From: Minisyncoccota bacterium
GTDB lineage: Bacteria; Patescibacteriota; Minisyncoccia; Minisyncoccales; JAGOPM01
Reading direction: 5' to 3'
DNA: 64,000 bases
Assembly (NCBI GenBank): GCA_041651395.1
Contig: JBAZJI010000001.1
Span: 89,169-153,168 of the forward strand
In this document: positions 1 through 64,000 of the stretch, in pieces
Numbering within the stretch: position 1 is the stretch's first letter
Layout of the letters: each line of letters begins with the position of its first letter
Notes under the pieces: model-generated
What the model saw: the letters and a program-made list of their open reading frames with translations, nothing else
Told to the model about the DNA's origin: nothing
Databases searched by the model: none
Made by a program: the position numbers and the translations under genes

Positions 1-1
1 C

Positions 2-1168
2 CAATACCAAAAAGCCAGCTCTGATTTGGATAACGCTTATTTAGGTGCGCCCTCGACCTTAAAAGCCGCTTTTGTCGCTTCCGATATTGCTCTCAACCAG
101 ACAATTTCTCCGCTTTTCCGAACTTTTAATTATTCGGCCGATGTGGATTATCAACTCAATTATACCTATTGCAATTCTAACGCCGGCCGCCAAACCGACA
201 AAAATCGCAAAAGCTTGGATACTGACCTTAATGATTGGGAAAAGGAAATTAACGCCATAGCCGCAGACAAGAATACTCACGAGCAGCTCGATGCTGCCAT
301 TGCCAATTCTGAAACCCGATTAAAAAAGTTAATAGTATTTCTAAATGTCATGAGCGAAACCTTGACCGTTGATTGCCAGCTGAGCACGGCCGAAGATGCG
401 GCCCTGGATGTGGCGCGCCCAATGGTTTCGGGTGCTATCACTAGCCTCAATACCCAATTAACTACAGTTATCTCCCTGCATAATTCCATTGATGCTTATA
501 AGAAAACCCTTGATATCGCGCAAAGCCAGTTAGCTTATAAGAAAGCGCCGGCCACCCAAGACCAAATAGGGTATCAGCAGGCCTTAATAGACCAGGCTCA
601 GGCCAGTTTGGATTTAATCGAGGCTCAGCTTTCCAAGACTTATTTATTTGCCCCGATAAACGGGATTATTTCCGCCATTGATACAGAAGTAGGTGAAAAT
701 GTTAATGCGGGTAAAAGCTATATTTCTATAATGTCCAATGATCCTTATCAAATCGAGGCTAATATAAGCGAAAATGATATTGCTAAGATCGCTATTGGTA
801 GTCGCTGTATTCTTACCTTTGATGCCATGGGCACAAATAGAAAATTCGAAGCTAGTGTCGCCTTGATAGATCCGGCCGAAACGGTAATTGATGGCGTTTC
901 TTCTTATAAAACGACTTTCGCGCTCAACGAACCGAATAATGAAATCAAATCTGGCATGACGGCCAATATCGACATCGTGACCGCTGTTAAGGAGGGCGTC
1001 CTTTATATTCCCAATAGGAGTCTCATTAAAGGGGACAAAATTCAGGTGAAAGTCATGCAAAACGGCAAGATTAATCTTGTAGAGGTTAAAACCGGGATTA
1101 AGGACAATAATGGTAATATCGAAATTGTATCAGGACTAAACGAAGGTGATGTTATCGTTTCCCAATAA
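2..1168 (+). CDS. HlyD/MacA-family membrane-fusion (periplasmic adaptor) protein, 5' end cut by the window edge
   Basis: The frame is open from nt 2, with no stop before the first ATG at 26. A long Q/A/L-rich coiled-coil-like middle is followed by a beta-rich C-terminus (APINGIISAIDTEVGENV, GMTANIDIVT). It lies directly upstream of a MacB-type ATPase and permease. Confidence 0.75.
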   Translation, partial: QYQKASSDLDNAYLGAPSTLKAAFVASDIALNQTISPLFRTFNYSADVDYQLNYTYCNSNAGRQTDKNRKSLDTDLNDWEKEINAIAADKNTHEQLDAAIANSETRLKKLIVFLNVMSETLTVDCQLSTAEDAALDVARPMVSGAITSLNTQLTTVISLHNSIDAYKKTLDIAQSQLAYKKAPATQDQIGYQQALIDQAQASLDLIEAQLSKTYLFAPINGIISAIDTEVGENVNAGKSYISIMSNDPYQIEANISENDIAKIAIGSRCILTFDAMGTNRKFEASVALIDPAETVIDGVSSYKTTFALNEPNNEIKSGMTANIDIVTAVKEGVLYIPNRSLIKGDKIQVKVMQNGKINLVEVKTGIKDNNGNIEIVSGLNEGDVIVSQ

Positions 1169-1173
1169 CGAAT

Positions 1174-1896
1174 ATGGCTTTAATCGAGGTAAAAAATTTA
1201 CGGATGGAATATTGCTCCAACGAAGGGGAGCCGACTATTGCTTTGGATGGCGTTGATTTCAAAATTGAAAGGGGGGAATTTGTTTCCATCATGGGGCCTT
1301 CGGGTTCGGGTAAATCAACTTTACTGCATATTTTGGGAATGTTGGATCGGCAAACATCTGGGAAGTATTTTTTTGACGGTCGAGACAGCCAAGACTACAG
1401 CCAAGATGAATTAGCTTCCATTCGCAATCAAAAAATGGGATTTGTGTTTCAGGCCTTTAATCTTTTGGCGCGCACCAGTGTTTTGGAAAACGTCAAATTG
1501 CCATTGCTTTATTCTAAAATTAATGAAAAAGACTGGGATAAATTGGCCCTTTGGGCTATTAAAAAAGTTGGTTTGGAACATCGTATTAGCCATCAGCCCA
1601 GCCAGCTTTCTGGAGGCGAAAAGCAGCGGGCGGCCATTGCGCGGGCTTTGATAAACAATCCTGATGTTATTTTTGCCGATGAGCCTACCGGCAACCTTGA
1701 TTCTAAATCCGGCATTATTGTCATGGATACTTTAATGCATCTGAATGAAAAAGAAAAAAAGACGATTATTTTGATTACCCATGAGCACAGCACTGCTCAA
1801 TTTGCCCAAAGAATCATCCATATCAGAGACGGCAAAGTCGAAAAAGATGAACAGGTCAAAGAAAGGGCAACAAATCTCAATGGCCACTTAAAATAA
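1174..1896 (+). CDS. ABC transporter ATP-binding protein (MacB/LolD type)
   Basis: Walker [13 protein letters not shown] signature LSGGEKQR, Walker [14 protein letters not shown]-loop ITHE. Confidence 0.92.
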
Positions 1897-1897
1897 T

Positions 1898-3139
1898 ATG
1901 AAATCATTTTATTCTTTTCGGACAGCTTTAATCGGGCTTAAAACAAACAGAACAAGGTCTTTCTTAACAATTTTGGGTATCGTAATCGGAATCACGGCTA
2001 TTATGATGGTGATGTCTTTAGGCGCGGGCGCGCAGAATTTAATTTTAGGGCAAATTAGTTCCTTGGGATCGAATTTAGTCTTTGTTTTGCCCGGGAAAGA
2101 AGTTTCCGGGGCCGGTATGCCCATGGATGCCTTGTATTCTGACGCTTTGAAAAATAAGGATTTGGAGCAAATTCAAAAGAAGAGTAATGTGCCCCATTTG
2201 AAATCTGCCATGCCAATTGTTTTTTCTAGTGAGGTAGTCACCCGAGGTTCGGACAGCTATCGTTATACGGTTTATGGGGTGACGGAGTTGATGAAGGATT
2301 TATATCAAATTGAAATGCAGTCCGGGGATTTTATTACGGCCAGTGATGTCAGCTCGCTTAACAATTCCGCAGTCATCGGCAAGCGCGTGGCGGAGAAATT
2401 ATTCCCTGATAATAATGCGGTGGGGGAAAAAATCAGGGTTAGGGATAGGTCTTTTAGGGTGGCTGGAGTTATGAAGGAAAAAGGCCAAGGCTCCATGGCC
2501 AATTTCGACGATGCCATTATTGTTCCTTATAATGTTTTGCAGCGTGACTTAATGGGGATTAAATATTTTCAGCGCTTAGTAGTGGAGGTGGATAGCGAAA
2601 AAAATATTGATGCCACGGTTCGGGATGTCCGCGACACTATTCGTGACTCGCATAATATCACCGATCCGGATAAGGATGATTTCCATGTTAATACCTCAGC
2701 TGATATTGCCAAGGCTGCGGGTACGGTTTTGGGAACTTTAACTATTTTTTTAGCCGCCGTGGCTGCCATTTCATTGCTGGTGGGTGGAGTGGGCATTATG
2801 AATATTGTTTTAGTTTCCGTGACTGAGCGCACGCGTGAAATCGGTTTGCGCAAAGCCTTAGGCGCGACTTCTAACGAAATTTTAATGCAATTCTTGATCG
2901 AATCGATGCTTTTGACTTCAAGTGGGGGGATAGTGGGCATAACTTTGGGAACCCTTTTGTCGTTTGCGGCTGCCACTATTATCACTAAAGTTGCTGGATT
3001 AAATTGGCCATTTTCTTTCCCTTGGCAGGCCGCTCTGCTTGGCTTTGCGGTCTCGGCTGGAATCGGTTTAGTTTTTGGTCTTTATCCGGCCAAAAAGGCC
3101 GCTGATCTGAGCCCCATAGAGGCTTTACGTTACGAATAA
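1898..3139 (+). CDS. ABC transporter permease, MacB/FtsX-like fold
   Basis: 413 aa with an N-terminal TM, a large extracytoplasmic domain and three C-terminal TMs. Carries the TREIGLRKALGA motif typical of the family. Its start is 2 nt after the ATPase stop. Confidence 0.9.
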   Translation: MKSFYSFRTALIGLKTNRTRSFLTILGIVIGITAIMMVMSLGAGAQNLILGQISSLGSNLVFVLPGKEVSGAGMPMDALYSDALKNKDLEQIQKKSNVPHLKSAMPIVFSSEVVTRGSDSYRYTVYGVTELMKDLYQIEMQSGDFITASDVSSLNNSAVIGKRVAEKLFPDNNAVGEKIRVRDRSFRVAGVMKEKGQGSMANFDDAIIVPYNVLQRDLMGIKYFQRLVVEVDSEKNIDATVRDVRDTIRDSHNITDPDKDDFHVNTSADIAKAAGTVLGTLTIFLAAVAAISLLVGGVGIMNIVLVSVTERTREIGLRKALGATSNEILMQFLIESMLLTSSGGIVGITLGTLLSFAAATIITKVAGLNWPFSFPWQAALLGFAVSAGIGLVFGLYPAKKAADLSPIEALRYE

Positions 3140-3146
3140 ACAAGCG

Positions 3147-3172
3147 GCGGGTTTAATAACCCGCTTTTTTGT
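3147..3172 (+). terminator. Rho-independent terminator
   Basis: GCGGGTT (3147-3153) / AACCCGC (3158-3164), loop TAAT, then a T6 run. Confidence 0.85.
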
Positions 3173-3201
3173 TTTATAATTAGTCCATTACCAATTAAAA
3201 T

Positions 3202-3897
3202 ATGGCGACTCAAATTAAAATTAATCCGATTGTCAAAACCCTTTTACTTTCTGATGTGTTTTTTTACATCGGTTGGGGTCTAGTGCAACCATTAATGGCG
3301 CTTTTTATCATCAAAAACATCCAAAATGGCGATGCGGTTTCTGTGGGGTGGTCAACCGCCATTTACTGGTTAACCTTTTCGGTTTTACGCGTGCCATTCG
3401 GTTTATTCTTGGATAATAAGGAAGGGGAGAAGGACGATTATTTTTTTCTGACCTTTGGATTATTATTGGCCGCTTTAGTTGCCTTCGGTTTTATTTTTGC
3501 TAATAGGATTTGGCATTTATACTTGTTGCAATTTATGCATGGTTTGGGCATGGCTATGTCTTTGGCTGGCTGGTCAGCTATTTTCCAGCGTCACCTTGAT
3601 CCCAAACTTGAATCAACGGAGTTTGGCATTTCTAGCTCCTCGGTAGCCTTAGTTACAGCTCTAAGCGCGGTTTTAGGGGGATGGATTTTGGAAAAAACCG
3701 GAAGTTTCGTTTCGGTCTTTGCCGTGGTCGGGCTTTTTGGGATGGCTGGCGTGGCCGTGCTTTTATTGATTGCTAATGAGTTCAAGGGAGATTTTCGGCC
3801 AGAACAATATTTATTGCTCTTGTTTAAGAGGGAGACTTGGCAAAAGTTTCTGGAAAAGAGTTCGCTTATTCGAGAAAAAGTCGATCATATGTCTTAA
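3202..3897 (+). CDS. 6-TM MFS-like membrane protein (half-size)
   Basis: 231 aa with six hydrophobic segments, resembling the N-terminal half of a major-facilitator transporter. No diagnostic motif recognised. Confidence 0.5.
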   Translation: MATQIKINPIVKTLLLSDVFFYIGWGLVQPLMALFIIKNIQNGDAVSVGWSTAIYWLTFSVLRVPFGLFLDNKEGEKDDYFFLTFGLLLAALVAFGFIFANRIWHLYLLQFMHGLGMAMSLAGWSAIFQRHLDPKLESTEFGISSSSVALVTALSAVLGGWILEKTGSFVSVFAVVGLFGMAGVAVLLLIANEFKGDFRPEQYLLLLFKRETWQKFLEKSSLIREKVDHMS

Positions 3898-3919
3898 GCG
3901 GCTGAAGCTTTGGGAAAGT

Positions 3920-3941
3920 GGCCCTTATCAAAGGGCCTTTT
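3920..3941 (+). terminator. Rho-independent terminator
   Basis: GGCCCTT (3920-3926) / AAGGGCC (3931-3937), loop ATCA, then TTTT. Confidence 0.8.
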
Positions 3942-3978
3942 CGTTTGATTTTTCTTTTTCCCATGGTAATATTGCTTA

Positions 3979-5427
3979 ATGGCAAATAGGCGATTTGTTA
4001 AATTTTTGATTGCGTCGGCAATTTTTTTGGTATTTTCTGGCCAAGCTTTTGCCAGTTCGCTTAAATTCAATGTTGATTCGGGTTATGATGCTTTTAAGCG
4101 TTCGACAATAAGCACGAATCTTTCCCGGGTTTCGGGACGCGCATACTTTTATATTGACAGTAATTTCTGGTCAAAACTTAATGATATCGAAAGGACAAGG
4201 GTTCATTCTGCACTTTCCGATTTGGCTCAAGAGTATGACGCGCATATTTATCCAAAGATTACCGAATTTTACGGCAGCGAATGGAATCCGGGCATTGATA
4301 AGGACCCGAAAGTCTATTTTGTATTCCATGAAATGAGCAATAATACGGCTGGTTATTTTCGGGAAAAGGACCAATACGATAAATTGCAAGTTCCCAATTC
4401 CAACCAGAAGGAGGTGGTTTTCTTAAACGCCGAATATTTGCTCTCTCCTAATATTAAGAGTTATTTGGCTCACGAATTTACCCATTTGGCTATTTTTAAT
4501 CGAAAAACTCGGATTAATGGCAATGGGGAAGAGGTTTGGGTTCAGGAATTGTTAGCTGAATATACCCCGACCCTTTTGGGTTACAACGAAGTTCCGACCG
4601 ATAATACCTATTTGGAAAAAAGAGTAAGGAAATTTACTGAAGATTCAAGCAAATCGATAGTGGACTGGCAGAATGATGCGGCCGGTTATGCGGCTGGTTC
4701 TATTTTTATCCATTATGCCGTTGATCAGTATGGCCCGGGCTTACTTAAGGCGCTTTATCGTTCGCCTTATACCGGGATAAGCGGTTTTAATGACGCTTTG
4801 CGCACGGTAGGGGCCAAGGAAAATTTCCAAGAAGTATTTAATAATTGGACTGTAGCAAATTTTTTGAATGATTGCTCTTTGAGCAGCAGTTTTTGTTACA
4901 AGAATGCCATTTTGAAGAAGATGAGAGTGGTTCCGATGGTTAATTTTTTGCCGACTAAAGGGGAAAGCAAATTTTACTTCTCTGATACAATGCCCAATTG
5001 GTCGGCCAAATGGTATAAAATAGTGGGAGGGATTGGCAATTTAAGGATTGAATTCTCTGGAAATTCTTCTGATAAGTTCGTTGTTCCCTATATTTTGCAG
5101 TCCAAAGATGGCAAGAATAAGATTGGATATATTGACTTGGCAAATAAGAATAAAGGATACTTATCGTTTGAAAATTTTGTCAAAGATAACAATTGGTTGG
5201 TTTTCATTCCTTCGGCGCAGAATATGCAGAAAAAAAACGCTCTTGAATATGAATTTAATTGGTCGGTTTACTTTACTAAATCAGCCTCGGCAAATAGTAG
5301 CCAAACGGAAAATAAAGTTAGCCAAAACGAAAAATCCAACAATAGCACCAATATTATTACAAACACTGAGAGGTTAAAGCTTCTACTCGAAATATTGCGA
5401 TTACTATTGAGTCTAAAGACTAAATAA
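3979..5427 (+). CDS. Secreted protein with an HExxH motif (putative zinc metallopeptidase)
   Basis: N-terminal signal-like segment (FLIASAIFLVFSGQAFA) and the motif LAHEFTHLA with a downstream E (VQELLAEY). No family assignment is possible by eye. Confidence 0.5.
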   Translation: MANRRFVKFLIASAIFLVFSGQAFASSLKFNVDSGYDAFKRSTISTNLSRVSGRAYFYIDSNFWSKLNDIERTRVHSALSDLAQEYDAHIYPKITEFYGSEWNPGIDKDPKVYFVFHEMSNNTAGYFREKDQYDKLQVPNSNQKEVVFLNAEYLLSPNIKSYLAHEFTHLAIFNRKTRINGNGEEVWVQELLAEYTPTLLGYNEVPTDNTYLEKRVRKFTEDSSKSIVDWQNDAAGYAAGSIFIHYAVDQYGPGLLKALYRSPYTGISGFNDALRTVGAKENFQEVFNNWTVANFLNDCSLSSSFCYKNAILKKMRVVPMVNFLPTKGESKFYFSDTMPNWSAKWYKIVGGIGNLRIEFSGNSSDKFVVPYILQSKDGKNKIGYIDLANKNKGYLSFENFVKDNNWLVFIPSAQNMQKKNALEYEFNWSVYFTKSASANSSQTENKVSQNEKSNNSTNIITNTERLKLLLEILRLLLSLKTK

Positions 5428-5462
5428 TCAGTAGCAGTTTTATTAGGGAAAGGGAATAAATA

Positions 5463-5490
5463 TTGACTAATTTAATGTTTACTGTATAAT
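5463..5490 (+). promoter_or_regulatory. Sigma70-type promoter of the glycan locus
   Basis: TTGACT (5463-5468), 16-nt spacer, TG-extended TATAAT (5485-5490). The ATG at 5500 is only 9 nt downstream. Confidence 0.65.
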
Positions 5491-5499
5491 ATCGAAAGT

Positions 5500-6450
5500 A
5501 TGAAATCAGGCCAAAAGCCAGTAAAAACTCGGGTTTTGGTAACCGGCGGAGCCGGTTTTATAGGTAGCCATTTAGTGGATTGCCTGGTTTCTGATGGTTA
5601 TAAAGTCGCGGTTATTGACAATCTTTCTACCGGTAATAGAAAAAATCTCAACCCTCGAGCTAAATTTTATAAGCTGGATATTGCCAACAAGAAGGTTGAT
5701 GAAGTATTCCATCGTGAAAAACCGGAGATCGTTTTTCATTTGGCCGCCCAAGTGGATTTACAAAAATCAATTTTAGACCCCGTAGCCGATGCTAAGACGA
5801 ATATTTTGGGATTTATTAATATTTGTAAAAACTGCAAAAAATACGGAGTCAAAAAAATTGTTTTTTCTTCCAGTGCGGCGGTTTATGGCGACAATGGCTG
5901 TATTCCCGCTAAAGAAGATTCGCCTTTGCAGCCAGTTTCTCCTTATGGGGTAGCAAAGCTTACAGCGGAAAATCTTTTAGATATTTACCAAAAGCAATTC
6001 GGCATTGATTATGTTGCTTTGCGCTACTCTAATGTTTATGGTCCAAAGCAGGGTAGTAATGGTGAAGGAGGGGTAGTGAGTATATTTTTCAAAAAAGCTA
6101 AAAGCGGGGAAAAGCTTTGCATTTACGGTAATGGAGAACAGACCCGGGATTTTATTTATGTTGATGACGTGGTGGGCGCTAATTTATCCGCTATTCAAGG
6201 CAGTCAAACCGGAATTTTTAATATTTCTACCGCCAAGGAAACCAGCATCAATGAGCTTTTTGAAATTGTGAATAATTTGGTTGGCGGAAAAGCGACTAAA
6301 CAATATTTACCGGCGCGTTCCGGAGATCAAGCTCGCAGTGCCTTAGATTATTCTAAGGCCGCTCAATTTCTTTCTTGGCGTTCAAAATATACCCTGCAGG
6401 AGGGGCTCTCTAATACTTCTAAATGGTTTTTGAGGACTAAAAAGGCATGA
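5500..6450 (+). CDS. NAD-dependent sugar epimerase (UDP-glucose 4-epimerase-like SDR)
   Basis: VLVTGGAGFIGSHLV Rossmann motif and the catalytic YxxxK (SPYGVAKL). 316 aa. Confidence 0.85.
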   Translation: MKSGQKPVKTRVLVTGGAGFIGSHLVDCLVSDGYKVAVIDNLSTGNRKNLNPRAKFYKLDIANKKVDEVFHREKPEIVFHLAAQVDLQKSILDPVADAKTNILGFINICKNCKKYGVKKIVFSSSAAVYGDNGCIPAKEDSPLQPVSPYGVAKLTAENLLDIYQKQFGIDYVALRYSNVYGPKQGSNGEGGVVSIFFKKAKSGEKLCIYGNGEQTRDFIYVDDVVGANLSAIQGSQTGIFNISTAKETSINELFEIVNNLVGGKATKQYLPARSGDQARSALDYSKAAQFLSWRSKYTLQEGLSNTSKWFLRTKKA

Positions 6451-7904
6451 TTCAAAAAGTCAAAAGTTTTTTATTTGATAATAATAGTACCAAACAGACT
6501 ATTATTAAAAATACTTTTTGGTATTCTATTTCCCAATTTGCAGCTATCGCTATTAAGTCATTTTTTGTCATTTGGGTAGCGAGGTATTTTTCTATTGAAG
6601 AATATGGCAGATTTAATATTGCTTCATCTTTTGCCTCAATGTTTGTTATCCTTGCAGACTTTGGGACTTCACAGATCTTAATGAGGGAAATATCGCAAGG
6701 AAAAGCCGATCAAAAAAGGGTCGATTATTTTTTTACAATTAAAGTCCTGCTGGTTATTTTTTCCATATTAGTAACTTTCGGATGTTCGTTTTTGCTCGGC
6801 GCAGATTGGTTTTTATTAAGGGCTATTTGGATATTTGCCCTCTATACCGGCCTATATGCTTTTTTGGGTTTTTTTTACTATTATTTTATGGCTAAGAATC
6901 GTATGGAATATTTGGGGTGGGGCGATACGTGCGTTTCTGCCATAACGGTTATTGCTGGTATCTTCGTTATTAAATATCATCCGACGACTTCGGGTTTAGC
7001 TTTGGCGTATTTATTAGCTATAACTGTAGTCAGTATAGTTTTTTTAATGTTTTTTATCACCAAGATACAACCATTGCGTATTTCCTTCGACAAAGAGCAG
7101 ATTTTGAATATATTGCGGATTTCTCTACCTTTAGCCGCTGTATCCTTTTTTGCCATTATTTACAATAATATCGATTCGACCATTTTGGGTTTTTACAGAA
7201 AATATTTAGAAGCAGGGTATTATAATTCCGCATTAAAAATTATAGCTGTTTCAATTATGCCTGCTGGGCTTATAGCAAGCGTGTTTGCGCCGCACGTGAA
7301 TAGGCTTTTCCAAGAGTCAAAAGAGTCGCTGAAAAAAATTTTAGACGCCGAGACAGAGACCATGATTTTTTTAGCAATTGGTATTTTATTTGGTGGGTGG
7401 GCTTTAGCTCCCAACCTGATGGGGGCGGCTTACGGCGCCAAGTATTATTTGGCCGTTCCCGCTTTGCGACTTTTGCTTTTCACTTCTATCGTTTTTTATT
7501 TTTTGCAGCCCTTTTCACAAGTTCTGATAGCTTCGCATAATGAAAAAAAGGTTTTGTATCCTTATATTGTGATTGCCGCCCTGAATGTCATTTTGGATTT
7601 GTTTTTGGTGCCCAAATATGGGTTTATGGGGACGGCCATAGCTAGTGTTATAGCCCTAAATAGTGGTTTGTTTGTAATGGTTTTTTGGGCACACAGGGAA
7701 AGGCTAATCAATTTTTCTTATTCGTTCATTTGCCGAGCTATTTTTTGCGCGATAGTTTCATCACTATGTATCGAACCTATGGTAGCATTGTCCTTAAAAG
7801 TATCTGATAACATTTTCTTTTTAGTCTTTGCAGGAGGGTGCAGTTATGCTATATCATATGTGATACTTAGATTCGTTTTTTTGCGAAACATTATTAAGGA
7901 ATAA
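6447..7904 (+). CDS. Polysaccharide flippase (Wzx / MOP superfamily)
   Basis: 485 aa with about 12-14 TM segments. It sits inside a nucleotide-sugar/GT cluster and has an ATGA overlap with the upstream gene. Confidence 0.75.
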   Translation: MIQKVKSFLFDNNSTKQTIIKNTFWYSISQFAAIAIKSFFVIWVARYFSIEEYGRFNIASSFASMFVILADFGTSQILMREISQGKADQKRVDYFFTIKVLLVIFSILVTFGCSFLLGADWFLLRAIWIFALYTGLYAFLGFFYYYFMAKNRMEYLGWGDTCVSAITVIAGIFVIKYHPTTSGLALAYLLAITVVSIVFLMFFITKIQPLRISFDKEQILNILRISLPLAAVSFFAIIYNNIDSTILGFYRKYLEAGYYNSALKIIAVSIMPAGLIASVFAPHVNRLFQESKESLKKILDAETETMIFLAIGILFGGWALAPNLMGAAYGAKYYLAVPALRLLLFTSIVFYFLQPFSQVLIASHNEKKVLYPYIVIAALNVILDLFLVPKYGFMGTAIASVIALNSGLFVMVFWAHRERLINFSYSFICRAIFCAIVSSLCIEPMVALSLKVSDNIFFLVFAGGCSYAISYVILRFVFLRNIIKE

Positions 7905-7907
7905 GCT

Positions 7908-9218
7908 ATGAATATTTTGGCAAAAATCAAAAATAAAAAAGATAAAGTCGCGGTAATAGGCGTAGGCTATGTCGGTTTGCCGCACATTGTCGGCATGGCC
8001 CAAAAGGGGATTGAAGTAATTGGGCTCGATATCCAAAAAAAGCGCGTAGACATGCTTAATGCCGGGAAATCTTATGTGGTCGATATCAAAGATTCGCAAC
8101 TCCGGGAGATTATTCGTTCGGGGAAATTCAAGGCTACGGGCGATTTTTCTACACTCGAAGATGTAGATGTGGTAATTATTTGCGTGCCAACTCCGCTTGA
8201 TAAATACAAAATTCCCGATGTTAGCTATATTGTTAATGCTGTCAAAGAAGTTAGGCAATGTTTGCATCAAGGCATGTTGGTCGTTTTAGAGAGTACTACT
8301 TATCCGGGGACAACTGAAGAGGTGGTTTTACCTTTGCTTGAGGAATCTGGGTTGAAAGCCGGTAAAGATTTTTATTTGGCTTTTGCGCCAGAGCGCATTG
8401 ATCCCGGCAATAAAATGCCTCTTGAGGATGTACCTAAAGTTGTTGGCGGTATCACGCCAGAATGTACTAAAATTACCGAAGAATTTTATAAACAGTTTTT
8501 GAAACACGTCCATCCTGTTACGGATACAAAAACAGCAGAGATGGTAAAAATTTTAGAGAATACTTATCGATTAGTGAATATTTCCATGATTAATGAATTA
8601 AGGCTTTTGTCATGGAAAATGGGAATAGATATCTGGGAAGTGATTGATGCCGCCAAGACCAAGCCTTACGGGTTTACAGCTTTCTATCCCAGTCCGAAAG
8701 TTGGGGGTCATTGCATTGCCATAGACCCATTTTATCTGTCATGGAAAGCCCGGGAATACAATTTTTGGGCAAGGTTCATTGAATTAGCGGGGGAATTAAA
8801 CGAGCAGATGCCCCATTATGTAGTAAGCAACATTATTTCCGTTTTGAATAAAAATGGTAATCATTTGAAGGATAGTAAGATATTGATTTTAGGAGTGGCC
8901 TATAAAAAGGATATTGGCGACCCAAGAGAATCGGCCGCCTTTGATATAATACCGAATTTAGAAAGAAAGGGCGCGAGGGTTGATTATTATGATTCGCATA
9001 TTAAAGAATTTTCTTATTACGATATGTTCCAGAAAACCTGCAAGACAATAAAGAGTATAAATTATTCCGAATCAATATTAAAAAATTACGATTTGGTCTT
9101 GATATTAACCGATCATTCAAATATGGCCTATGATGCCATAGCAAAAAAATCCAATATTGTCGTTGATACGAGAAATGCTATTAAAAGCCGAAAATATAAG
9201 AACGTTTATCATTTCTAA
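7908..9218 (+). CDS. UDP-N-acetyl-hexosamine 6-dehydrogenase (WbpA/WecC-like nucleotide-sugar dehydrogenase)
   Basis: N-terminal VAVIGVGYVGLP Rossmann motif and the catalytic-Cys motif GGHCIAIDP. 436 aa. Followed by WbpB/D/E-like genes. Confidence 0.85.
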   Translation: MNILAKIKNKKDKVAVIGVGYVGLPHIVGMAQKGIEVIGLDIQKKRVDMLNAGKSYVVDIKDSQLREIIRSGKFKATGDFSTLEDVDVVIICVPTPLDKYKIPDVSYIVNAVKEVRQCLHQGMLVVLESTTYPGTTEEVVLPLLEESGLKAGKDFYLAFAPERIDPGNKMPLEDVPKVVGGITPECTKITEEFYKQFLKHVHPVTDTKTAEMVKILENTYRLVNISMINELRLLSWKMGIDIWEVIDAAKTKPYGFTAFYPSPKVGGHCIAIDPFYLSWKAREYNFWARFIELAGELNEQMPHYVVSNIISVLNKNGNHLKDSKILILGVAYKKDIGDPRESAAFDIIPNLERKGARVDYYDSHIKEFSYYDMFQKTCKTIKSINYSESILKNYDLVLILTDHSNMAYDAIAKKSNIVVDTRNAIKSRKYKNVYHF

Positions 9219-9220
9219 AC

Positions 9221-10012
9221 ATGAAATTTGCGATTATCGGGAAAGGATTCATATACCCGCGCCATATCGATGCTATTAAGAGTGTTGATGGGGAAATTGT
9301 GGAAGCTGTTGATTTAAGTAATGGAGAAAATTATTGGCAGAAATTGATAAAAAGAACTGATGCGGATTGTATCGTTGTTTTGACTCCAAATGATTTACAT
9401 TATCCAATATGTAAAATGGCTCTAGAGAATAATAAATCCGTAATTTGCGAAAAGCCCCTGACGATAAACGCAGATCATTGCATAGATTTGGCAAAATATG
9501 AAAAAATATTTTGCGTATTGCAATTAAGACACCACCATTTGGTAAAAGAGTTAAAGGATAAATTGGATCTATCGAAGAAAAACGAGATAGAAATGGACAT
9601 TTCTGTTTACAGGGATCAGGCTTATTACAACTCTTGGAAAGGTCAAACGCAAAGATCGGGCGGAGTATTATTTAATCTGGGCGTGCATTATTTTGATATG
9701 ATTTTGCACTTGTTTGGACCTGTCAAAAAGATTTCAGGGGTTAAAATTGATAATTTAACGGGTACGGGTACATTGGAAGGCGAGAATTATATATGCAAGT
9801 TCAAAGTAAGCACTGCCGCGCCTCAAAATAGCCAGAGGAGGGTGTTCAAAATCAATGGGGTGGACTATAATTTTTCTTCCCAAGATAACCTTTCCTATGA
9901 GGATTTGCATAAATTTGTTTATAGAGATTTTTTGGATGGAAAAGGCGTAAAGCCAAGCGAGGCATTAAATGCCGTGCAACTAATTGAAGATATAATAAGT
10001 CATGGAAAATAA
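9221..10012 (+). CDS. Gfo/Idh/MocA-family oxidoreductase
   Basis: KFAIIGKGFI N-terminus and the EKP motif (VICEKPLT). Confidence 0.75.
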   Translation: MKFAIIGKGFIYPRHIDAIKSVDGEIVEAVDLSNGENYWQKLIKRTDADCIVVLTPNDLHYPICKMALENNKSVICEKPLTINADHCIDLAKYEKIFCVLQLRHHHLVKELKDKLDLSKKNEIEMDISVYRDQAYYNSWKGQTQRSGGVLFNLGVHYFDMILHLFGPVKKISGVKIDNLTGTGTLEGENYICKFKVSTAAPQNSQRRVFKINGVDYNFSSQDNLSYEDLHKFVYRDFLDGKGVKPSEALNAVQLIEDIISHGK

Positions 10013-10577
10013 ATATTGGGCGCACGAAACAGCCTTCATTTGCCCAGAAGCGCAAATAGGCCAAGGAACAAAAATTTGGAATCATTGCCAAATTTTATCC
10101 GGATGCCAGATAGGGCAGAATTGTACTATTGGGCATAATATTTTAATTGCCAATACGGTTAAAATTGGCAATAATGTCAAAATTCAGTCCAATACTGATG
10201 TTTGGCAGGGGGTAGAATTGCAAGATTATGTTTTTGTCGGCCCCAGTGTTGTTTTTACCAATGACCTTAACCCGCGAGCTGAATTTCCAAAGACTAAAGA
10301 ACAATACTTAAAGACCTTGGTAAAAATTGGAGCTACTCTGGGTGCAAATTCTACTATTGTTTGTGGACATGAAATAGGAAGTTACGCGTTTATTGGGGCA
10401 GGGGCGGTAATAACTGAAAATATTCCCGATTATGCTATTGTTGCTGGCAATCCAGCGAAAATAATAGGGTGGATGTGTCGATGTGGAGAGAAATTGCATT
10501 TTGAATCCGATGGCGCCAAATGCGCAAAATGCCAGAGAAAATATTTGAAAAATGGAGAAGGGGTAAGTGAAATCTAA
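10002..10577 (+). CDS. Left-handed beta-helix N-acetyltransferase (WbpD/WlbB-like)
   Basis: Hexapeptide repeats throughout, and a C-terminal CRCG...CAKC cysteine pair as in WlbB-type enzymes. Confidence 0.8.
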   Translation: MENKYWAHETAFICPEAQIGQGTKIWNHCQILSGCQIGQNCTIGHNILIANTVKIGNNVKIQSNTDVWQGVELQDYVFVGPSVVFTNDLNPRAEFPKTKEQYLKTLVKIGATLGANSTIVCGHEIGSYAFIGAGAVITENIPDYAIVAGNPAKIIGWMCRCGEKLHFESDGAKCAKCQRKYLKNGEGVSEI

Positions 10578-10578
10578 T

Positions 10579-11685
10579 ATGAAGTTTTTTGATTTAACCG
10601 GACAAAATAAGAAAATAAGAAATGAAATTGACCGGGCAATAAGCAGGGTAATTGATTCGGGCGTTTATATCAATGGAGATGAGGTCAAAAAATTTGAAGA
10701 AGGGTTGGCAAAATTTTGCGGCACAAAATATGCCATTTCGTGCAACTCGGGAACAGACGCTCTTTTGTTGTCTTTAAGAGCCTTAGATATTAGGGAGGGG
10801 GATGAAGTAATTACTACTCCATTTACTTTTATAGCTACCGCTTCCACCATTATTTTAGCTGGCGCTAAACCGGTTTTTGCAGATATTGACCCCAATACTT
10901 TGAACATTGATCCTGAGCTAATTGAAAAGAGCATTACCAAAAAAACTAAGGCTATAATTCCAGTCCATATTTTTGGTAGAATGTGCCAAATGGATAAAAT
11001 CTGTAAAATCGCCAAAAAATACAAATTAAAAGTCATTGAAGATAGTGCCCAGTCAATCGGCAGCATTTATAAAGGGAAAAAATCTGGGACTTGGGGGAAT
11101 GCGGGATGTTTCTCTTTTTTTCCCACGAAAAATTTAGGATGTTTTGGTGATGGCGGAGCAATTGTCACTAATGATAAATATTTCTACGGAAAAGCGAGGC
11201 AGCTTAAAAATCACGGGTCGGATGCAAAGAATAAATATCTGCATCTTAAAATAGGCATAAACTCGCGCTTGGATGCCATTCAGGCAGCCGTGCTTTGCGT
11301 CAAATTGAAACATTTGGAAAGTTATAACGGGGCAAGGCAGGAAATCGCGGAGAGTTTCAATAAAAATTTTTGCGGCTTAAACGATATTATAATTCCTGAG
11401 TTTAACGACGGCGAGCATACATTCCACCAATATACTTTGCGCACAAAAAATCGCGAGGTTTTAGCAAAATATTTAGCCGGTAAAGGCATTCCAACCATGA
11501 TTTATTATCCCACTCCGCTCCATTTGCAGCCGGCTTTAGAAAATTTGGGATATAAAAAAGGAGATTTTCCTCATTGCGAGCAGGCATGCAAAGAAGTCAT
11601 TTCTTTGCCGGTCTGGCCAGAATTAAGCGCACAGGAGAAAAATTCTATAATCAAATCAATAAATAATTTTTTTAAGAAATTGTAA
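10579..11685 (+). CDS. DegT/DnrJ/EryC1-family PLP aminotransferase (WbpE-like)
   Basis: MKFFDLTGQ start typical of the family and the PLP-lysine motif SFFPTKNLG. The ATG at 10579 lies just after the upstream TAA; the ORF track's ATG at 10567 is also possible. Confidence 0.88.
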   Translation: MKFFDLTGQNKKIRNEIDRAISRVIDSGVYINGDEVKKFEEGLAKFCGTKYAISCNSGTDALLLSLRALDIREGDEVITTPFTFIATASTIILAGAKPVFADIDPNTLNIDPELIEKSITKKTKAIIPVHIFGRMCQMDKICKIAKKYKLKVIEDSAQSIGSIYKGKKSGTWGNAGCFSFFPTKNLGCFGDGGAIVTNDKYFYGKARQLKNHGSDAKNKYLHLKIGINSRLDAIQAAVLCVKLKHLESYNGARQEIAESFNKNFCGLNDIIIPEFNDGEHTFHQYTLRTKNREVLAKYLAGKGIPTMIYYPTPLHLQPALENLGYKKGDFPHCEQACKEVISLPVWPELSAQEKNSIIKSINNFFKKL

Positions 11686-11727
11686 ATCCTGGCATTATTT
11701 TGATGTTTATAAAAGCAAGCAGAAAAT

Positions 11728-12702
11728 ATGGCAAAAAATAAATTAAAAGTTGCCGTAATCGGTGCGGGTAATATGGGCAAAAACCATGTGCGTGTTTATT
11801 CTGAGCTGCCAAACTGCCAGCTTGTTGCTATCTGCGATATAAATGAAGATTTAGCTAGGCAGTTCGGAGAAAAATATAGGTGCAATTATTATCAGGATTT
11901 TAGGCAAATGCTTGATAGCGAAGAATTAGATGCGGTCTCGGTTGTTGTTCCTACAAAATCGCATAAAGCCATTGCCGTTGAAATTTTGAAGCGCAAAATA
12001 AATTGTCTAGTGGAAAAACCGATTGCTTTCAATATAGCCGAGGGCCAGGCCATCATTAGTGCCGCCAGGGCCTCTGGCGCATTGCTGTCAGTCGGCCATA
12101 TTGAACGGTTTAATCCGGCTGTGGCCAAACTTTTGGATTTAGTTGAAGATGGCGTCTTGGGGTCAATAATTTCCATAGAGGCGCAAAGAGTAGGGCCCTA
12201 TGTGCCAAAAAACAGGGATACGGGGGTCTTAATTGATTTAGCGGTCCATGATATTGATATAATCAATCACTTGCTTAAGTCAGGGCCCCAAAAAGTTTAT
12301 TCAAAGGGAGGGAGGATAGTAGACGAAATTTTTGAAGATCATGCCGAGATATTTTTGGATTACGGAAAAACGAGCGGCTATGTCCAGGTAAATTGGATTA
12401 CGCCACTTAAAATCCGCCGGCTGCGTGTTACCGGATCAAAGGGCTATGCAGAACTGGACTACATCACGCAAAAGCTTTTTGTCTGTGATACATATTACAA
12501 AGTGAATGTTAAAAAAATAGGAAAAGAGAAATTGGATACTTCGGGGCAAAGAGAAATACCGATCAAATTTAGAGAACCAATCAAAGAAGAGCTCAAATCA
12601 TTTTTAGATTGTGTTTTAAAAAATAAAAAGCCGATGGTATCTGGCGAAGAGGGGCTTTTAGCGTTGGACATTACCCTTAAGGCCTTAAAAAGAATGCGAT
12701 AA
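11728..12702 (+). CDS. Gfo/Idh/MocA oxidoreductase (WbpB-like UDP-GlcNAcA 3-dehydrogenase candidate)
   Basis: VAVIGAGNMGKNH, LVEKPIA and GHIERFNPA motifs. 324 aa. Confidence 0.8.
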   Translation: MAKNKLKVAVIGAGNMGKNHVRVYSELPNCQLVAICDINEDLARQFGEKYRCNYYQDFRQMLDSEELDAVSVVVPTKSHKAIAVEILKRKINCLVEKPIAFNIAEGQAIISAARASGALLSVGHIERFNPAVAKLLDLVEDGVLGSIISIEAQRVGPYVPKNRDTGVLIDLAVHDIDIINHLLKSGPQKVYSKGGRIVDEIFEDHAEIFLDYGKTSGYVQVNWITPLKIRRLRVTGSKGYAELDYITQKLFVCDTYYKVNVKKIGKEKLDTSGQREIPIKFREPIKEELKSFLDCVLKNKKPMVSGEEGLLALDITLKALKRMR

Positions 12703-12723
12703 AAAAATTAAGAAATATATATT

Positions 12724-13302
12724 ATGGACGATAGGGTCAAAAAAACATTGGCATTAATTAATACAACAAAAAAGACTATTTTAGATATTGGGTGTAATGA
12801 AGGGGGAATATCAGAAATGTTAGCAAATAAAGGGCATAATGTTGTTGGAATAGATATCTGCCAAAGAGCAATAGATATTGCCAAGACAAGACGGAGAGAT
12901 AATTTGAAATTCATTTGTGGAGATATTTTAAAAACAGAAATGCCAAGATTTGATACAATACTTTTTTTAGAAACAATCGAACATATAGATAATCCAAATT
13001 ATTATCTTTCAAGAATAAAGGAATTGCTCAAAGATGACGGAGAATTGATTATATCCACTCCAAACTCTATAGGTTTATGAAATATACTTTATAATCTTAA
13101 GCACACGTATGATTTTCGAAAGTTAGTAGAAGACAAATATGACATTGAAACCGAGAAGGGGCATATCGTGTCTTATGAAAAAATAACCCTTTATAGGCTG
13201 CTTTATAAGCATGGCTTTGAATTGATTAAATTTGTTGAAGCACACAAATTCCACCCCAAGGTATATCAAAGCTTAATAATGAAACTTAAAAAAGCAATTT
13301 AA
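12724..13302 (+). pseudogene. Class I SAM-dependent methyltransferase interrupted by an in-frame TGA (13078-13080)
   Basis: Motif I ILDIGCNEGG. After the TGA the same frame stays open for 73 more codons to the TAA at 13300-13302, and those codons encode a methyltransferase-like C-terminus (GHIVSYEKITLYRLLYKHGFELIKF). Confidence 0.7.
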
Positions 13303-13352
13303 GTTTATTAAATGCTTTGCATGTTACGAATTAAAGTTCTGGAAAGAATGCA

Positions 13353-14324
13353 ATGAAACAATTAAGTTTTGTAGATAAAAATATCTTAATAACGGGCGGC
13401 GCGGGTTTTGTCGGAAGCAATCTGGCAAGATTTTTGATTAAAGAAAGACCTGCCCGGATTATCATAGTTGATAATTTTTTTCTCGGAAAAAAGGAAAATG
13501 TTGAGCCATTAAAAAAGGAATTTCCGGCTTTGGAAGTTGTAGAGCATGACGCGCAGGATTATGATTTTATGGCCGCATTGCTGGAAAAGTTTAATATTGA
13601 TATTGTCTACAATTTGGCAACTCAAACATTGCTCCATTCTTTTGACGATCCCGAAAGCACTTTTTTAGTTAATGTTGAGCTTTGCGCCGTTTTGCTCAAA
13701 TTGCTCCGCCATGGGAAATTTAAGACGCTAATCCATTTTTCTTCATCAGAGGTCTATGGTTCGCAGGAAAAAGGAAAGATAAGTGAGAAGCATTATTTCG
13801 GATCCAAGACCCCTTATGCGGCCGGAAAAGCAGCTGCGGATTTGATGATACGCTCTTATCTGAACATTTTTCCCAATCTTGATATTGCTGTTGTCAGGCC
13901 GTTTAATATGTATGGCCCGTTTCAAAATGAAGGTTTATATGCTGGGGTAGTGCCGATTACCATTAAAAAGATTTTGCAAAAAGAAAAGCCGGTTTTGCAG
14001 GGTACGGGCAGCCAGTCGCGAGATTTTATTTTTGTTGAAGATGCAGTCAATGCCGCGCTTGAAATTTATAAAAATCCCAAAACCCGCGCAAGAGAGATAA
14101 ATATTGCCAGCGGCCAAGAAACAAAAATAAAAGATTTAATTGCCGCCATTTGCAAAGAGCTCGGGTATAAAGGAAAAATTATCAAAAAACCGCAAAGGCC
14201 AGGAGATGTGATGCGCCATTGCGCCGATATTAGTTTGGCCAAGAAATTAATCGGATTTAAGCCAAAAACAAGTTTGGCTCAGGGTCTCAAAAAAACGATT
14301 AAATATTATAAAGAAATCTTATGA
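13353..14324 (+). CDS. NAD-dependent sugar epimerase/dehydratase (4,6-dehydratase-like SDR)
   Basis: ILITGGAGFVGSNLA Rossmann motif and YxxxK (YAAGKAA). 323 aa. Confidence 0.82.
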   Translation: MKQLSFVDKNILITGGAGFVGSNLARFLIKERPARIIIVDNFFLGKKENVEPLKKEFPALEVVEHDAQDYDFMAALLEKFNIDIVYNLATQTLLHSFDDPESTFLVNVELCAVLLKLLRHGKFKTLIHFSSSEVYGSQEKGKISEKHYFGSKTPYAAGKAAADLMIRSYLNIFPNLDIAVVRPFNMYGPFQNEGLYAGVVPITIKKILQKEKPVLQGTGSQSRDFIFVEDAVNAALEIYKNPKTRAREINIASGQETKIKDLIAAICKELGYKGKIIKKPQRPGDVMRHCADISLAKKLIGFKPKTSLAQGLKKTIKYYKEIL

Positions 14325-15445
14325 ATAAAATCCCCCTGATTAAGCCGGAAATTCCCCTGGCTCCGACAATAAAAGAAATTAAAAGGGCGTTTGAGAGCGG
14401 CATTTTGACCAAAGGGCCCAATGTTTTGGCATTTGAAAAAATGATTGCCAAGTATGTCGGAACAAAATATGCCTTCTCAACTACTTCTGCCACAACCGCT
14501 CTCCATTTGTCCTTGGTTGCCATGGGGGTTAAACAGGGAGATGAGGTTTTGGTTTCTGATTTTACTTTTCCAGCCACGGCCAATATTGTCGTTCAGGCAG
14601 GAGCAACTCCGGTTTTAGTTGATATCAATCTTGATACTTTTAATATCAATTTTTCTGATTTGGAAAAAAAGATAACGCCCAAAACAAAAGCCATAATTTG
14701 CGTGGATGCTTTTGGCAATCCGATTAATATGAAAGTTTTAATGGGAATTGCCAAAAAACACAATTTAAAAGTTATTGAAGATGCGGCCTGCGCTTTGGGC
14801 TCGCGTTTTGGCAGCAATATGTCTGGAGGCCTGGCTGATGCGGGCTGCTTCAGCTTTCATCCGCGCAAATCAATTACGACTGGCGAGGGTGGAATGATTG
14901 TGGCAAACGATGATAGTTTGGCCGAAAAGATTTCAATTTTAAGAAATCACGGAGGAGTTTTGGACGAACAGCTTGGATACTCGCAGTTTGTGGAAGCAGG
15001 ATTTAATTACCGCATGTCAGAAGTTCAGGCCATTATGGGTATTTCCCAAATGAAAATAATTGAAAAGATAATTAAGGTAAGGATTTTGATTGCGGAAAAA
15101 TATTTGAAAATGCTCTCTGGCGTAAAGGGCATTACTCTGCCCATACTTAAAAAGGGGGCAAGGCACACGTTTCAGTCGTTTGTTGTTTTATTGGATAAAA
15201 ATATTGACAGGGATTTGGTGATAAAAAAAATGCGGAGCAAAGGCATTGAAACGACTCTTGGAACCTATGCTTTGCACGCCCAGCCATTTTTCATGAGGCA
15301 ATACGGTTATAAGGCAGGGAATTTGAATAATTCATATACTGCTTTCAGGCAATCCCTCACTCTGCCGTTATTTGGAAAATTGAGCGATGCCGATCTTAAA
15401 TATATATGTGCCTCTCTAATTGATTGCATTAAGTACAATGATTGA
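14321..15445 (+). CDS. DegT/DnrJ/EryC1-family PLP aminotransferase
   Basis: SFHPRKSIT PLP-lysine motif. ATGA overlap with the upstream gene. Confidence 0.88.
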   Translation: MNKIPLIKPEIPLAPTIKEIKRAFESGILTKGPNVLAFEKMIAKYVGTKYAFSTTSATTALHLSLVAMGVKQGDEVLVSDFTFPATANIVVQAGATPVLVDINLDTFNINFSDLEKKITPKTKAIICVDAFGNPINMKVLMGIAKKHNLKVIEDAACALGSRFGSNMSGGLADAGCFSFHPRKSITTGEGGMIVANDDSLAEKISILRNHGGVLDEQLGYSQFVEAGFNYRMSEVQAIMGISQMKIIEKIIKVRILIAEKYLKMLSGVKGITLPILKKGARHTFQSFVVLLDKNIDRDLVIKKMRSKGIETTLGTYALHAQPFFMRQYGYKAGNLNNSYTAFRQSLTLPLFGKLSDADLKYICASLIDCIKYND

Positions 15446-16448
15446 AATAATTGAACTTAAAGCGGATAATTTTGGTAAATACAGTGATTTTTTATTAAAC
15501 GCTGAGACTTCTTTGTTTTACCACTCAATTAAGTATAAAGAATTTATTGAGAGGCTGCTTAATTGCCAATCGCATTATTTATTGGCTTGTGAGAATGATA
15601 AAATATTAGCCGCGCTTCCCTTGATGTCTTGCGAGGGAAAATTCGGAAAAGTTTATAATTCGCTTCCTTATTATGGAAGCAATGGCGGAATAGTCGGCAG
15701 CAATGTTTTGGCCTGCGAGGCGTTAATAAAGGAATATCGGACCTTGGCTGAAAATTGCTCTTCGGCAACCATTATTGAAAATCCATTAGAGAATTATAAT
15801 TACGATTCTCTACCTATCGATTATCAGGGCCAGAGAATCAGTTTTATAAACAGTTTGGATTTCCCTGAGGATGATTATTTGTTGGCTAATATTGAGTCCT
15901 CTACAAGGCGAAATATTAAAAAGGCCCAGTCGTTTGGAATTAAATGCGAAGTTGATAATTCTTTAATGTTTTACTTGCAGTCAACGCACTATGAAAATAT
16001 GGGGCGTATTGGGGGTATTCCTAAAAATCCGGAATTTTTCCAAAATATTTCTAAATATTTTTGCGCTGGAGAGGACTATAACATTTATGCAGCTAAAAAA
16101 GGAGGCGAGATAGTCGCCGCCCTTTTACTGTTTTATTTTAACGGCACCGTTGAGTATTTTGTCCCCGTTATTACGAAGGAATTCAGAGAAATGCAGCCTC
16201 TTGCCCTAATTATCTATCAGGCTATGCTTGATAGCGCCAAGCAGGGGTTTAGGCGGTGGAATTGGGGCGGGACCTGGCTTTCCCAGGAAGGCGTCTATCG
16301 TTTCAAAAAAAAATGGGGCGGTAAAGAAGGGCGCTACCGCTATTTGACTAAGATTAATAATCAGGATATTTTGAAAGCAAAGAAAGAAGAAATCTCTTTG
16401 GAGTATCCGAATTTTTTTGTGGTGCCTTATGATAAATTGAAGACATGA
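15438..16448 (+). CDS. FemAB-like (GNAT-fold) aminoacyl/peptidyl transferase family protein
   Basis: C-terminal YRFKKKWGG motif characteristic of FemABX-type enzymes. The start could be 15420 or 15438. Confidence 0.65.
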   Translation: MIEIIELKADNFGKYSDFLLNAETSLFYHSIKYKEFIERLLNCQSHYLLACENDKILAALPLMSCEGKFGKVYNSLPYYGSNGGIVGSNVLACEALIKEYRTLAENCSSATIIENPLENYNYDSLPIDYQGQRISFINSLDFPEDDYLLANIESSTRRNIKKAQSFGIKCEVDNSLMFYLQSTHYENMGRIGGIPKNPEFFQNISKYFCAGEDYNIYAAKKGGEIVAALLLFYFNGTVEYFVPVITKEFREMQPLALIIYQAMLDSAKQGFRRWNWGGTWLSQEGVYRFKKKWGGKEGRYRYLTKINNQDILKAKKEEISLEYPNFFVVPYDKLKT

Positions 16449-17068
16449 TTAAAAAGACCATACAAAACATTGAACGCCTTTATACCGGGAATTTAGAAAA
16501 ATATGGCAAAGACCCAAAGAGTTTGGGTTGGAAAGACGAGGCTTCGCAGGTTTTGCGTTTTGAAAAACTTGTTGAGTGTCTATACGCCGATATGAAGCGT
16601 GGCCCGGCCAATGTTTCTGATTTGGGATGCGGGTATGGGTCGCTTTACGATTTTTTAACCGTTAATGGGATAAAAATATCAAATTATTACGGATATGATA
16701 TCAGCAAAAAAATGATTGACGCCGCATCCTCGCGCCTAAATAACAAAAATTGCCGGTTTATTTGTGATTCGCAAATGAAAATTAAATGCGATTATTCTTT
16801 TGCTTCGGGAATATTTAATGTATCTCTTGGAGAAAAGTCAAAAACATGGGAGGCATTTATGAAAGAAACGCTTGGGAATATGAACGAAGTTTCTCAAAAA
16901 GGTTTTGCCTTTAATGCTATGACTAAATATGTTGATTTTAAGGATAATGACTTGTATTACGCAGATCCGGAATTCTGGTTTGGTTATTGTAAGAATAATT
17001 TTTCTAAAAAAGTTAACTTAATCCACGATTACCCGTTGTGGGAATTTACGATAGTTGTAAAAAAATAA
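16445..17068 (+). CDS. Class I SAM-dependent methyltransferase
   Basis: Motif I VSDLGCGYGS followed by YGYDIS. ATGA overlap upstream. Confidence 0.8.
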   Translation: MIKKTIQNIERLYTGNLEKYGKDPKSLGWKDEASQVLRFEKLVECLYADMKRGPANVSDLGCGYGSLYDFLTVNGIKISNYYGYDISKKMIDAASSRLNNKNCRFICDSQMKIKCDYSFASGIFNVSLGEKSKTWEAFMKETLGNMNEVSQKGFAFNAMTKYVDFKDNDLYYADPEFWFGYCKNNFSKKVNLIHDYPLWEFTIVVKK

Positions 17069-17069
17069 T

Positions 17070-17987
17070 ATGTTTTGGAAGAAAAGCGGCATTATCATTG
17101 AGCCACAAAAGCAGTATAAATGGAGCCAAAGCCATTGCGCTTTGCCCACAGCCTTGCATTTAAGGGGCTGCCTTTACAGAATTTATTTTGCTACTCGGGA
17201 CGCTCAAAATAGGTCGCATACCTCTTATGCTGATGTTGATTTTTCCGATAATGTTAAAGTATTAAACTATGCTCGAAAGCCGGTTTTGGAACCAGGAATG
17301 CCTGGGCATTTTGATGATTGCGGCGCCATACCGACCAGTATTGTCAGAAACGGCTCAAAAATATTTCTTTATTACGTTGGTTGGAATACCGGCAAAAGTG
17401 ATCCTATTTTTTATACATCTGCGGGCTTAGCTATAAGTGAAGATAACGGGAATACGTTTAAAAAATACGGCCCACCTATAATGGAGCGAAGCCAATATGA
17501 TCCATGGGCAGTGCTTTCCTATTTTGTCCGCAAGGAAGAAAATGCATGGAAGATGTGGTATGTTTCCGGTTTGGGCTTCAAAAAAAGAGGGAATAAAATT
17601 AGTTCGTATTATAATATTAAATATGCGACTTCAAGCAATGGAATTGATTGGAAAAGAGATGGCACGACTTGCCTGGATTTTTCCTCCAAAAAGGAAACGA
17701 ACATAGCCAGGCCTTGGGTCATACTTGAAGAAGGGATTTATAAGATGTGGTTTTGTTATAATAAAGGCAAGGGATACCGTATAGGATACGCTCAGTCAAA
17801 GGACGGTATTAAATGGAAGCGGAAGGATAATGATTTTGGCTTAGATGTTACTAACAATAACTGGGATAGTGAGATTACAACATATCCTTGTATTATTGAA
17901 TGCAACGGCAATAAAGCATTGCTTTATAATGGAAATGGATATGGAAAGGAGGGGATAGGATTAGCAACCAGCAAAATAAAAATATGA
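17070..17987 (+). CDS. Beta-propeller protein resembling the GH32/43/68/130 glycosidase-like superfamily
   Basis: Repeated W-rich beta-blade-like segments (IFLYYVGW, WKMWYVSG, YKMWFCYN, DGIKWKR). The assignment is by resemblance only. Confidence 0.4.
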   Translation: MFWKKSGIIIEPQKQYKWSQSHCALPTALHLRGCLYRIYFATRDAQNRSHTSYADVDFSDNVKVLNYARKPVLEPGMPGHFDDCGAIPTSIVRNGSKIFLYYVGWNTGKSDPIFYTSAGLAISEDNGNTFKKYGPPIMERSQYDPWAVLSYFVRKEENAWKMWYVSGLGFKKRGNKISSYYNIKYATSSNGIDWKRDGTTCLDFSSKKETNIARPWVILEEGIYKMWFCYNKGKGYRIGYAQSKDGIKWKRKDNDFGLDVTNNNWDSEITTYPCIIECNGNKALLYNGNGYGKEGIGLATSKIKI

Positions 17988-18664
17988 GCGAAAAAAAATC
18001 AAAAGAAATTATAATAATGGGGACAGGGCCTTTTGCTGAGGTGGCGCATTATTATTTCAAAAATGATAGTAATTTCTCCCCGGTCGTTTTTTGTGCAAAC
18101 CAAAACTATATTTTGCCGGAAAACAATCAGCTGCTCGGGCTGCCGGTTTTGCCCTTTGAGACAATAGAGAATGTTTATCCTCCTTCAAAATATTCAATGT
18201 TTGTGGCAGTCGGATATTCCAAAATGAATAAGGTGCGGGAAAAGTGCTGCCTGACTGCGCGCCAAAAGGGATACGGATTAGTAACGTATTTGAGCAGCCA
18301 GGCGCACATTGCCAAAGATTTGGAGATTGGAGACAACTGTTTTATTCTTGAGGATAATACCATCCAGCCGTTTGTAAAAATCGGCAACAATGTAATATTG
18401 TGGAGCGGAAATCACATCGGGCACCACGTTACCATAGATGATAATAATTTTATTTCTTCGCATGTCGTGGTAGCTGGTTCGGCTAAAATCGGGAGAAATT
18501 GCTTTTTGGGGATTAATTCCAATATCAGGGAAGCGGCAATAATCGGCAAAGAAAATCTTATCGGCGCGGGCGCGCTAATAATGAAAGATACGCAGGATTT
18601 TGAGGTTTATATTACTCCGCGCACCAAGCCGGATGTACGCAAATCATTCGAGATGGATTTTTAA
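17984..18664 (+). CDS. NeuD/PglD-family sugar N/O-acetyltransferase
   Basis: N-terminal Rossmann-like IIIMGTGPFAEVA followed by C-terminal hexapeptide repeats. Confidence 0.8.
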   Translation: MSEKKSKEIIIMGTGPFAEVAHYYFKNDSNFSPVVFCANQNYILPENNQLLGLPVLPFETIENVYPPSKYSMFVAVGYSKMNKVREKCCLTARQKGYGLVTYLSSQAHIAKDLEIGDNCFILEDNTIQPFVKIGNNVILWSGNHIGHHVTIDDNNFISSHVVVAGSAKIGRNCFLGINSNIREAAIIGKENLIGAGALIMKDTQDFEVYITPRTKPDVRKSFEMDF

Positions 18665-19317
18665 TTGCGATTTTTGAGCTCGGCAAATAGGCCAACTGCG
18701 CGAGTCAGGCCTATTTTTTTGTACATTAAGTATTCCAAAAAGCTTGGCCAAAATGGAAGATATTTTAATATATGGTCGAGCTGGATGGGAAAGGGGTTAT
18801 ATCCGAATAGTTCAAAATCAAAATCTTTAATCAATTCTTTGAGGTTTTTTGCGGAGATTTTGTGCTTGCGGGAAAAATAGGCATTGTTTCCATTGGGGGT
18901 TGTCAGCAGTATTGCGCCTTCGGGCTTTAGAAATTTTTTAACATGAGATATCATTTCGCGAGATGTTTTTTGGCAGGCAAAGTCATACTGCGGCAAGACA
19001 TCGGCTAAAACAATAATATCAAAAAATTGTTCTTCAAATTGCAGATTAAACATATCTTGCTTGTTAATATCGGCTTTTGGATTAAGCTTTTTGGCTATCT
19101 CAACTAATGTCTGATCAAAATCTATTCCAAAAATTTCATTATCTTTTGGCATGCAGGATATAATAATTCCAATCCCGCAGCCGATATCTAAGATTTTTTT
19201 ATTATGAAATTTGGAAAGTTTTTCGCAAAGAAAATACCGCACATCAAGCGGGTCGCCCCAGTAGCATTGGGGTGCGTATTTTTTGAATGAACTATTGATA
19301 TTATCTCTCAAATTCAT
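18661..19317 (-). CDS. Class I SAM-dependent methyltransferase
   Basis: Motif I ILDIGCGIGI. The start at 19317 gives an ATGA overlap with the upstream FemAB-like gene. It shares a TTAA stop overlap with the convergent gene at 18661-18664. Confidence 0.8.
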   Translation of the reverse strand: MNLRDNINSSFKKYAPQCYWGDPLDVRYFLCEKLSKFHNKKILDIGCGIGIIISCMPKDNEIFGIDFDQTLVEIAKKLNPKADINKQDMFNLQFEEQFFDIIVLADVLPQYDFACQKTSREMISHVKKFLKPEGAILLTTPNGNNAYFSRKHKISAKNLKELIKDFDFELFGYNPFPIQLDHILKYLPFWPSFLEYLMYKKIGLTRAVGLFAELKNRN

Positions 19318-20243
19318 ATTTTTCGAAGGACTTTTAGCAATGCAAACGCGATAGGGTAATACCATCTATTTTCGGGAAAATATTCCTCATAAACATAATA
19401 GGGGGAAAGTATACCGCCCCATTTTTTCTTGAATCGGTAAATGTTGTACTCCTTGGAGCCTTTTAGGGCGTTTGGGTTGCATCCGGCCAGGTCGTAATAT
19501 TTGAATCCATTGGCATGGCCCCATTTGATAATTTCCCATTTCAAAAAATCATTATCTGGAAGTTTATTTGTCCGGGCAAATGCTGATCGGGCAGAAGCGA
19601 CTTCTATAAATTGCTTTTCTTCCGGGTTGATAATTATTCCCATGGCTGCCAAAATTTCCTTTTGGGAATTTTTACACAAGAATACTTCATAGCAGGATTG
19701 TTTTTGGTCATCCGAATGCATTACATTCCACAAATTTTTGATAATATCAAATGATTCGGTGTCAAAACCCATGTCATCGCGGAAGTTTTTGAGCAAACCA
19801 AAGTATTGTTGGAAGTCCTCAAAATTTCTGGCGCGTTCGACATAAGCTCCCAATCCTTGGGCTTTTTTGATTTGTTTTTGGACTGAATAATCAAGGGACT
19901 CTTCAATTTGTTCAATGGTCCTGCTTAAATCAATAAGGAAAGTATAAAAAGTTTTTGCCGCTGGCAAAAAGTCCACTTTTTGGAATGATCGGGCAGAAAA
20001 GCAAAAAGGTTTGAATCTCGCAAGCGCCGCAATGTCTTTTGGGCCGAGTAAAGATACATCTTGCGAAACATCGATAGCAGGGAATATTTCCTTTATCAAA
20101 TCTTTGAATTTTTTCAGCCAAAAGTGATTTATAAATATTTGGCGCTTGAATGCGGATAAAAAAATACCCTCAGCGACCTCTTGAGAGCCGGCAAGTTTTT
20201 GGCACTGATAATATGGTTTGGTTCTATAGTAATTATAAAACAT
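19314..20243 (-). CDS. FemAB-like (GNAT-fold) transferase, second copy
   Basis: YRFKKKWGG motif again, 309 aa. Confidence 0.65.
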   Translation of the reverse strand: MFYNYYRTKPYYQCQKLAGSQEVAEGIFLSAFKRQIFINHFWLKKFKDLIKEIFPAIDVSQDVSLLGPKDIAALARFKPFCFSARSFQKVDFLPAAKTFYTFLIDLSRTIEQIEESLDYSVQKQIKKAQGLGAYVERARNFEDFQQYFGLLKNFRDDMGFDTESFDIIKNLWNVMHSDDQKQSCYEVFLCKNSQKEILAAMGIIINPEEKQFIEVASARSAFARTNKLPDNDFLKWEIIKWGHANGFKYYDLAGCNPNALKGSKEYNIYRFKKKWGGILSPYYVYEEYFPENRWYYPIAFALLKVLRKI

Positions 20244-21336
20244 TGATAATTTTTTGCGCGATTATTGGCAGGGCATGGTGCCGGAGGAGCCAGTTATATC
20301 CCTGTTCTCCGAGGATTTGCAGATTTTTTTCTCTCTCCTGCCCGGGGAGCAGTAAAATTTTTTTAAGTTCTTGGTAAATTTCTTCCTGAGTCTGGCAATT
20401 AATAATGGGGGCAATTTCGCCTTTATAATATTTAAAATATTCTTTATTAAAAAATGTTAAGAGGGGTTTTTTGCAAGCCAGCGCCTCTCCTCCGATATTG
20501 CCGAAAAGCCCGATATCAAACTGATCGGCAATGATATCTGACTGCAAATATTGGCAAACCAGTTCTTGGCGGCCTGGGATTCTGGGGATTATTTCAATTT
20601 TTCCTTTTGATTGGCCTGCAATATTTTTCACATATTCCACATCCTCTCTTTTTAGGCCAGCATTACTAAAGTCAATAAGTTTTAATTTCAGGGCATATCC
20701 TTCCTCTATGAGTTTTATTGAGGCTTCTAATAGTTTGTCTATTCCTTTGCTGAACTTATTATATTTGGATGTAATCCAGGAGCTTGGCGCAAAAATAGTC
20801 AGATCGCCATTTCTGCCGACAGGGCATTTTTTCGCGTATGATTCCAGGAGATTAATATCAATTGGAGTGAATAAGGGCGCGCTTTTATTTTCCAGACGCA
20901 ATTCTTTAATGGCAGTATTCATTTCTGAAATTCCGCAGAAAAGATACTTTGCATTTTTATAACTCAAGCGGAGCAAAAAATTCATTATCCCTTTTTCAAA
21001 AACAAATTCGCGCAAATCAGAGCCCGTGGAAATGGCAATGTAATTTTTATTAAAAAATTGCACATAGGCAGGAGAAAGGGTCAGGGCGATCATGCGATCA
21101 TATTTTGGGAATATTTGCAGGCCTTGATAAATTGCCTTTAAGGCCGGGGAAGTATTGTAAAGTTTAATCCAGCTATAATTTTGGGCCGCTTCCTCGTATT
21201 CTTTGGGATCTTGCCCTTTGGCAATTTTATTGTTTTTGCAGGTTATAAAAAGATCAGCATCTTGCCCTTGCTGGCGAAGCGCTTTTGCAATAATGTACCC
21301 TGATTGTCCGAGATTGCCCACTATCGCAATTTTCAT
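20233..21336 (-). CDS. Putative GT-B fold glycosyltransferase
   Basis: MKIAIVGNLGQSGY N-terminus and C-terminal FGNIGGEALACKKPLL, resembling the GT1/GT4 nucleotide-sugar-binding half. The start at 21336 forms an ATGA overlap with the upstream stop. Confidence 0.5.
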   Translation of the reverse strand: MKIAIVGNLGQSGYIIAKALRQQGQDADLFITCKNNKIAKGQDPKEYEEAAQNYSWIKLYNTSPALKAIYQGLQIFPKYDRMIALTLSPAYVQFFNKNYIAISTGSDLREFVFEKGIMNFLLRLSYKNAKYLFCGISEMNTAIKELRLENKSAPLFTPIDINLLESYAKKCPVGRNGDLTIFAPSSWITSKYNKFSKGIDKLLEASIKLIEEGYALKLKLIDFSNAGLKREDVEYVKNIAGQSKGKIEIIPRIPGRQELVCQYLQSDIIADQFDIGLFGNIGGEALACKKPLLTFFNKEYFKYYKGEIAPIINCQTQEEIYQELKKILLLPGQEREKNLQILGEQGYNWLLRHHALPIIAQKIINVL

Positions 21337-23645
21337 ATTATTTGGGAATAAACGGTTTTCTCTTTGGCTTCCATGTTTGAACCGCATATTTGAGAAAATA
21401 TTTTAAGTGAGCCCTGGCTCAGGCAGGCATATAAATTTTTATCTTCAATGAGTTTTTTTATGCCAGCAGAAAAGCCTTGGGGGGAATTTTCAACAAAAAC
21501 GCAATCATTTAAGCCGACTAGTTCGGGGCTTTTTTCTGTCTGATGTTTGGATCGGATAACGGGAAGCCCGCAGGCCATCGCTTCAATCATGGCAATTTCA
21601 ACTCCGCCATACAAATTGGCCGTGGCATAGGCATGGCATCTATTGTAAAGCTCGGGCATGTTTTTATTGTTAATTTTAGGAATAAATTCCACCTTTTCGG
21701 AAATTTTAAGTTCTTTGGCTAAATTTTTAAGCGCTTCCTGCTCTGGCCCCTGGCCGACAAGAATCAAACGGCAGGGAAGGTCCTTAATCGCTGCGATAAG
21801 ATTTTTCTGGTTTTTTTCCGGGATTAAACGGGAAACGCTTAAGATTGTGAACTCTTTGTTTTGGGTGATTGCCGGATTGGAGTAAAACATTTTTTCATCT
21901 ACGCGGTTATAAATGAGAAAAGTTTTGCTTTCCTCAACTCCGTTACGCAGGGCATAATTGACTGCAAATCGGTATACGCCGATAATTGCATTTGCTGATT
22001 TTAATATTCCAATTTCAAAAATAAGCTTCCAAATCACATAAGAAAGATATTTCAAATATTTTTTTTGCCGTAAAATTTGGCCACGGATATCAAGGTCATA
22101 GTCGCCATGCAAAGAAAGAAGTAGGGGGCAGTTCAATTTTTTTGCCAGAGCCCTGCCAAAAAATCCTTCATAAAATACCCCATGGCAGCGCAAAACATCT
22201 ATGGGCGCCCCCGCCAAATCATTTACTGCTTGGCTTGTTATTTTTTTGCTTTTGATTATCGAATAAAATCCAAATTTCGGCATTGTATGGATAAAAAGTT
22301 CCGCCTGGCCCGTCATGAAAGAAAGATGGTTTTTTTCTTCCTCGCTGTATTTTTCTCCGCCAAAATCAAAAATATGTATTTCCGAAAACATGCTTTGGGG
22401 ATTCCAGTAATTTTTGCGCATTTCGCCCTTTTTCAGATACATTTTCAGAGAATCAGTCGGTACGACGGCCAGTGTTAAAAATTTGCCTTTATGTTTTTCT
22501 AAAAGTAATAAGCAGTCAATGAAAAATTTAGCTGCCCAATTAATATATCCAAAGGGCATATATTTTCCCCAAAAGGGCGCGCTTCCCGCCAAAGCCCCAT
22601 TTATTTCTTTGGGGGCAGCTTGGGGCTGCTTTGATTGGACATACCTGGAAATAGAGCGTGCTTCTTTCAGGAATTCGTTTTCATTTGTTTCTTCAAAAAG
22701 ACGGACAAAATTGCAGGCGGTTTGTGCCAAGCCGGTTAAGCAGCGACTAGCATCCGCTGCTGCCCAATTTGACGAAAAATAGCCAGGCAAGTAATTAGGC
22801 TGGCGGTTTAATTCCAATAATTTTTTGCAGGCTTTTTGCGCTGATTGAAAATATTTTTCTCCTTCATTTTGCCTGCCAAGCAATATGCCGGATTCCAGCA
22901 ACCCTTCAATGGTATATGCTATTGTATGAAGAGGGGCAATATCATCATCAAAAAAAGAACAGTGCAGATAAAATCCGTCGTCCTGTTGTTGTATTAAAAC
23001 CCAATCAAGCTGTCTGGTGGCGCTTGTTTTATATTTTTCTTCCTTGGTTTCTTGCCAGAGCTTTAGCAGGGCAAGAGATACTCGGGAATAGTATGAATGT
23101 GCAATTTTATTGTATGCATATTTTCTCCATGACCCGTCGCTTTCCTGCTGGGCGCAAATCCAATCAGCGCAATGCCTGGCTGCATCTAAAAATTTTCTTT
23201 CGTTTAATTCTTTATAAAGCGCCAGCAAGCCAAAGATAATTTGTCCGGAATCAAAAATCATCGGCTCATTACTGCCGGCTTGTCCAAATGAGCCATCTTT
23301 GTTCTGGATTTGTAAAAGCCATGCTCCTCCCTTTTTCGCACTTTGTAAATATTTTCCGTCTTTGGTTTCGCTTGATAAAGAAATAAGCGTAGGGATAATG
23401 TAGCCTGTTGTCTCCGGGAATAAAAGGCAAGACCCATATAAAAGGGAATATTGATCAATAAAGCCGCCTTCTTTGGTTTGTTGGCCTAAAAGCCAGTTGG
23501 CGCACGAAAGCAAGCTATTTTGGTGCGGCTGATATTTTCCAAAGCCGAAAAATTCTCCTTTGAGCGCGCTAAAAAGCGCATAATATGCGCGCGGCGAGAT
23601 ATAGTTTTTCAATATTTTATTTGTAATAGTCAGCGGATTTTGCAT
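21333..23645 (-). CDS. Fusion protein: N-terminal prenyltransferase/squalene-cyclase-like alpha/alpha toroid plus C-terminal GT4 glycosyltransferase
   Basis: The N-terminal ~390 aa carry four QW-like repeats (WLLGQQTKEGGF, WLLQIQNKDGSFG, WICAQQESDGSWR, WVLIQQQDDGFY). The C-terminal half carries GT4 motifs (RLIPEKN, GGVEIAMIEAMACGLPVI). Confidence 0.7.
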   Translation of the reverse strand: MQNPLTITNKILKNYISPRAYYALFSALKGEFFGFGKYQPHQNSLLSCANWLLGQQTKEGGFIDQYSLLYGSCLLFPETTGYIIPTLISLSSETKDGKYLQSAKKGGAWLLQIQNKDGSFGQAGSNEPMIFDSGQIIFGLLALYKELNERKFLDAARHCADWICAQQESDGSWRKYAYNKIAHSYYSRVSLALLKLWQETKEEKYKTSATRQLDWVLIQQQDDGFYLHCSFFDDDIAPLHTIAYTIEGLLESGILLGRQNEGEKYFQSAQKACKKLLELNRQPNYLPGYFSSNWAAADASRCLTGLAQTACNFVRLFEETNENEFLKEARSISRYVQSKQPQAAPKEINGALAGSAPFWGKYMPFGYINWAAKFFIDCLLLLEKHKGKFLTLAVVPTDSLKMYLKKGEMRKNYWNPQSMFSEIHIFDFGGEKYSEEEKNHLSFMTGQAELFIHTMPKFGFYSIIKSKKITSQAVNDLAGAPIDVLRCHGVFYEGFFGRALAKKLNCPLLLSLHGDYDLDIRGQILRQKKYLKYLSYVIWKLIFEIGILKSANAIIGVYRFAVNYALRNGVEESKTFLIYNRVDEKMFYSNPAITQNKEFTILSVSRLIPEKNQKNLIAAIKDLPCRLILVGQGPEQEALKNLAKELKISEKVEFIPKINNKNMPELYNRCHAYATANLYGGVEIAMIEAMACGLPVIRSKHQTEKSPELVGLNDCVFVENSPQGFSAGIKKLIEDKNLYACLSQGSLKIFSQICGSNMEAKEKTVYSQII

Positions 23646-23646
23646 C

Positions 23647-24765
23647 TTAGCGGGAAATATTTTTTTCTAGAATAGCAAGAATTTTTTGCGCCGCAGTCCC
23701 GTTGCCAAACGGGTTGGCCCAGGTTATTTTTTGCGCCATCATTTTTTGTGCGCAGGATAATATCTTTTTTGGATCAGTGCCGGCAATAATATTAGCCTTA
23801 ACCTTGATTGTTTCTGGCCGTTCAGTATTATTGCGCATAGTAACGCAGGGAACTCTTAAAATACATGCTTCTTCTTGTACGCCTCCCGAATCGGTAAAAA
23901 TCAGTTTGGCATTTTTTTCTAAAACTAAAAAATCAGAGAACCCGACCGGTTCAATTATTTTAATTGAGCCGGGGCATAAAATGTTTTTTTCCGCCATGGT
24001 CTTGGCAGTTCTTGGATGCACGGGGAAAATCACTTCAATATCGTTTTTGATTGAAAATTGATTGATGCCTTCAAAGATATTAATAAGTCGTTGCGGATTA
24101 TCCGTATTTTCCGGGCGGTGGCAGGTGAGCAACGCGAAGTTTTTCCCTTGAATACCCAGTTTTTGTAAAATATTGGATTTTTTTTGGGCAATTCCGATAT
24201 TTTGTAAAACAGCATCAACAATCGTGTTTCCCGTAATGAAAATATTTTTTTTGCAAAGCCCTTCTTTTATAAGTATTTTGCCGGCCATTGGGGTCGGGGC
24301 AAAAGCGAAATCACAGCAATGGTCTGCTAAAATCCTGTTAATTTCTTCGGGCATAGTTTTATCGTAAGAGCGCAAACCCGCCTCAATATGGCCGGCTTTT
24401 ATGTGAAGTTTTGCCGCCGCCAACGCACCAGCCAGGACAGTGTTTGTATCTCCCTGGACAAGGATTATGTTTGGGTTTTCTTCCAACAATATTTTTTCTA
24501 TTCCACAAAGCATCTCGGCGCTTTGCTTAGCATGACTGGCTGATCCGATATTTAAATTGTATTTTGGCTGGGGCAAACCGAGCTCATCGAAAAATAGTTG
24601 ATCTAAGAAATGCGCATAATGCTGGTTTGTATGCAAAATAAAAAAATCAAGGTGGCGCTTTTGGCATTCGCGAATAATCGGGGAAAGTTTAATAATTTCC
24701 GGACGTGTTCCGAGGATTATGGCGATTCTCAGTTTAAGGCTATTTTTCTTTTTCATTTTGTCCAT
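23647..24765 (-). CDS. wecB: UDP-N-acetylglucosamine 2-epimerase (non-hydrolysing)
   Basis: ILGTRPEIIKLSP, GHIEAGLRSYD and FTDSGGVQEEA motifs. Confidence 0.9.
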   Translation of the reverse strand: MDKMKKKNSLKLRIAIILGTRPEIIKLSPIIRECQKRHLDFFILHTNQHYAHFLDQLFFDELGLPQPKYNLNIGSASHAKQSAEMLCGIEKILLEENPNIILVQGDTNTVLAGALAAAKLHIKAGHIEAGLRSYDKTMPEEINRILADHCCDFAFAPTPMAGKILIKEGLCKKNIFITGNTIVDAVLQNIGIAQKKSNILQKLGIQGKNFALLTCHRPENTDNPQRLINIFEGINQFSIKNDIEVIFPVHPRTAKTMAEKNILCPGSIKIIEPVGFSDFLVLEKNAKLIFTDSGGVQEEACILRVPCVTMRNNTERPETIKVKANIIAGTDPKKILSCAQKMMAQKITWANPFGNGTAAQKILAILEKNISR

Positions 24766-25619
24766 TTGCTAGTTATTTTCGGGAAAAGAATCGAAACTTT
24801 AGCAAGGAAAAACCACTGCCAAGTATAGGCGGAAAAAGGATTAAGCGCTAAGCAGTGTGCAAATTTCATGGCTGCCTGCCATGGTTTGCCTTCTTTGAGC
24901 AGTATTTTCCCTTCGTGGACAAACAATGCCCATTTGGGCGCATGATTTTGAATTGCGGCCTTTGCAGCTTGGATTTCTACTTGTAAAGTTTTGTTTTGTC
25001 CCTTCAAGCTTTGCGCATGCACCCGGTAATAATACAGGGGGATATGGATCGGCAGAATCTTAAAATTGTTGGCGACCCTCAGCCAATAATCATAATCCTC
25101 GGCCAAAAATAATTCTTTTTTGTAATTGCCGATTTTCTCATAGATCTCGCGCTTGTATAAAAAACATGCACCAATGCAATTAACTGCCTGTAATTTATCA
25201 TAAGAACCGACAGATATCTTTTTTATTATTTTTCCTTTTTCGTCAACGTTAAAATAATCGCAATAGGTAAAGGATGTCAAAGGATTTTTTTGTAGAGCCA
25301 GAGCCATAGTCTTGATGGCTTCGGGGTCAAACCAATTATCATCAGAGGTCCAGGTAAGCAAGTCCCCCCGAGAGGCGCTAAATCCGGTATTTAATGCTCC
25401 GGCAATGCCTAAATTATGCGCATTTTTTATATAGTGGATCCGTTGATCGGTATATGATTTTACGATATTTTCAATTTCCTCCGATTGCCCGTCATTAATT
25501 ATTATCAATTCTAAATTCGTGTATGTTTGTTCTAAACACGAATCAATGGCCTGGCGCAAATATTGCGTGTTTTTATATGTCGGCAGGATTATTGATACTT
25601 TTTGTTGAAACTCATCCAT
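24753..25619 (-). CDS. Family 2 glycosyltransferase
   Basis: SIILPTYKNTQYLRQAIDSCLEQTY, LELIIINDGQ and SDDNW motifs. Confidence 0.88.
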   Translation of the reverse strand: MDEFQQKVSIILPTYKNTQYLRQAIDSCLEQTYTNLELIIINDGQSEEIENIVKSYTDQRIHYIKNAHNLGIAGALNTGFSASRGDLLTWTSDDNWFDPEAIKTMALALQKNPLTSFTYCDYFNVDEKGKIIKKISVGSYDKLQAVNCIGACFLYKREIYEKIGNYKKELFLAEDYDYWLRVANNFKILPIHIPLYYYRVHAQSLKGQNKTLQVEIQAAKAAIQNHAPKWALFVHEGKILLKEGKPWQAAMKFAHCLALNPFSAYTWQWFFLAKVSILFPKITSKWTK

Positions 25620-25623
25620 ATTG

Positions 25624-26727
25624 TTAAAAGGATTTTGCTAAAATTTTAGCAATCCTTTGGGCAGTCAAACCATCATTGAGTGGAATTTTTTCAATTTTAT
25701 GCGACTTATTTTTTTGCAACCGTGAAATACTTTCTAATATTTTTCTCTCATTAATGCCTACAAGCTTATTGGCACCACACTCAATGGTCTCTAAAAGTTC
25801 GGTTTCTTTTCGCATAGTAAAGGTAGGAATTTTGAAATATGCCGCCTCGGCTTGTATGCCGCCAGAATCGGTAAGCACGAAAGAGCAATTTTGTAGAAGC
25901 CGCATAAAATCAATATAGTCCTGTGGCGCGATTATTTTCAAGTCTTTCAGATTTTCAAATTTTTCCCAAAGCTCATTTTTTTTGATGCTTTTTTCCGTTC
26001 TTGGGTGGATAGGGAATAGTATGGGGATTTTTGTCGAAATTTTGGAAATTATTGAATAAAGTTTATCCAAGTTTTCCAAGGAATCAACATTAGAGGGCCG
26101 ATGCATGGTCATCAGGGCAAAGCTGCCTTTTTTAAGATTGAGATTCTCTAAAATTTTAGAACCATTTATTTTTGGCAGATTCATCATTAAGCAGTCGATC
26201 ATAATATTGCCAACCAGGAAAATTGACTTTTTGGGCAGGCCCTCCCTTAAAAGATTTTTGTAGCTCTGTCGCGCATGGGCAAACAGAAAATCAGAAATAT
26301 GGTCCGTAAGCACGCGGTTTATTTCTTCAGGCATTTCTTTGTTGAAAGATCTTCCCCCGGCTTCGACGTGCGCAATTTTTATATGCATTTTTGAAGCGAC
26401 CAAAGAGCAAGCAAGCGTTGAGTTAACATCTCCGACCACCAAGATTAAATCAGGTTTTTCTTTTGTGACAATAGGCTCAAAAGCCTCCATAATTTTTGCA
26501 GTTTGCTGCCCGTGGCCCAGCGAGCCTACATTTAAGTTATAGTCCGGGGGTTTAATCTCTAAAGATTGAAAGAAAGTGCCCGACATTTTGTCATCATAAT
26601 GTTGTCCCGTATGTACTAAGATACTTTTAATTTGGGGGTATTTATCAAAAGCGTGCAAAAGGGGGGCGATTTTCATAAAATTCGGCCTAGCCCCAACTAT
26701 ACTGATGATTTTGACCTGCCTTTTCAT
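25624..26727 (-). CDS. wecB: UDP-N-acetylglucosamine 2-epimerase, second paralog
   Basis: IVGARPNFMKIAP, AHVEAGGRSFN and LTDSGGIQAEA motifs. Confidence 0.9.
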   Translation of the reverse strand: MKRQVKIISIVGARPNFMKIAPLLHAFDKYPQIKSILVHTGQHYDDKMSGTFFQSLEIKPPDYNLNVGSLGHGQQTAKIMEAFEPIVTKEKPDLILVVGDVNSTLACSLVASKMHIKIAHVEAGGRSFNKEMPEEINRVLTDHISDFLFAHARQSYKNLLREGLPKKSIFLVGNIMIDCLMMNLPKINGSKILENLNLKKGSFALMTMHRPSNVDSLENLDKLYSIISKISTKIPILFPIHPRTEKSIKKNELWEKFENLKDLKIIAPQDYIDFMRLLQNCSFVLTDSGGIQAEAAYFKIPTFTMRKETELLETIECGANKLVGINERKILESISRLQKNKSHKIEKIPLNDGLTAQRIAKILAKSF

Positions 26728-26923
26728 ATCGTGTTTATGTTAGCATATAGCTGTCAAAATAAAAGAATCTTTTAGCTGTTAGTTTCAATTTTAGGAATGA
26801 TTTGAATATTACAAATAATGCCTTTTGAGGTAGATTTTTTTCTGTCCTTTTGCTATATTAAAAACAAGAAAGCCATAGGTATGGCAGGCGGGCAATATTG
26901 TATTTGGCGCAAAATAGCCTTTT

Positions 26924-28021
26924 ATGAAAATTCTCTATACAATCACCAAATCAGAAGCGGGGGGCGCGCAAACCCATGTTTATCAGCTTGCCAAATATTT
27001 CCATGACAGGGGGCATGAGGTGGCGATTATGGCTCGTCCTGGGGGTTGGCTTGAGGATAAAGCCAAAGAAATTGGGGTGAGCTTTTACCCTAATAAATAC
27101 TTTTCAAATAGTTTGGATATTTTTCGTGGACTAGCAGCCATGAATAGGGTTTTTGCCTGCGTTAAAGATTTTAAGCCCGATATCATACACTGCCACTCCT
27201 CTGTAGCTGGGGTTTGGACGCGTTTAGCAGTCTTAAATGCCATTCCCACGGTTTTTACCGCCCATGGTTGGAGCTTTAATGATGGCGTACCTGCTTGGCA
27301 AAAGTTCTTCGGGGTCATTTCCGAAAAATATTGTTCCTTATTTTGCACAAAGATTATTTGTGTTTCGAAATATGTAAGAAATTTGGCACTCAAATTCAAG
27401 ATTGCCCCCAGTGGCAAATTAGAGGTCATTTATAATGGCATCGAGGAGATCAGTCCTCCGGAAAAAAACTGGAATGGAAAATTAAAAATTGTTTTTGTGG
27501 CCCGGATGGCAGGCCCCAAAGATCCGGAAAGTTTAATTTCTGCTTATGCCGCTCTTTCCTCGGAGAGCAAGGAAAAAACTGAACTTCATCTTATTGGCGG
27601 TGGGCCACTGCTTAATAAAGCTAAGGCCTTAACAAAAGTTTTAGCCATTGATCCTAAAATTACTTTTTATGGAGAGTTAAGTCGAGAAAAGGCCTTAGAA
27701 ATTTTAGGGGAGATGCATATTTTTGCTTTACCAACCCGCTGGGAAGGTTTGCCCTATACCGTTTTAGAGGCTATGGCCTTAAAGAATGCCATTATTGCTT
27801 CCAATGTCGGGGGATTAAGCGAAGCGGTTTCTCCTGATTGCGGGTTCTTGCTGCCCAATGATCTTTTCGCTTGGACGGGAATTTTAGAATATCTTATCCG
27901 TAATCCGTCTAAAACCCAAAAACTAGCCGAAGCAGCTAGTTTGAAGGTTAAGGAAAATTTTTCTTTAGCTAAGTCTTGCTCCGAGATTGCTAAAGTATAT
28001 TCAATCGCGCTTGAAAAATAA
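26924..28021 (+). CDS. Family 4 (GT-B) glycosyltransferase
   Basis: E-x7-E region WEGLPYTVLEAMA. 365 aa. Confidence 0.88.
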   Translation: MKILYTITKSEAGGAQTHVYQLAKYFHDRGHEVAIMARPGGWLEDKAKEIGVSFYPNKYFSNSLDIFRGLAAMNRVFACVKDFKPDIIHCHSSVAGVWTRLAVLNAIPTVFTAHGWSFNDGVPAWQKFFGVISEKYCSLFCTKIICVSKYVRNLALKFKIAPSGKLEVIYNGIEEISPPEKNWNGKLKIVFVARMAGPKDPESLISAYAALSSESKEKTELHLIGGGPLLNKAKALTKVLAIDPKITFYGELSREKALEILGEMHIFALPTRWEGLPYTVLEAMALKNAIIASNVGGLSEAVSPDCGFLLPNDLFAWTGILEYLIRNPSKTQKLAEAASLKVKENFSLAKSCSEIAKVYSIALEK

Positions 28022-29356
28022 TTGCGCGGTTTTTAGTAAAATTTTGAAGTCTAACATTAACGATCTATTTTTCAGGTAGAACAGATCGTATTCGTATTTT
28101 TGGCGTGAATCATCAATGGAGCGGGCGTAGCGGAATTTTATCTGGGCCCAACCAGTGAATCCCGGTTTTATTAGGTGTCTGTTTTCGTAAAATTCGATTT
28201 CTTTTTCTAATTGTTTAACAAATTCCGGTCGCTCGGGTCTTGGCCCGATTAAGGCTATATCGCCGCAGAGGATATTAAATAATTGAGGCAACTCATCGAG
28301 ATGTAAGGCGCGAATGATGCGGCCAACTTTAGTTATGCGTTGGTCGTCTTTGCGGGCCCAAAGAGCCTTGCCGTCGGACTCGGCGTTAACCGACATAGAT
28401 CGGAATTTTACCAGCTTAAATATTTTTTTATTTTTCCCAACACGTTCTTGTCGATAGAGTATCGGCCCCTTATCCTCTAAAAATATCGCCACGCAGATAA
28501 GTAAAAAAAATGGTATTCCGAGCACGAAAAATATTACAGAGAAAATGATATCGATAATCCTTTTCAGTCGCTCGAAAAATTTCTTGTCATCATTGGCATA
28601 TTTGGCGAACCAGAGAACATCCAGGCAGGCGAGGGGAATTTTTTGCATAACAGTATCATAAGCAGTTTCAATGTCCCAGATTCTTGGCCAGCCTAAAGAG
28701 GCTGATATTTTTGGTAGCCATTCATTGAGATCTTCTGTTTTTGTGCCGATTATTATAATATCGGCTTTTAAGTCCTTTTGCTTGGAGAGTTTGCTAGCGG
28801 GTATGTATTTGCCGCTAAAATTTTCAATATTGATTTGATTACCCTGCGCCTGCGGCGTTTCTACAAACAATAAGATATCGTACTCGGCTGAGCCGGCCGT
28901 ATGCATAACAAAATCCGATAACCGATCGTTATAATTAAGAATAACTATTTTTTCCCTAATAGAATCCTGAAAAGCGGCAAAAAATGCTCCGCGCCAAAGT
29001 ACGATAATGATGCCTCCGAGCAAAAAGGTCAGGACGAGATTTATTTTAGGGAAGAGGCCATTGATCGGTAGGAAATAAAATACTACGGCGCCAAATAGAG
29101 TTACGCTTAAAAGGATGATGCTTAGGGCGGCATAAAAATCCAGCCCCGGCCTAGCTTTGTGAAGCTCGTAGAGATCAAATATATAAAAAATTACAATGGT
29201 TAGGAAAAAAAGTAAGCCAAATGGCAAAATATGTAAATTAAGTATTTCGGGGGTGAAATCAGTGCGATATCTTACCAGTAATTCGGAAAATAGGGCAGCC
29301 AGAAGACAGAATAGATCCCCAATAATCAGGATTAGTTTTTTATATAGTGGCTTCAT
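28001..29356 (-). CDS. Polyprenyl-phosphate hexose-1-phosphate transferase (WbaP-like initiating sugar transferase)
   Basis: N-terminal TMs plus the C-terminal bacterial sugar-transferase domain (LDELPQLFNILCGDIALIGPRPERPEF). Confidence 0.9.
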   Translation of the reverse strand: MKPLYKKLILIIGDLFCLLAALFSELLVRYRTDFTPEILNLHILPFGLLFFLTIVIFYIFDLYELHKARPGLDFYAALSIILLSVTLFGAVVFYFLPINGLFPKINLVLTFLLGGIIIVLWRGAFFAAFQDSIREKIVILNYNDRLSDFVMHTAGSAEYDILLFVETPQAQGNQINIENFSGKYIPASKLSKQKDLKADIIIIGTKTEDLNEWLPKISASLGWPRIWDIETAYDTVMQKIPLACLDVLWFAKYANDDKKFFERLKRIIDIIFSVIFFVLGIPFFLLICVAIFLEDKGPILYRQERVGKNKKIFKLVKFRSMSVNAESDGKALWARKDDQRITKVGRIIRALHLDELPQLFNILCGDIALIGPRPERPEFVKQLEKEIEFYENRHLIKPGFTGWAQIKFRYARSIDDSRQKYEYDLFYLKNRSLMLDFKILLKTAQLFFKRD

Positions 29357-29425
29357 ACAAAGATTGTAAGTTAAATATTTGCCAAAATCAACTTTGTTTG
29401 ATAACCTTTTTAAAAGTCAAATAAT

Positions 29426-31882
29426 ATGTCTAAAAGCGAATTTAGCACCCTAAAGGCGCCTTTGCGAATGCCAGAAGAGTCATTTTTAGAAAAAATACTC
29501 AAAGTAATGGTTTGGCTTGGTGCGATTGGTTCATTTTTTATTCCTTGGATAATTGGCAACGGCGGTTTTTTCCCGTTTGTTGGGCCCAAGTCTTTGTGGT
29601 TCATCTTTGCGGCCCAATGGATGTTTTTCTCTTGGCTGGCTTTAGCCATAATAAATCCCAAATACCGGCCGACTAAAAATCCGATTTTGCTGGTATTACT
29701 TGTTTATGTCTTGGTAGTGGGTCTGGCTACAATATTTGGCGTTGATCCGGCCCGTTCCTTTTGGTCAAAATTTGAAAGAATGACCGGTTGTTTGATGATT
29801 ATTCACTGCGTGATGTATTTTATCGCGTTATCTTCTTTTTTCCGGACAAAAAAGCAATGGACAATACTTCTTTTAACTTCCGTTTTTCTTTCTTTGCTGA
29901 TGGGCTTTGCTTTCTTAGGATTCAAACATTCCGAAACATTGGTTTCTGCAATTACCGCGCAGGATCCCCAAATCCAGCAGCAGCAATTATTAACAAAATT
30001 GGGTTGGCCATGGGGAGATTTATATGCCGCCTATGTTAATGGCCAGAATGGCCTTTCGCTGGGGAATAAGTCATTTATGGGGACCTATCTAATGTTCAAT
30101 GCTTTTTTTGCCCTTTATCTTTTGATGGTAGCCATTTTTGATAAGGCGCGTTTAGGTTTGGAAAAAATTTCCAATAGCCAATTTTGGCGTAATTTTGTGA
30201 TTGGACTATCCGGTTCGACTTTGGCGATTTTGGTCCTAGTGTTAAAGATGGCCAATGCTAGGGCGATGTTCTATTCGTTTTTAGGCGGGGCGGCACTTTT
30301 TCTGATTTTTGCCTTCAGTAAAAAAGTGAATAAAAACATCGGTCGAATTTCTTTGGCTATTTTTGCCATATTGGCCCTGCTATTTTTGGTGTCTATAATT
30401 TATAAGGATTCTCCGATCAACAAGATTTACAATATTAATGAGGTTTTTGTTAAATCCGGCGGGGGAGCGCGGCTGGTAATTTGGCAGGATATGGTGCCGC
30501 AAATTTTGAAAAAGCCGATTTTAGGCTGGGGTCCGGAGAATTTTGAATTGGCTTTTTATCCTGTTTTTGATCCTAAGTTGTTTTTACCGGAAAACGGCGG
30601 TGAGATTTGGTTCGATCGTGCACACAATGTTTTTGTCGACAATGTCATTTCGACCGGCTTTTTGGGCTTGGCGGCTTATTTGGCTATTTTTGCCGTTGTA
30701 GTTTGGTTTTTGTATCGGGAGTCAAAAAAAGAAGAGGGGGATTATTGGGCTTTTGCGACCATGGTTCCTTTAATGGCGGCTTACTTTGTCCAAAATGCCA
30801 CGGTTTTCGACATGGTTTCTAGCTTTTTGGTTTTCTTTTTTGCTCTAGCTTTTATTACTTCTGCCAGAAAGTATGAAGAGAAAGATGTTGTTTTGCGTGA
30901 GGCTCCGATAAATAAACAGATTGGTTTGGTTTTGGTCGCGATAACTTTTATTTTGTTTTGCTTTGTTTTTGTTATTAAGGGTTTTGAAGCCAATGTTGGC
31001 GTAATTGATGTGATATTTTCTTACAGCGCCTATGATAATATGCCAACCTATTGCAAATTGGCTAATTTGAAGCGTTCGGTTTTGACGCCGGAGCAGGTTA
31101 GGTTTATGGCGGAGTTTAGAAAAACGGCCGAGAGCCTTATAAAAGTTTATGGGCCTTGCGACCAATACCAATATCGTAATAAGTTTGAAGATAAGGATTT
31201 TCAAGCCAGAAAAAAATATTTCTTAGAGAGTGTTTCGGCTGGGAGATACGGGATATATCAGAATCGCGACTTTTTAGCCGATATTTACATTACTAATATC
31301 AGCGGGTTTGATCGGACGGCAGTAGAGGCTGCCCTTAAGGATAAAGACCCAGTCATGATGAAAAATATTTTAACCGGCCTAAAAAATGAATGTGATTTTT
31401 GGATCGGAGAATTGCAAAAGAGTTCGCAAGAGTCGCCGCAAGACTATAGGGCATTTTTGAAACTGGGCTATTCGGCTGCTTTTTGCGCCAGAAATACGGG
31501 GCGTTCAGAATATTTGAATATCTCTAAGCAGGCCCTGCTTAAAGCTCAAGAAATATCTCCGAAAAACCCTAATACTTTTTGGTACATGTCGCAAGCACTT
31601 GTTTTTGAGGGTAAACGGGAAGAGGCCGCCAAATGGTTAAAGGATGCTTTAGCCTTAAATGATAGTGTAGTAATGTCTTATCAATATCTCATACAATTTT
31701 ACGCAATGGCTGGCGATTTTAATGCGGCGAAAGGATATGCCAATCAGGCGATCGCCAAGTTTGAAGAAAATGCCCAAAAATCAATTAACCGCAAAGAATA
31801 TTGGCTAACAGAAGGCGAAAAAATGAAGCAGGCTCTTCTGCAAATTGCGACCTCGACACCGGCTAAGGCTGTTAAAAACTGA
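29426..31882 (+). CDS. Wzy_C (O-antigen ligase/polymerase/O-oligosaccharyltransferase family) membrane protein with a C-terminal TPR-like domain
   Basis: About 12 TM segments and an external loop with FDRAHNVFVDN and GWGPENF motifs. The C-terminal ~270 aa are soluble and helical-repeat-like. Confidence 0.75.
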   Translation: MSKSEFSTLKAPLRMPEESFLEKILKVMVWLGAIGSFFIPWIIGNGGFFPFVGPKSLWFIFAAQWMFFSWLALAIINPKYRPTKNPILLVLLVYVLVVGLATIFGVDPARSFWSKFERMTGCLMIIHCVMYFIALSSFFRTKKQWTILLLTSVFLSLLMGFAFLGFKHSETLVSAITAQDPQIQQQQLLTKLGWPWGDLYAAYVNGQNGLSLGNKSFMGTYLMFNAFFALYLLMVAIFDKARLGLEKISNSQFWRNFVIGLSGSTLAILVLVLKMANARAMFYSFLGGAALFLIFAFSKKVNKNIGRISLAIFAILALLFLVSIIYKDSPINKIYNINEVFVKSGGGARLVIWQDMVPQILKKPILGWGPENFELAFYPVFDPKLFLPENGGEIWFDRAHNVFVDNVISTGFLGLAAYLAIFAVVVWFLYRESKKEEGDYWAFATMVPLMAAYFVQNATVFDMVSSFLVFFFALAFITSARKYEEKDVVLREAPINKQIGLVLVAITFILFCFVFVIKGFEANVGVIDVIFSYSAYDNMPTYCKLANLKRSVLTPEQVRFMAEFRKTAESLIKVYGPCDQYQYRNKFEDKDFQARKKYFLESVSAGRYGIYQNRDFLADIYITNISGFDRTAVEAALKDKDPVMMKNILTGLKNECDFWIGELQKSSQESPQDYRAFLKLGYSAAFCARNTGRSEYLNISKQALLKAQEISPKNPNTFWYMSQALVFEGKREEAAKWLKDALALNDSVVMSYQYLIQFYAMAGDFNAAKGYANQAIAKFEENAQKSINRKEYWLTEGEKMKQALLQIATSTPAKAVKN

Positions 31883-31956
31883 GACTTGACAAAAAGCCGG
31901 AAGTTGATATCGTAATAGTGTGAGTGGCCCTGAATAAGGGTAAGTTCAATTCTAGG

Positions 31957-31992
31957 ACAGCAGACCTTCCTCGAGCAAGGTCTGTTGTTTTA
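31957..31992 (+). terminator. Rho-independent terminator
   Basis: ACAGCAGACCTT (31957-31968) / AAGGTCTGTTGT (31977-31988, one G-U pair), followed by TTTAT. Confidence 0.75.
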
Positions 31993-32012
31993 TATTAAGA
32001 AAAGGCTATTTA

Positions 32013-32042
32013 TTGACTTGGGCGTAAAGTGCCTGCTACAAT
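32013..32042 (+). promoter_or_regulatory. Sigma70-type promoter upstream of murB
   Basis: TTGACT (32013-32018), 18-nt spacer, TACAAT (32037-32042). Confidence 0.6.
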
Positions 32043-32047
32043 AAATT

Positions 32048-32103
32048 GCTGGGGCTGGCACTCACATTAACTAGAATTGGAGTTTTAACCCCCCAGCATT
32101 TTT
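32048..32103 (+). promoter_or_regulatory. Terminator-like leader hairpin between the promoter and murB
   Basis: GCTGGGG (32048-32054) / CCCCAGC (32091-32097) enclosing a 36-nt loop, then ATTTTT. Confidence 0.4.
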
Positions 32104-32141
32104 AATTGGAAAAGAAAAGCATTATAATCCAGTCAAGTTTT

Positions 32142-33041
32142 ATGGCGGCAGAGATTAAACAATTATTGGCCAATGTTTCCGAATCCGAGCCTCTCGCCAA
32201 GCATTGCACCTACAAGATTGGCGGTAAAGCCCGCTACTTCATCAGTGTCAAAAACGAGGAAGAACTTTTAGGCGCAATTAAGGCCGCTCAAGGAGTAGGG
32301 CTGGTTTTTTATTTAATCGGTCAGGGCAGCAATATTTTATTCCCAGATGAGGGTTTGGGAGGGTTGGTTATCAAGTGCGAGGGCGTAAAAATTGATTTAG
32401 CTAGCAAGGAAGGAGATTTCGAGGAGTTGGAAATTTGGGCCGGCACCCCTTTGGCTTATGTTGTCAAATTATTTCAGGAAAGAAGTTTGACTGGTTTAGA
32501 ATGGGCCTCTGGGATACCCGGGACAGTGGGCGGGGCAGTATTTGGCAATGCCGGGTCTTATGTTACCGAAATGCAAGATCGGGTAGAAAGCGTTAAGGTC
32601 TTTGATATAAATAGCGCTGAGCTAAAAATTTTATCAAAACAAGAGTGTGCTTTCGCTTATCGGGAAAGTATTTTCAAAAAGGAAAAAAATTTGATTATTA
32701 TTAGCGTGCGCCTTAGAGCAGCTAAGGGCGAGGCAGAAAAAATTGCCAAGTCGGTAGATAAGTATTTGGCTGACCGCATGGCCAAACACCAATATGATTT
32801 CCCGACGGCTGGGAGTGTGTTTAAGAACCCGCCGGGAAATTTTGCTGGAGCATTAATTGAGCAATGTGGCTTGAAGGGCCGCGCAATAGGTGGAGCAGTG
32901 ATTTGGGATAGGCATGCCAATTTTATTATTAATAAAGATGCGGCCAGTGCCAAAGATGTTTTGGCTCTAGGTGAACTGGCTAAAAGCGAAGTCAAAAAGA
33001 AATTTGGTATCGAGTTGGAATACGAAAATATTATTTTCTAG
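32142..33041 (+). CDS. murB: UDP-N-acetylenolpyruvoylglucosamine reductase
   Basis: EPLAKHCTYKIGG, IGQGSNILF and GSVFKNP motifs. The ORF track starts at a TTG at 32106; the first ATG is 32142. Confidence 0.92.
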   Translation: MAAEIKQLLANVSESEPLAKHCTYKIGGKARYFISVKNEEELLGAIKAAQGVGLVFYLIGQGSNILFPDEGLGGLVIKCEGVKIDLASKEGDFEELEIWAGTPLAYVVKLFQERSLTGLEWASGIPGTVGGAVFGNAGSYVTEMQDRVESVKVFDINSAELKILSKQECAFAYRESIFKKEKNLIIISVRLRAAKGEAEKIAKSVDKYLADRMAKHQYDFPTAGSVFKNPPGNFAGALIEQCGLKGRAIGGAVIWDRHANFIINKDAASAKDVLALGELAKSEVKKKFGIELEYENIIF

Positions 33042-33043
33042 AG

Positions 33044-33070
33044 AATCACCAAGAATCGGTGATTTTTTTG
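33044..33070 (+). terminator. Rho-independent terminator
   Basis: AATCACC (33044-33050) / GGTGATT (33058-33064), then a T run. Confidence 0.85.
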
Positions 33071-33119
33071 CGGAAGCAAAATTATTTTTTTAATTTTGGG
33101 AAAAAATGTGGAAAAGTTT

Positions 33120-33148
33120 TTGACAAGTGTGCATTAAAATGCGAAAAT
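33120..33148 (+). promoter_or_regulatory. Candidate promoter of the poly-lysine sORF unit
   Basis: TTGACA (33120-33125), 17-nt spacer, GAAAAT (33143-33148). Confidence 0.45.
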
Positions 33149-33219
33149 TATTTGAGAAGTAATTTGTTGTGAGCAGCTTGGTCGCCTGCGGGTAACAAAT
33201 TAAAATTAATAAAAATATT

Positions 33220-33285
33220 ATGGCCAAAAAGAAAAAAGCCAAGAAGACCTCTAAGAAGAAAGCCGGTAAGAAAAAGAAACGCTAA
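33220..33285 (+). CDS. 21-aa poly-lysine small ORF (MAKKKKAKKTSKKKAGKKKKR)
   Basis: ATG to TAA, absent from the ORF track because of its length. It is flanked by its own promoter-like element and a strong terminator. 14 of 21 residues are Lys. Confidence 0.4.
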   Translation: MAKKKKAKKTSKKKAGKKKKR

Positions 33286-33301
33286 GGATCTTTGTTAAGG
33301 C

Positions 33302-33345
33302 AAAAACGGTCAGTACGTTTATCGGCACTGGCCGTTTTTGATTTT
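33302..33345 (+). terminator. Rho-independent terminator
   Basis: AAAAACGGTCAGT (33302-33314) / ACTGGCCGTTTTT (33327-33339, one G-U pair), then GATTTT. Confidence 0.8.
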
Positions 33346-33401
33346 ATAAACAAGACAAAAAATCACTGACCGTTTTGCATTTTGTCGGATTATTTTGCCC
33401 C

Positions 33402-33430
33402 TTGAAATGCTTATCGTCTTGTGTTATAAC
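33402..33430 (+). promoter_or_regulatory. Candidate secA promoter
   Basis: TTGAAA (33402-33407), 17-nt spacer, TG-extended TATAAC (33425-33430). Confidence 0.55.
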
Positions 33431-33492
33431 TTTTCAGATACGAAAAAATGTTTTCAGGCTAGTAAGTAGCGAGGATTAATTTTTTCCATAAC

Positions 33493-35982
33493 ATGAATTT
33501 TTTCACCAAGTTATTCGGGAATAAAAACGAAGAATTGGTTTCTAAAGTATTGCCGCTCGTAGAGCGGATAAACTCTCTTGAGAGTGGTTTAATCAAATTA
33601 AGCGATTTGGAGCTTAAAAATAAAACTCAGGAATTTCGTTCTCGGCTGAAAGACGGCCAGTCTCTTGATGAAATTTTGCCCGAGGCTTTTGCTGTAGTGC
33701 GCGAGACCTCCAAGAGAACACTCAAAAAACGGCATTTTGATTGTCAGCTAATCGGCGGCATTTTTTTGCATCGGGGCCATGTGGTAGAAATGAAAACCGG
33801 AGAAGGGAAGACTTTAACCGCTACCTTGGCTATGTATCTTAATGCCCTTGAAGGTAAGGGGGCGCATTTAGTGACAGTTAATGATTATTTGGCCAGACGT
33901 GATGCAGTTTGGATGGGGCAGATTTATAATTTTTTAGGTTTGACGGTTTCTTGCCTTAATAATGAGCAGACTTTTATTTACGATCCGGAGTATAAGAAAC
34001 CCGAAGAAAATAAGGAAAATCTCCGTGACGAATTAGGCGGGTTTTATGTAGTTGAGGATTATTTGCGCCCTTGCAGTAAAAAAGAAGCTTACGGTTGTGA
34101 TATTACCTATGGCACCAATAATGAGTTCGGTTTTGATTATCTGCGCGACAATATGATTTATGATTGCTCGGAAGCTTTGGCGCAAAATTTTAATTTTGCC
34201 ATCGTTGATGAAGTTGATTCTATTTTAATTGATGAGGCGCGCACGCCTTTGATAATCTCGGGAGTCTTACCGGAAGCCCCCGAGGGTTATTATAAATTTG
34301 CTAAAGTTGCCAAAGATTTAGTTAAGCCTTCCGATTACGAGATTGATGAAAAATCCAAGAGCCTAAAATTTACACAAAGCGGCGAAGATAATGTGACGAG
34401 GATTTTAGGATTTGATCCTTGGCAGGAAGTCGATTTTAAGACTATTCATCGTTTAGAAAATGCACTCAAGGCCAAAGAATTCCATCGTTTGGATCGGGAA
34501 TATGTTGTTCGTAATAATGAAATTGTCATTGTCGATGAATTTACGGGTCGGCTGATGCCGGGCCGCCGCTGGTCAGAGGGCCTACATCAGGCTATTGAGG
34601 CTAAGGAACATGTTTTCGGCAGCCCTTCGGTGGAAGTAAGACCGGAGAGTGTTACTTTGGCTACAGTTACTTTTCAAAATTTGTTCCGGAAATACAAAAA
34701 GCTTTCGGGCATGACGGGAACCGGCCAAACTTCGGCCGAGGAATTCGATAAAGTTTATAAAGTTGATGTCGTGAGTATTCCTACTAACCAGCCGGTTCAG
34801 CGCAAGGATGTTTCGGATAAGATTTTTAAGTCCGAGCAGGGGAAGCTAAAGGCCCTACTCAGAGAAATAAAAAATCGCCACGGAAAGAAACAACCGATAT
34901 TGGTCGGAACGCGTTCAATAGATAAGAGTGAGTATTTGGGCAAGATGTTGGAAGTGGAAGGTATAAGGCATCAAATTTTGAATGCCAAGAACCATGAAAA
35001 AGAGGCTCAAATTATCGCTCAAGCCGGCTCTCCGGGGGCTGTGACCATTGCTACCAATATGGCGGGCCGCGGTGTAGATATTATTTTGGGAGGCAACCCT
35101 CCCAAGGAAGAAGATGCAAAGACTGTCAAAGATTCCGGCGGTCTTTATGTTATTGGGACTGAGCGCCATGAGGCGCGGCGCATTGATAATCAGCTGCGCG
35201 GTCGCTCTGGGCGCCAAGGCGATCCGGGAGAGAGTTGCTTTTTCGTATCCTTGGAAGACGATTTAATGAGGATTTTTGGCGGGGAGGCGGTGAAGAATAT
35301 GATGGAGAGTCTGAAATTCCCCGAGGATGAACCGATCGAATCAAGCTTAATTTCGAAAAGTATCGAATCGGCCCAAAGCAAGGTAGAGGCTGCTAATTTT
35401 GATTCCCGCAAATATTTACTCGAATACGACGATGTGATGAATGCCCATCGGGAATATTTTTACCGCAAACGCCGCAAAACCGTGGAAGCGAACTTGGAGG
35501 ATTTAGTAAAAGATTTAATAGAGATTGGTGGTAAGGCTGGAGTAGATTCTAAAATTATAGATGAAAAAATATCCCAAATAGAGGAAAGTAAGCGCCTTTT
35601 TACCGTGCGCTTTGTGTATTTGAAAGTAATGGATTCTCTCTGGATTGAGCATTTGGAGACGATGCACCATTTGCGTGAATCAGTAGGTATTCGGGCTTTT
35701 GGTCAATTAGATCCAATAATCGAATATAAGAGGGAAGGCAAGCAGGCTTTTGATAGATTGGTCAATACCATGAGTGCCTCTATTTTAGATTCGTTTCTAG
35801 CTATTAAAACTGCCCTCAAGGAAGAGGAGGCCAAAACCGAGATGGAAGAGGCCAAAAATATTTTCCAGGGTTCCCCCGAGCCTAAAAAATTCAATAATAT
35901 AAAGGGTTTTGAGGGGGTAAATCGCAATGATCCTTGTCCTTGCGGTTCGGGCAAAAAATTTAAGAAGTGCCATGGGGCTTGA
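33493..35982 (+). CDS. secA: Preprotein translocase ATPase SecA
   Basis: 829 aa with MKTGEGKTL Walker A, the DEVDSILIDEARTPLIIS DEAD-like box, and a C-terminal zinc-binding CPCGSGKKFKKCHG. Confidence 0.97.
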   Translation: MNFFTKLFGNKNEELVSKVLPLVERINSLESGLIKLSDLELKNKTQEFRSRLKDGQSLDEILPEAFAVVRETSKRTLKKRHFDCQLIGGIFLHRGHVVEMKTGEGKTLTATLAMYLNALEGKGAHLVTVNDYLARRDAVWMGQIYNFLGLTVSCLNNEQTFIYDPEYKKPEENKENLRDELGGFYVVEDYLRPCSKKEAYGCDITYGTNNEFGFDYLRDNMIYDCSEALAQNFNFAIVDEVDSILIDEARTPLIISGVLPEAPEGYYKFAKVAKDLVKPSDYEIDEKSKSLKFTQSGEDNVTRILGFDPWQEVDFKTIHRLENALKAKEFHRLDREYVVRNNEIVIVDEFTGRLMPGRRWSEGLHQAIEAKEHVFGSPSVEVRPESVTLATVTFQNLFRKYKKLSGMTGTGQTSAEEFDKVYKVDVVSIPTNQPVQRKDVSDKIFKSEQGKLKALLREIKNRHGKKQPILVGTRSIDKSEYLGKMLEVEGIRHQILNAKNHEKEAQIIAQAGSPGAVTIATNMAGRGVDIILGGNPPKEEDAKTVKDSGGLYVIGTERHEARRIDNQLRGRSGRQGDPGESCFFVSLEDDLMRIFGGEAVKNMMESLKFPEDEPIESSLISKSIESAQSKVEAANFDSRKYLLEYDDVMNAHREYFYRKRRKTVEANLEDLVKDLIEIGGKAGVDSKIIDEKISQIEESKRLFTVRFVYLKVMDSLWIEHLETMHHLRESVGIRAFGQLDPIIEYKREGKQAFDRLVNTMSASILDSFLAIKTALKEEEAKTEMEEAKNIFQGSPEPKKFNNIKGFEGVNRNDPCPCGSGKKFKKCHGA

Positions 35983-36051
35983 TTGGCAAAATAAGCCAGA
36001 AGTTTAAGCCACTATTGACTTTTTAAGCATAATATGTAATTCTAAAACGCT

Positions 36052-37446
36052 ATGAATAAGAGACAAATAACCACTATTTTAACCCTTGTAATTGTTGCCA
36101 TATTTACCTTTTGGTCGTTTTTTGGCCTCAAGATTGCCAGATACGATTTGGGCTCCACTCGGCCGCAGAATTTAATGCAGGCGGCTTTTGGCAAAATGAA
36201 AATGGATGACTTGGGTTACCGTTTTGGCCTTGATTTGAAAGGCGGGACAGAGCTTTTATACCAAGCTAATATTCCGGCCGGCACTGCTTCGGATATGCGC
36301 AGTGAAAAAATGGAAGGATTAAAGAGTGTTATTGAAAAGAGAATTATTAATCGGACGTTAGGAACAAGTGAACCGGAAATTCAAATCCAAAAAGAGGGCG
36401 AGGCCTATCATTTGAGTGTAAAGATTGCCGGCTTAATGGATTCTGCTGCTGCCCAAGAAGAAATCGGTAAAATTCCGGTTTTGGAATTTAGGGAGCAAAG
36501 TCCGGAATATGAGAAGTTAACCGAAGGAAAAACCCAAGACCAGCTCGTAGAAGAAATGCTCAATGGCACTACTACTTTTGATATGCTTTATTCACCGACT
36601 CGTCTGAGCGGGCAATATCTTAAGAATTCTCGGGTTCAGATTGACCAGAATAGTAATGATCCCGTTGTATCTTTGGAATTTGATTCCGAGGGTGCAAAAA
36701 TTTTTGAAGAATTAACTGAGAAAAATAAAGGGAAAGTCTTGGCGATTTTTGTCGATGGCTCTCCCATTTCCACGCCCAGAGTTAAGGATAAAATTTCCGG
36801 GGGCAACGCCGTTATTTCCGGCAGCTTTGATATCGACTCCGCCAAAGAGCTTTCTCGCAACTTAAATGAGGGAGCTATTCCCGTCAAAGTCATAAAGCTT
36901 TCCGAAAAGACCGTGGGTGCTACTTTGGGCGAAAAATCTTTGCACGATGTGTTGTTTGCCGGTTTAATCGGATTTATTTTGGTTATACTTTTTATGTTGG
37001 TTTTCTACAGATTCCCGGGATTTTTGGCCTCTATCGCTTTGGGCGTTTACTTCTTGATGAACTTGGCCTATTTCAAATTTTGGCCGGGATTTACTTTGAC
37101 ATTGCCGGGTATCGGTGGATTTATTTTGACCATCGGTATGGCTGTGGATGCTAATATTTTGATTTTTGCCCGCATGAAGGAAGAATTAGCCCAGGGAAAG
37201 GATTTTCGCACTGCCATGGATGAAGGCTTTAAGCGCGCTTGGCCGGCTATTCGGGACGGTAATTTGACTACGATATTTTCCGGTATAATTTTAATTGGTT
37301 CGCAGGTGGCCTTTTTGGCGAGCTTTGGCGCTACCCTGACCGCGGGTGTTATTTTCAGCATGGTTTCCGCTTTGTTTGTGACGAGAGCTTTAATGGAAGT
37401 GGCCTGCGACATGGGGCTGGATAAAGTAAAATGGCTTTGGAAATAA
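36052..37446 (+). CDS. secD: Protein-export membrane protein SecD
   Basis: N-terminal TM, large periplasmic domain (LDLKGGTELLYQ), and a C-terminal 5-TM bundle. Adjacent to secF. Confidence 0.9.
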   Translation: MNKRQITTILTLVIVAIFTFWSFFGLKIARYDLGSTRPQNLMQAAFGKMKMDDLGYRFGLDLKGGTELLYQANIPAGTASDMRSEKMEGLKSVIEKRIINRTLGTSEPEIQIQKEGEAYHLSVKIAGLMDSAAAQEEIGKIPVLEFREQSPEYEKLTEGKTQDQLVEEMLNGTTTFDMLYSPTRLSGQYLKNSRVQIDQNSNDPVVSLEFDSEGAKIFEELTEKNKGKVLAIFVDGSPISTPRVKDKISGGNAVISGSFDIDSAKELSRNLNEGAIPVKVIKLSEKTVGATLGEKSLHDVLFAGLIGFILVILFMLVFYRFPGFLASIALGVYFLMNLAYFKFWPGFTLTLPGIGGFILTIGMAVDANILIFARMKEELAQGKDFRTAMDEGFKRAWPAIRDGNLTTIFSGIILIGSQVAFLASFGATLTAGVIFSMVSALFVTRALMEVACDMGLDKVKWLWK

Positions 37447-37447
37447 T

Positions 37448-38362
37448 ATGAATTTTAATTTCTTGAAACTCAAAAATATCTTCTTCGCCATCTCGGGTGC
37501 GGCTGTCATCGTTTCCATCGTTTTATTTTCGATGTGGGGCTTAAATTACAGCATTGAATTTAGCCCGGGCAGTGTTTTGAAAGTAGAATTTCAAAATCAG
37601 CGGCCGGAGAATGCTAAGATTACCCAAGCTCTGGAATCATTCAAACTTAACGAGCAGATGCGCTTGATCGGGGATAAGGGAGTGGAGATTTCTTATAAGG
37701 GAATGAAAAATGAGGCGGAAAAAGTTGCCATCAAAGAATCTCTAAATAAAGTTGCCGCTATTGATGAAGGAAAGACCTATATTGAAGAAATCGATCCTAT
37801 TGTGGGCAATATTATTACCAATAAAACCATTTGGGCAATCGTTATCTCTATAATTGTGGCTATTGCTTTTATTGCCATGTCATTTCGCGGCGTGTCTCGG
37901 TATATTAATTCCTGGTATTACGGAATCGCGGCCGCTTTGGCTTTGTGCCACGATGTTATTATTCCTATCGGAATTATGAGTTATTTAGGACATTTTTATA
38001 ATGTTCAATTCGGTTTGCCGATTGTGGCGGCTTTGTTGACTATCTTTGGTTACTCTATTAACGATACGATTATTGTTTACGACCGGATAAGGGAAAATCT
38101 TTTGCGCAAGCCCGGCTCAACTATTGAAGAAACAATGAATCGTTCCATTAACGAAACTTGGTGGAGATCTTTAGCGACCACGCTTACCACCATGCTTCCT
38201 CTGATTGTTTTATACACCCAAGGCGGCGACGAATTGCGCTATTTTTCTTTGATTCTTTTAGTGGGAATATTTTTAGGGGCATATTCCTCCATTTTTATTG
38301 CCAGCCCCCTACTTCTCTTTGTGGCCAAGCAAGGAGGTGCTATAACAAAAAATAAAAAATAA
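37448..38362 (+). CDS. secF: Protein-export membrane protein SecF
   Basis: 304 aa with the FGYSINDTIIVYDRIREN motif. Starts 2 nt after secD. Confidence 0.9.
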   Translation: MNFNFLKLKNIFFAISGAAVIVSIVLFSMWGLNYSIEFSPGSVLKVEFQNQRPENAKITQALESFKLNEQMRLIGDKGVEISYKGMKNEAEKVAIKESLNKVAAIDEGKTYIEEIDPIVGNIITNKTIWAIVISIIVAIAFIAMSFRGVSRYINSWYYGIAAALALCHDVIIPIGIMSYLGHFYNVQFGLPIVAALLTIFGYSINDTIIVYDRIRENLLRKPGSTIEETMNRSINETWWRSLATTLTTMLPLIVLYTQGGDELRYFSLILLVGIFLGAYSSIFIASPLLLFVAKQGGAITKNKK

Positions 38363-38366
38363 AGCC

Positions 38367-39359
38367 ATGAACTTCAATTATGCAAAAATTTGCAAATCCC
38401 TCTTGGACGGCGTACAGTCCCGCGCCAAAGAGGTGATCGTGCGCCGGTTCGGTCTTGCCGCCAGCGAGCCCGAAACCCTCGAGTCAATTGGCGAGGATTT
38501 CAAGATTACCCGTGAACGGGTAAGGCAAATCCAAGAGCGCGCCTTAAAACAAATAAAGGAAAATAAAGGGGCGCAATTACAGGAGATTTTCAAGTATTTC
38601 GCCGAGGAAATGCAGCAATTCGGCGGATTAATGCGCGAAGAGGAAATCCTCAAGAAATGGGGTGGTAAAGACAACCAGAACCATGTTCTTTTCCTGTTGA
38701 ATCTCAATGAGAATTTCAAATTCTCTTCTGCCAATAAAGAATATGTGGCTTTTTGGTATACCGACGATAATGCGGTCAAAGAAGCCAAAAAGACTGTGGA
38801 AGGTTTTGTTAAGTATCTCAAGACTAAAGGCGCTCCTTGCAAATTGAGTGAATATGAAACCGGGCTTTCTGATTTTGTTTTGAATAATTATATCAGCATT
38901 TCCTCTGAAATACTGGTGAATAGTGAAGGGCTTTATGGCTTGGCATCTTGGCCGGAAGTAAATCCGCGTAATATTAGGGACAAAGCTTTCTTGGCTTTGA
39001 AGAAGTTGAGTAAGCCGCTGCATTTTTCTGAAATCTATGATATAATTACCAAGAGCCTGACTGGCGGAGAGAAGGCGATTTTATTGCAGTCCGTTCACAA
39101 TGAGCTTATTCGCAATCCGGAATTTGTTTTGATTGGCCGGGGTATTTATGCCTTAAAGGAATGGGGCTATCAACCAGGTTGGGTTAAGGATATTTTGGTT
39201 GAGTCATTGAAAAAAGAAAGGCGTGGACTCTCTAAGGATGAGCTCATCGAGAAAGTATTGGCCCAGAGGCAGGTAAAAAAATCTACCATCCTCTTAAACC
39301 TCTCCGATAAAGGATTTTTCCTGAAAGATCAGGACGGTAAATATATTTTGAAGGCCTAA
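38367..39359 (+). CDS. Sigma-70 region-4-like HTH protein with a C-terminal HARE-HTH-like domain
   Basis: ETLESIGEDFKITRERVRQIQERALKQIK is a region-4 HTH. The C-terminal LHFSEIYDII...FVLIGRGIYALKEWGY resembles the RpoE-delta/HARE-HTH domain. Confidence 0.6.
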   Translation: MNFNYAKICKSLLDGVQSRAKEVIVRRFGLAASEPETLESIGEDFKITRERVRQIQERALKQIKENKGAQLQEIFKYFAEEMQQFGGLMREEEILKKWGGKDNQNHVLFLLNLNENFKFSSANKEYVAFWYTDDNAVKEAKKTVEGFVKYLKTKGAPCKLSEYETGLSDFVLNNYISISSEILVNSEGLYGLASWPEVNPRNIRDKAFLALKKLSKPLHFSEIYDIITKSLTGGEKAILLQSVHNELIRNPEFVLIGRGIYALKEWGYQPGWVKDILVESLKKERRGLSKDELIEKVLAQRQVKKSTILLNLSDKGFFLKDQDGKYILKA

Positions 39360-39411
39360 GCGTTTTATTCGCTTTGCTGCCCATAAAAAAGCGGGGAAAT
39401 CCCGCGAAACA

Positions 39412-39666
39412 ATGACCATATTGGCCATAGGCGTCATAATTTTGAGCGTACTGGCCGTGATTTTCTGGTTTGTGTTCTTTGCCTTAATGTACGCATGGAC
39501 CGCAGGGAGTCCTGACGATCCAAAATTCTTCAAGCCGGCATTTTTTGTGACCTGGATACAGTTTTTGAATTATTTTATGCCGGCATTACTTATAACTCTT
39601 TCTCTTGTCGGCGCTATTTATATTTATTCATTCATAAAAGAATATGGTCTTTTTCAGTTCCATTAA
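39412..39666 (+). CDS. Small 3-TM membrane protein
   Basis: 84 aa with three hydrophobic segments. Its stop is 4 nt before the next gene. Confidence 0.5.
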   Translation: MTILAIGVIILSVLAVIFWFVFFALMYAWTAGSPDDPKFFKPAFFVTWIQFLNYFMPALLITLSLVGAIYIYSFIKEYGLFQFH

Positions 39667-39669
39667 AGC

Positions 39670-41064
39670 ATGATACTTGAGTGGCTGGGACAAATTTATT
39701 ATTTTGTTTTACGGGTAATCTGGTACTGGTGGTGGGTGCCGATGCCTTTTTATTTGCAATATAAGCTTCGCGACTATTATGATTTTTGGTCGTGGAATGA
39801 ATTTTGGGGTTTGGGAAATTTCCGCAAAAACTTTATTGTTTTAGAAATTATACCTCCGAAAAACTTGGCGAAGACCTTCAGAACCATGGAAGATTTTTAT
39901 TCCGGAATCTGGGGTATGCTTTATACTCCAGCTAACTGGCGTGAGCATTGGTTGGAGGGTATGCCTATCCATTACGGTGGCCCGGGCTGGTTTGCTTTGG
40001 AAATCGCCACTATTGCGGGCAAAGTGCATTTTTATGCCCGCATCCCTAAATCATTTAGGGGAGTTTTTGAATCTAATTTGTATGCCCAATATCCTGATGC
40101 GGAAATTTCTCAAGTGGAAGATTATACCACCGAGATTCCTTGGGATGCGCCTAATGATACCTGGGACCTCAAGGGGGAAGATTACCGCTTATTAAAAGAC
40201 GACCCCCTGCCACTTAAAACATATTCACAATTTTTCGAGCCGAAAATGGGAAAAATCGATGAGCAGCGTTTGATTGACCCGATTCATTCTCTATTGGAGG
40301 CTATGAGTTCGGTAAAGTCTGGAGATAGGCTCTGGATACAGTTTGGCCTTATTCCTTTTGGTAATGAAATAAAATATGCTGAATATGCCGAGAGGGTTAA
40401 AAATAAATACGCTAAAAGGAAGGAAAAGGAAGAAGCATCTAAAGGTTTTAAGTTGAAGGATTTAATTGATCCGATTCTTGCTGTTTTAGGCAAGGTAGCT
40501 GAGCCGACCCCTTTTCGCTCGGCGGCCTCCCAAGCTTTGGGCGGACCAGCCATGGTTTATGTTCCTCCCAAGCCCGAAGAAAAAAAGGAAGAAAAGGAAG
40601 ATAAGACTTTAACTCCGGGAGAAAGGGAGCTACTAGAGGCTATCGAGGAGAAAATTGCCAAGAGGAGTTATCTTTGTTGGATAAGAACTATTCATCTTTT
40701 TAATAAAACTTTGCCCCACGACAGTGGAACCTGGGGAATCACACGCACTTATTTTCAGCACTTTGCCGGGTTTAATAGTATTCTTTTTTGGGGACAGACG
40801 CGCACTAAGATTCAATATATTTTAAGGCCACGCCGGCTTTATATCCGCAAAAGGAAGATCTATAAGAATTACCGCTATTGCCTCCCGCCCCGGCCGGATT
40901 TCAAATATATTCGCAGTAAAGATATCAAATTTGGTCCGCTGTTTGTCTTAAATATTGAAGAATTAGCCACGCTTTATCATTTTCCCAACCAACTCGACGC
41001 TCCGCGCATGTATCAAGTTGGTCCCAAAAAGGCCGAACCTCCAACAAATTTACCCATGGAATAA
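39670..41064 (+). CDS. Conserved-looking hypothetical protein with an N-terminal W-rich TM (partner of the VirD4-like ATPase)
   Basis: 464 aa with a W/Y-rich N-terminal TM (VIWYWWWVPMPFYL), a central K/E-rich linker and a basic C-terminal part. Tightly spaced with the flanking genes. Confidence 0.55.
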   Translation: MILEWLGQIYYFVLRVIWYWWWVPMPFYLQYKLRDYYDFWSWNEFWGLGNFRKNFIVLEIIPPKNLAKTFRTMEDFYSGIWGMLYTPANWREHWLEGMPIHYGGPGWFALEIATIAGKVHFYARIPKSFRGVFESNLYAQYPDAEISQVEDYTTEIPWDAPNDTWDLKGEDYRLLKDDPLPLKTYSQFFEPKMGKIDEQRLIDPIHSLLEAMSSVKSGDRLWIQFGLIPFGNEIKYAEYAERVKNKYAKRKEKEEASKGFKLKDLIDPILAVLGKVAEPTPFRSAASQALGGPAMVYVPPKPEEKKEEKEDKTLTPGERELLEAIEEKIAKRSYLCWIRTIHLFNKTLPHDSGTWGITRTYFQHFAGFNSILFWGQTRTKIQYILRPRRLYIRKRKIYKNYRYCLPPRPDFKYIRSKDIKFGPLFVLNIEELATLYHFPNQLDAPRMYQVGPKKAEPPTNLPME

Positions 41065-41076
41065 TCAAGCATTTGC

Positions 41077-42957
41077 ATGACTTCAGACAAATATACATTT
41101 TTTGCTTTCGCCAACTTTCGCGGCCAGCTTAAAAAATTCGGCATCAAGCCTGATGACCGGAGAAGGCACATGTATGTCATCGGAAAAACCGGTATGGGTA
41201 AATCCGAACTTTTACAGAACATGGCCATCCAAGACATTATTAATGGCAATGGTATGGCCTTTATCGATCCCCACGGAGATGCGGCCGAAAGGCTCATTGA
41301 AATGGTTCCGGAGAATCGCATAAAAGATGTTGTTTATTTTAATCCGGCCGATACCGACTATCCTTTTGCTTTTAATGTCATGGAGTCTGTCGATATCGAC
41401 AAAAGGCACTTGGTAACTGCCGGTTTGATGGGCGTATTCAAGAAAATTTGGCCTGATGTTTGGAGCGCTCGCATGGAGTATATTTTGAACAATACACTTT
41501 TGGCTCTAATGGATTATCCCGAGGCCACGCTTTTGGGTATCAATTGGATGTTTTCCGATTTGGAGTACCGGGAAAAAGTGGTTAATTCCATTCAAGATCC
41601 GGTGGTTAAGAATTTTTGGACCAAGGAATATGCCCGTTACAACCAACGCTATGAAGTAGAAGCTACGGCCGCCATTCAGAATAAAATCGGTCAATTTATC
41701 TCCAATCCTTTGATCCGTAATATTGTCGGTCAGCCGCATTCCAGTATCGATATCCGGCATGCGATGGATGAGGAAAAAATTATTATCCTTAATCTTTCTA
41801 AGGGCCGCGTGGGCGAAGATAATAGCCGCCTGCTTGGCGCGATGTTGGTTACTAAGATTTATTTGGCGGCCATGAGCCGGGTGGATATTGCGGAAAAGGA
41901 TCGACGGGATTTTTATCTCTATGTCGATGAGTTCCAAAATTTCGCCACAGAGGCCTTTGTTAATATTTTGTCTGAAGCGCGCAAATACCGCCTTTGCCTC
42001 ATTTTGGCGCACCAATATATCGCCCAGATGGAAGAAACCGTGCGCGATGCCGTTTTTGGTAACATGGGCACGCTTGTCACTTTTAGAATCGGGGCTGAAG
42101 ATTCTGAGCATATGGAAAAGGAATTTGCCCCAACCTTTTTGGCTGCGGATTTTGTTACTTTGCCTAAATATACTATTTATTTGAAATTGATGGTTGATGG
42201 TCTGGCAGGCTCGCCGTTTTCGGCCAATACTTTGCCGCCATGGCCCACTCCGCCCAAAACTTACGTGAGCGAAATAATCGAATTTTCGCGCAAGAACTTT
42301 GCTACGCCCCGGGCTATTGTTGATAAAACGATTGCTGACTGGGCCAATGCCCAAAAGGGCCCGGCAGATATGCCGCAAGGCAAGGGCGGGGAGCGCGGCG
42401 GCTTTAGCCGGGGTGCCGGAGAGCCAAGCTCTATCAGCCCCACTGGCGTTAAGCTCTATGATGCCAAATGCACTTCCTGCGGCAAGGATTTTAAGGTGCC
42501 CTTTGTTCCAGATACGAGCCGGCCGCTTTATTGCAAAACTTGCCTAAAGACTGTTATTGAAGGGAAGCAAAAGCCTCAGAGTACGCAGAATAAAATGGAA
42601 TACATGTCTTTGACCAATATCGGGTCACGCGAGGCTATGCCGTTTTTTATGCCCAAGGAAAAAGATGATAAAAAACGGCAAAACAAACCCGTAGATACAG
42701 ACGCGCTAAAGGATTTAATTGAGCGGGCATTCGAAAAGGGTGAAGGCGGTTTGATTCCCGAGTCAGAGGAATATAATGAAGGGCAACTAGAAGACCATCA
42801 AACTTTTTCCGGAGAAGACAATGAGGATTTAGATAATACTTATCCGTTTAGGGAAGAAGTTTCTCAAATTGATATGCCCGATATTGATTTATCCGAGGAG
42901 GAACCGCAAAAAGGCAAGTTAGAGCCGGGCAAAAAAGTGAAATTCGAAAAAAAGTAA
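41077..42957 (+). CDS. VirD4/TraD/TraG-like (HerA-FtsK superfamily) P-loop ATPase with a C-terminal CxxC-x17-CxxC zinc-ribbon motif and acidic tail
   Basis: Walker A IGKTGMGKSE, Walker B-like FYLYVDEFQNF and ARKYRLCLILAHQYIAQM (TraG/TraD C-terminal type). The cysteine motif is CTSCGKDFKVPFVPDTSRPLYCKTC, followed by a D/E-rich end. Confidence 0.75.
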   Translation: MTSDKYTFFAFANFRGQLKKFGIKPDDRRRHMYVIGKTGMGKSELLQNMAIQDIINGNGMAFIDPHGDAAERLIEMVPENRIKDVVYFNPADTDYPFAFNVMESVDIDKRHLVTAGLMGVFKKIWPDVWSARMEYILNNTLLALMDYPEATLLGINWMFSDLEYREKVVNSIQDPVVKNFWTKEYARYNQRYEVEATAAIQNKIGQFISNPLIRNIVGQPHSSIDIRHAMDEEKIIILNLSKGRVGEDNSRLLGAMLVTKIYLAAMSRVDIAEKDRRDFYLYVDEFQNFATEAFVNILSEARKYRLCLILAHQYIAQMEETVRDAVFGNMGTLVTFRIGAEDSEHMEKEFAPTFLAADFVTLPKYTIYLKLMVDGLAGSPFSANTLPPWPTPPKTYVSEIIEFSRKNFATPRAIVDKTIADWANAQKGPADMPQGKGGERGGFSRGAGEPSSISPTGVKLYDAKCTSCGKDFKVPFVPDTSRPLYCKTCLKTVIEGKQKPQSTQNKMEYMSLTNIGSREAMPFFMPKEKDDKKRQNKPVDTDALKDLIERAFEKGEGGLIPESEEYNEGQLEDHQTFSGEDNEDLDNTYPFREEVSQIDMPDIDLSEEEPQKGKLEPGKKVKFEKK

Positions 42958-42972
42958 GACTGTGCTATAATG

Positions 42973-42999
42973 ATTGGGAGATGAAAACTCCCAATTTTT
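42973..42999 (+). terminator. Hairpin with T-run abutting the pgk start codon
   Basis: ATTGGGAG (42973-42980) / CTCCCAAT (42988-42995), then TTTTT up to the ATG at 43000. Confidence 0.6.
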
Positions 43000-44181
43000 A
43001 TGAATAAATTAGCGCACATTAAAGATGTGGAGGTTGCCAACAAGCGCATTATTTTAAGGTGTGACCTCAATGTTCCTTTTTCTCCCGACGGGAAAATAAT
43101 TGACGATTTTCGTATTGTTAAAAGTTTGCCCACGATAAAATATTTACTGGAAAAAGGGGCTAAATTGATAATTATCAGTCATTGCAGCTCGGAGAATAAG
43201 GATAAAGCGGCGCCCGCGCCCTCTTTGCGGCCGGTAGCCGAATATTTGGAAAATGTCTTAAAAAAGGAAGTGGTTTTTGTGGAGGATTTTACCCAACAGT
43301 GCAAAGAAGCTTCTAACCCGGCTAATGGGTATGAATTGGTCCTTTTTGAAAATATTAGAACCAATCCGGGCGAGGAATTAAACGATCGGGAGTTTGCAAA
43401 AATGTTGGCTTCCTGCGGGGATATTTATTGCAATGATGCTTTTGCGGTGAGTCACCGGGCGCATGCTTCGGTTGCCGCTATTACAGAGTTTTTGCCATCT
43501 TATGCGGGATTTTTACTCGAGTCGGAGGTTAAAACTTTAAGCGAGGTTTTGAATAATCCTCAAAGGCCCATGGTCGCTATCATCGGGGGCGCCAAATTAA
43601 AAACCAAAGTTAAGGTTATTGATAATTTTTTGCAGAAAGCTGACCATGTTTTATTGGGCGGCAATGTTGCTAATGTTGTTTTGCAGGCTAAAGGTTTGAC
43701 GATTTCCGGGGAATTGCCGCAGGGTGAGGCTCTCGAAATGGCCAAAAAAATAGATATTACCAATTCTAAGCTTCATTTGCCGGTTGATGCGGTTTTTAAG
43801 TTGGCTCAAGGCGGGAATAATTATTCCCGAACCAGCCCAATAGGGACCTTACGCAAGGAGGAGGTTATTTTCGATATTGGTCCGGAGACGGTTAAGTTGT
43901 TTTCCGAAGTGATTAAAACCGCCAAAACAGTTTTTATCAATGGGCCTTTGGGATTAGCCGAGGATGAACACTTTGCCAAAGGAACTTTGAGGATATTCCA
44001 AGCCATAAAAGAAAGCCAAGCGTTTTCCGTAGCCGGCGGCGGGGAAACAAATGCTTTTTTGAAAGATCATGGCTTATTGGATGCGATAAGTTATATCTCT
44101 ACAGGCGGGGGCGCAATGCTCGAATTTGTAGAGGGGGTGGAATTGCCCGGGCTAAAAGCTTTGGGGTATTATAATGGCTGA
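43000..44181 (+). CDS. pgk: Phosphoglycerate kinase
   Basis: RCDLNVP, AIIGGAKLKTKV and STGGGAMLEF motifs. 393 aa. Confidence 0.95.
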   Translation: MNKLAHIKDVEVANKRIILRCDLNVPFSPDGKIIDDFRIVKSLPTIKYLLEKGAKLIIISHCSSENKDKAAPAPSLRPVAEYLENVLKKEVVFVEDFTQQCKEASNPANGYELVLFENIRTNPGEELNDREFAKMLASCGDIYCNDAFAVSHRAHASVAAITEFLPSYAGFLLESEVKTLSEVLNNPQRPMVAIIGGAKLKTKVKVIDNFLQKADHVLLGGNVANVVLQAKGLTISGELPQGEALEMAKKIDITNSKLHLPVDAVFKLAQGGNNYSRTSPIGTLRKEEVIFDIGPETVKLFSEVIKTAKTVFINGPLGLAEDEHFAKGTLRIFQAIKESQAFSVAGGGETNAFLKDHGLLDAISYISTGGGAMLEFVEGVELPGLKALGYYNG

Positions 44182-45355
44182 TAATTCATTATTGAATTTG
44201 CGCGAGGCTGCCGCTTTGATTAAAAAGATAGCTAAAGAAAAAAAGAGCGTTATTCTTTACGGTGATGCTGACATGGATGGGGCCAGCAGCGTTTTGATTA
44301 TGCGCGAAATTTTTCGGAGCCTCTCGGCGATCTATCGCAAAGAAGAAAAATTAAGAATTTATTTTCCCAATCGTTCCAAGGACGGCTATGGGCTGAATAA
44401 AAAAGCACTAAAAGATTTGCGCCAATATGCCCCTTGCTGGATAATTATGGTTGATTGCGGCATTGGAAATATTAAAGAAGTGGCCCAAGCCAAAAAATTG
44501 GGCTTTCAAAGTATTATTATTGACCACCATCGGGTTTTAGAAAAAATGCCCGCGGCGGAGATTGTTATAGATCCGCACCAGCCCGGCGAGCAATATGAAT
44601 TCCGGGAATTTTCTAACGCCGGGCTTTGTTTGCGTCTAGCCGAGGAAATAATCAAAGATAAGAAAAAGATATCCGAAATTTATATCTGGACTGCCTTGGC
44701 TAATATTGCCGACCAGGTTCCTGATCGGGGCGAAAATGAGGAAATTACCCAGAAAGGTTTGAAGCATTTGCCCGAGGTAAAAAATATCGGATTGCGCAAG
44801 CTGATGCAATTAGTGGAATTTAAGAATTCCGGCAAGCCTGAGGTGGTGACAAAAATTGTCGGCTCGCTTAACAGTTCGGAGAATATTGGCTTTCTCAACG
44901 AAATATATTTACTTTTAGCCTCCACTACTTCTGATGAGGCGGAAAAGTGGGCCAAGAATCTTTTGAAGGGGAGTAAAGAAAAATCGGAGAAAAAGCGTTT
45001 AGTGGTAGAAGAGGTTTCAAAGCGTTTAGAGGAGGTGGGGAAAAAAGAGAATATTATTTTTGAAGGGGATAAAAGTTGGAGGCTAATCCATTTGGGGAGT
45101 GCAGCTTCTGAACTAATGCAAAAATATCACATTCCGGTTTTTTTATACGCCATTGATCGGCAACAGTCTACCGGCTCAGCCCGTTTGCCGAAGGGTTTTA
45201 ATGGAGTAGAGGCGCTAAGTTCCTGCAAAGAATTATTGGGGACCTACGGGGGGCATCCGCCGGCCTGCGGTTTCAAGTTCAAAAACCAGAATGCAGCCAA
45301 GGTAAAAAAGAAATTGATCGAATTTTTCAAAGAGCATAATTATGATAACCATTAA
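44174..45355 (+). CDS. DHH/DHHA1-family phosphoesterase (short RecJ/NrnA-like)
   Basis: GDADMDGASS, MVDCGIGN, IIIDHH and GGHPPACGF motifs. Confidence 0.8.
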   Translation: MADNSLLNLREAAALIKKIAKEKKSVILYGDADMDGASSVLIMREIFRSLSAIYRKEEKLRIYFPNRSKDGYGLNKKALKDLRQYAPCWIIMVDCGIGNIKEVAQAKKLGFQSIIIDHHRVLEKMPAAEIVIDPHQPGEQYEFREFSNAGLCLRLAEEIIKDKKKISEIYIWTALANIADQVPDRGENEEITQKGLKHLPEVKNIGLRKLMQLVEFKNSGKPEVVTKIVGSLNSSENIGFLNEIYLLLASTTSDEAEKWAKNLLKGSKEKSEKKRLVVEEVSKRLEEVGKKENIIFEGDKSWRLIHLGSAASELMQKYHIPVFLYAIDRQQSTGSARLPKGFNGVEALSSCKELLGTYGGHPPACGFKFKNQNAAKVKKKLIEFFKEHNYDNH

Positions 45356-45755
45356 CACAGACGGCGGGGCGAGAGGAAATCCCGGGCCAGCGGCCATCGG
45401 AGTGGTAATAAAAGACGGCAAGGGGAAAGTGGCCAAAGAATATGGCAAAACAATCGGGGAGGCAACGAATAATATCGCCGAATACAGTGCGGTTGTTTCC
45501 GCCTTGGAGACTTTAGCAAAACTTTTGGGCAGTAAGGCTAAACGGGCCGAAGTTTTAATTGAGGCCGATTCGGAATTAATCGTCAAGCAGCTGAAAGGGG
45601 AATATAAAGTGAAAGATGCAAATTTGCAGAAAGAGTTTATTAAGGTTTATAACCTTAAGCAAAAATTCTTGCAGGTTAGCTACAAACACATCCCCAGAGA
45701 AAAAAATAAGCGAGCTGACGAATTAGTAAATGCCGCCTTAGATAAAGATATTTGA
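45342..45755 (+). CDS. rnhA: Ribonuclease HI family protein
   Basis: TDGGARGNPGPAA, NNIAEYSA and a C-terminal NKRADELV motif. 137 aa. Confidence 0.85.
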   Translation: MITINTDGGARGNPGPAAIGVVIKDGKGKVAKEYGKTIGEATNNIAEYSAVVSALETLAKLLGSKAKRAEVLIEADSELIVKQLKGEYKVKDANLQKEFIKVYNLKQKFLQVSYKHIPREKNKRADELVNAALDKDI

Positions 45756-45757
45756 TT

Positions 45758-45786
45758 TTGACTTTTTGTTAATTTTGTGTTATATT
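45758..45786 (+). promoter_or_regulatory. rnpB promoter
   Basis: TTGACT (45758-45763), 17-nt spacer, TATATT (45781-45786), 6 nt before the P1 helix. Confidence 0.7.
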
Positions 45787-45792
45787 AAAACT

Positions 45793-46133
45793 GCCTAAGC
45801 AAGCAAACAATCGCTCTCTATCGCAAGATTGGGGGAGGAAAGTCCGAACTTTCACCGGCCGAAAGGTTGGTTAAAAAAGTAGCGGCTAACAGCCGTCGCC
45901 CGCGAGGGTTGAGGTGCGAACAGTGACGGGTCGCAACGAAAGACGCGATCGCCCCGCAAGGGGAAGCCTTGTAGTAATGCAAGGGTGAAACGGCCAAATC
46001 CTTACTGGATGCAAGAGCAAATTCATTCGCCTTTGGGCGGATGAAAAAAAGTAGCTCGCTTGACCTGTCAGGTAACTGATCAGGCAGACAAATGATTGTT
46101 TAATACAGAATTCGGCTTATTACTTGCTTAGGC
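45793..46133 (+). ncRNA. rnpB: RNase P RNA (bacterial)
   Basis: Universally conserved GGAGGAAAGTCCG and ACAGAATTCGGCTTA blocks. P1 pairs GCCTAAGCAAG (45793-) with CTTGCTTAGGC (-46133). A GC-rich island in AT-rich DNA. Confidence 0.92.
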
Positions 46134-46205
46134 TTTTCTTAAAAGCCTAAATAGAAAATATTTGCCGGCGGCGGCCGGCAACTCAAATCCAAACTAGAGG
46201 GCAAA

Positions 46206-47879
46206 ATGATTAAAGCTTTATTAAATTCCAAAACTAAAACAGTTGCGCAGGGAGCTATAATAATAGCAGTATCTCAATTAATCAGTAGAATTTTAGGGCT
46301 GTTACGTGACGGCCTTTTTGCGCGGGCCTTTTCTACCACTGATCAGGCGGGTATTTATTTTGCCGCTTTCAAAATTCCTGATTTTGTTTTTAATTTTTTA
46401 GTGGCGGGCGGGCTATCGGTAATTTTTTTACCCGTGTTTGCGCAATATTGGCACAAAGAGGGCAAAGAAAAGGCTTGGGAAATGGCTAATTATGTCATCA
46501 ATGCTATTTTTGTGATGCTTTCGCTTTTCTCTTTAGTATGCTTCATTTTTGCCTCGCAATTAATGCGGACTTTTGTCCCGGGCCTTTCTGAGGCGCAGCT
46601 GGCCTTAGCTGTGCCTTTAACGCGTCTACTGCTTTTGAGCCCGATTTTTATGGGTTTATCGTCTTTATTTTCTTCAGCCTTGATGCATTTCGATCATTTT
46701 GTCAGTTATAGTTTGGCGCCTATTCTTTATAACTTAAGTATTATTGGTGGAATTATTTTTTTAGCTCCGAGGTTTGGGATTATGGGGGTTGGCTATGGAG
46801 TAATAGTGGGAGCTTTTTTGCATTTTGCCATTCAGATTCCCACAGCGGTGCATAATGGGTATAAATTCCAACCGGTATTAGATTTCAATTTTCCGGCCTT
46901 ACGTAAAATTTACCGCATCGGTCTGCCGCGCATTATCGCCGCTTCCAGTCAGCAGCTTGATGATTTATTGACTACCGGGATAGTTTCAGTGGTTGTTAGC
47001 GTGTCGGCCATTTCGGTTTTGGCTTACGCTTATAACCTCCATTATATTCCGGTTGGGCTTTTTGCTTTGCCTTTTGCGATTTCGGCCTTTCCGACCCTAT
47101 CCCGCCAATGGGAAGCAGGGGAAAAAGAGAAATTTTTTGAAAGTTTCGATAATACCTTGCGGCAAATCCTTTTCTTTTCCATACCACTGGCAACACTTTT
47201 ATTTCTTTTGCGGGCCCAAATAGTCCGGTTGCTCTATGAATCACTGGGAAATTTCGGCCGGGCGGGAAATTTCGGTAAGGAGGCGGTAATGCTCACGGCA
47301 GCCTGTCTGGGCGTGTATGCTTTGACGACTTTTTTTACTTCGGTTATCCCGCTGCTCATCCGGGGGTTTTTTGCCGCCAAAAATACCTTAATGCCCACGG
47401 TTATTTCTATTATTTCTATTGGTATCGATATTGCTTTTTCGTGGATATTCCCGGTTTTAATCAAAGGCAATCCGTTTTTCGCCCAAATGGTGGCTGGCGC
47501 TTTGGATTTGGAAGTAGTTAAAGATTTTTCCGTCGTAGGCGTTCCTTTGGCTCTTTTATTGTCTTCAGGTATTCAAGTTATTTTGCTTTCGATATTTTTT
47601 ATGAAAAAATACGGTGATTTTGGCCTTCTTAAAACCGCCAAATCCGCGACGAAGATGTGTTTATGTTCTTTACTTGCCGGGGGCGTTTGCTATGCCGCGC
47701 TTCTCTTCTATCCCGAAGCTTCGATTTTTCCCTTTGCCGCGCGCAATCCTGTTATTTTTTTATTTATTAAAACCCTTGTTGCTGGCTCTTTGGGTGTTGG
47801 CATGTATTTGTTTTTTTGCTATGTTTTTAAGGTCGAAGAAATGGAAAAGAGCCTAAAGGCCTTTTTGGGAAAATTATAA
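46206..47879 (+). CDS. murJ: Lipid II flippase MurJ (MviN family)
   Basis: 557 aa with about 14 TMs and an N-terminal LGLLRDGLFARAF motif typical of MurJ. Confidence 0.82.
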   Translation: MIKALLNSKTKTVAQGAIIIAVSQLISRILGLLRDGLFARAFSTTDQAGIYFAAFKIPDFVFNFLVAGGLSVIFLPVFAQYWHKEGKEKAWEMANYVINAIFVMLSLFSLVCFIFASQLMRTFVPGLSEAQLALAVPLTRLLLLSPIFMGLSSLFSSALMHFDHFVSYSLAPILYNLSIIGGIIFLAPRFGIMGVGYGVIVGAFLHFAIQIPTAVHNGYKFQPVLDFNFPALRKIYRIGLPRIIAASSQQLDDLLTTGIVSVVVSVSAISVLAYAYNLHYIPVGLFALPFAISAFPTLSRQWEAGEKEKFFESFDNTLRQILFFSIPLATLLFLLRAQIVRLLYESLGNFGRAGNFGKEAVMLTAACLGVYALTTFFTSVIPLLIRGFFAAKNTLMPTVISIISIGIDIAFSWIFPVLIKGNPFFAQMVAGALDLEVVKDFSVVGVPLALLLSSGIQVILLSIFFMKKYGDFGLLKTAKSATKMCLCSLLAGGVCYAALLFYPEASIFPFAARNPVIFLFIKTLVAGSLGVGMYLFFCYVFKVEEMEKSLKAFLGKL

Positions 47880-49699
47880 TGGAGATAAGGAATTTTGTAA
47901 TCATTGCCCATATTGATCATGGCAAATCGACTTTAGCCGATAGGTTTTTGGAATTGACCAAAACAGTCCAAAAAAGCGATTTGCAGCCGCAATATTTGGA
48001 TGCCATGTCCTTGGAGCGCGAGCGGGGCATTACTATCAGGATGCACCCAGTTAGCATGCTTTATACTGACAGCGAAACGAAAAAGGAATACATTTTGAAC
48101 CTTATTGATACCCCCGGACATGTAGATTTTTCATACGAAGTTTCCCGCTCTTTGGCTGCGGTCGAGGGGGCGATTTTATTAGTAGATGCGGTTTCGGGCG
48201 TGCAAGCACAAACACTTTCTAATTTGGAAATGGCTCGCAAGCAGGGTTTGGTAATCGTGCCGGTTGTTAATAAGATTGATGCCCCCAACGCCCAGGTAGA
48301 GGAAACGATTATTGAAGTTTCCGAATTGCTGGGCTGCCATAGCGACGAGGTTCTCAAAGTTTCAGCCAAGAATAATATTAATATTGAGGCGGTAATAAAA
48401 AAAGTTATCGAGAAAGTTCCGGCACCTAAATTATTAGAGGCTAATGCTTTCCGCGCGTTGATTTTTGATTCACTTTACGATCCCTATAAGGGGGTAGTGG
48501 CATACACCAGAGTATTTGACGGCAAAATCGGCAAATACGAAAAAATCAGATTACTGCAAGAAAAAATCGACAGTGAGTCAAAGGAGGTCGGATTTTTTAA
48601 GCCCGAATTTACCCCACAGGAGAATTTGCGATCCGGTTTTATCGGTTATGTTGCCACAGGCATTAAAGATCCGGGCAAAGTCCATATCGGGGAGACGATT
48701 GCCAAAGGAGATGATATTACCCGGGCTGCTAATGGCGTTATTGGGGCTGTTTTGCCCTTGCCCGGATATAAAGAAGTCCGCCCGGTTGTTTTTGCCTCGC
48801 TTTATCCGCACAACAATGACGATTATGATTTCCTCAAGGATGCGCTTTCCAAATTGAGGCTTAATGATGCCGCTTTAGTTTACGAGCCGGAATCCAAACC
48901 GATTTTGGGCCGGGGATTTCGCTGCGGTTTTTTGGGAATGCTCCATGTAGAAATTACAACCGAGAGGCTCAGGCGCGATTTTAATTTAGACATTATAGTT
49001 TCGTATCCTTCTTTGGAATATAAAATTATCGAAAAAGGCGGTAAGGAGTATATAATTTCTTCGCCGGCTGACTGGCCCGACCAGAGCTTGGTGGAGAAAA
49101 CTTTAGAGCAATATGCTTGGTTGGAAATCGTGGCGCCTAGCCAATATTTGGGTGCGATTATGACCATGATGGACGATGTGGAAAAGACTTATATCGGCAC
49201 AGAGTATATTGGCATGCATAAAGTCATTTTGATTTTTGAAGTGCCTTTGCGCGAGATAATGACAGGATTTTTTGATAAGCTCAAATCGGTGACGCAGGGT
49301 TATGCCTCTATGGACTATAAGATTTTAGAATACCGCGACGCTAATTTGCGCAAATTGGAAATTTTACTTAATGGTACGCCCGAGGAAGGCTTTGCTCGGA
49401 TTTTTCCCGAATCCAAGATTTATTACGAGGCACGTAAAATTGCCGAAAAGCTTAAAGAGATTTTACCCCGGCAGCAGATTGCTATCCCTATTCAAGCCTG
49501 TGTCGGCGGGAAAGTTTTGGCCCGCGAAACCATTCCGGCTTTTCGCAAAGATGTAACCGGTTATCTTTATGGAGGGGATGTGACGCGTAAAAACAAACTG
49601 CTCGATAAGCAGAAAAAAGGCAAGAAACTAATGCAGAAAACCAGTACGGTAAAGGTTCCCCCTCAAGCTTATCTGGAAGTTTTTAAGCAAGATTTCTAA
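47879..49699 (+). CDS. lepA: Elongation factor 4
   Basis: IIAHIDHGKSTLADR G1, DTPGHVDF G3 and NKID G4 motifs. 606 aa with the characteristic LepA C-terminal domain. Confidence 0.97.
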   Translation: MEIRNFVIIAHIDHGKSTLADRFLELTKTVQKSDLQPQYLDAMSLERERGITIRMHPVSMLYTDSETKKEYILNLIDTPGHVDFSYEVSRSLAAVEGAILLVDAVSGVQAQTLSNLEMARKQGLVIVPVVNKIDAPNAQVEETIIEVSELLGCHSDEVLKVSAKNNINIEAVIKKVIEKVPAPKLLEANAFRALIFDSLYDPYKGVVAYTRVFDGKIGKYEKIRLLQEKIDSESKEVGFFKPEFTPQENLRSGFIGYVATGIKDPGKVHIGETIAKGDDITRAANGVIGAVLPLPGYKEVRPVVFASLYPHNNDDYDFLKDALSKLRLNDAALVYEPESKPILGRGFRCGFLGMLHVEITTERLRRDFNLDIIVSYPSLEYKIIEKGGKEYIISSPADWPDQSLVEKTLEQYAWLEIVAPSQYLGAIMTMMDDVEKTYIGTEYIGMHKVILIFEVPLREIMTGFFDKLKSVTQGYASMDYKILEYRDANLRKLEILLNGTPEEGFARIFPESKIYYEARKIAEKLKEILPRQQIAIPIQACVGGKVLARETIPAFRKDVTGYLYGGDVTRKNKLLDKQKKGKKLMQKTSTVKVPPQAYLEVFKQDF

Positions 49700-49725
49700 A
49701 AAAGCCCGCTTAATGCGGGCTTTTT
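49698..49725. terminator. Bidirectional Rho-independent terminator
   Basis: AAAAAA-GCCCGC (49704-49709) / GCGGGC (49715-49720)-TTTTT. Serves lepA (+) and the small minus-strand ORF. Confidence 0.85.
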
Positions 49726-49747
49726 AGCTGTTTGACTATGCGAATAT

Positions 49748-49843
49748 TTATTTGAATAAGGGGCTGATTAAACCTAGAATCATCACAAGGATGAATAAAG
49801 CTGCTAGAACTGCCCAAATTTTTTTGTGATATCTTTTGTCCAT
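49748..49843 (-). CDS. 31-aa single-TM small protein (MDKRYHKKIWAVLAALFILVMILGLISPLFK)
   Basis: ATG to TAA ORF below the ORF-track length cutoff. Basic N-terminus followed by one TM. A TGTAATAAT -10-like box lies 10 nt upstream of the ATG, and the bidirectional terminator lies downstream. Confidence 0.4.
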   Translation of the reverse strand: MDKRYHKKIWAVLAALFILVMILGLISPLFK

Positions 49844-49844
49844 A

Positions 49845-49873
49845 TTGGAATAAATTATTACAAGATGTATAAT
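49845..49873 (+). promoter_or_regulatory. Promoter of the FtsB/DivIC-like gene
   Basis: TTGGAA (49845-49850), 17-nt spacer, TATAAT (49868-49873). ATG 49883 is 9 nt downstream. Confidence 0.6.
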
Positions 49874-49882
49874 AAACCAGAA

Positions 49883-50302
49883 ATGGCTTCTAGGCAAGCA
49901 GTAAAATTTGTTAAACGTAAAGAAGGGGGGCAGGCCGGCGTCATTCCCTTGGTAGTTTTTTTGATTGCTATCGTCTTTTTTGCTTGGCAGAATATTTCCC
50001 TGATTGGTAAAAATAGTATTTTATCAAAGCGAGATGAGCAAATAAGGCAGGAATTGGAGCGAGAAAAATCCAAGCATCGGCTCCTAAAGGAAGAACAGGG
50101 GCGCTTAGCTTCCAGGGATTATGAAGAGGAGCTAATTAGAGAAAAGGCTATGTATAAAAAGCCGGGGGAGAAGATTGTTTATGTCTCCGGTTTAGAAAAA
50201 CCTGAAAAAAACAGTTCTTCAACCGGACACAATGTTGCCGAAAATAAATTTGATCTGGTTGCTTCGCTTTGGGAAGACTTTATCAAGATATTCAAACACT
50301 AG
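49883..50302 (+). CDS. Septum-formation initiator (FtsB/DivIC-like)
   Basis: Short basic N-terminus, one TM and a coiled coil (RQELEREKSKHRLLKEEQGRL), then the family-typical YEEELIREKAMYKKPGEKIV. The track ORF starts at 49826, but the promoter favours 49883. Confidence 0.7.
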   Translation: MASRQAVKFVKRKEGGQAGVIPLVVFLIAIVFFAWQNISLIGKNSILSKRDEQIRQELEREKSKHRLLKEEQGRLASRDYEEELIREKAMYKKPGEKIVYVSGLEKPEKNSSSTGHNVAENKFDLVASLWEDFIKIFKH

Positions 50303-50352
50303 CCTGTTGAAAAATATTTTGACAAATATTTTTGTGTTGATATATTGCTCGT

Positions 50353-50485
50353 AGGGATTTACTTTTTTGCTTGGGCTCGAAGGAACCCAAACGCGAAAGC
50401 AGCTTTTTTAGGGGCCATTGCCCTTAAGAAGTTTGTTTTCGGTTTATTATCCCTTGAGGCGCAAACATTAGTTGCGCTTTTGTCA
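50353..50485 (+). ncRNA. Candidate small RNA (unclassified)
   Basis: Promoter TTGACA (50319-50324), 16-nt spacer, TATATT (50341-50346). Internal hairpin AGGGGC/GCCCTT (50410-50425). Terminator GCGCAA(A)C / GTTGCGC + TTTTG (50459-50483). No ORF. Confidence 0.35.
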
Positions 50486-50518
50486 AATATTTGCCATACT
50501 TAGTCGGAATAAAATTTG

Positions 50519-50589
50519 GCGGGTATCGTATAATGGTATTACATGACCTTCCCAAGGTTAGGACACGGGTTCGATTCCCGTTACCCGCT
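50519..50589 (+). tRNA. tRNA-Gly (anticodon CCC)
   Basis: Manual cloverleaf. Acceptor GCGGGTA/TACCCGC. Anticodon arm TGACC-TTCCCAA-GGTTA. T arm ACGGG-TTCGATT-CCCGT. Discriminator U. CCA is not encoded. Confidence 0.9.
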
Positions 50590-50591
50590 CA

Positions 50592-50724
50592 TCTGAGCCT
50601 TCCCGCAGGGAATATAATACGGGAACGGAATAGAATCGAAGACGGAGTGCCGACTGGGCGCGAGTCGGGCCTAAGAGCGCGAGCAACGGCGAGCGACTCG
50701 AAGGCGATTCCCGTTACCCGCTCA
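50592..50724 (+). other. Truncated tRNA-Gly-like module with an 86-nt GC-rich T-loop region, ending in a 20-nt repeat of the tRNA 3' end
   Basis: The 20-mer cgattcccgttacccgctca occurs at 50572-50591 and 50705-50724. 50594-50610 resembles the anticodon arm. ACGGG 50619-50623 pairs with CCCGT 50710-50714. The region is homologous to 53144-53297. Confidence 0.55.
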
Positions 50725-50863
50725 GAATTCCTTCGATTTTTCTCTTATTTGTTATTATTATTTTAACTAACAGCAAATCCGCTCAAGGCGGATTTTTCGC
50801 ATGTGGAAAAAAACTTTTGGGCAAAAGGGAAATGAGTCTATAATAAAGTAAATAACTTTGTAT

Positions 50864-52021
50864 ATGGTTACAAAGGAACTTCTTGATTATATTAAGAAAC
50901 AAATTGCCAAAGGTGTTAGCCAGGAGGATGTCAGAAAAATACTTTTGCAATACAAGTGGGCCGAGGGTGATATCGGGGAAGCTTTTAATGTTATAAATCA
51001 GGCCAATCAGCCAAAAGTTGAAAAGCCCAAGATTGAAGTAAAGCCTCTTGATGAATTTCGAACCCAGCAACAGGCGGCCAAGCCAGCCACTGTTAGCGAA
51101 GCTAAGCCTCAAGTATCGCAGGCACAACCACAAACCCAAGCGGCTCAACCCCAGTCTCAGGCCGGCCCAAAGCCTGCTCCGGCTCAACCTGTTTTGCAGT
51201 CTCAAAGGCCGCAAGCGCCCAGTATCCAAGCTAAGCCAGTGGGAGGTGCTCAGTCGTCAATACAGCCTCAACCTCAGCCGCAACCCCAAGCTCAGCAGCC
51301 TAAACCTCAGGTGCAAGTGACAGTTCAAAAGCCGGTTCTGGAGAGCAAGCCTCAAACTTCGTATCGCGAACCGGTAACCACTTCGCCCCAGGCGCAGCCT
51401 CAACCGGCCTTGCAGCCTCGTGGCGCGGGGCAAGCTAGAGGGGCGGCGCCGCAATTTAATTTTGGTCCAATAATAATAGGATTGGTAATTTTGGTAATAG
51501 TCGGCTTGGCCGGATTCTTCGGCTATAAGGCGATAAATGATGCTAAAAAGCGCGAGCCTCTTGTTAAGCCAGAACAACCTGTCGTAACTACAACCCAGCC
51601 GCAAGCTGAAACACCAAAGCCACAAGCGCCTCAGAATCTTTCCAGCCCGCAATCAGTTAGTGATGAATCGATTGTAAAAGAATTGGAAGCTGTCATTGCT
51701 TATTTCAAAAATAAATCGGCTTATTCGGCCGACGAGAAGGCGGATTTGGAACAGAGTAACGAACTGGTTAATTTATCGTTTTTCTTCCAGTTATATAATT
51801 CCAAAAATTCCAAGTATCCGGAAAATATTGGCGACATTGTTTCACTGGGGAATTATAAAATGCTTAAGGAATATTCCGTTTCAATGTATAATTTTGCATA
51901 TGGCAAGACCAATGCTGGGGAATTCCGAATTTGTGCCCAATATTCGAAAGGGTATAGGTGTTTTTTAAGTGACGACGTTTTTAGAACAAGAGCCAAGACT
52001 TATTTGAAAAATCTCAAATAA
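50864..52021 (+). CDS. Membrane-anchored protein with a short N-terminal helical domain, a P/Q-rich linker and a C-terminal extracytoplasmic domain
   Basis: The N-terminal LLDYIKKQIAKGVSQEDVRKILL domain is shared with the next gene. A QPQ/KPQ low-complexity stretch is followed by a TM (IIIGLVILVIVGLAGFFGY). First ATG at 50864; the track uses the TTG at 50858. Confidence 0.55.
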   Translation: MVTKELLDYIKKQIAKGVSQEDVRKILLQYKWAEGDIGEAFNVINQANQPKVEKPKIEVKPLDEFRTQQQAAKPATVSEAKPQVSQAQPQTQAAQPQSQAGPKPAPAQPVLQSQRPQAPSIQAKPVGGAQSSIQPQPQPQPQAQQPKPQVQVTVQKPVLESKPQTSYREPVTTSPQAQPQPALQPRGAGQARGAAPQFNFGPIIIGLVILVIVGLAGFFGYKAINDAKKREPLVKPEQPVVTTTQPQAETPKPQAPQNLSSPQSVSDESIVKELEAVIAYFKNKSAYSADEKADLEQSNELVNLSFFFQLYNSKNSKYPENIGDIVSLGNYKMLKEYSVSMYNFAYGKTNAGEFRICAQYSKGYRCFLSDDVFRTRAKTYLKNLK

Positions 52022-52023
52022 AC

Positions 52024-52497
52024 ATGGTCAGCCCGCACATTTTAGAATTTGTGCAGAAACAACTGTCGCAAGGCCAAAAGCCAGAGGAAATCAAGGCTCA
52101 TTTATTACAGATGGGAATTAATGAGGCTGTGGCTCAAGAAGCTCTCCAAACTTCCATTAGCCCTATCCGCCATGATTTATTTCACGAAGGGAACGAGAAC
52201 AAGGAAGCAATTATAATAACCAAAGATCAGCCCCAGCCAACCCAAATTCAAATAACGCCGCCTGCTCAAGATGGTAGGATAAAAGTTTTGCGAGAGGAGC
52301 CTAAAGATTTAGTTTCGGCGCATCAGGTTAGTGATACTTTGGCCAAGAGTGAGGATGTAGCGCCGGGGCAAGACTTTGAGGAGTCAAAAGAATTGGCCAA
52401 AGGTTTCTGGGATAATATTATCTTGGCCGCTATGGTTTTTGTTTTTCTGTTGATAGTCATATTTGCGGCCTATTTCATCATTATAAGATTAAAATAA
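52024..52497 (+). CDS. Small paralogous protein (same N-terminal helical domain, C-terminal TM)
   Basis: ILEFVQKQLSQGQKPEEIKAHLL aligns with the N-terminus of the previous gene. C-terminal TM IILAAMVFVFLLIVIFAAYFIII. Confidence 0.5.
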   Translation: MVSPHILEFVQKQLSQGQKPEEIKAHLLQMGINEAVAQEALQTSISPIRHDLFHEGNENKEAIIITKDQPQPTQIQITPPAQDGRIKVLREEPKDLVSAHQVSDTLAKSEDVAPGQDFEESKELAKGFWDNIILAAMVFVFLLIVIFAAYFIIIRLK

Positions 52498-52513
52498 AAA
52501 ATAAATAAAAATA

Positions 52514-52966
52514 ATGAAAAAAACATTATTAGTTTTAGCCGGCTTAATTGCCGCCATGCCAGCAATGGCGCAGAATTATGACGAGTTCAATCAATTAGGA
52601 TCGTGGGCGGGATTATTTATGGCCTACGGAGTTTTTGTGTTCATCGCCGCCATAGCTTATTATATTGTCGCTGCCATTGGGATTATGAAGCTCGCCAAAA
52701 AGTTTAATATTCCTAATCCGTGGATGGCTTGGATTCCGATTCTCAATATTTGGCTTTTATTACAGATCGCCGGCCTTCAGTGGTGGTGGCTTTTGATCAT
52801 TTTATTCGGGGGGTTGGTACCGGTCGTTGGCACGATTATCTCGCTCTTGACCTCGGTTTATATTTGGATGTTAATTGCCAAAAAGGCCGGGAAGGACCAA
52901 TGGTTTGCCCTCCTTATGCTTATTCCAATCGTGAATCTTTGGGCTATTTTTGAGCTTGCCAAGTAA
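52514..52966 (+). CDS. Small multi-TM membrane protein with an internally repeated K-x-G/W-IP-N motif
   Basis: Signal-like N-terminus. Repeat units MKLAKKFNIPNPWMAWIPILNIW and MLIAKKAGKDQWFALLMLIPIVNLW. Confidence 0.5.
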   Translation: MKKTLLVLAGLIAAMPAMAQNYDEFNQLGSWAGLFMAYGVFVFIAAIAYYIVAAIGIMKLAKKFNIPNPWMAWIPILNIWLLLQIAGLQWWWLLIILFGGLVPVVGTIISLLTSVYIWMLIAKKAGKDQWFALLMLIPIVNLWAIFELAK

Positions 52967-52983
52967 AAAATAAAATAGAAAAG

Positions 52984-53006
52984 TCCGCCTGGATGGGCGG
53001 ATTTTT
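52984..53006 (+). terminator. Rho-independent terminator
   Basis: TCCGCC (52984-52989) / GGCGGA (52996-53001), then TTTTT. Confidence 0.8.
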
Positions 53007-53071
53007 CTGTTGAAAAATATGCCGATTTATGTTAAGATTTTTCAACAAGGAGCAGTTATCGCCCCTCAAGA

Positions 53072-53143
53072 GCCGATCTAGCTCAACGGTAGAGCAGCGG
53101 TATCGTAAACCGCAGGTTGGAGGTTCAAATCCTCTGATCGGCT
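53072..53143 (+). tRNA. tRNA-Thr (anticodon CGU)
   Basis: Manual cloverleaf. Acceptor GCCGATC/GATCGGC. D arm GCTC-AACGGTA-GAGC. Anticodon arm GCGGT-ATCGTAA-ACCGC. Variable loop AGGTT. T arm GGAGG-TTCAAAT-CCTCT. Confidence 0.9.
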
Positions 53144-53297
53144 CCTGGGGGGCGATTGGCCTTTAGACTCTTTTGTAAAGAGGAGGTTGGGGGCTTTGCG
53201 CGTTAGCGCAAAGGGCGCAGGCGCGACCGGCGCCGAGCCGGGCCCTGAGGCACGAACAGCAGTGAGTGACCGAAGGGCAAGTCCTCTCATCGGCTCA
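53144..53297 (+). other. Truncated tRNA-Thr-like module (UGU anticodon-type hairpin) with an 89-nt GC-rich T-loop region, ending in a 15-nt repeat of the tRNA 3' end
   Basis: Hairpin ACTCT-TTTGTAA-AGAGG (53167-53183). AGGTT 53184-53188 is identical to the tRNA variable loop. GGGGG 53189-53193 pairs with CCTCT 53283-53287. tcctct[g/c]atcggctc occurs at 53130-53144 and 53282-53296. Confidence 0.55.
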
Positions 53298-53317
53298 GGT
53301 AAAATAACACCATTAAG

Positions 53318-54431
53318 ATGGAATATAATATCTACGATATCCAAGAATTAGAAAAACGCATCGTCCATCTTATGGATTGTCTTTGACTTGGAGGCTAAAG
53401 CAAAACGCATCCAAGAATTAGAAAATCTGCAGGCCTCTCCTGATTTTTGGAATGATCCTCAAGAGGCGGCCAAGTTGCAAAAGGAGCTCTCCGACACCAA
53501 AGACGAGCTCGAAACCATAAAAGATCTGCAAAAAGAATCCAAAGAAATTGGGGAGCTTTTTGAGATGGCTCAAACGGATTCTAGTTTGCAGGAGGAATTG
53601 GATAAACATATCTCAGAGCTTAAGAAGAAGATTGAAAAGCAAGAAATGAAAGTATTTTTGTCCGGCAAATACGATAAGGGGGATGCAATCTTAAGTATTA
53701 ATTCCGGGGCAGGCGGCAACGAAGCCGAGGATTGGGCTTCTATGCTTTCTCGGATGTATCAAAGATGGGCCGACAAAAAAGGTTTTAGCATTTCTATCTT
53801 AGATGAAAGCCGGGGAGAGGTTAGCCCCGAAACCGGAAAAGCGGGGCTCAAGAGTATTTCCATGGAAATATCCGGAAAATATGCTTACGGCTATTTGCAT
53901 AAAGAGAGTGGCGTACATCGTTTAGTGCGTATTAGTCCATTTTCAGCCCAAAGCTTGAGACACACTTCTTTTGCTGGTGTTGAAGTGATGCCGCTCATTT
54001 CTGATATCGATGCGAAGTCTTTTGAGCTGAATCCGGCCGAAATCCGGATGGAAACTAGCAAATCTGGTGGAGCGGGCGGGCAAAATGTGAATAAGCGCGA
54101 AACGGCTGTTAGGATAGTGCATATACCAAGCAATATTGCTGTAACTTGTTCAAGTGAACGTTCACAGTTGCTCAACCGTGAAAAAGCGATTAAAATACTC
54201 AAGAGCAAACTGTTTCAATTAAAAGAGCAGGAGAGGCAGGAAGAAATTTCCAAGATGAAGGGCGAGAGGCGGAGTGTGGATTTTGGTAGCCAGATTAGGA
54301 GCTATGTATTGCACCCCTATAAGTTAGTTAAGGATTTACGTACCGATTATGAAACGAGCCAAGCCGAGGGAGTACTAGACGGAGATTTGGATGGATTCAT
54401 AGAGGCAGAGCTCAAAGATACAAGCATATGA
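53318..54431 (+). CDS. prfB: Peptide chain release factor 2 with a programmed +1 frameshift (join 53318..53383, 53385..54431)
   Basis: Frame 0 reads MEYNIYDIQELEKRIVHLMDCL and stops at CTT TGA C (53381-53387). The +1 frame continues DLEAKAKRIQELE. SPF (RISPFS) and GGQ (GAGGQNVNK) motifs are present. Confidence 0.93.
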
Positions 54432-55114
54432 GCTTAATCAAATTCGAACAGGTTAATAAAATTTATCATAATAAATCCGTCGGGCTGCATGATATCAATT
54501 TAGAAATAGCCAACGGAGAATTTTTGCTTGTTGTAGGTAAAACCGGTTCGGGAAAGTCCACTTTGCTTAAATTGGTAAATCGCGAAGAGGAACCAACTTC
54601 TGGAAAAATATTTTTTGACGGGGAGGATATTGCCCAAATAAAAAAGAGTGAAATCCATTCCTATCGTCAGAAATTTGGGGCGATATTCCAAGATATTCGC
54701 CTGATTTCTTCGAAAAGCATTTTTGAAAATATTGCTTTCGCCATGGAAATGATCGGGGCCACCGATGAGGATATTTTGCGCGACGTCCCGCAGATTTTGG
54801 ACATGGTGGGACTAAGGAATAAAAGCGGCAACTTTCCCAACGAGCTTTCGGGGGGTGAAAAACAAAAAGCGGCCATTGCCCGCGCCTTAATCCATCGGCC
54901 GGATGTAATTTTGGCCGATGAACCAACAGGGAGCCTTGATGCCTACAATACACGCGACGTAGTGGAAACTTTGCAGAAATTGAACTCTATGGGGACGACC
55001 ATTTTACTTGCAACCCACAACGAAAAGGTGGTTAATTTGTTAAAGAAGAGGGTCATTACTTTGGATGACGGGCAGATAATACGCGATCAAGCCAAAGGAA
55101 AATTTATTTTATAA
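54428..55114 (+). CDS. ftsE: Cell-division ABC ATPase FtsE
   Basis: Walker [10 protein letters not shown], signature LSGGEKQK, Walker [16 protein letters not shown] overlap with prfB, followed by ftsX. Confidence 0.9.
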
Positions 55115-55124
55115 GATTTTTTTT

Positions 55125-56036
55125 ATGATGTTATCCTTAAAAAGAATTATTTCCGCTGGAGTAAAAAACTTTACTCGCCAATTGGGTTTAAGCCTTGCCA
55201 CTACTTTTGTCATGGCAATTACTGTTGCGCTTTTAACAACATTTTTTTATGTTGATGCGATGAGTCGGGAAGTTTTTTCCAATTTGCAAAAACAAATCGG
55301 GATTACGGCTTATTTTAATCAGGCCGCCCCCAGTGAAAATATTTTGGCTCTGAAGGATAAGGTTAAAGAAATGCCCGGAGTGCAGAGTGTCGATTATATC
55401 TCCCGAGAGGAGGCTTATAAGCAATTTAATGAGAAATACTCCGACGATAAGGCCGTCTCCAAGACGATTGAAATTGTGGGGGAAAATCCTTTTCCGGCCT
55501 CTTTTCGGATTAAAGCAGAAAGCCTGAAAGCCTATGAAGAGATTGATTCGTTTTTGAAGGCTGACGAGCTTAAGAGTTTGGTAGAGGAGGTAAGCTATCC
55601 GCGGACCGAGCAGATGATTAAAAAGATTTTTGCCATTGCTTCGGATATAAAAAATGTTGGCGCAGGCTTGGCGATATTTTTAGCTATTATAGTTTTTGTC
55701 ATAGTTTCTAGCACGGTTCATTTGGCGGTGCACAATCTCAAGGAGGAAATAGGGATTATGAAAATGATGGGCGCTTCTAATTGGTTTGTTAAAGGACCTT
55801 ATGTGGTGCAGGGGGTTATTTGCGGTTTGGCTTCGGCGCTTCTTTCGGTGGGTTTTTTTGCCATTGTTTCGTATTTTTTAGCACCTAAAGTTATGGTTTT
55901 GGTTGGGGGGAGCTTTGATCTTTTTGCTTTTTATCAGGCTAATTTTTTCAAGATTTTGTTTTTCGATTTAATTATTGCTGTTTTGATGGGCGGAATTTTC
56001 AATTACACCGCGGTTAGGCAATACTTGAAGGTTTAA
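55125..56036 (+). CDS. ftsX: Cell-division permease-like protein FtsX
   Basis: 303 aa with an N-terminal TM, an extracellular domain and three C-terminal TMs (MKMMGASNWFVKGPY). Confidence 0.88.
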   Translation: MMLSLKRIISAGVKNFTRQLGLSLATTFVMAITVALLTTFFYVDAMSREVFSNLQKQIGITAYFNQAAPSENILALKDKVKEMPGVQSVDYISREEAYKQFNEKYSDDKAVSKTIEIVGENPFPASFRIKAESLKAYEEIDSFLKADELKSLVEEVSYPRTEQMIKKIFAIASDIKNVGAGLAIFLAIIVFVIVSSTVHLAVHNLKEEIGIMKMMGASNWFVKGPYVVQGVICGLASALLSVGFFAIVSYFLAPKVMVLVGGSFDLFAFYQANFFKILFFDLIIAVLMGGIFNYTAVRQYLKV

Positions 56037-56056
56037 GCATTTTATGCCATAGTACT

Positions 56057-56077
56057 AGCGCAGGAAACTGCGCTTTT
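56057..56077 (+). terminator. Rho-independent terminator
   Basis: AGCGCAG (56057-56063) / CTGCGCT (56068-56074), loop GAAA, then TTTT. Confidence 0.8.
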
Positions 56078-56087
56078 GTATTAAAAT

Positions 56088-56158
56088 TGCGGGATCGTCT
56101 AATGGTAGGACGACGGACTCTGAATCCGTTAATCTTGGTTCGAATCCAAGTCCCGCAA
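56088..56158 (+). tRNA. tRNA-Gln (anticodon CUG)
   Basis: Manual cloverleaf. Acceptor TGCGGGA/TCCCGCA. Anticodon arm ACGGA-CTCTGAA-TCCGT. T arm CTTGG-TTCGAAT-CCAAG. Confidence 0.88.
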
Positions 56159-56161
56159 CAT

Positions 56162-56197
56162 AAGCAAAAGGCGCCACAACGTGGCGCTTTTTGCTTA
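56162..56197. terminator. Long perfect hairpin terminator
   Basis: AAGCAAAAGGCGCCAC / GTGGCGCTTTTTGCTT, a stem of about 16 bp with loop AAC. Confidence 0.8.
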
Positions 56198-56365
56198 TTT
56201 CTGACGCTAGACTTTTGATTCGAACAAGAATCCTTTGCTTTGGTAAAGGCAGAAGGGGTCGGGGAGATTTTAAGGAAATTTCCCCTAGTAACGGCCTAAA
56301 AATCATTAATCCCGAAAAAGCGGTTGAAAAAGCTTCCAAAATGGCGCAAGAGCAATAGCTAAAGT

Positions 56366-56398
56366 AATTAAAAACAACCCGTGTATGCGGGTTGTTTT
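56366..56398 (-). terminator. Terminator of the M23 peptidase gene (hairpin is bidirectional in form)
   Basis: AAAACAACCCG (56371-56381) / CGGGTTGTTTT (56388-56398). Confidence 0.75.
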
Positions 56399-57390
56399 TA
56401 ATTACTTTCTTTTATACTCGCGGCAAAACCTCTATTAAAATAATTGGCCTTAAATCGCTTTTCTGCCATTTCAATACTTTTTTCCCGGGTAGGGTCGAGG
56501 GCGAATTGTTTTTTGAAAAATTCAGCCATAACAGCTTTGGCGTTAAGCTCAGCTTTTTGCTTTAAATAGGAGTTAGGCAGGTTATTCTGCTTCGTAAAAT
56601 AGGCTCGGAAATTATAAAAATTACGGCTATTCTGTTGTGCCAGCCAAGCAACAAAGGGAAAGGGCAATTTTTCATAAAGGGAAAGGGCGAATAATTTATA
56701 AATGTTGAGTGGATATTTTTTTGCGGAAATCAGAGAAATATATTTTTGTGCCTGCTCGGTTGTAACCCTCATCGTTTTAGCAATAACTTCAATCGGATTG
56801 CTCTCCTCTTTGCGGTAAATGGTTTTGTAGTATTCGAATACGCAATCACCTAATTGCAGGGGAAAACCGTTTTTAAGTATCTCTAAATGGAGGTGAACGC
56901 CTTGGGAGTTTCCGGTAGAGCCAACTTTCATCAAAGGCTTATGGGCGTCGGTAATTTCCCCGGCTCTAACATAAATTTTATCGGCGTGGCCGAAAACGAA
57001 TGTCAGTTTTTCTTGTAAGTCGGTGGCGATGATATAATTGCCGTAGACCGGGTCAAAAGACACTTCGCGGATTTTTAAGGGAATCAAAATCCAAATATCA
57101 AATGGCCGGCCGGGCGGGTAACAATTAAAATCGTAGCCATCGTGTATAGTGCCATCAGCGCTGATACCTTGATTATTTGTGAAGTGGCATTTATCCGGGC
57201 TGAATTGCAAAAAAGATTCGGAAAATTGTTCCAAAATTAATTTTTCTTCTATAGTCAGTAAATTAGGTGGCGTGCTTGTTGGGCAATTTGCGGGAGCCAA
57301 ATGGTTTTGGGCAGGTGAAGCTGCCAAAGCCGAAGAAGCATTAAGCAAAACCGCCAAACAAAAAACGATAACCGAAAAAAACCTTTTCAT
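56398..57390 (-). CDS. Secreted M23 (LytM-type) peptidoglycan metalloendopeptidase with an extra C-terminal domain
   Basis: Signal peptide (VFCLAVLLNASSALA), M23 core GHADKIYVRAGE...VGSTGNSQGVHLHLEI, and a C-terminal ~150 aa with no recognisable motif. Confidence 0.8.
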   Translation of the reverse strand: MKRFFSVIVFCLAVLLNASSALAASPAQNHLAPANCPTSTPPNLLTIEEKLILEQFSESFLQFSPDKCHFTNNQGISADGTIHDGYDFNCYPPGRPFDIWILIPLKIREVSFDPVYGNYIIATDLQEKLTFVFGHADKIYVRAGEITDAHKPLMKVGSTGNSQGVHLHLEILKNGFPLQLGDCVFEYYKTIYRKEESNPIEVIAKTMRVTTEQAQKYISLISAKKYPLNIYKLFALSLYEKLPFPFVAWLAQQNSRNFYNFRAYFTKQNNLPNSYLKQKAELNAKAVMAEFFKKQFALDPTREKSIEMAEKRFKANYFNRGFAASIKESN

Positions 57391-57482
57391 GTAAAGAGAT
57401 TATAAAACTTAGTTGTGGAAAAGACAAGGTTGATTTTCTGTCGGCACAAGATTAAAGTAATTTAGAAATTAATTATATTATT

Positions 57483-57965
57483 ATGTTAGAGAATCTCCAA
57501 TCTTCAGAAAAACCCGCTAAAAAAAGTAATTTTATCGGTTTGGCAATATTTATTATTGTCGTGGTTATTTTGGCTTTGGCTTGGTATTTTTGGATGGTAA
57601 AAGCCCAAAAGCCGGTAGCCTTAAATGGTAATAATAATCCCGCAGCTTCACAGGAACAGGCTAAGCAGGAAGTGCAATCGTTACTGGCTGCGGCGGGCAA
57701 GCTGATGGTTTTGCCGCAAGAAGATCCTTTAGTTGCTACGATCGAAGATCCCTCCGCTTTGCAGAAAGAGCAGCCTTTCTATGCCGGCACCCAGAAGGGC
57801 GACAAGCTTTTGATATTTTTTCAGGCTCGCAAGGCGGTTATCTATAACCCAACCAAAAATGTTATTGTTAATGCTGGCCCGATATTAATGCAGCAGGATC
57901 AAGCCGCCCAACCGGCTCCGGAAGCGCCGGTTCAACCCACAACTACGCCCAGTAAGAAAAAATAA
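57483..57965 (+). CDS. Membrane-anchored hypothetical protein (paralog of part of the next gene)
   Basis: One TM (FIGLAIFIIVVVILALAWYFW). The domain EDPLVATIEDPSALQKEQPFYAGTQKGDKLLIFFQARKAVIYNPTKNVIVNAGPI aligns with 58073-59068. Confidence 0.5.
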   Translation: MLENLQSSEKPAKKSNFIGLAIFIIVVVILALAWYFWMVKAQKPVALNGNNNPAASQEQAKQEVQSLLAAAGKLMVLPQEDPLVATIEDPSALQKEQPFYAGTQKGDKLLIFFQARKAVIYNPTKNVIVNAGPILMQQDQAAQPAPEAPVQPTTTPSKKK

Positions 57966-57983
57966 TTTTTCGCAATAAAATTT

Positions 57984-58009
57984 CCGCCGGCATTGCCGGC
58001 GGTTTTTTT
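57984..58009 (+). terminator. Rho-independent terminator
   Basis: CCGCCGGC (57984-57991) / GCCGGCGG (57995-58002), then T7. Confidence 0.85.
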
Positions 58010-58072
58010 CTGTGAAAAGCTAGTTTGCGCTGTTAGGGCAATTATTGTAAAATGATTTAATAATATAAAAAT

Positions 58073-59068
58073 ATGGCGAGGAAAATTAACAAAATTGACC
58101 AGCCCGTGGCCCCGGAAGCCGTATTAGGACCAGAAGCCACTAAGCCGCTTGAGCCGACAGTCCAACCGCAAGCCGTTTCTGATCCGCAGGAAGTTATTAA
58201 GCCGATTTTGGCTGAACCGGAAATTCAGGCTCCGGTCGAAAAGCCGGTAGTTAAGCTTGCCTCAGCGGCCAGAGTTAAAACAATTTCTAAAACCGATAAT
58301 ATTATTGTTGCTGGGCAGAAGGCCGCCAAAAAAGTTGACCTCAAGCCTCTAGCTAAACCCGTGGAGAAAAAATCCGTAACTCCGGATATCATGAGGCACG
58401 TGGCCCTGTTTGCTACTATTTTATTCATTGTTGTTGTTTTGGCTGCTCTTATCCAATTTTTGGCGAGCTTCAAGGGGGAAATCAAAAATCAAGGGCAGTT
58501 AAACGAACAGGAAGTTTCTTTAATGCTTTCAAGAATTGCCAAACACATCAAGTTGCCCAGCGATGAACGGCCAACTATTTCTACTATTCAAGATGTACAA
58601 ATACTCCAGAGCCAGCAGCCTTTTTTTAAGGATGCGCGCAATGGCGATAGGCTAATTATTTATAGCAATAAGGCGATTATTTATAATGAGAAAGAGGATA
58701 TTTTAATTAATGTCGGCCCTATTTATTTAGAGGCTCCGCCAAGCCAGGCACCGGCAGCCACTACCACCCAGGCAACGCCCAGTTCAACCACTCAAGTAGC
58801 TGAGCCGGTTAAAGTGGAAATACGCAACGGGGGAGCGCCCAGGGGTTCAGCGGCAGCTTGGGGCGAGAAAATTAAAGCTTTGGGCGGGTTTGAGGTGCTG
58901 GGAACTAAAAACGCCTCCCAGAAATATCCAGAAGGCATGATTATTGACCTCAAAGGAAAAGATATTGCCAAACTTCAAGAAATTTTTACCAAAGATCCGG
59001 TAAAAGAAATGCCAAGCGGCGAAGCGCCCAGCGAGGCTGATGTCTTAGTAATTTTGGGGGCCAAGTAA
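58073..59068 (+). CDS. Membrane-anchored protein with the shared domain plus a LytR_C-like C-terminal domain
   Basis: One TM. PTISTIQDVQILQSQQPFFKDARNGDRLIIYSNKAIIYNEKEDILINVGPI is paralogous to the previous gene. C-terminal VKVEIRNGGAPRGSAAAWGEKIKALGGFEV resembles the LytR/CpsA/Psr C-terminal domain. Confidence 0.55.
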   Translation: MARKINKIDQPVAPEAVLGPEATKPLEPTVQPQAVSDPQEVIKPILAEPEIQAPVEKPVVKLASAARVKTISKTDNIIVAGQKAAKKVDLKPLAKPVEKKSVTPDIMRHVALFATILFIVVVLAALIQFLASFKGEIKNQGQLNEQEVSLMLSRIAKHIKLPSDERPTISTIQDVQILQSQQPFFKDARNGDRLIIYSNKAIIYNEKEDILINVGPIYLEAPPSQAPAATTTQATPSSTTQVAEPVKVEIRNGGAPRGSAAAWGEKIKALGGFEVLGTKNASQKYPEGMIIDLKGKDIAKLQEIFTKDPVKEMPSGEAPSEADVLVILGAK

Positions 59069-59080
59069 GTAAAATGATTT

Positions 59081-59108
59081 GAGCCACGCATATTGCGTGG
59101 CTCTTTTG
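59081..59108 (+). terminator. Rho-independent terminator
   Basis: GAGCCACGC (59081-59089) / GCGTGGCTC (59095-59103), then TTTT. Confidence 0.85.
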
Positions 59109-59110
59109 AT

Positions 59111-59401
59111 TCAAAAAAACATTTTGAATATTGTTAGGATGAACACTCCGGTGGCGATAAGGCCAATACCCCAATTTTGCCGTTGGCGATATTTTTTTTC
59201 ATCGAAGTAGGACAGGAGGGGGAGCGACAAATTCGGAATTTGTCCCGAGATTTGCGCTTGATGATTGAGTTTTTTCCGTTTCTCCTGCAGTTCCATTTCT
59301 TCCTGTTCCCGGTCGCTGATTTTTCCCGAGGCTAGGATGAAAATGATTGTTCCGCCCGCTATACATATCAGGCATAGCACTGTCATGGATATGTCTAACA
59401 C
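59111..59401 (-). CDS. Small 2-TM membrane protein
   Basis: GTG start preceded by AAGGAGG with a 5-nt spacer, a rare strong SD in this window. TM segments lie at both ends, with a charged middle (DREQEEMELQEKRKK). Confidence 0.55.
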   Translation of the reverse strand: MLDISMTVLCLICIAGGTIIFILASGKISDREQEEMELQEKRKKLNHQAQISGQIPNLSLPLLSYFDEKKYRQRQNWGIGLIATGVFILTIFKMFF

Positions 59402-59662
59402 ATTTTCCTCCTTGGTTTACAAGTTTGCCGCAATACTGACAAAAACTAGCTAGTCCGAATAATGCGACGAACACAAACAAAAATAAGACCAATAGCAGAC
59501 AAGAAAACATAATCACATCGATCATTGTTGCCCCCTTTCGGGTTAAAAATTCGGTAAGATGAATTTTTCTTGACCTAATGTATTATATCATTTATTTGCC
59601 AAAAAGTCAATATAGGCCGAAAAAACGGCAATGGTATAATAAACCAACCATTAATAACTCAT

Positions 59663-60229
59663 ATGGATAAAAGACCTCTTATTTTATTGGGAGCTTTAGC
59701 CATCTTGTCCCTGTTGGGATTTCTCTTTAATCAAAAGCAGAATGTGGTAGTGCAAAAACCACCCGTGCAAGATAATTCTCCGGCCGTCAATATTACAATC
59801 CAGAAAGGGGACTTTTCGATAACTTTTCCTTTTTACTGGCAAGAAGCCGGCAGTATGCCCGGAGCCAGCTATACAGCCTTTAATACCCGGCATAAAGCCG
59901 CGAAGGATTCGACCTTGGGGCCAACCTATGCCACTATCAGTTACGACCAAAAAGGCGATTGGGAATTTTCCTCATATAAATCGGTAGTTAAGGGGAAATT
60001 AGCCGCCTCCTTCGAGGGCTTGAAATTTATCCAAGAGAGTAAGGAAAAATCTAATGGAGGGGATATTTATTTTATCGAAGCTCAAGCCGGTAAGCAGCGG
60101 CTTTTAATTATGCTTTCGGGATTTACTCAAGGTGCGGTATGGGAAGTGGTTTTTGTTACCACTCAAGATTATTGGGACCAGTCACGGGAGGAATTTTATA
60201 CCATTGCCCGAAGCTTTCAGCCTAAATGA
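59663..60229 (+). CDS. Secreted/anchored hypothetical protein
   Basis: N-terminal hydrophobic segment (LILLGALAILSLLGFLF). No recognisable motif. Confidence 0.45.
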   Translation: MDKRPLILLGALAILSLLGFLFNQKQNVVVQKPPVQDNSPAVNITIQKGDFSITFPFYWQEAGSMPGASYTAFNTRHKAAKDSTLGPTYATISYDQKGDWEFSSYKSVVKGKLAASFEGLKFIQESKEKSNGGDIYFIEAQAGKQRLLIMLSGFTQGAVWEVVFVTTQDYWDQSREEFYTIARSFQPK

Positions 60230-60281
60230 TTTTGTCACAAACCCGGCATTGGCGCGTTATCACTAATATAATCAATTTTTT

Positions 60282-62393
60282 ATGAACAAGAAGTTATTCT
60301 TATCGGTTATTTTTGCCTTGGCTATTTTTGGGCTCATTGGAGCCAAGAGTGCTTCAGCACAATCACTTATCGATTCTATTCTTAAGCTGATGCGGATTAA
60401 GCCGGAAGCCAGCAAGCCTTTAGTCTTGCCATCTATCGCCATCCCTTCTGGATTAAAAACGAAAATTTCCATGAAGAAATTTTCTTCTCTGGAGGAGTTT
60501 AGGGAATTTTTGCGGAAAAATGATTCCTCGGCTCGCAATTATTCCGGCGGCCTTCGGGGCGAAATTATGCTGACCGATGCCGTTATGGCTCCCGTGGCAA
60601 CCAATATGATGGCTAAAGCCAGCTCCCCGGAAGTTGCGCCCCAAGATTCGGTAGGGAGGGTTTCTGGGACCAATGTGCAAGTTTTAGGAGTCGATGAGCC
60701 AGATATCATCAAGACAAACGGCGCGGCTATATTTTTTTCCCCAAATTGGACTTGGCGATCAAGGCCAACGCCTTTGCTAAAAGAAGAAGCAACTAGAAGT
60801 AATTCGGCAACATCTAAAGTTTCTTCTTTGATCGCTCCTATGCCTCCGCTTTACAATAATGAACCAAAAATTAATGTTGTCTCAGCTTGGCCATTGGATA
60901 AATTGGCTTATTTGGGAGAGATAGACAAGCGCGGAGAGATGCTTTTGGAAAATAATACTTTAGTGGTTTTTGCCACTGATGGCGTATTTGCTTATGATGT
61001 GAAAGATCTTAAATCTCCGCAACGTAAATGGAATATCAAATATAAAGGCAACACCGGCTTGCAGACTGCCCGGCTCCATAATGGAAAAATTTATTTAGTG
61101 ACCCGCTCAGGGATAAATCGTTATTCACCTTGTCCGATAATTCCTTTGGAGGTTAATGCCAAAAAAATGTCTGTGGCCTGCAATGACATTTGGTATCCGG
61201 CTCGAGCTATGCAGGCGGATACGACTTTCTCGGTTTGGACTATCAATATGCAGAGCGGGGAAGTTTCTAATAAAGTTTCTTTTGTCGCCTCAGCCGGGGA
61301 AAGTGTTGTTTATATGTCAGAGGAGAATTTATACATCGGCTATTCTTTCAACGGGGATGGCGCTAAAATTTTTACGGACTTTTTCAAGACAAAGGCTAGC
61401 GACCTAATACCCGGCGAGATAATTTCAAAGATAGAAAAAGTTGGCAACCTTGATATTTCCAAGCGCGCCAAGGATACGGAAATCCAGTATATCTGGGAAA
61501 ATTATTTTGAGTCTTTTGAGGATTATGACCAAAGGTTGAAATTAGCCAATGACCTCAACAACCGTTTTGCCGATTATTACAAGAATAATTTTCGGACTTT
61601 TGAGAGTACGGGAATAGTCAAAATTTCTTTAGGGGATATGGCCATTCGCGCCCAAGGTGAAGTGGCGGGCCGGCCCTTGAACCAATTTTGTATGGATGAA
61701 TATAAGGGGAATTTGCGTATCGCCACGACCGCGGGCAATCGCGGGTTAAGCCTCTGGCTGTCGGGTATTAATTTCTCTAATTCCCAGAGCGCCAATGATG
61801 TTTATGTTTTGGATGGGGCGCTTAAGAATATCGGTTCGGTGAAAGATCTGGGCTTGGGGGAGAGGATTTATAGCGCCCGTTTTATTGCCGAACGTGGATA
61901 TATCGTTACCTTTAAGCAAACTGATCCCTTTTATGTTTTAGATCTTTCCAATCCGGCCAGCCCTAAGCTCAGGGGTGAGCTCAAAATACCCGGTTATTCC
62001 GGATATCTGCATCCTCTGGCTAATAATATTATTTTGGGCGTAGGGCAAGAGGATTGGAAATTAAAATTATCGTTATTTGATGTTTCCAATCCGGCCAATC
62101 CCCAGGAGTTGGATAAGTATTTGATGCAGGAGAGCTACTCAGAGGCGATAAATAACCACAAAGCATTTTTACAGGATGCTAAGCATAAAGTTTTCTTTTT
62201 GCCCGGAGGCAGCGGTGGTTATGTGTTCGGGTACGAGGGTAATAAGTTAAAACTTGTTAAAGCAGTTTCCGAAATCAATGCCCGCCGCGCCGTATTTATC
62301 AATGATTATATGTATATCATTCATGATAATGGGCTAGTGGTGCTTGATGAGACAAAGTGGGAAAAAGCTACCGAGTTGGATTTCAATAAATAA
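60282..62393 (+). CDS. Secreted beta-propeller-domain protein
   Basis: Signal peptide, and a C-terminal block YSARFIAERGYIVTFKQTDPFYVLDLSNPASPKLRGELKIPGYSGYLHP typical of the bacterial/archaeal beta-propeller-domain family. Confidence 0.75.
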   Translation: MNKKLFLSVIFALAIFGLIGAKSASAQSLIDSILKLMRIKPEASKPLVLPSIAIPSGLKTKISMKKFSSLEEFREFLRKNDSSARNYSGGLRGEIMLTDAVMAPVATNMMAKASSPEVAPQDSVGRVSGTNVQVLGVDEPDIIKTNGAAIFFSPNWTWRSRPTPLLKEEATRSNSATSKVSSLIAPMPPLYNNEPKINVVSAWPLDKLAYLGEIDKRGEMLLENNTLVVFATDGVFAYDVKDLKSPQRKWNIKYKGNTGLQTARLHNGKIYLVTRSGINRYSPCPIIPLEVNAKKMSVACNDIWYPARAMQADTTFSVWTINMQSGEVSNKVSFVASAGESVVYMSEENLYIGYSFNGDGAKIFTDFFKTKASDLIPGEIISKIEKVGNLDISKRAKDTEIQYIWENYFESFEDYDQRLKLANDLNNRFADYYKNNFRTFESTGIVKISLGDMAIRAQGEVAGRPLNQFCMDEYKGNLRIATTAGNRGLSLWLSGINFSNSQSANDVYVLDGALKNIGSVKDLGLGERIYSARFIAERGYIVTFKQTDPFYVLDLSNPASPKLRGELKIPGYSGYLHPLANNIILGVGQEDWKLKLSLFDVSNPANPQELDKYLMQESYSEAINNHKAFLQDAKHKVFFLPGGSGGYVFGYEGNKLKLVKAVSEINARRAVFINDYMYIIHDNGLVVLDETKWEKATELDFNK

Positions 62394-62402
62394 AGTGGAA
62401 AA

Positions 62403-62426
62403 TGCAGGTGAGAGCCTGCATTTTTG
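62403..62426 (+). terminator. Rho-independent terminator
   Basis: TGCAGG (62403-62408) / CCTGCA (62415-62420), then TTTTT. Confidence 0.8.
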
Positions 62427-62442
62427 TTTGCTATAATTAATT

Positions 62443-62889
62443 ATGGTTTGGCAGAAAAACAATATTCTTTTAACCATTCTTTTGACCTTGGCCGCCCTGG
62501 GCGCGGGTATGTTCTGGGGTGGGCATGATTTGGGCAATGAGGCGGGGTTGCCCAAGGCCTCATTAACCGATTCACTAGCTTCACAGGGCACTCAAGATGG
62601 GTGTGTAACCATTGAGGATGCGCAAAATTTTGCAGGCGATGAGATTTGTGTGCGCGGTGCTTTACTGAAAGTTTTTGTTTCTAAGAGCAAAACGGTGTTT
62701 TTGGATTTCTGCGAAAATTATAATCAGTGTCCGTTTACGGCTGTTATTTTCAAATCGGCGGCGGCTAAGTTTGATAACCTGAAGGAATATGAAGGTAAAA
62801 TTGTTGAAATTAGAGGAATGGTTAAAACCTATAAGGGCAAGCCGGAAATTATTTTGGATAAGCCCGAGCAAATCAAAATAGTGCAATAA
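62443..62889 (+). CDS. Membrane-anchored OB-fold-like protein
   Basis: One TM, then ICVRGALLKVFVSKSKTVFLDF...EGKIVEIRGMVKTYKGKPEIIL, a pattern resembling OB-fold nucleic-acid-binding modules. Translationally coupled to the nuclease (stop 62889, next ATG 62891). Confidence 0.45.
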   Translation: MVWQKNNILLTILLTLAALGAGMFWGGHDLGNEAGLPKASLTDSLASQGTQDGCVTIEDAQNFAGDEICVRGALLKVFVSKSKTVFLDFCENYNQCPFTAVIFKSAAAKFDNLKEYEGKIVEIRGMVKTYKGKPEIILDKPEQIKIVQ

Positions 62890-62890
62890 G

Positions 62891-63406
62891 ATGCTGGCCT
62901 TTAACTTTCAAAATAAAAAGCAAGCGGCTGTCTGGATAATCGTTACCCTGGCGGTTTTATTGGGCGCGGGCACTTGGGCCTCCAGTTGGAAGGTGAAGTA
63001 TGTGGTAGATGGCGATACTATAGTTGTCCAAAAGGGCCGGCAAGAAAGCACTATCAGGCTTTTGGGCATTAACGCGCCGGAAATTGCCCATGAAAAATAC
63101 GGCAAAACCAAAGGCGATTGCTACGGCAAAGAGGCGACCAATTTTCTCCAAGAGGAGATTGGCGAGCGAAATGTTATTTTATTAGAAGATCCCAATGCCG
63201 GTGATAAAGATAAATACGGCAGGAGTTTGCGCTACGTATTGGCTAATGGGAAAATAATTAATGCCGAGATGGTGCGTAATGGTTATGCTTTTGTCTATCA
63301 ATATTCTGATTTCCTTTTTGCTAAATGGTTTTATTCTATGGAAAAACAGGCCAAAAATGAACGTTTGGGCCTTTGGGGAAAAACCTGCCAATATTATTTC
63401 AAATAA
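62891..63406 (+). CDS. Membrane-anchored thermonuclease (staphylococcal nuclease fold)
   Basis: VVDGDTIVV, IRLLGINAPE, DKYGRSLRYV and NAEMVRNGYAF motifs. N-terminal TM. Confidence 0.88.
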   Translation: MLAFNFQNKKQAAVWIIVTLAVLLGAGTWASSWKVKYVVDGDTIVVQKGRQESTIRLLGINAPEIAHEKYGKTKGDCYGKEATNFLQEEIGERNVILLEDPNAGDKDKYGRSLRYVLANGKIINAEMVRNGYAFVYQYSDFLFAKWFYSMEKQAKNERLGLWGKTCQYYFK

Positions 63407-63427
63407 TGTGCTAAAATAGTATTTGTA

Positions 63428-64000
63428 ATGGAGTTTAATATTCCCTCTAAAAATAATACCAAGCTCGGCGAGGTGATGGAGCGGGTCAAAAAAAGCGTTA
63501 AGCTCGCTACAGCTTTGCGTATGAGCAATATTACCACTATTGACCGCTTGGGTTTTAATGATCATGGGCCGACCCATGTCAAAATTGTGGCTAATATGGC
63601 ACTTAAAATGTTGCGCACTTTTGGTGAAGCGGGAATTTTACCCAGTTCGGTTAAAAATTATGGCATGTCTCCCGAGGATGCTGAGGTGATAACGGTTTTA
63701 GGCACGATTTTGCACGATGTGGGGCAGGTGGTGCACCGCAAGGAGCATGAGACTATCGGTATTATCGTGGCCGAGCCGATTGTCAGCGAATTATTAAATG
63801 GCATTTATGAGCAGGCGGATTTTGAGGTGATGAAGTGGGAGATTATGCATTGCATTTATTGCCATGAACCCAATGTTGAACCTTTAACTATTGAAGCAGG
63901 GATAGTGAAAGTGGCTGATGCTTTGGACATGGAAAAGGGCCGCGCCCGCGTGCCTTATCAGGCTGGCAGTATTTCTATCCACAGCGTTTCGGCTATGGCT
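63428..64000 (+). CDS. HD-domain phosphohydrolase, 3' end cut by the window edge
   Basis: ATG at 63428, and the frame stays open to the end of the window (not in the ORF track). HGPTHV ... LHDVG ... ADALD motifs fit the HD superfamily. Confidence 0.7.
   Translation, partial: MEFNIPSKNNTKLGEVMERVKKSVKLATALRMSNITTIDRLGFNDHGPTHVKIVANMALKMLRTFGEAGILPSSVKNYGMSPEDAEVITVLGTILHDVGQVVHRKEHETIGIIVAEPIVSELLNGIYEQADFEVMKWEIMHCIYCHEPNVEPLTIEAGIVKVADALDMEKGRARVPYQAGSISIHSVSAMA

Follow-up and report, generated by a model that had tools for sequence, protein, structure and literature searches.

Elements of tyrosine integrases that occupy a T-loop sublocation are said to have been grouped as class II by Williams in 2002. 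Integration into tRNA genes is known to leave a signature made up of a regenerated tRNA and a displaced fragment (Islander, PMC4383910; PMC9897764), and class II integrases use sites in the T-loop, the core in phage Ms6 being 26 bp (PMC1762012). Free-standing cassettes of GIY-YIG homing endonucleases also adjoin tRNA genes, as exemplified by SegB of phage T4 (PMC2330249).

In the current analysis a tRNA-Gly(CCC) gene and the module that follows it have been compared with these systems. The window, by which the whole 64-kb stretch of DNA analysed is meant, has a G+C content of 41%. Mobile DNA has probably left a scar at this tRNA gene in two layers, a displaced tRNA remnant and a tiny structured insertion, and the whole would be co-transcribed with the tRNA as a trailer. 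The combination of regenerated tRNA and displaced fragment is known; the ORF-less size of about 113 nt and the covarying GC-rich mini-insert are not described. The original prediction had offered a mobile element or att-type scar, a tRNA-derived non-coding RNA and a pseudogene or intron-like insertion, and had stated that no described feature class matches. The latter statement was too strong, as the signature of tRNA gene integration matches (PMC4383910, PMC1762012). The first option is the best supported, in the form of two layers, a remnant and a 62-nt unit.

The locus resembles integration scars in having an intact tRNA gene with a direct repeat of its 3' end and an identity block that starts in the T-loop and stops shortly after the 3' end (20 nt in Gly and 26 nt in Ms6). 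On its left the displaced block borders on foreign or diverged sequence, a close relative carries a module-less allele and several tRNA genes are affected. It differs from them in the distance between the repeats, which is 113-160 nt and not kilobases, and in the absence of an integrase or other ORF. The element-side arm is moreover tRNA-like, and a covarying GC-rich unit abuts the crossover point. Self-splicing insertions in tRNA genes of the same phylum are likewise structured and overlooked by standard annotation. They are located in the anticodon loop (35/36 and other positions), have a length of at least 200 nt and interrupt the only functional copy, whereas the Gly insert, of 62-81 nt, occupies the T-loop of a remnant that is redundant and has no match among intron models.

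The housekeeping genes of the region follow the order murJ, lepA, divIC-like, tRNA-Gly(CCC), three small genes, tRNA-Thr(CGT), prfB, ftsE, ftsX and tRNA-Gln(CTG), which is also found in relatives with prfB 55-96% identical to that of the window. Locus L001, from a 'Candidatus Saccharibacteria' MAG, has a prfB 95% identical to that of the window. A scan of genome contigs with prfB gave mostly Firmicutes matches, the useful loci being L001 and L052 only, and a DUF5684 scan of metagenome contigs gave one locus, L081, identical to L001. A tRNA-Ala gene situated 10 kb past the window likewise has a GC-rich structured trailer.

The tRNA-Gly gene and its displaced 3' end

The 20-mer CGATTCCCGTTACCCGCTCA occurs in the 64-kb window only at 50572-50591 and 50705-50724 (Table 1), as had been predicted. 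The second copy is 133 nt downstream of the first, with 113 nt between the two, and the chance expectation for such a repeat is about 1e-7. The identity block extends from C56 to N73+2. The T-loop of the remnant has 81 extra nt where its first two bases belong. To the right of this insert the remnant is identical to the tRNA at 20/20 positions, whereas the left part is strongly diverged, with about one third of it changed. Such identity beside a diverged left part would fit an att-type crossover, or a later conversion.

The Rfam scan of 50591-50740 gave no tRNA match even at E<=10, in agreement with the earlier remark that the module has neither a 5' acceptor strand nor a D arm, and the module falls outside the cloverleaf criteria of RF00005. 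No real ORF is found in the 113 nt between the repeats. The sequence of the module is most plausibly that of a tRNA pseudogene or remnant, probably a second tRNA-Gly copy of which a displaced 3' part is left. The third option of the original prediction thus survives as a pseudogene and fails as an intron, for no intron or ribozyme family of Rfam matches and the intact tRNA needs no splicing. A T-loop intron or a permuted tRNA was ruled out, the upstream tRNA being complete.

The structural details that had been proposed were largely reproduced. ARAGORN and Rfam agree on the tRNA-Gly(CCC) gene, and TGAGCCTTCCCGCAGGG is present at 50594-50610 and resembles the tRNA anticodon arm. The pairing of ACGGG(AA) with (TT)CCCGT has the right coordinates, a recount of the 86-nt stretch 50624-50709 again gave 53 G/C, and the strings of the hairpins CCGACT/AGTCGG (50650-55/50663-68) and CGC/GCG (50678-80/50689-91) are right. 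The pair TCGAAGG/CCTTCGA had been suggested as a terminator around the repeat. The strings exist, with CCTTCGA at 50730-50736 and not at 50729-50735, but the terminator does not hold: its loop is of 25 nt, the MFE fold leaves it unused and it is lost in L001, and a canonical terminator is located at 50775-50795.

Table 1. Features of the tRNA-Gly and tRNA-Thr loci in the window
Feature	Coordinates	Strand	Basis
Intact tRNA-Gly(CCC), no encoded CCA	50519..50590	+	ARAGORN; Rfam RF00005, 62.4 bits
Repeat copy 1, attL-like: T-loop C56 to acceptor 3' strand, discriminator and 2 nt	50572..50591	+	exact 20-mer
TCTGAGC, complement of GCTCAGA at 50720-50726; closing stem of the module	50592..50598	+	MFE fold
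Anticodon-arm-like hairpin TTCCC-GCA-GGGAA, loop closed to 3 nt	50600..50612	+	likeness to tRNA anticodon arm 50544-50557
T-stem 5'-like strand ACGGGAA, partner TTCCCGT 50708-50714	50619..50625	+	fold; inverted repeat
Older pseudo-T-loop filler CGGAATAGAATCGAAG, common to L001; ends with left direct repeat TCGAAG 50636-50641	50626..50641	+	
62-nt GC-rich insertion unit of the Gly module: 56 nt and right direct repeat TCGAAG 50698-50703	50642..50703	+	
Repeat copy 2, attR-like: displaced tRNA-Gly 3' end	50705..50724	+	exact 20-mer
Canonical terminator hairpin AAATCCGC/GCGGATTT (hairpin 50775-50795) and T run	50775..50800	+	
tRNA-Thr with 21-bp leader/trailer helix, 53058-53078 and 53136-53156	53058..53156	+	inverted repeat, 90% complementary
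Intact tRNA-Thr(CGT), sister case	53072..53145	+	ARAGORN; Rfam
tRNA-Thr remnant module	53146..53297	+	built like the Gly module
Homologous 62-nt unit in the Thr module, flanked by AAGGGC 53211-53216 and 53273-53278	53217..53278	+	

The displaced repeat begins at the same T-loop position, C56, in the Gly module, the Thr module and the tRNA-Gln module of L001, and the junction ...GAAGG(G)/C56 (the stroke marking the junction) is common to all of them. A pattern composed of T-loop, N, GAAGG and T-loop had 8 matches in IMG/VR, of which 0 have a repeated tRNA 3' end, and these are attributed to chance. The closing stem TCTGAGC is retained in L001 via a C-to-U wobble change. Since a terminator follows the Gly module and prfB comes directly after the Thr module, both modules should be transcribed together with their tRNAs as trailers.

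Scans of the modules against Rfam 15, at the gathering thresholds and at E<=10, gave no known family besides three tRNAs and RNase P. Overlaps of chance level were seen with ylbH on the minus strand (20.7 bits against 50) and with tmRNA_permuted (15.1 bits against 47). A tmRNA-like nature was rejected, as the T-arm alone gives the 15-bit match. Genes of recombinases, transposases or homing endonucleases are absent among the window ORFs scanned and the Pfam hits for 40-61 kb. In this search the ORFs beyond 57.4 kb were covered through precomputed Pfam gene tables, and the scanned set excludes a few mid-window ORFs (e.g. 33493-35982 and 38367-39359). The GIY-YIG protein of the related locus L082 has no tblastn match in the window.

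In the first layer of the proposed scar, DNA would have recombined into the T-loop of tRNA-Gly between positions 55 and 56 and brought with it a new 3' part or an entire gene as the replacement. The outcome would be the regenerated tRNA at 50519-50590 and the displaced 3' end at 50705-50724, behind a degenerate tRNA-like piece. The same event may have taken place at tRNA-Thr in the window genome and at tRNA-Gln in the sister strain. Two observations weigh against a scar of this type: the agent is unseen, as neither the 113 nt nor the scanned window ORFs contain a gene of an integrase, transposase or homing endonuclease, and a size of 113-160 nt is far below that of any known integrative element.

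The 62-nt GC-rich core

The insertion units of the Gly and Thr modules are each bounded by exact 6-nt direct repeats spaced 62 nt, TCGAAG at 50636/50698 and AAGGGC at 53211/53273. On extension to 8 nt, 7/8 positions match in each pair. The exact empty site of the Gly core is encoded in L001 as GAATCGAAGGCGATTC, with the remainder of the Gly module colinear with the window. The core is thus a discrete unit with flanking repeats and an empty-site allele, the features by which MITE-type elements are judged. The direct repeats could equally mark a loss of the core by slippage. The Gly module of L001 has instead a 20-nt palindrome CCTGCTTACCGGCAGGCAGG within the T-stem 3' copy and an 11-nt duplication, and three discrete indels within 200 nt separate the Gly modules of the window and L001.

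The local alignment of the Gly and Thr inserts has a score of 32, compared with 16.1 +/- 2.6 for dinucleotide shuffles, none of which (0/1000) reach 32. This likeness is significant and indicates that the two inserts are homologous, as the original prediction had claimed. The core is situated at ...CGAAGG/C in both remnants and has a G+C content of about 69% in a genome of 41%. The Gly core, which gives a covariance model match of 87.6 bits, contains hairpin A (50650-50668) and the beginning of hairpin B (50669-50705), the last two paired bases of the latter lying beyond the end of the core. The long hairpin is predicted independently in 3/3 available sequences. In an ungapped alignment 83% of the cells of the helix are paired, compared with about 30% in controls with slid partners, and five pairs of the long hairpin are compensatory among the three sequences. 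As n = 3 and the structure was derived from the same three sequences, this covariation is suggestive rather than proof. A K-turn in hairpin B was considered and rejected, the tandem G-A pairs being Watson-Crick pairs in L001.

Two copies of the core are present in the 64-kb window plus its 10-kb extension. No further copy was found in 205 kb of related loci, by blastn-short and the covariance model. The DNA pattern of the core has 0 matches in IMG/VR, BLAST of phage records with both modules gave nothing meaningful, and a profile of the translated core retrieved only the same genome from 5.8 billion proteins. Terminal inverted repeats, which in a MITE-type element would match an IS family, are absent at the ends of the core. 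A casposon- or CRISPR-like long target duplication was rejected, there being no Cas1 and no terminal inverted repeats.

The core resembles MITEs, the Rickettsia palindromic elements, Correia elements and REP/BIME in being very small and ORF-less, with GC-rich hairpins. Like MITE-type elements it has short flanking direct repeats, is present or absent according to the strain, occurs in more than one copy and shows differences that preserve structure. Its length of about 54-56 nt is at or below the small end of their range, it lacks terminal inverted repeats, and both copies seen are in tRNA remnants at the same ...CGAAGG/C site. We know of no cognate transposase for the core.

The second layer of the scar would then be an ORF-less GC-rich insertion into the pseudo-T-loop of the remnant, of about 54-56 nt with a target duplication of 6-8 nt (62 nt in total), predicted to fold as two hairpins. 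Mobility of the core is based on one empty site and two insertion sites. The compensatory changes and the G+C content of about 69% suggest selection on structure, for which a functionless scar would have no need.

The tRNA-Thr module and the related loci

The remnant of tRNA-Thr comprises an anticodon-arm-like hairpin CTCTTT-TGT-AAAGAG, a GGGGG T-stem 5' strand, the insert and the displaced 3' end CAAGTCCTCTCATCGGCTC. The displaced end at 53278-53296 is identical at 17/19 positions to the tRNA stretch 53126-53144. Aligned with a tRNA-Thr of the type found in L086, the anticodon arm and T-stem 5' strand on the left of the remnant score 20, as against 9 with the resident gene. A tRNA-Thr of the L086 type adjoins prfB in L086 and L089. 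The leader/trailer helix of the resident gene has one compensatory change, from C-G to T-A, in L001. This 21-bp helix makes the tRNA-Thr gene and its flanks one unit.

The tRNA-Thr of L087, a locus with prfB 96% identical to that of the window, abuts prfB with no module in between. To the left of C56 it is identical to the intact gene of the window at 38/38 positions. To the right of C56 it agrees with the displaced copy at 17/20 positions and with the resident one at 14/20, and the prfB flank is also like that of the displaced copy. Its acceptor 3' strand, CTTTGGC, would not pair with the 5' strand of the window, which shows that L087 is no simple empty site of the window allele. Together with the L086-type remnant and the leader/trailer helix, this pattern suggests that an incoming tRNA-Thr cassette may have replaced the 5' part of the old gene. 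The helix is easier to explain by replacement with an entire tRNA cassette than by classical att recombination and counts against the att form of the scar. Whether it arose by att recombination or by cassette replacement, the module would be a scar of mobile DNA.

The modules have a patchy distribution. The window carries Gly and Thr modules with the core, and has no Gln module. L001 and L081 (prfB 95%) encode a Gly module without the core, a Thr module with the core and a palindrome, and a 3' fragment of tRNA-Gln. In L087 the tRNA-Thr is module-free, and the DNA upstream of tRNA-Gln contains a 5' tRNA-Gln fragment, a hairpin and the decayed remains of a GIY-YIG gene. In the loci L082-84 (prfB 70%) both tRNA-Gly and tRNA-Thr are preceded by 5' fragments that contain a 39-40-nt palindrome. 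A GIY-YIG gene (PF01541, 7.9e-12) also comes before tRNA-Thr, and tRNA-Gln has a near-full copy with a palindrome. No modules are present at the covered tRNA-Gly, -Thr and -Gln genes of L085, L086, L089 and L138-141 (prfB 55-79%), where L086 and L089 cover tRNA-Thr only. The Gly module is absent only from the more distant relatives (L082, L085, L138). Retroposition was rejected as an origin, an A8 tract being present in the tRNA-Gln of L082 only.

The differing insertions across relatives mark these three tRNA genes as hot spots at which small insertions of several kinds occur. GC palindromes (CCTGCC...GGCAGG) sit within the tRNA fragments of the relatives, the divergence of the tRNA alleles is much greater than such distances would lead one to expect, and several related contigs end at the spot of the module. 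A literature search gave no paper that deals with the palindrome sequence or with tRNA-like RNAs of Saccharibacteria.

GIY-YIG mini-genes have been identified behind displaced 5' tRNA fragments in L082-84, L087 and L131. In L082, L087 and L131 the small gene lies between the displaced fragment and an intact divergent tRNA, as in the known GIY-YIG cassettes. This arrangement is as expected for GIY-YIG homing with co-conversion, so that the lineage itself has a means of replacing tRNA genes. The window is unlike these loci in that it has no GIY-YIG gene and carries 3' fragments downstream of the tRNA genes, whereas the fragments of the relatives are 5' fragments located upstream.

Competing explanations and implications

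Patchiness at the level of strains and lineages argues against a conserved cellular RNA, the second option of the original prediction, which is weakened by the absence of modules in L087, L085, L086, L089 and L138-141. What is left in its favour is the covarying core hairpin and the position of the module inside the tRNA transcription unit. In its fuller form this explanation holds the module to be a functional structured RNA, either a tRNA-derived non-coding RNA or a cis-element, co-transcribed with the tRNA and freed by 3' processing. It could serve as a stable trailer sRNA, as a processing or stability element, as an aid to termination of tRNA-Gly or, in the case of Thr, as a 5' leader of prfB. 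The stable predicted folds of the two modules (-58.5 and -74.6 kcal/mol; z = -2.2 and -3.8) also speak for it, as do the anticodon loops of the remnants, which are neat triloop hairpins and not the product of random decay, the preservation of the 3' 20-mer at 20/20 positions and the GC-rich structured trailer of tRNA-Ala noted above. Against it, the orthologous loci of close and distant relatives are devoid of the module, including the strain with 96% identity in prfB. L001 dispenses with the whole 62-nt core in its Gly module, yet has unrelated palindromes in the T-stem copy. The isolated Gly core has a folding z-score of only -1.15, Rfam offers no match, and the downstream contexts differ, with a terminator behind the Gly module and prfB behind that of Thr. 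A cellular RNA function is poorly supported, and we consider this explanation unlikely, though it is the strongest of the rivals.

If the 3' two-thirds of the tRNA had simply been duplicated locally in tandem and had then decayed, no site-specific recombination would be required, the GC-rich stretch arising from slippage or ectopic conversion. The second copy does begin 4 nt past the first and, like a 50-nt duplication, covers the anticodon arm and all that follows up to 2 nt beyond the 3' end, and the tRNA-Gln of L082 has a near-full tandem copy that includes the trailer. Decay after duplication is difficult to reconcile with its unevenness, 0/20 changes being found to the right of the insert and about one third of positions changed to the left, or with a Thr remnant that derives from another tRNA-Thr allele than the resident one. 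Neither the junction motif and the homologous 62-nt unit in two different tRNA remnants nor the identical T-loop start of the repeat in three tRNAs is expected from it. We regard such an origin as distinctly improbable.

In the omega-RNA of transposon nucleases such as TnpB and IscB, a guide comes after a scaffold of about 100-250 nt. A module of this type, with the tRNA 3' end as a 3' guide of about 20 nt, would account for a GC-rich scaffold that is followed by a 20-nt exact match to a nearby target with GGTT of the T-loop 5' of it. The scaffold is however only about 60-80 nt long, the 'guides' of Thr and Gln have 2-3 mismatches, the Gly module of L001 has the repeat and no scaffold, and no TnpB, IscB or TnpA gene is present in the scanned window ORFs or the related loci, all of which make this explanation very improbable. 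An assembly or sequencing artefact, or a tRNA intron or alternative 3' exon, is scarcely credible: GC-rich hairpins can break assemblies and several related contigs stop here, but 20 kb of the window match the independent ENA assembly ERZ27247363 (contig k141_1056181) at 100%, an identical prfB is present on a 957-kb NCBI contig of the same species, L001 and L081 have homologous modules from other samples, and the upstream tRNA is complete without splicing and no intron or ribozyme model matches.

According to the two-layer scar, which is the explanation preferred here, the module would be cut off as a 3' trailer in the maturation of the tRNA and would persist without a cellular function, as selfish or neutral DNA. 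A bolder proposal, which we put forward tentatively as possible and short of probable, is that the core and its frame ...GAAGG/C56 represent undescribed, ultra-small and ORF-less mobile elements of Saccharibacteria/CPR. These may home to the T-loop of tRNA genes or of tRNA-like DNA and be mobilised in trans or as a folded single strand. The CCTGCC...GGCAGG palindromes and the GIY-YIG mini-genes would join them in an ecosystem of selfish DNA that drives rapid replacement of tRNA genes in genomes as reduced as these.

The scar accounts for GC-rich 'orphan' ORFs and tRNA-like fragments in the annotation of Saccharibacteria MAGs and flags the sites at which assembly is interrupted. Provided that the 62-nt unit really moves, few bacterial insertion elements would be smaller, and the hairpins would suggest that a structure-specific recombinase acts on it. 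If the explanation is true, even CPR genomes of about 1 Mb would have a dense layer of tiny selfish insertions with fast turnover, concentrated at their tRNA genes, and the tRNA alleles of these organisms would be replaced and not slowly mutated.

Structures flanking tRNA-Thr and tRNA-Ala, and other genes of the window

The acceptor stem of tRNA-Thr is lengthened by its leader and trailer into a helix of 21 bp with 90% complementarity (window 53058-53078 with 53136-53156), in which one compensatory change, C-G to T-A, has been identified in the sister strain L001. Two readings account for this helix: it is a stem used in processing, or it consists of the inverted ends with which a tRNA cassette came in. 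The start of the downstream gene prfB (region 53318-53390) contains the classic signal for programmed +1 frameshifting, CTT TGA C at 53381-53387, which lies 22 codons past the ATG at 53318 and is kept in all the relatives compared.

About 10 kb past the right end of the window, in the extension of the same genome (L150 20188-20345), tRNA-Ala(CGC) has a GC-rich trailer, in which an imperfect hairpin of about 75 nt with four GGTTC motifs precedes a T run. Neither a repeat of the tRNA 3' end nor a match to the covariance model of the 62-nt module core was found in this trailer.

An ORF of 387 aa (50858-52021) is situated immediately 3' of the Gly module and has a low-complexity middle part rich in Pro, Gln and Ala, where the GC content rises to 74%, especially at 51050-51480; no Pfam match was found for this ORF. 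A protein of 626 aa (41077-42957) comprises TrwB/TraG-type coupling-protein and HerA-like ATPase domains and a treble-clef zinc finger, in surroundings that are otherwise housekeeping. A class A RNase P RNA (45795-46135) scores 109 bits, barely over the gathering threshold of 100.

GC palindromes and GIY-YIG mini-genes at tRNA genes

Displaced tRNA fragments of several Saccharibacteria harbour GC palindromes of 16-40 nt, of the form CCTGCC(TGCC)n-GGYA-(GGCA)nGG, which are located in the D-loop, at position 7/8 or in the T-stem 3' strand. The palindromic 20-mer CCTGCCTGCCGGYAGGCAGG is also present in 47 IMG/VR stretches with GC fractions of 0.33-0.70, and its matches in high-GC contigs may partly be due to chance. 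One copy sits in a phage tRNA-Met (L120), within its variable loop, and the ARAGORN call of this tRNA persists.

GIY-YIG genes encoding 80-90 aa have been identified between a displaced, palindrome-bearing tRNA 5' fragment and an intact, sequence-divergent tRNA, the latter being tRNA-Thr, tRNA-Gln or a tRNA that carries a group-I-like intron. This layout looks like tRNA gene replacement driven by a homing endonuclease.

Coordinates of features at tRNA genes in the window, in its relatives (L001, L082, L087) and in IMG/VR loci
Feature	Locus	Position	Remark
GC palindromes	L001	3261-3280; 5867-5896	
GC palindromes	L082	1949-1988; 4513-4552; 10359-10375	
GC palindrome	L087	~2854-2883	
GC palindromes	L090-L136		IMG/VR
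GIY-YIG mini-gene	L082	4572-4814	
GIY-YIG mini-gene	L087	~2890-3130	frameshifted copy
GIY-YIG mini-gene	L131	~553-815	
Divergence past tRNA-Gln 3' end	window	56160-56260	
Divergence past tRNA-Gln 3' end	L001	8824-9000	
Divergence past tRNA-Gln 3' end	L087	3204-3233	

The 3' ends of tRNA-Gln

Three strains (the window, L001 and L087) whose prfB genes are otherwise 95-96% identical diverge completely in sequence directly 3' of tRNA-Gln. The terminator hairpin that follows is a different one in each strain, and the 3' end of the tRNA is therefore a synteny breakpoint.

The further Saccharibacteria genome L052 (3638-3710) encodes a tRNA-Gln followed, after a gap of 3 nt, by a copy that extends from the variable loop as far as the tRNA 3' end, with a structured insert of 50 nt exactly between TTCG and AATCC of the copy's T-loop. 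The junction differs from that of the window modules and the insert is unrelated to theirs, which indicates that T-loop-interrupted remnants arose more than once.

Follow-up and report, generated by a model that had tools for sequence, protein, structure and literature searches.

Directly downstream of a working tRNA-Thr gene and ahead of the release factor 2 gene prfB lie what are, judged by their sequence, the remains of an older tRNA-Thr(CGU) allele, at 53151-53295 of the window (the whole stretch of 64,000 nucleotides that was analysed). Its T-loop is interrupted by a GC-rich insert, the last part of which is a structured element, here called X. The bacterium is ultra-small (Paceibacterota), and the presence of X at one and the same spot in wrecked copies of tRNA-Thr, tRNA-Gly, and tRNA-Gln suggests that a small element or an RNA fold not described before is linked to the turnover of tRNA genes. 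The reading preferred here, held at about even odds (a probability of roughly 0.5), is a relic of tRNA gene replacement combined with a T-loop-specific, probably selfish, structured mini-element, for which we infer a mechanism below. The working gene and the parts of its dead neighbour, the latter recognised with the help of the more distant relative L105, are as follows.

53072-53145, + strand: functional tRNA-Thr(CGU), the "new" allele (ARAGORN, tRNA-Thr(cgt); Rfam RF00005 at 67 bits, threshold 29)
53151-53295, + strand: pseudo-tRNA-Thr(CGU), the decayed older allele, by alignment to the intact L105 tRNA
53151-53157, + strand: acceptor 5' remnant GGCGATT, aligning to the L105 gene
53158-53166, + strand: D-arm remnant of 9 nt, aligning to the L105 gene
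53167-53183, + strand: anticodon arm ACTCT-TTTGTAA-AGAGG, anticodon now TGT
53184-53188, + strand: variable loop AGGTT
53189-53193, + strand: T-stem 5' strand GGGGG
53278-53282, + strand: T-loop remnant CAAGT
53283-53287, + strand: T-stem 3' strand CCTCT
53288-53294, + strand: acceptor 3' strand CATCGGC
53295, + strand: discriminator T

The upstream gene has a complete cloverleaf according to ARAGORN and Rfam, with a matched acceptor stem (GCCGATC/GATCGGC), D arm, anticodon arm (stem GCGGT/ACCGC), T arm (stem GGAGG/CCTCT), and a canonical T-loop; its allele type is also present in the relatives L001 and L093. The stretch at 53151-53295 is called as a tRNA by neither ARAGORN nor Rfam. It is identical to the intact tRNA-Thr(CGU) of L105 at 53 of 61 aligned bases (87%), with 9/10 matches in the anticodon stem and 7/7 in the acceptor 3' strand, and to its functional neighbour at 49 of 63 (78%); the sister lineage's module and its adjacent tRNA share 73%. 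Because it is nearer to the L105 gene than to the neighbour, the module is a decayed tRNA-Thr(CGU) in which C34 changed to T in this strain. In L105, a single intact tRNA-Thr(CGU) occupies the same locus ahead of prfB and carries stems of the module type (anticodon ACTCT/AGAGT, T GGGGG/CCCTT, acceptor strand CATCGGC). The damage in the pseudogene comprises a D arm cut to 9 nt, the replacement of T54-T55 by 84 nt, two acceptor mismatches, and a broken pair 27-43; in both lineages, the anticodon stem of the Thr module no longer pairs at its first position.

The preliminary description had placed the anticodon arm, AGGTT, GGGGG, and CCTCT correctly, and every statement that it made about the sequence held. 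The repeat that it reported, tcctctgatcggctc at 53130-53144 and again at 53282-53296, is identical at 14 of 15 positions and, counted from C56, extends over 19 nt with 2 mismatches. Its remark that a 5' acceptor strand and a D arm are missing is right in that both are present only as remnants, but the degenerate GGCGATT and the D-arm remnant can still be aligned to the L105 gene. What had to be given up is the identity of the module as tRNA-Thr(UGU)-like, whether as a second element derived from an isoacceptor or as a tRNA-Thr(UGU) that is split or in some way unusual. The loop TTTGTAA of this strain, with its U33 and A37, would agree with such an identity; however, the orthologous module of the sister lineage reads CTTTCGTAAAG, with the loop TTCGTAA and the anticodon CGT, and the intact relative with the same stems in L105 is a CGU gene. 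With the broken first anticodon-stem pair in both lineages, the missing D arm, and the absence of T54-T55, which removal of the insert would not restore, a tRNA-Thr(UGU) can hardly be what is found here. A split, permuted, or intron-containing functional tRNA was rejected as well, since the window contains no 5' half that would match, with GCCGATG.. and a D arm, and T54-T55 are not restorable. Similarly, a self-splicing tRNA intron (group I or other) was discarded, given that Rfam has no match and that excision leaves G53-C56 without T54-T55. In annotation, the relics imitate extra isoacceptors, as the false "Thr-UGU" illustrates.

The insert and the structured units within it are the following.

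53194-53277, + strand: GC-rich insert of 84 nt, replacing T54-T55 of the old tRNA
53194-53213, + strand: hairpin 0, CTTTGCGC-gtta-GCGCAAAG, in Thr copies only
53227-53278, + strand: element X, about 52 nt, two hairpins, last part of the insert (model R1, 80.3 bits)
53227-53241, + strand: hairpin A of X, CCGGC-gccga-GCCGG
53242-53278, + strand: hairpin B of X, GCCCU-GA-GG-CAC-GA-AC-agca-GU-GA-GUG-a-CC-GA-AGGGC

An 89-nt stretch had been assigned to the T-loop position, and its count of 61 G/C is correct, but the foreign part measures 84 nt, as the CAAGT at 53278-53282 is the remaining T-loop. The GC content is 73% for the hairpin unit versus 41% for the genome. In the RNAalifold consensus with L093, the insert folds into several helices around a junction that the T stem closes. 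The fold z-score of the insert is -3.3. The 8-bp hairpin at 53194-53213 is real and limited to the Thr copies; because the sister lineage is identical save for one loop base, it offers no covariation to test. The closing C of hairpin B is tRNA position 56.

The same architecture stands behind tRNA-Gly, as had been proposed, with a homologous insert at the identical T-loop position.

50519-50590, + strand: functional tRNA-Gly(CCC)
50591-50724, + strand: 5'-truncated pseudo-tRNA-Gly, with a decayed anticodon arm CCTTCCCG, T-stem 5' strand ACGGG (50619-23), and insert
50650-50705, + strand: element X of the Gly module (R1, 28 bits, E 4e-4)

The end of the pseudo-tRNA-Gly, CGATTCCCGTTACCCGCTCA (50705-24), is an exact copy of 50572-91, and the sister lineage has an orthologous copy of this module. 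In the Gly X, hairpin A reads CCGACT-gggcgcg-AGTCGG and hairpin B GCC-uaaga..GAAGGC. The similarity between the Thr and Gly inserts clearly exceeds that of shuffled controls (local alignment score 32 versus 15.8 ± 2.7, with 0/1000 shuffles reaching 32), and R1, a covariance model built from Thr-type copies alone, finds the Gly copy. No further significant R1 matches exist in the 64 kb with filters off, so that X is present there in two copies, both at tRNAs. Outside the window, X copies lie in the Thr and Gln modules of the sister lineage, the latter in a truncated tRNA-Gln; R1 scores over the X copies are 80, 82, 66, and 28 bits. In copies of all three tRNA families, X is located between G53 and C56 of the T-loop, and the junction ..GAAGG(G)|C56-R57-A58 is common to Thr, Gly, the Gln of L095, and the Gln of L101.

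Attachment sites sublocated in the T-loop are a known class, and tRNA-linked integration hotspots leave tRNA pseudogenes and partial repeats as att-site remnants, where partial 3' copies, a single one or several, stand behind an intact tRNA and are separated by variable sequence, as here. An integrase scar would make the intact tRNA attL, the repeated 3' end attR, the roughly 150 nt between them an element remnant, and X an arm at attR. The tRNA 3' end is indeed directly repeated from the T-loop on (20/20 in Gly and 17/19 in Thr, counted from C56), the sequence that separates tRNA-Gln from a distal partial repeat of fixed place is hypervariable, and partial repeats are stacked in L095, where three units of insert plus tRNA 3' end stand in succession. 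Nevertheless, what precedes X is uninterrupted tRNA sequence of the old allele, namely its anticodon arm, its variable loop, and the 5' strand of its T stem. Since the 3' end comes from this allele as well, with both strands of the T stem in L093 included, X sits inside one gene rather than at a junction of element and host. The relic is thus, unlike att-site remnants, a near-complete older allele with an internal insert and no integrase, and 5' fragments occur upstream of the intact gene too; the duplications in L002 include 5' fragments and flanks. Neither an integrase nor an element body was found at any locus, no ORF lies between the repeats, and no X-bearing viral contig turned up in the scans described below. 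Searches with the module by blastn returned nothing from phages and a 30-nt chance match alone from plasmids. An integrase scar is, therefore, improbable.

The fold of X is under selection. Across the four distinct sequences aligned to the model, which make up the covariation set, hairpin B covaries strongly: 7 of its 14 pairs carry changes in both strands, and pairing is kept in 93% of cells; slid controls give values of 0-2, and none of 500 shuffles reaches the observed value. The two helices named earlier as covarying, in the hairpin A and B region, are real, and the further copies strengthen the compensatory changes greatly. Between the window and the orthologous X of L093, all stem substitutions keep pairing, and a tandem G-A/A-G becomes two U-A pairs. 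In one genome with two X copies, hairpin A and all unpaired bases are the same, while 6 of 9 stem pairs differ. The unpaired bases of hairpin B are conserved, namely the internal loops (UGA/GAA), a bulged A, and an ANCN tetraloop. G-U pairs occur only on the tRNA strand, and X is assigned to this strand for that reason. Given the shared position, the homology, and the compensatory changes, the earlier view of a selected fold or a site-specific element was a reasonable one. The inserts have no match in Rfam 15, either at the gathering threshold or at E <=10, and only three tRNAs and RNase P pass the threshold; even as a mere passenger, X is a clean covarying fold absent from Rfam. Three candidate identities for hairpin B were rejected: a hammerhead (invariant hammerhead bases are missing in the Gly copy), a k-turn (the inner tandem G-A becomes Watson-Crick pairs in other copies), and a stem guiding to the cognate tRNA (no consistent match, with a lone shared 8-mer in the Gln module at a chance expectation of about 0.04).

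These features also bear on plain neutral decay, in which slippage would have produced tandem duplicates, the GC-rich sequence would be random filler, and the similarity between loci would come from gene conversion. In L002, tRNA-Gln has simply been duplicated in tandem together with its 3' flank, and relics with interrupted repeats would resist deletion, which would create a survivorship bias. Yet only the T-loop is shared between the tRNAs, too little for conversion, and X is nonetheless found at the same nucleotide in three families; the stem substitutions all preserve pairing, and the Thr relic and its neighbour are distinct alleles, so that the relic is no recent duplicate made on the spot. 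Decay of this kind is distinctly improbable.

An assembly artefact had been named as a possible refutation, but an independent ENA assembly of 951,739 bp and a Logan contig (L091, L092) carry the identical sequence, and a diverged orthologous Thr module occurs in at least 8 further assemblies (L093-L100, L104). As to absence from related genomes, another condition then named, the picture is divided: two sister lineages keep the module, but the more distant L002, L005, and L105 and the close L001 (89.6% DNA identity) are without it. The L001 contig, obtained from SRR29400112, starts within the tRNA. The Thr module is lineage-restricted and dispensable. The sister lineage lacks about 62 nt of the Gly module (50642-50703), nearly all of the Gly X, with a TCGAAG repeat at both bounds, a repeat that flanks this indel only; because the last 8 nt of X are still there, the short form is a deletion and not an unoccupied site. 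X in the Gln copy is present in L095 and L097 and absent from L093 and L104, with identical prfB protein among them. X is dispensable to the host and found solely in a narrow clade. Such presence and absence suggests that X may be mobile, although loss could also give the same distribution. Its boundaries lack the terminal inverted repeats and the consistent target duplication that would mark a MITE or transposon, and no endonuclease, recombinase, or transposase gene lies next to X at any copy.

Pattern scans for hairpin B under-sample the family, since the first pattern demanded the tandem G-A later seen not to be conserved; with this limit, exact-pattern scans of IMG/VR gave 0 matches in three scans, JGI metagenomes gave 38, all chance-like and in GC-rich coding DNA, and GTDB gave 47, mostly single, in high-GC genomes, and about the chance number. 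The exceptions in GTDB come from two MAGs, one Clostridia and one Eubacteriales, and consist of a repeat in multiple copies that has a 27-nt motif in common with X; R1 does not reach this repeat, and it is near no tRNA. None of these scans thus added a convincing copy of X. Six-frame translations of the element had no match in the protein database.

The expression context of the module is given by two further features.

53010-53038, + strand: promoter-like site TTGAAA-17-TAAGAT, 5' of tRNA-Thr (consensus scan; putative function)
53318-54431, + strand: prfB (release factor 2), with a +1 frameshift site CTT TGA C at 53381-53387

A TTGAAA..TAGCAT occurs at the matching position in L105, and the consensus scan found no second promoter-like site between 53010-53038 and prfB. 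The ATG of prfB at 53318 is 21 nt past the module end, as described before, and the spacing from tRNA to prfB is 16-20 nt in L001, L005, and L105. On this arrangement, prfB is probably read from the tRNA-Thr promoter, through the module, and X would almost certainly be transcribed along with tRNA-Thr and prfB. The module alters the leader of an essential gene.

A place within this transcription unit, without an internal promoter, is one argument for a functional chimeric RNA, in which the tRNA T stem and 3' strand would serve as a scaffold or processing handle and X would have a host role, for instance as a protein-binding or processing signal in tRNA-containing transcripts. The covariation together with the conserved internal loops, bulged A, and tetraloop, the restriction of G-U pairs to the tRNA strand, the T-stem-like helix closing the insert in both lineages, and the persistence of the Thr module over about 11% DNA divergence all agree with it; the conserved unpaired bases of X could equally mean a host RNA function. 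On the other hand, the element is patchy among near-identical strains, being lost in L001, deleted from the sister Gly module, and polymorphic within a species in Gln. The downstream context varies by locus (prfB leader, terminator, more relics), scaffold parts such as the anticodon arm and acceptor 5' strand are visibly decaying, and the module divergence between the window and L093, about 16% by hand count, resembles that of neighbouring non-coding DNA. A host function is a rather unlikely alternative.

The preferred reading, a relic of tRNA gene replacement carrying a probably selfish element, draws on the wider clade. Among the loci retrieved from this lineage and from related lineages of Patescibacteria, truncated copies are frequent neighbours of intact tRNA genes, and nearly all of the truncated copies examined have a GC-rich hairpin insert, the exception being a decayed Gln remnant in the window. 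In L002, a GIY-YIG gene (PF01541, 45.7 bits) separates an intact tRNA from a tRNA 5' fragment; L001 has a frameshifted copy in the same placing, and L107, L117, and L118 are likewise arranged. The gene in these relatives encodes about 80 aa, a minimal catalytic domain with no evident DNA-binding domain; one such protein is encoded at 3572-3817 of L002. A tblastn search of the window with a GIY-YIG query found no homolog.

SegB of phage T4, a free-standing GIY-YIG homing endonuclease, cuts in a tRNA gene region, where it leaves 2-nt 3' overhangs, and causes the flanking tRNA genes to be co-converted (PMC2330249). The cassettes in the relatives are similar in that a GIY-YIG gene stands beside an intact tRNA, with a displaced tRNA fragment on its other side, and different in that the window and the X copies have no nuclease gene and cleavage of tRNA genes by the clade's enzymes is only putative. 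We know of no hairpin inserts or tRNA relics at SegB loci.

The proposed course of events is that tRNA genes in this clade (Paceibacterota) have repeatedly been broken and replaced by selfish DNA, with the displaced copies remaining as relics. The two tandem tRNA-Thr(CGU) genes would then be a functional upstream gene of a different allele and, downstream, the lineage's older resident gene, now dead; X would be a small non-autonomous structured element that entered, or was copied into, the broken T-loop. Trimming of a 2-nt 3' overhang, of the type that GIY-YIG cleavage produces, would agree with the loss of exactly two bases at this junction. A more specific and tentative version, itself rather unlikely, is that X is a new kind of non-autonomous element or nuclease-recognition fold homing to the universally conserved T-loop: a trans-acting endonuclease would cut at G53/T54-T55/C56, and an X-bearing donor would repair the break with a replacement tRNA. 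The cutter might be a minimal GIY-YIG protein like those at the relatives' tRNA genes, each round would give a fresh tRNA and leave an X-capped relic, and the conserved unpaired bases of X on a free-to-vary stem would act as a protein-recognition signal.

If the preferred reading is true, tRNA genes of the highly reduced Patescibacteria genomes are active battlegrounds for selfish DNA, with whole-gene replacement, relics, palindromic inserts, and minimal GIY-YIG nucleases riding tRNA promoters, and X is a previously undescribed structured element specific to one T-loop position. This raises the question of whether the small, stand-alone, widespread GIY-YIG proteins cut tRNA genes.

Double-hairpin elements are known from mitochondrial genomes, as are GC clusters and repetitive hairpin-forming elements (PMC4478555, PMC2800124). 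Like X, all of these are short, GC-rich, non-coding hairpin units in AT-rich compact genomes; they vary in presence between close strains and keep their fold by compensatory change. They have no sequence relation to X and are numerous and mostly intergenic, whereas the very few copies of X that were seen all lie at one position of tRNA relics. Introns offer another comparison, and non-canonical tRNA introns of archaea can occupy the T arm. The tRNA introns of Patescibacteria interrupt tRNA genes in the same phylum, but they are group I introns in the anticodon loop (PMC13011429); X, at 52-84 nt, has no group I core, lies in the T-loop, and its host copy is also without a D arm.

A last structural detail concerns the linker between the two tRNA-Thr copies.

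53148-53164, + strand: linker hairpin GGGGC-gattg-GCCTT (RNAalifold, window and L093)

This hairpin overlaps the 5' acceptor-strand remnant of the old gene and was also flagged, weakly, by a terminator-like scan. With L093, RNAalifold shows one G-C pair replaced by A-U through changes in both strands, while two G-U pairs have turned into Watson-Crick pairs in L093. A competing leader-trailer helix flanking tRNA-Thr, ATCGCCCC at 53058-65 with GGGGCGAT at 53149-56, has one compensatory and one disruptive change and was dropped because the linker hairpin explains the substitutions better. Several short-read contigs terminate inside the tRNA and module regions.

The host genome belongs to Candidatus Paceibacterota (Patescibacteria/CPR). 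GC content is 41% over the window, against 60-69% in the stretches 3' of tRNA-Gly and tRNA-Thr, two of the three tRNA genes called in it (Gly, Thr and Gln). The relevant features, including a GC-rich two-hairpin element here called X, are as follows.

Features of the window (forward-strand positions)
50519-50590: called tRNA gene, tRNA-Gly(CCC)
50591-50724: tRNA-like Gly module, with X at 50650-50705
53072-53145: called tRNA gene, tRNA-Thr(CGU)
53151-53295: tRNA-like Thr module, with X at 53227-53278
53194-53213: hairpin 0 of the Thr insert (RNAalifold)
53227-53241: hairpin A of X (RNAalifold)
53242-53278: hairpin B of X (RNAalifold)
56088-56159: called tRNA gene, tRNA-Gln(CUG)

The preliminary description had proposed a tRNA followed by a tRNA-like module with a homologous T-loop insert; this architecture is upheld, and the sequence statements made about it are all right at their positions. 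The 3' end of tRNA-Thr recurs at 53282-53296 with 14 of 15 nucleotides identical, and the Gly locus contains a perfect 20-nt direct repeat (50572-50591 and 50705-50724). The Thr and Gly inserts align with a score of 32, compared with 15.8 +/- 2.7 for shuffled controls (none of 1000 as high), and the predicted fold of both modules is more stable than that of shuffled sequence (z about -3.3 and -3.5). The identical sequence in an independent 951,739-bp ENA assembly and a Logan contig (L091, L092) rules out an assembly artefact, as does a diverged orthologous version of the module in at least 8 further assemblies. The feature is real, reproducible and undescribed. Neither insert matches Rfam, even at E <= 10, and no description of X or of GIY-YIG/tRNA cassettes was found in the literature searched.

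The identity of the Thr module emerges from relatives, found through prfB homologues and members of the prfB 90% cluster. These include a sister lineage (L093-L100, L104), with 88.5% DNA identity to the window over prfB-ftsE, and the more distant L105 (prfB 75% identical), in which a single intact tRNA-Thr(CGU) lies directly 5' of prfB. The stems of the L105 gene (anticodon ACTCT/AGAGT, T stem GGGGG/CCCTT, acceptor GCCGATG/CATCGGC) are those of the module; the functional tRNA-Thr beside the module has GCGGT/ACCGC, GGAGG/CCTCT and GCCGATC/GATCGGC, respectively. Once the insert is taken out, identity to the L105 gene is 87% for the window module, versus 78% to the adjoining tRNA-Thr, the corresponding values for the sister module being 87% and 73%. 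In the alignment to L105, a degenerate 5' acceptor strand, GGCGATT (53151-53157), and a stub of the D arm can also be made out; the preliminary description had reported neither a matching 5' acceptor strand nor a D arm, which is only partly right. Taken together, the stem match, the identities and these remnants show that 53151-53295 is an older tRNA-Thr(CGU) allele, decayed yet near full-length, and that the working tRNA-Thr upstream is a second allele. The earlier label of tRNA-Thr(UGU) fails: the sister module has the anticodon loop TTCGTAA, so its anticodon is CGT and not TGT, and the intact L105 gene with the same stems is CGU. The UGU of the window module is a C34-to-T substitution in a dead gene. 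Divergence of the Thr module between the window and L093, roughly 16% by hand count on the alignment, is similar to that of neighbouring non-coding DNA, pairing constraint apart.

A simple attachment-site arrangement, in which the intact tRNA would be attL and the 3' repeat attR, is disfavoured, since contiguous tRNA of one allele flanks X on both sides, in the sister lineage including both T-stem strands. The best classification of the locus is that of a relic tRNA pseudogene with a new, T-loop-specific, structured GC-rich element.

The foreign sequence (53194-53277) stands in place of T54-T55. For the Thr copies of window and sister lineage together, RNAalifold predicts a junction that the T stem closes and that holds hairpin 0, a short helix, and hairpins A and B. 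This prediction is independent of a covariance model (R1) trained on hairpins A and B of the two Thr copies; with filters off, R1 matched only 53227-53278 (80 bits) and 50650-50705 (28 bits, E 4e-4) in the 64-kb window. A script searching downstream of each tRNA for a second copy of its 3' tail revealed further modules in relatives, 3' of tRNA-Gln. Those of L095 and L097 run from a decayed anticodon arm through hairpins A and B (R1 65.9 bits) to CGAATCCAAGTCCCG, which is tRNA-Gln from C56 on; in L101, hairpin B is followed by GACTCC.., likewise starting at C56. In all cases X ends in ..GAAGG(G), directly followed by C56-R57-A58, and this single insertion point is common to three tRNA families (Thr, Gly and Gln).

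The covarying helices of the preliminary description are confirmed by compensated changes across the Thr copies and between further X copies. All stem substitutions between the window and sister Thr copies keep pairing, with CAC/GUG becoming CGC/GCG and tandem G-A/A-G becoming two U-A pairs. In the full X copies, 93% of cells are paired, a figure from only four distinct copies in an alignment fitted to the model; across these four, 7 of the 14 pairs of hairpin B are altered on both sides, which none of 500 shuffles reaches, while slid controls give 0-2. L095 holds two X copies in one genome (1948-1999 and 5038-5089), which have in common hairpin A, the UGA/GAA internal loop, the bulged A and the AGCA loop and differ in 6 of 9 inner stem pairs, every one compensated. 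G-U pairs occur on the tRNA strand only, the score of the reverse strand being about 14 bits. X is therefore a selected fold on the + strand, in which the unpaired bases are conserved and the stem can change its sequence.

Both X and the module are dispensable. In L001 (89.6% DNA identity), the new-type tRNA-Thr, i.e., the functional allele, runs straight into the prfB leader. L002, L005 and L105 are also without a module at Thr, and L002 and L005 without one downstream of tRNA-Gly, L002 having a 5' fragment upstream of that gene. Missing from the sister Gly module are about 62 nt that include almost all of X (window 50642-50703), and two TCGAAG repeats bound the gap; because ..TCGAAGGCGATTCC is retained, the gap is a deletion and not an empty site. 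Downstream of tRNA-Gln, strains identical in prfB protein differ completely up to a fixed distal ..ACTGAAGGGCGAATCCAAGTC. The distal limit of this hypervariable region (window 56160-56260; L093 8850-9010; L095 4960-5210; L101 2908-3112) is a decayed tRNA-Gln 3' end. Three successive insert-plus-3'-end units occur there in L095, and only a decayed remnant (gacgctagacttttgattcgaacaagaatcc), without X, in the window.

The only promoter-like site before prfB lies upstream of tRNA-Thr, and prfB starts 21 nt 3' of the module in the window and 16-20 nt 3' of tRNA-Thr in module-free relatives. This short spacing suggests a tRNA-Thr/prfB co-transcript and, with the sole promoter-like site, means that the module very probably belongs to the transcribed prfB leader. 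Within prfB (window 53318-53387), a +1 programmed frameshift of the classic type, CTT TGA C, lies at 53381-53387. The main rival explanation is that the relic-plus-X RNA serves a host function, as the conserved unpaired bases of X would favour; however, the patchy distribution of module and X, as well as the decay of the tRNA scaffold, tell against it.

The Thr relic with X appears to fit a wider picture, extending across the clade, of selfish turnover affecting tRNA genes. A GC-rich hairpin insert was found in nearly every truncated tRNA copy examined, the decayed Gln remnant in the window being the exception, and in no intact tRNA. Besides X, a second insert type comprises near-perfect palindromes, (CCTGCC)n..(GGCAGG)n. 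These represent pure insertions, with neither target duplication nor deletion, are confined to truncated tRNA copies among the loci fetched, and do not occur in the window.

Palindromes and GIY-YIG cassettes in relatives
L002: palindromes in the D loops of a tRNA-Gly 5' fragment that precedes the intact gene, an old-type (module-like) tRNA-Thr 5' half and a near-complete second tRNA-Gln (949-1000, 3513-3555, 9360-9375); cassette 3480-3892
L001: palindrome in a tRNA-Gln 5' fragment (2855-2884); cassette 2848-3204
Sister lineage: palindromes in the T-stem 3' strand of both Gly and Thr modules (L093 3290-3310, 5895-5925)
L101: palindrome variants in Thr and Gln modules (1-30, 3050-3095)
L107: cassette 1415-1809
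L117: cassette 1440-1800
L118: cassette 1365-1770

The old-type tRNA-Thr 5' half of L002 stops within the anticodon loop; after it come an 80-aa GIY-YIG ORF (PF01541, 45.7 bits) and then the intact tRNA-Thr. L001 has a frameshifted homologue of this ORF, flanked by a 16-nt 5' fragment of tRNA-Gln on one side and the intact tRNA-Gln on the other. Database searching gave 50 relatives of the protein, each of about 80 aa, two of which were sampled for genomic context. The same layout is seen in other Patescibacteria: in L107, a tRNA-Asn 5' half carrying a D-loop palindrome is followed by GIY-YIG and an intact tRNA-Asn, and L117 and L118 have an equivalent layout at another tRNA. The recurrent cassette consists of a tRNA 5' fragment with a CCTGCC..GGCAGG palindrome in or near the D loop, a GIY-YIG ORF of about 80 aa, and an intact tRNA of matching type (Thr, Gln, Asn and one uncalled by ARAGORN). 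Expression of the ORF would be expected from the tRNA promoter. In L117, a 23S_rRNA_IVP-family gene (969-1343) lies just 5' of the cassette, and the downstream tRNA copy without an ARAGORN call (1760-1830) may have an interrupted anticodon loop; the Patescibacteria phylum is reported to have group I introns at 35/36 (PMC13011429).

The proposed mechanism is one of tRNA-gene cutting and replacement. The tRNA genes of the clade would be repeatedly cut and repaired from donors bringing a replacement copy, the resident gene would be left behind as a relic, and X would enter, or be copied into, the T-loop break. SegB, a T4 GIY-YIG enzyme acting in a tRNA gene region, is described as leaving 2-nt 3' overhangs (PMC2330249), and the exact loss of T54-T55 would be the expected outcome of trimming such an end. 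Gap repair from a donor with tRNA followed by relic plus X would transfer the whole module and restore a working tRNA, and repeated rounds would produce stacked units, as in L095. Against this mechanism, no nuclease gene was found in the window or beside any X copy, X is without transposon ends, its copy number is low, and the evidence for mobility is wholly presence/absence.

No further convincing X copies came from pattern scans, which covered IMG/VR, GTDB genomes and JGI metagenomes; they support absence elsewhere only weakly, because the first pattern required tandem G-A, afterwards found to be variable in X. The same 27-nt motif as in hairpin B occurs in a multi-copy repeat that R1 does not reach, found in a Clostridia MAG, Lapin-033 bin51 (L020, L023, L025, L039, L041, L043, L048, L052), and in an Eubacteriales MAG (L010, L028). 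This repeat is intergenic, multi-hairpin and about 130 nt long, has no tRNA nearby and no Rfam family, and contains GCACGAGCnnnnGCGAGTGAC-G-GAAGG, with another hairpin before the motif.

Several independent short-read contigs begin at the same base (L101, L102 and L103 at position 1; L001 and L092 at position 1), inside the Thr module or inside a tRNA D loop. Assemblies thus seem to break at modules and tRNAs, through repeats or strain mixtures, so that such loci may be under-represented in MAGs. Between the Gly and Thr modules, where gene content varies among relatives, lies a 387-aa ORF (50858-52021) without a Pfam match, containing a stretch of 55-68% GC (51050-51460). The functional tRNA-Gly(CCC) of L093 (3157-3228) and L005 (324-395) has the T-loop TCCGATT, with C at position 55, where U is near-universal in tRNAs. 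The bacterial class A RNase P RNA of the window (45795-46135) is probably a divergent or reduced form, since its score is only 109 bits, the threshold being 100.
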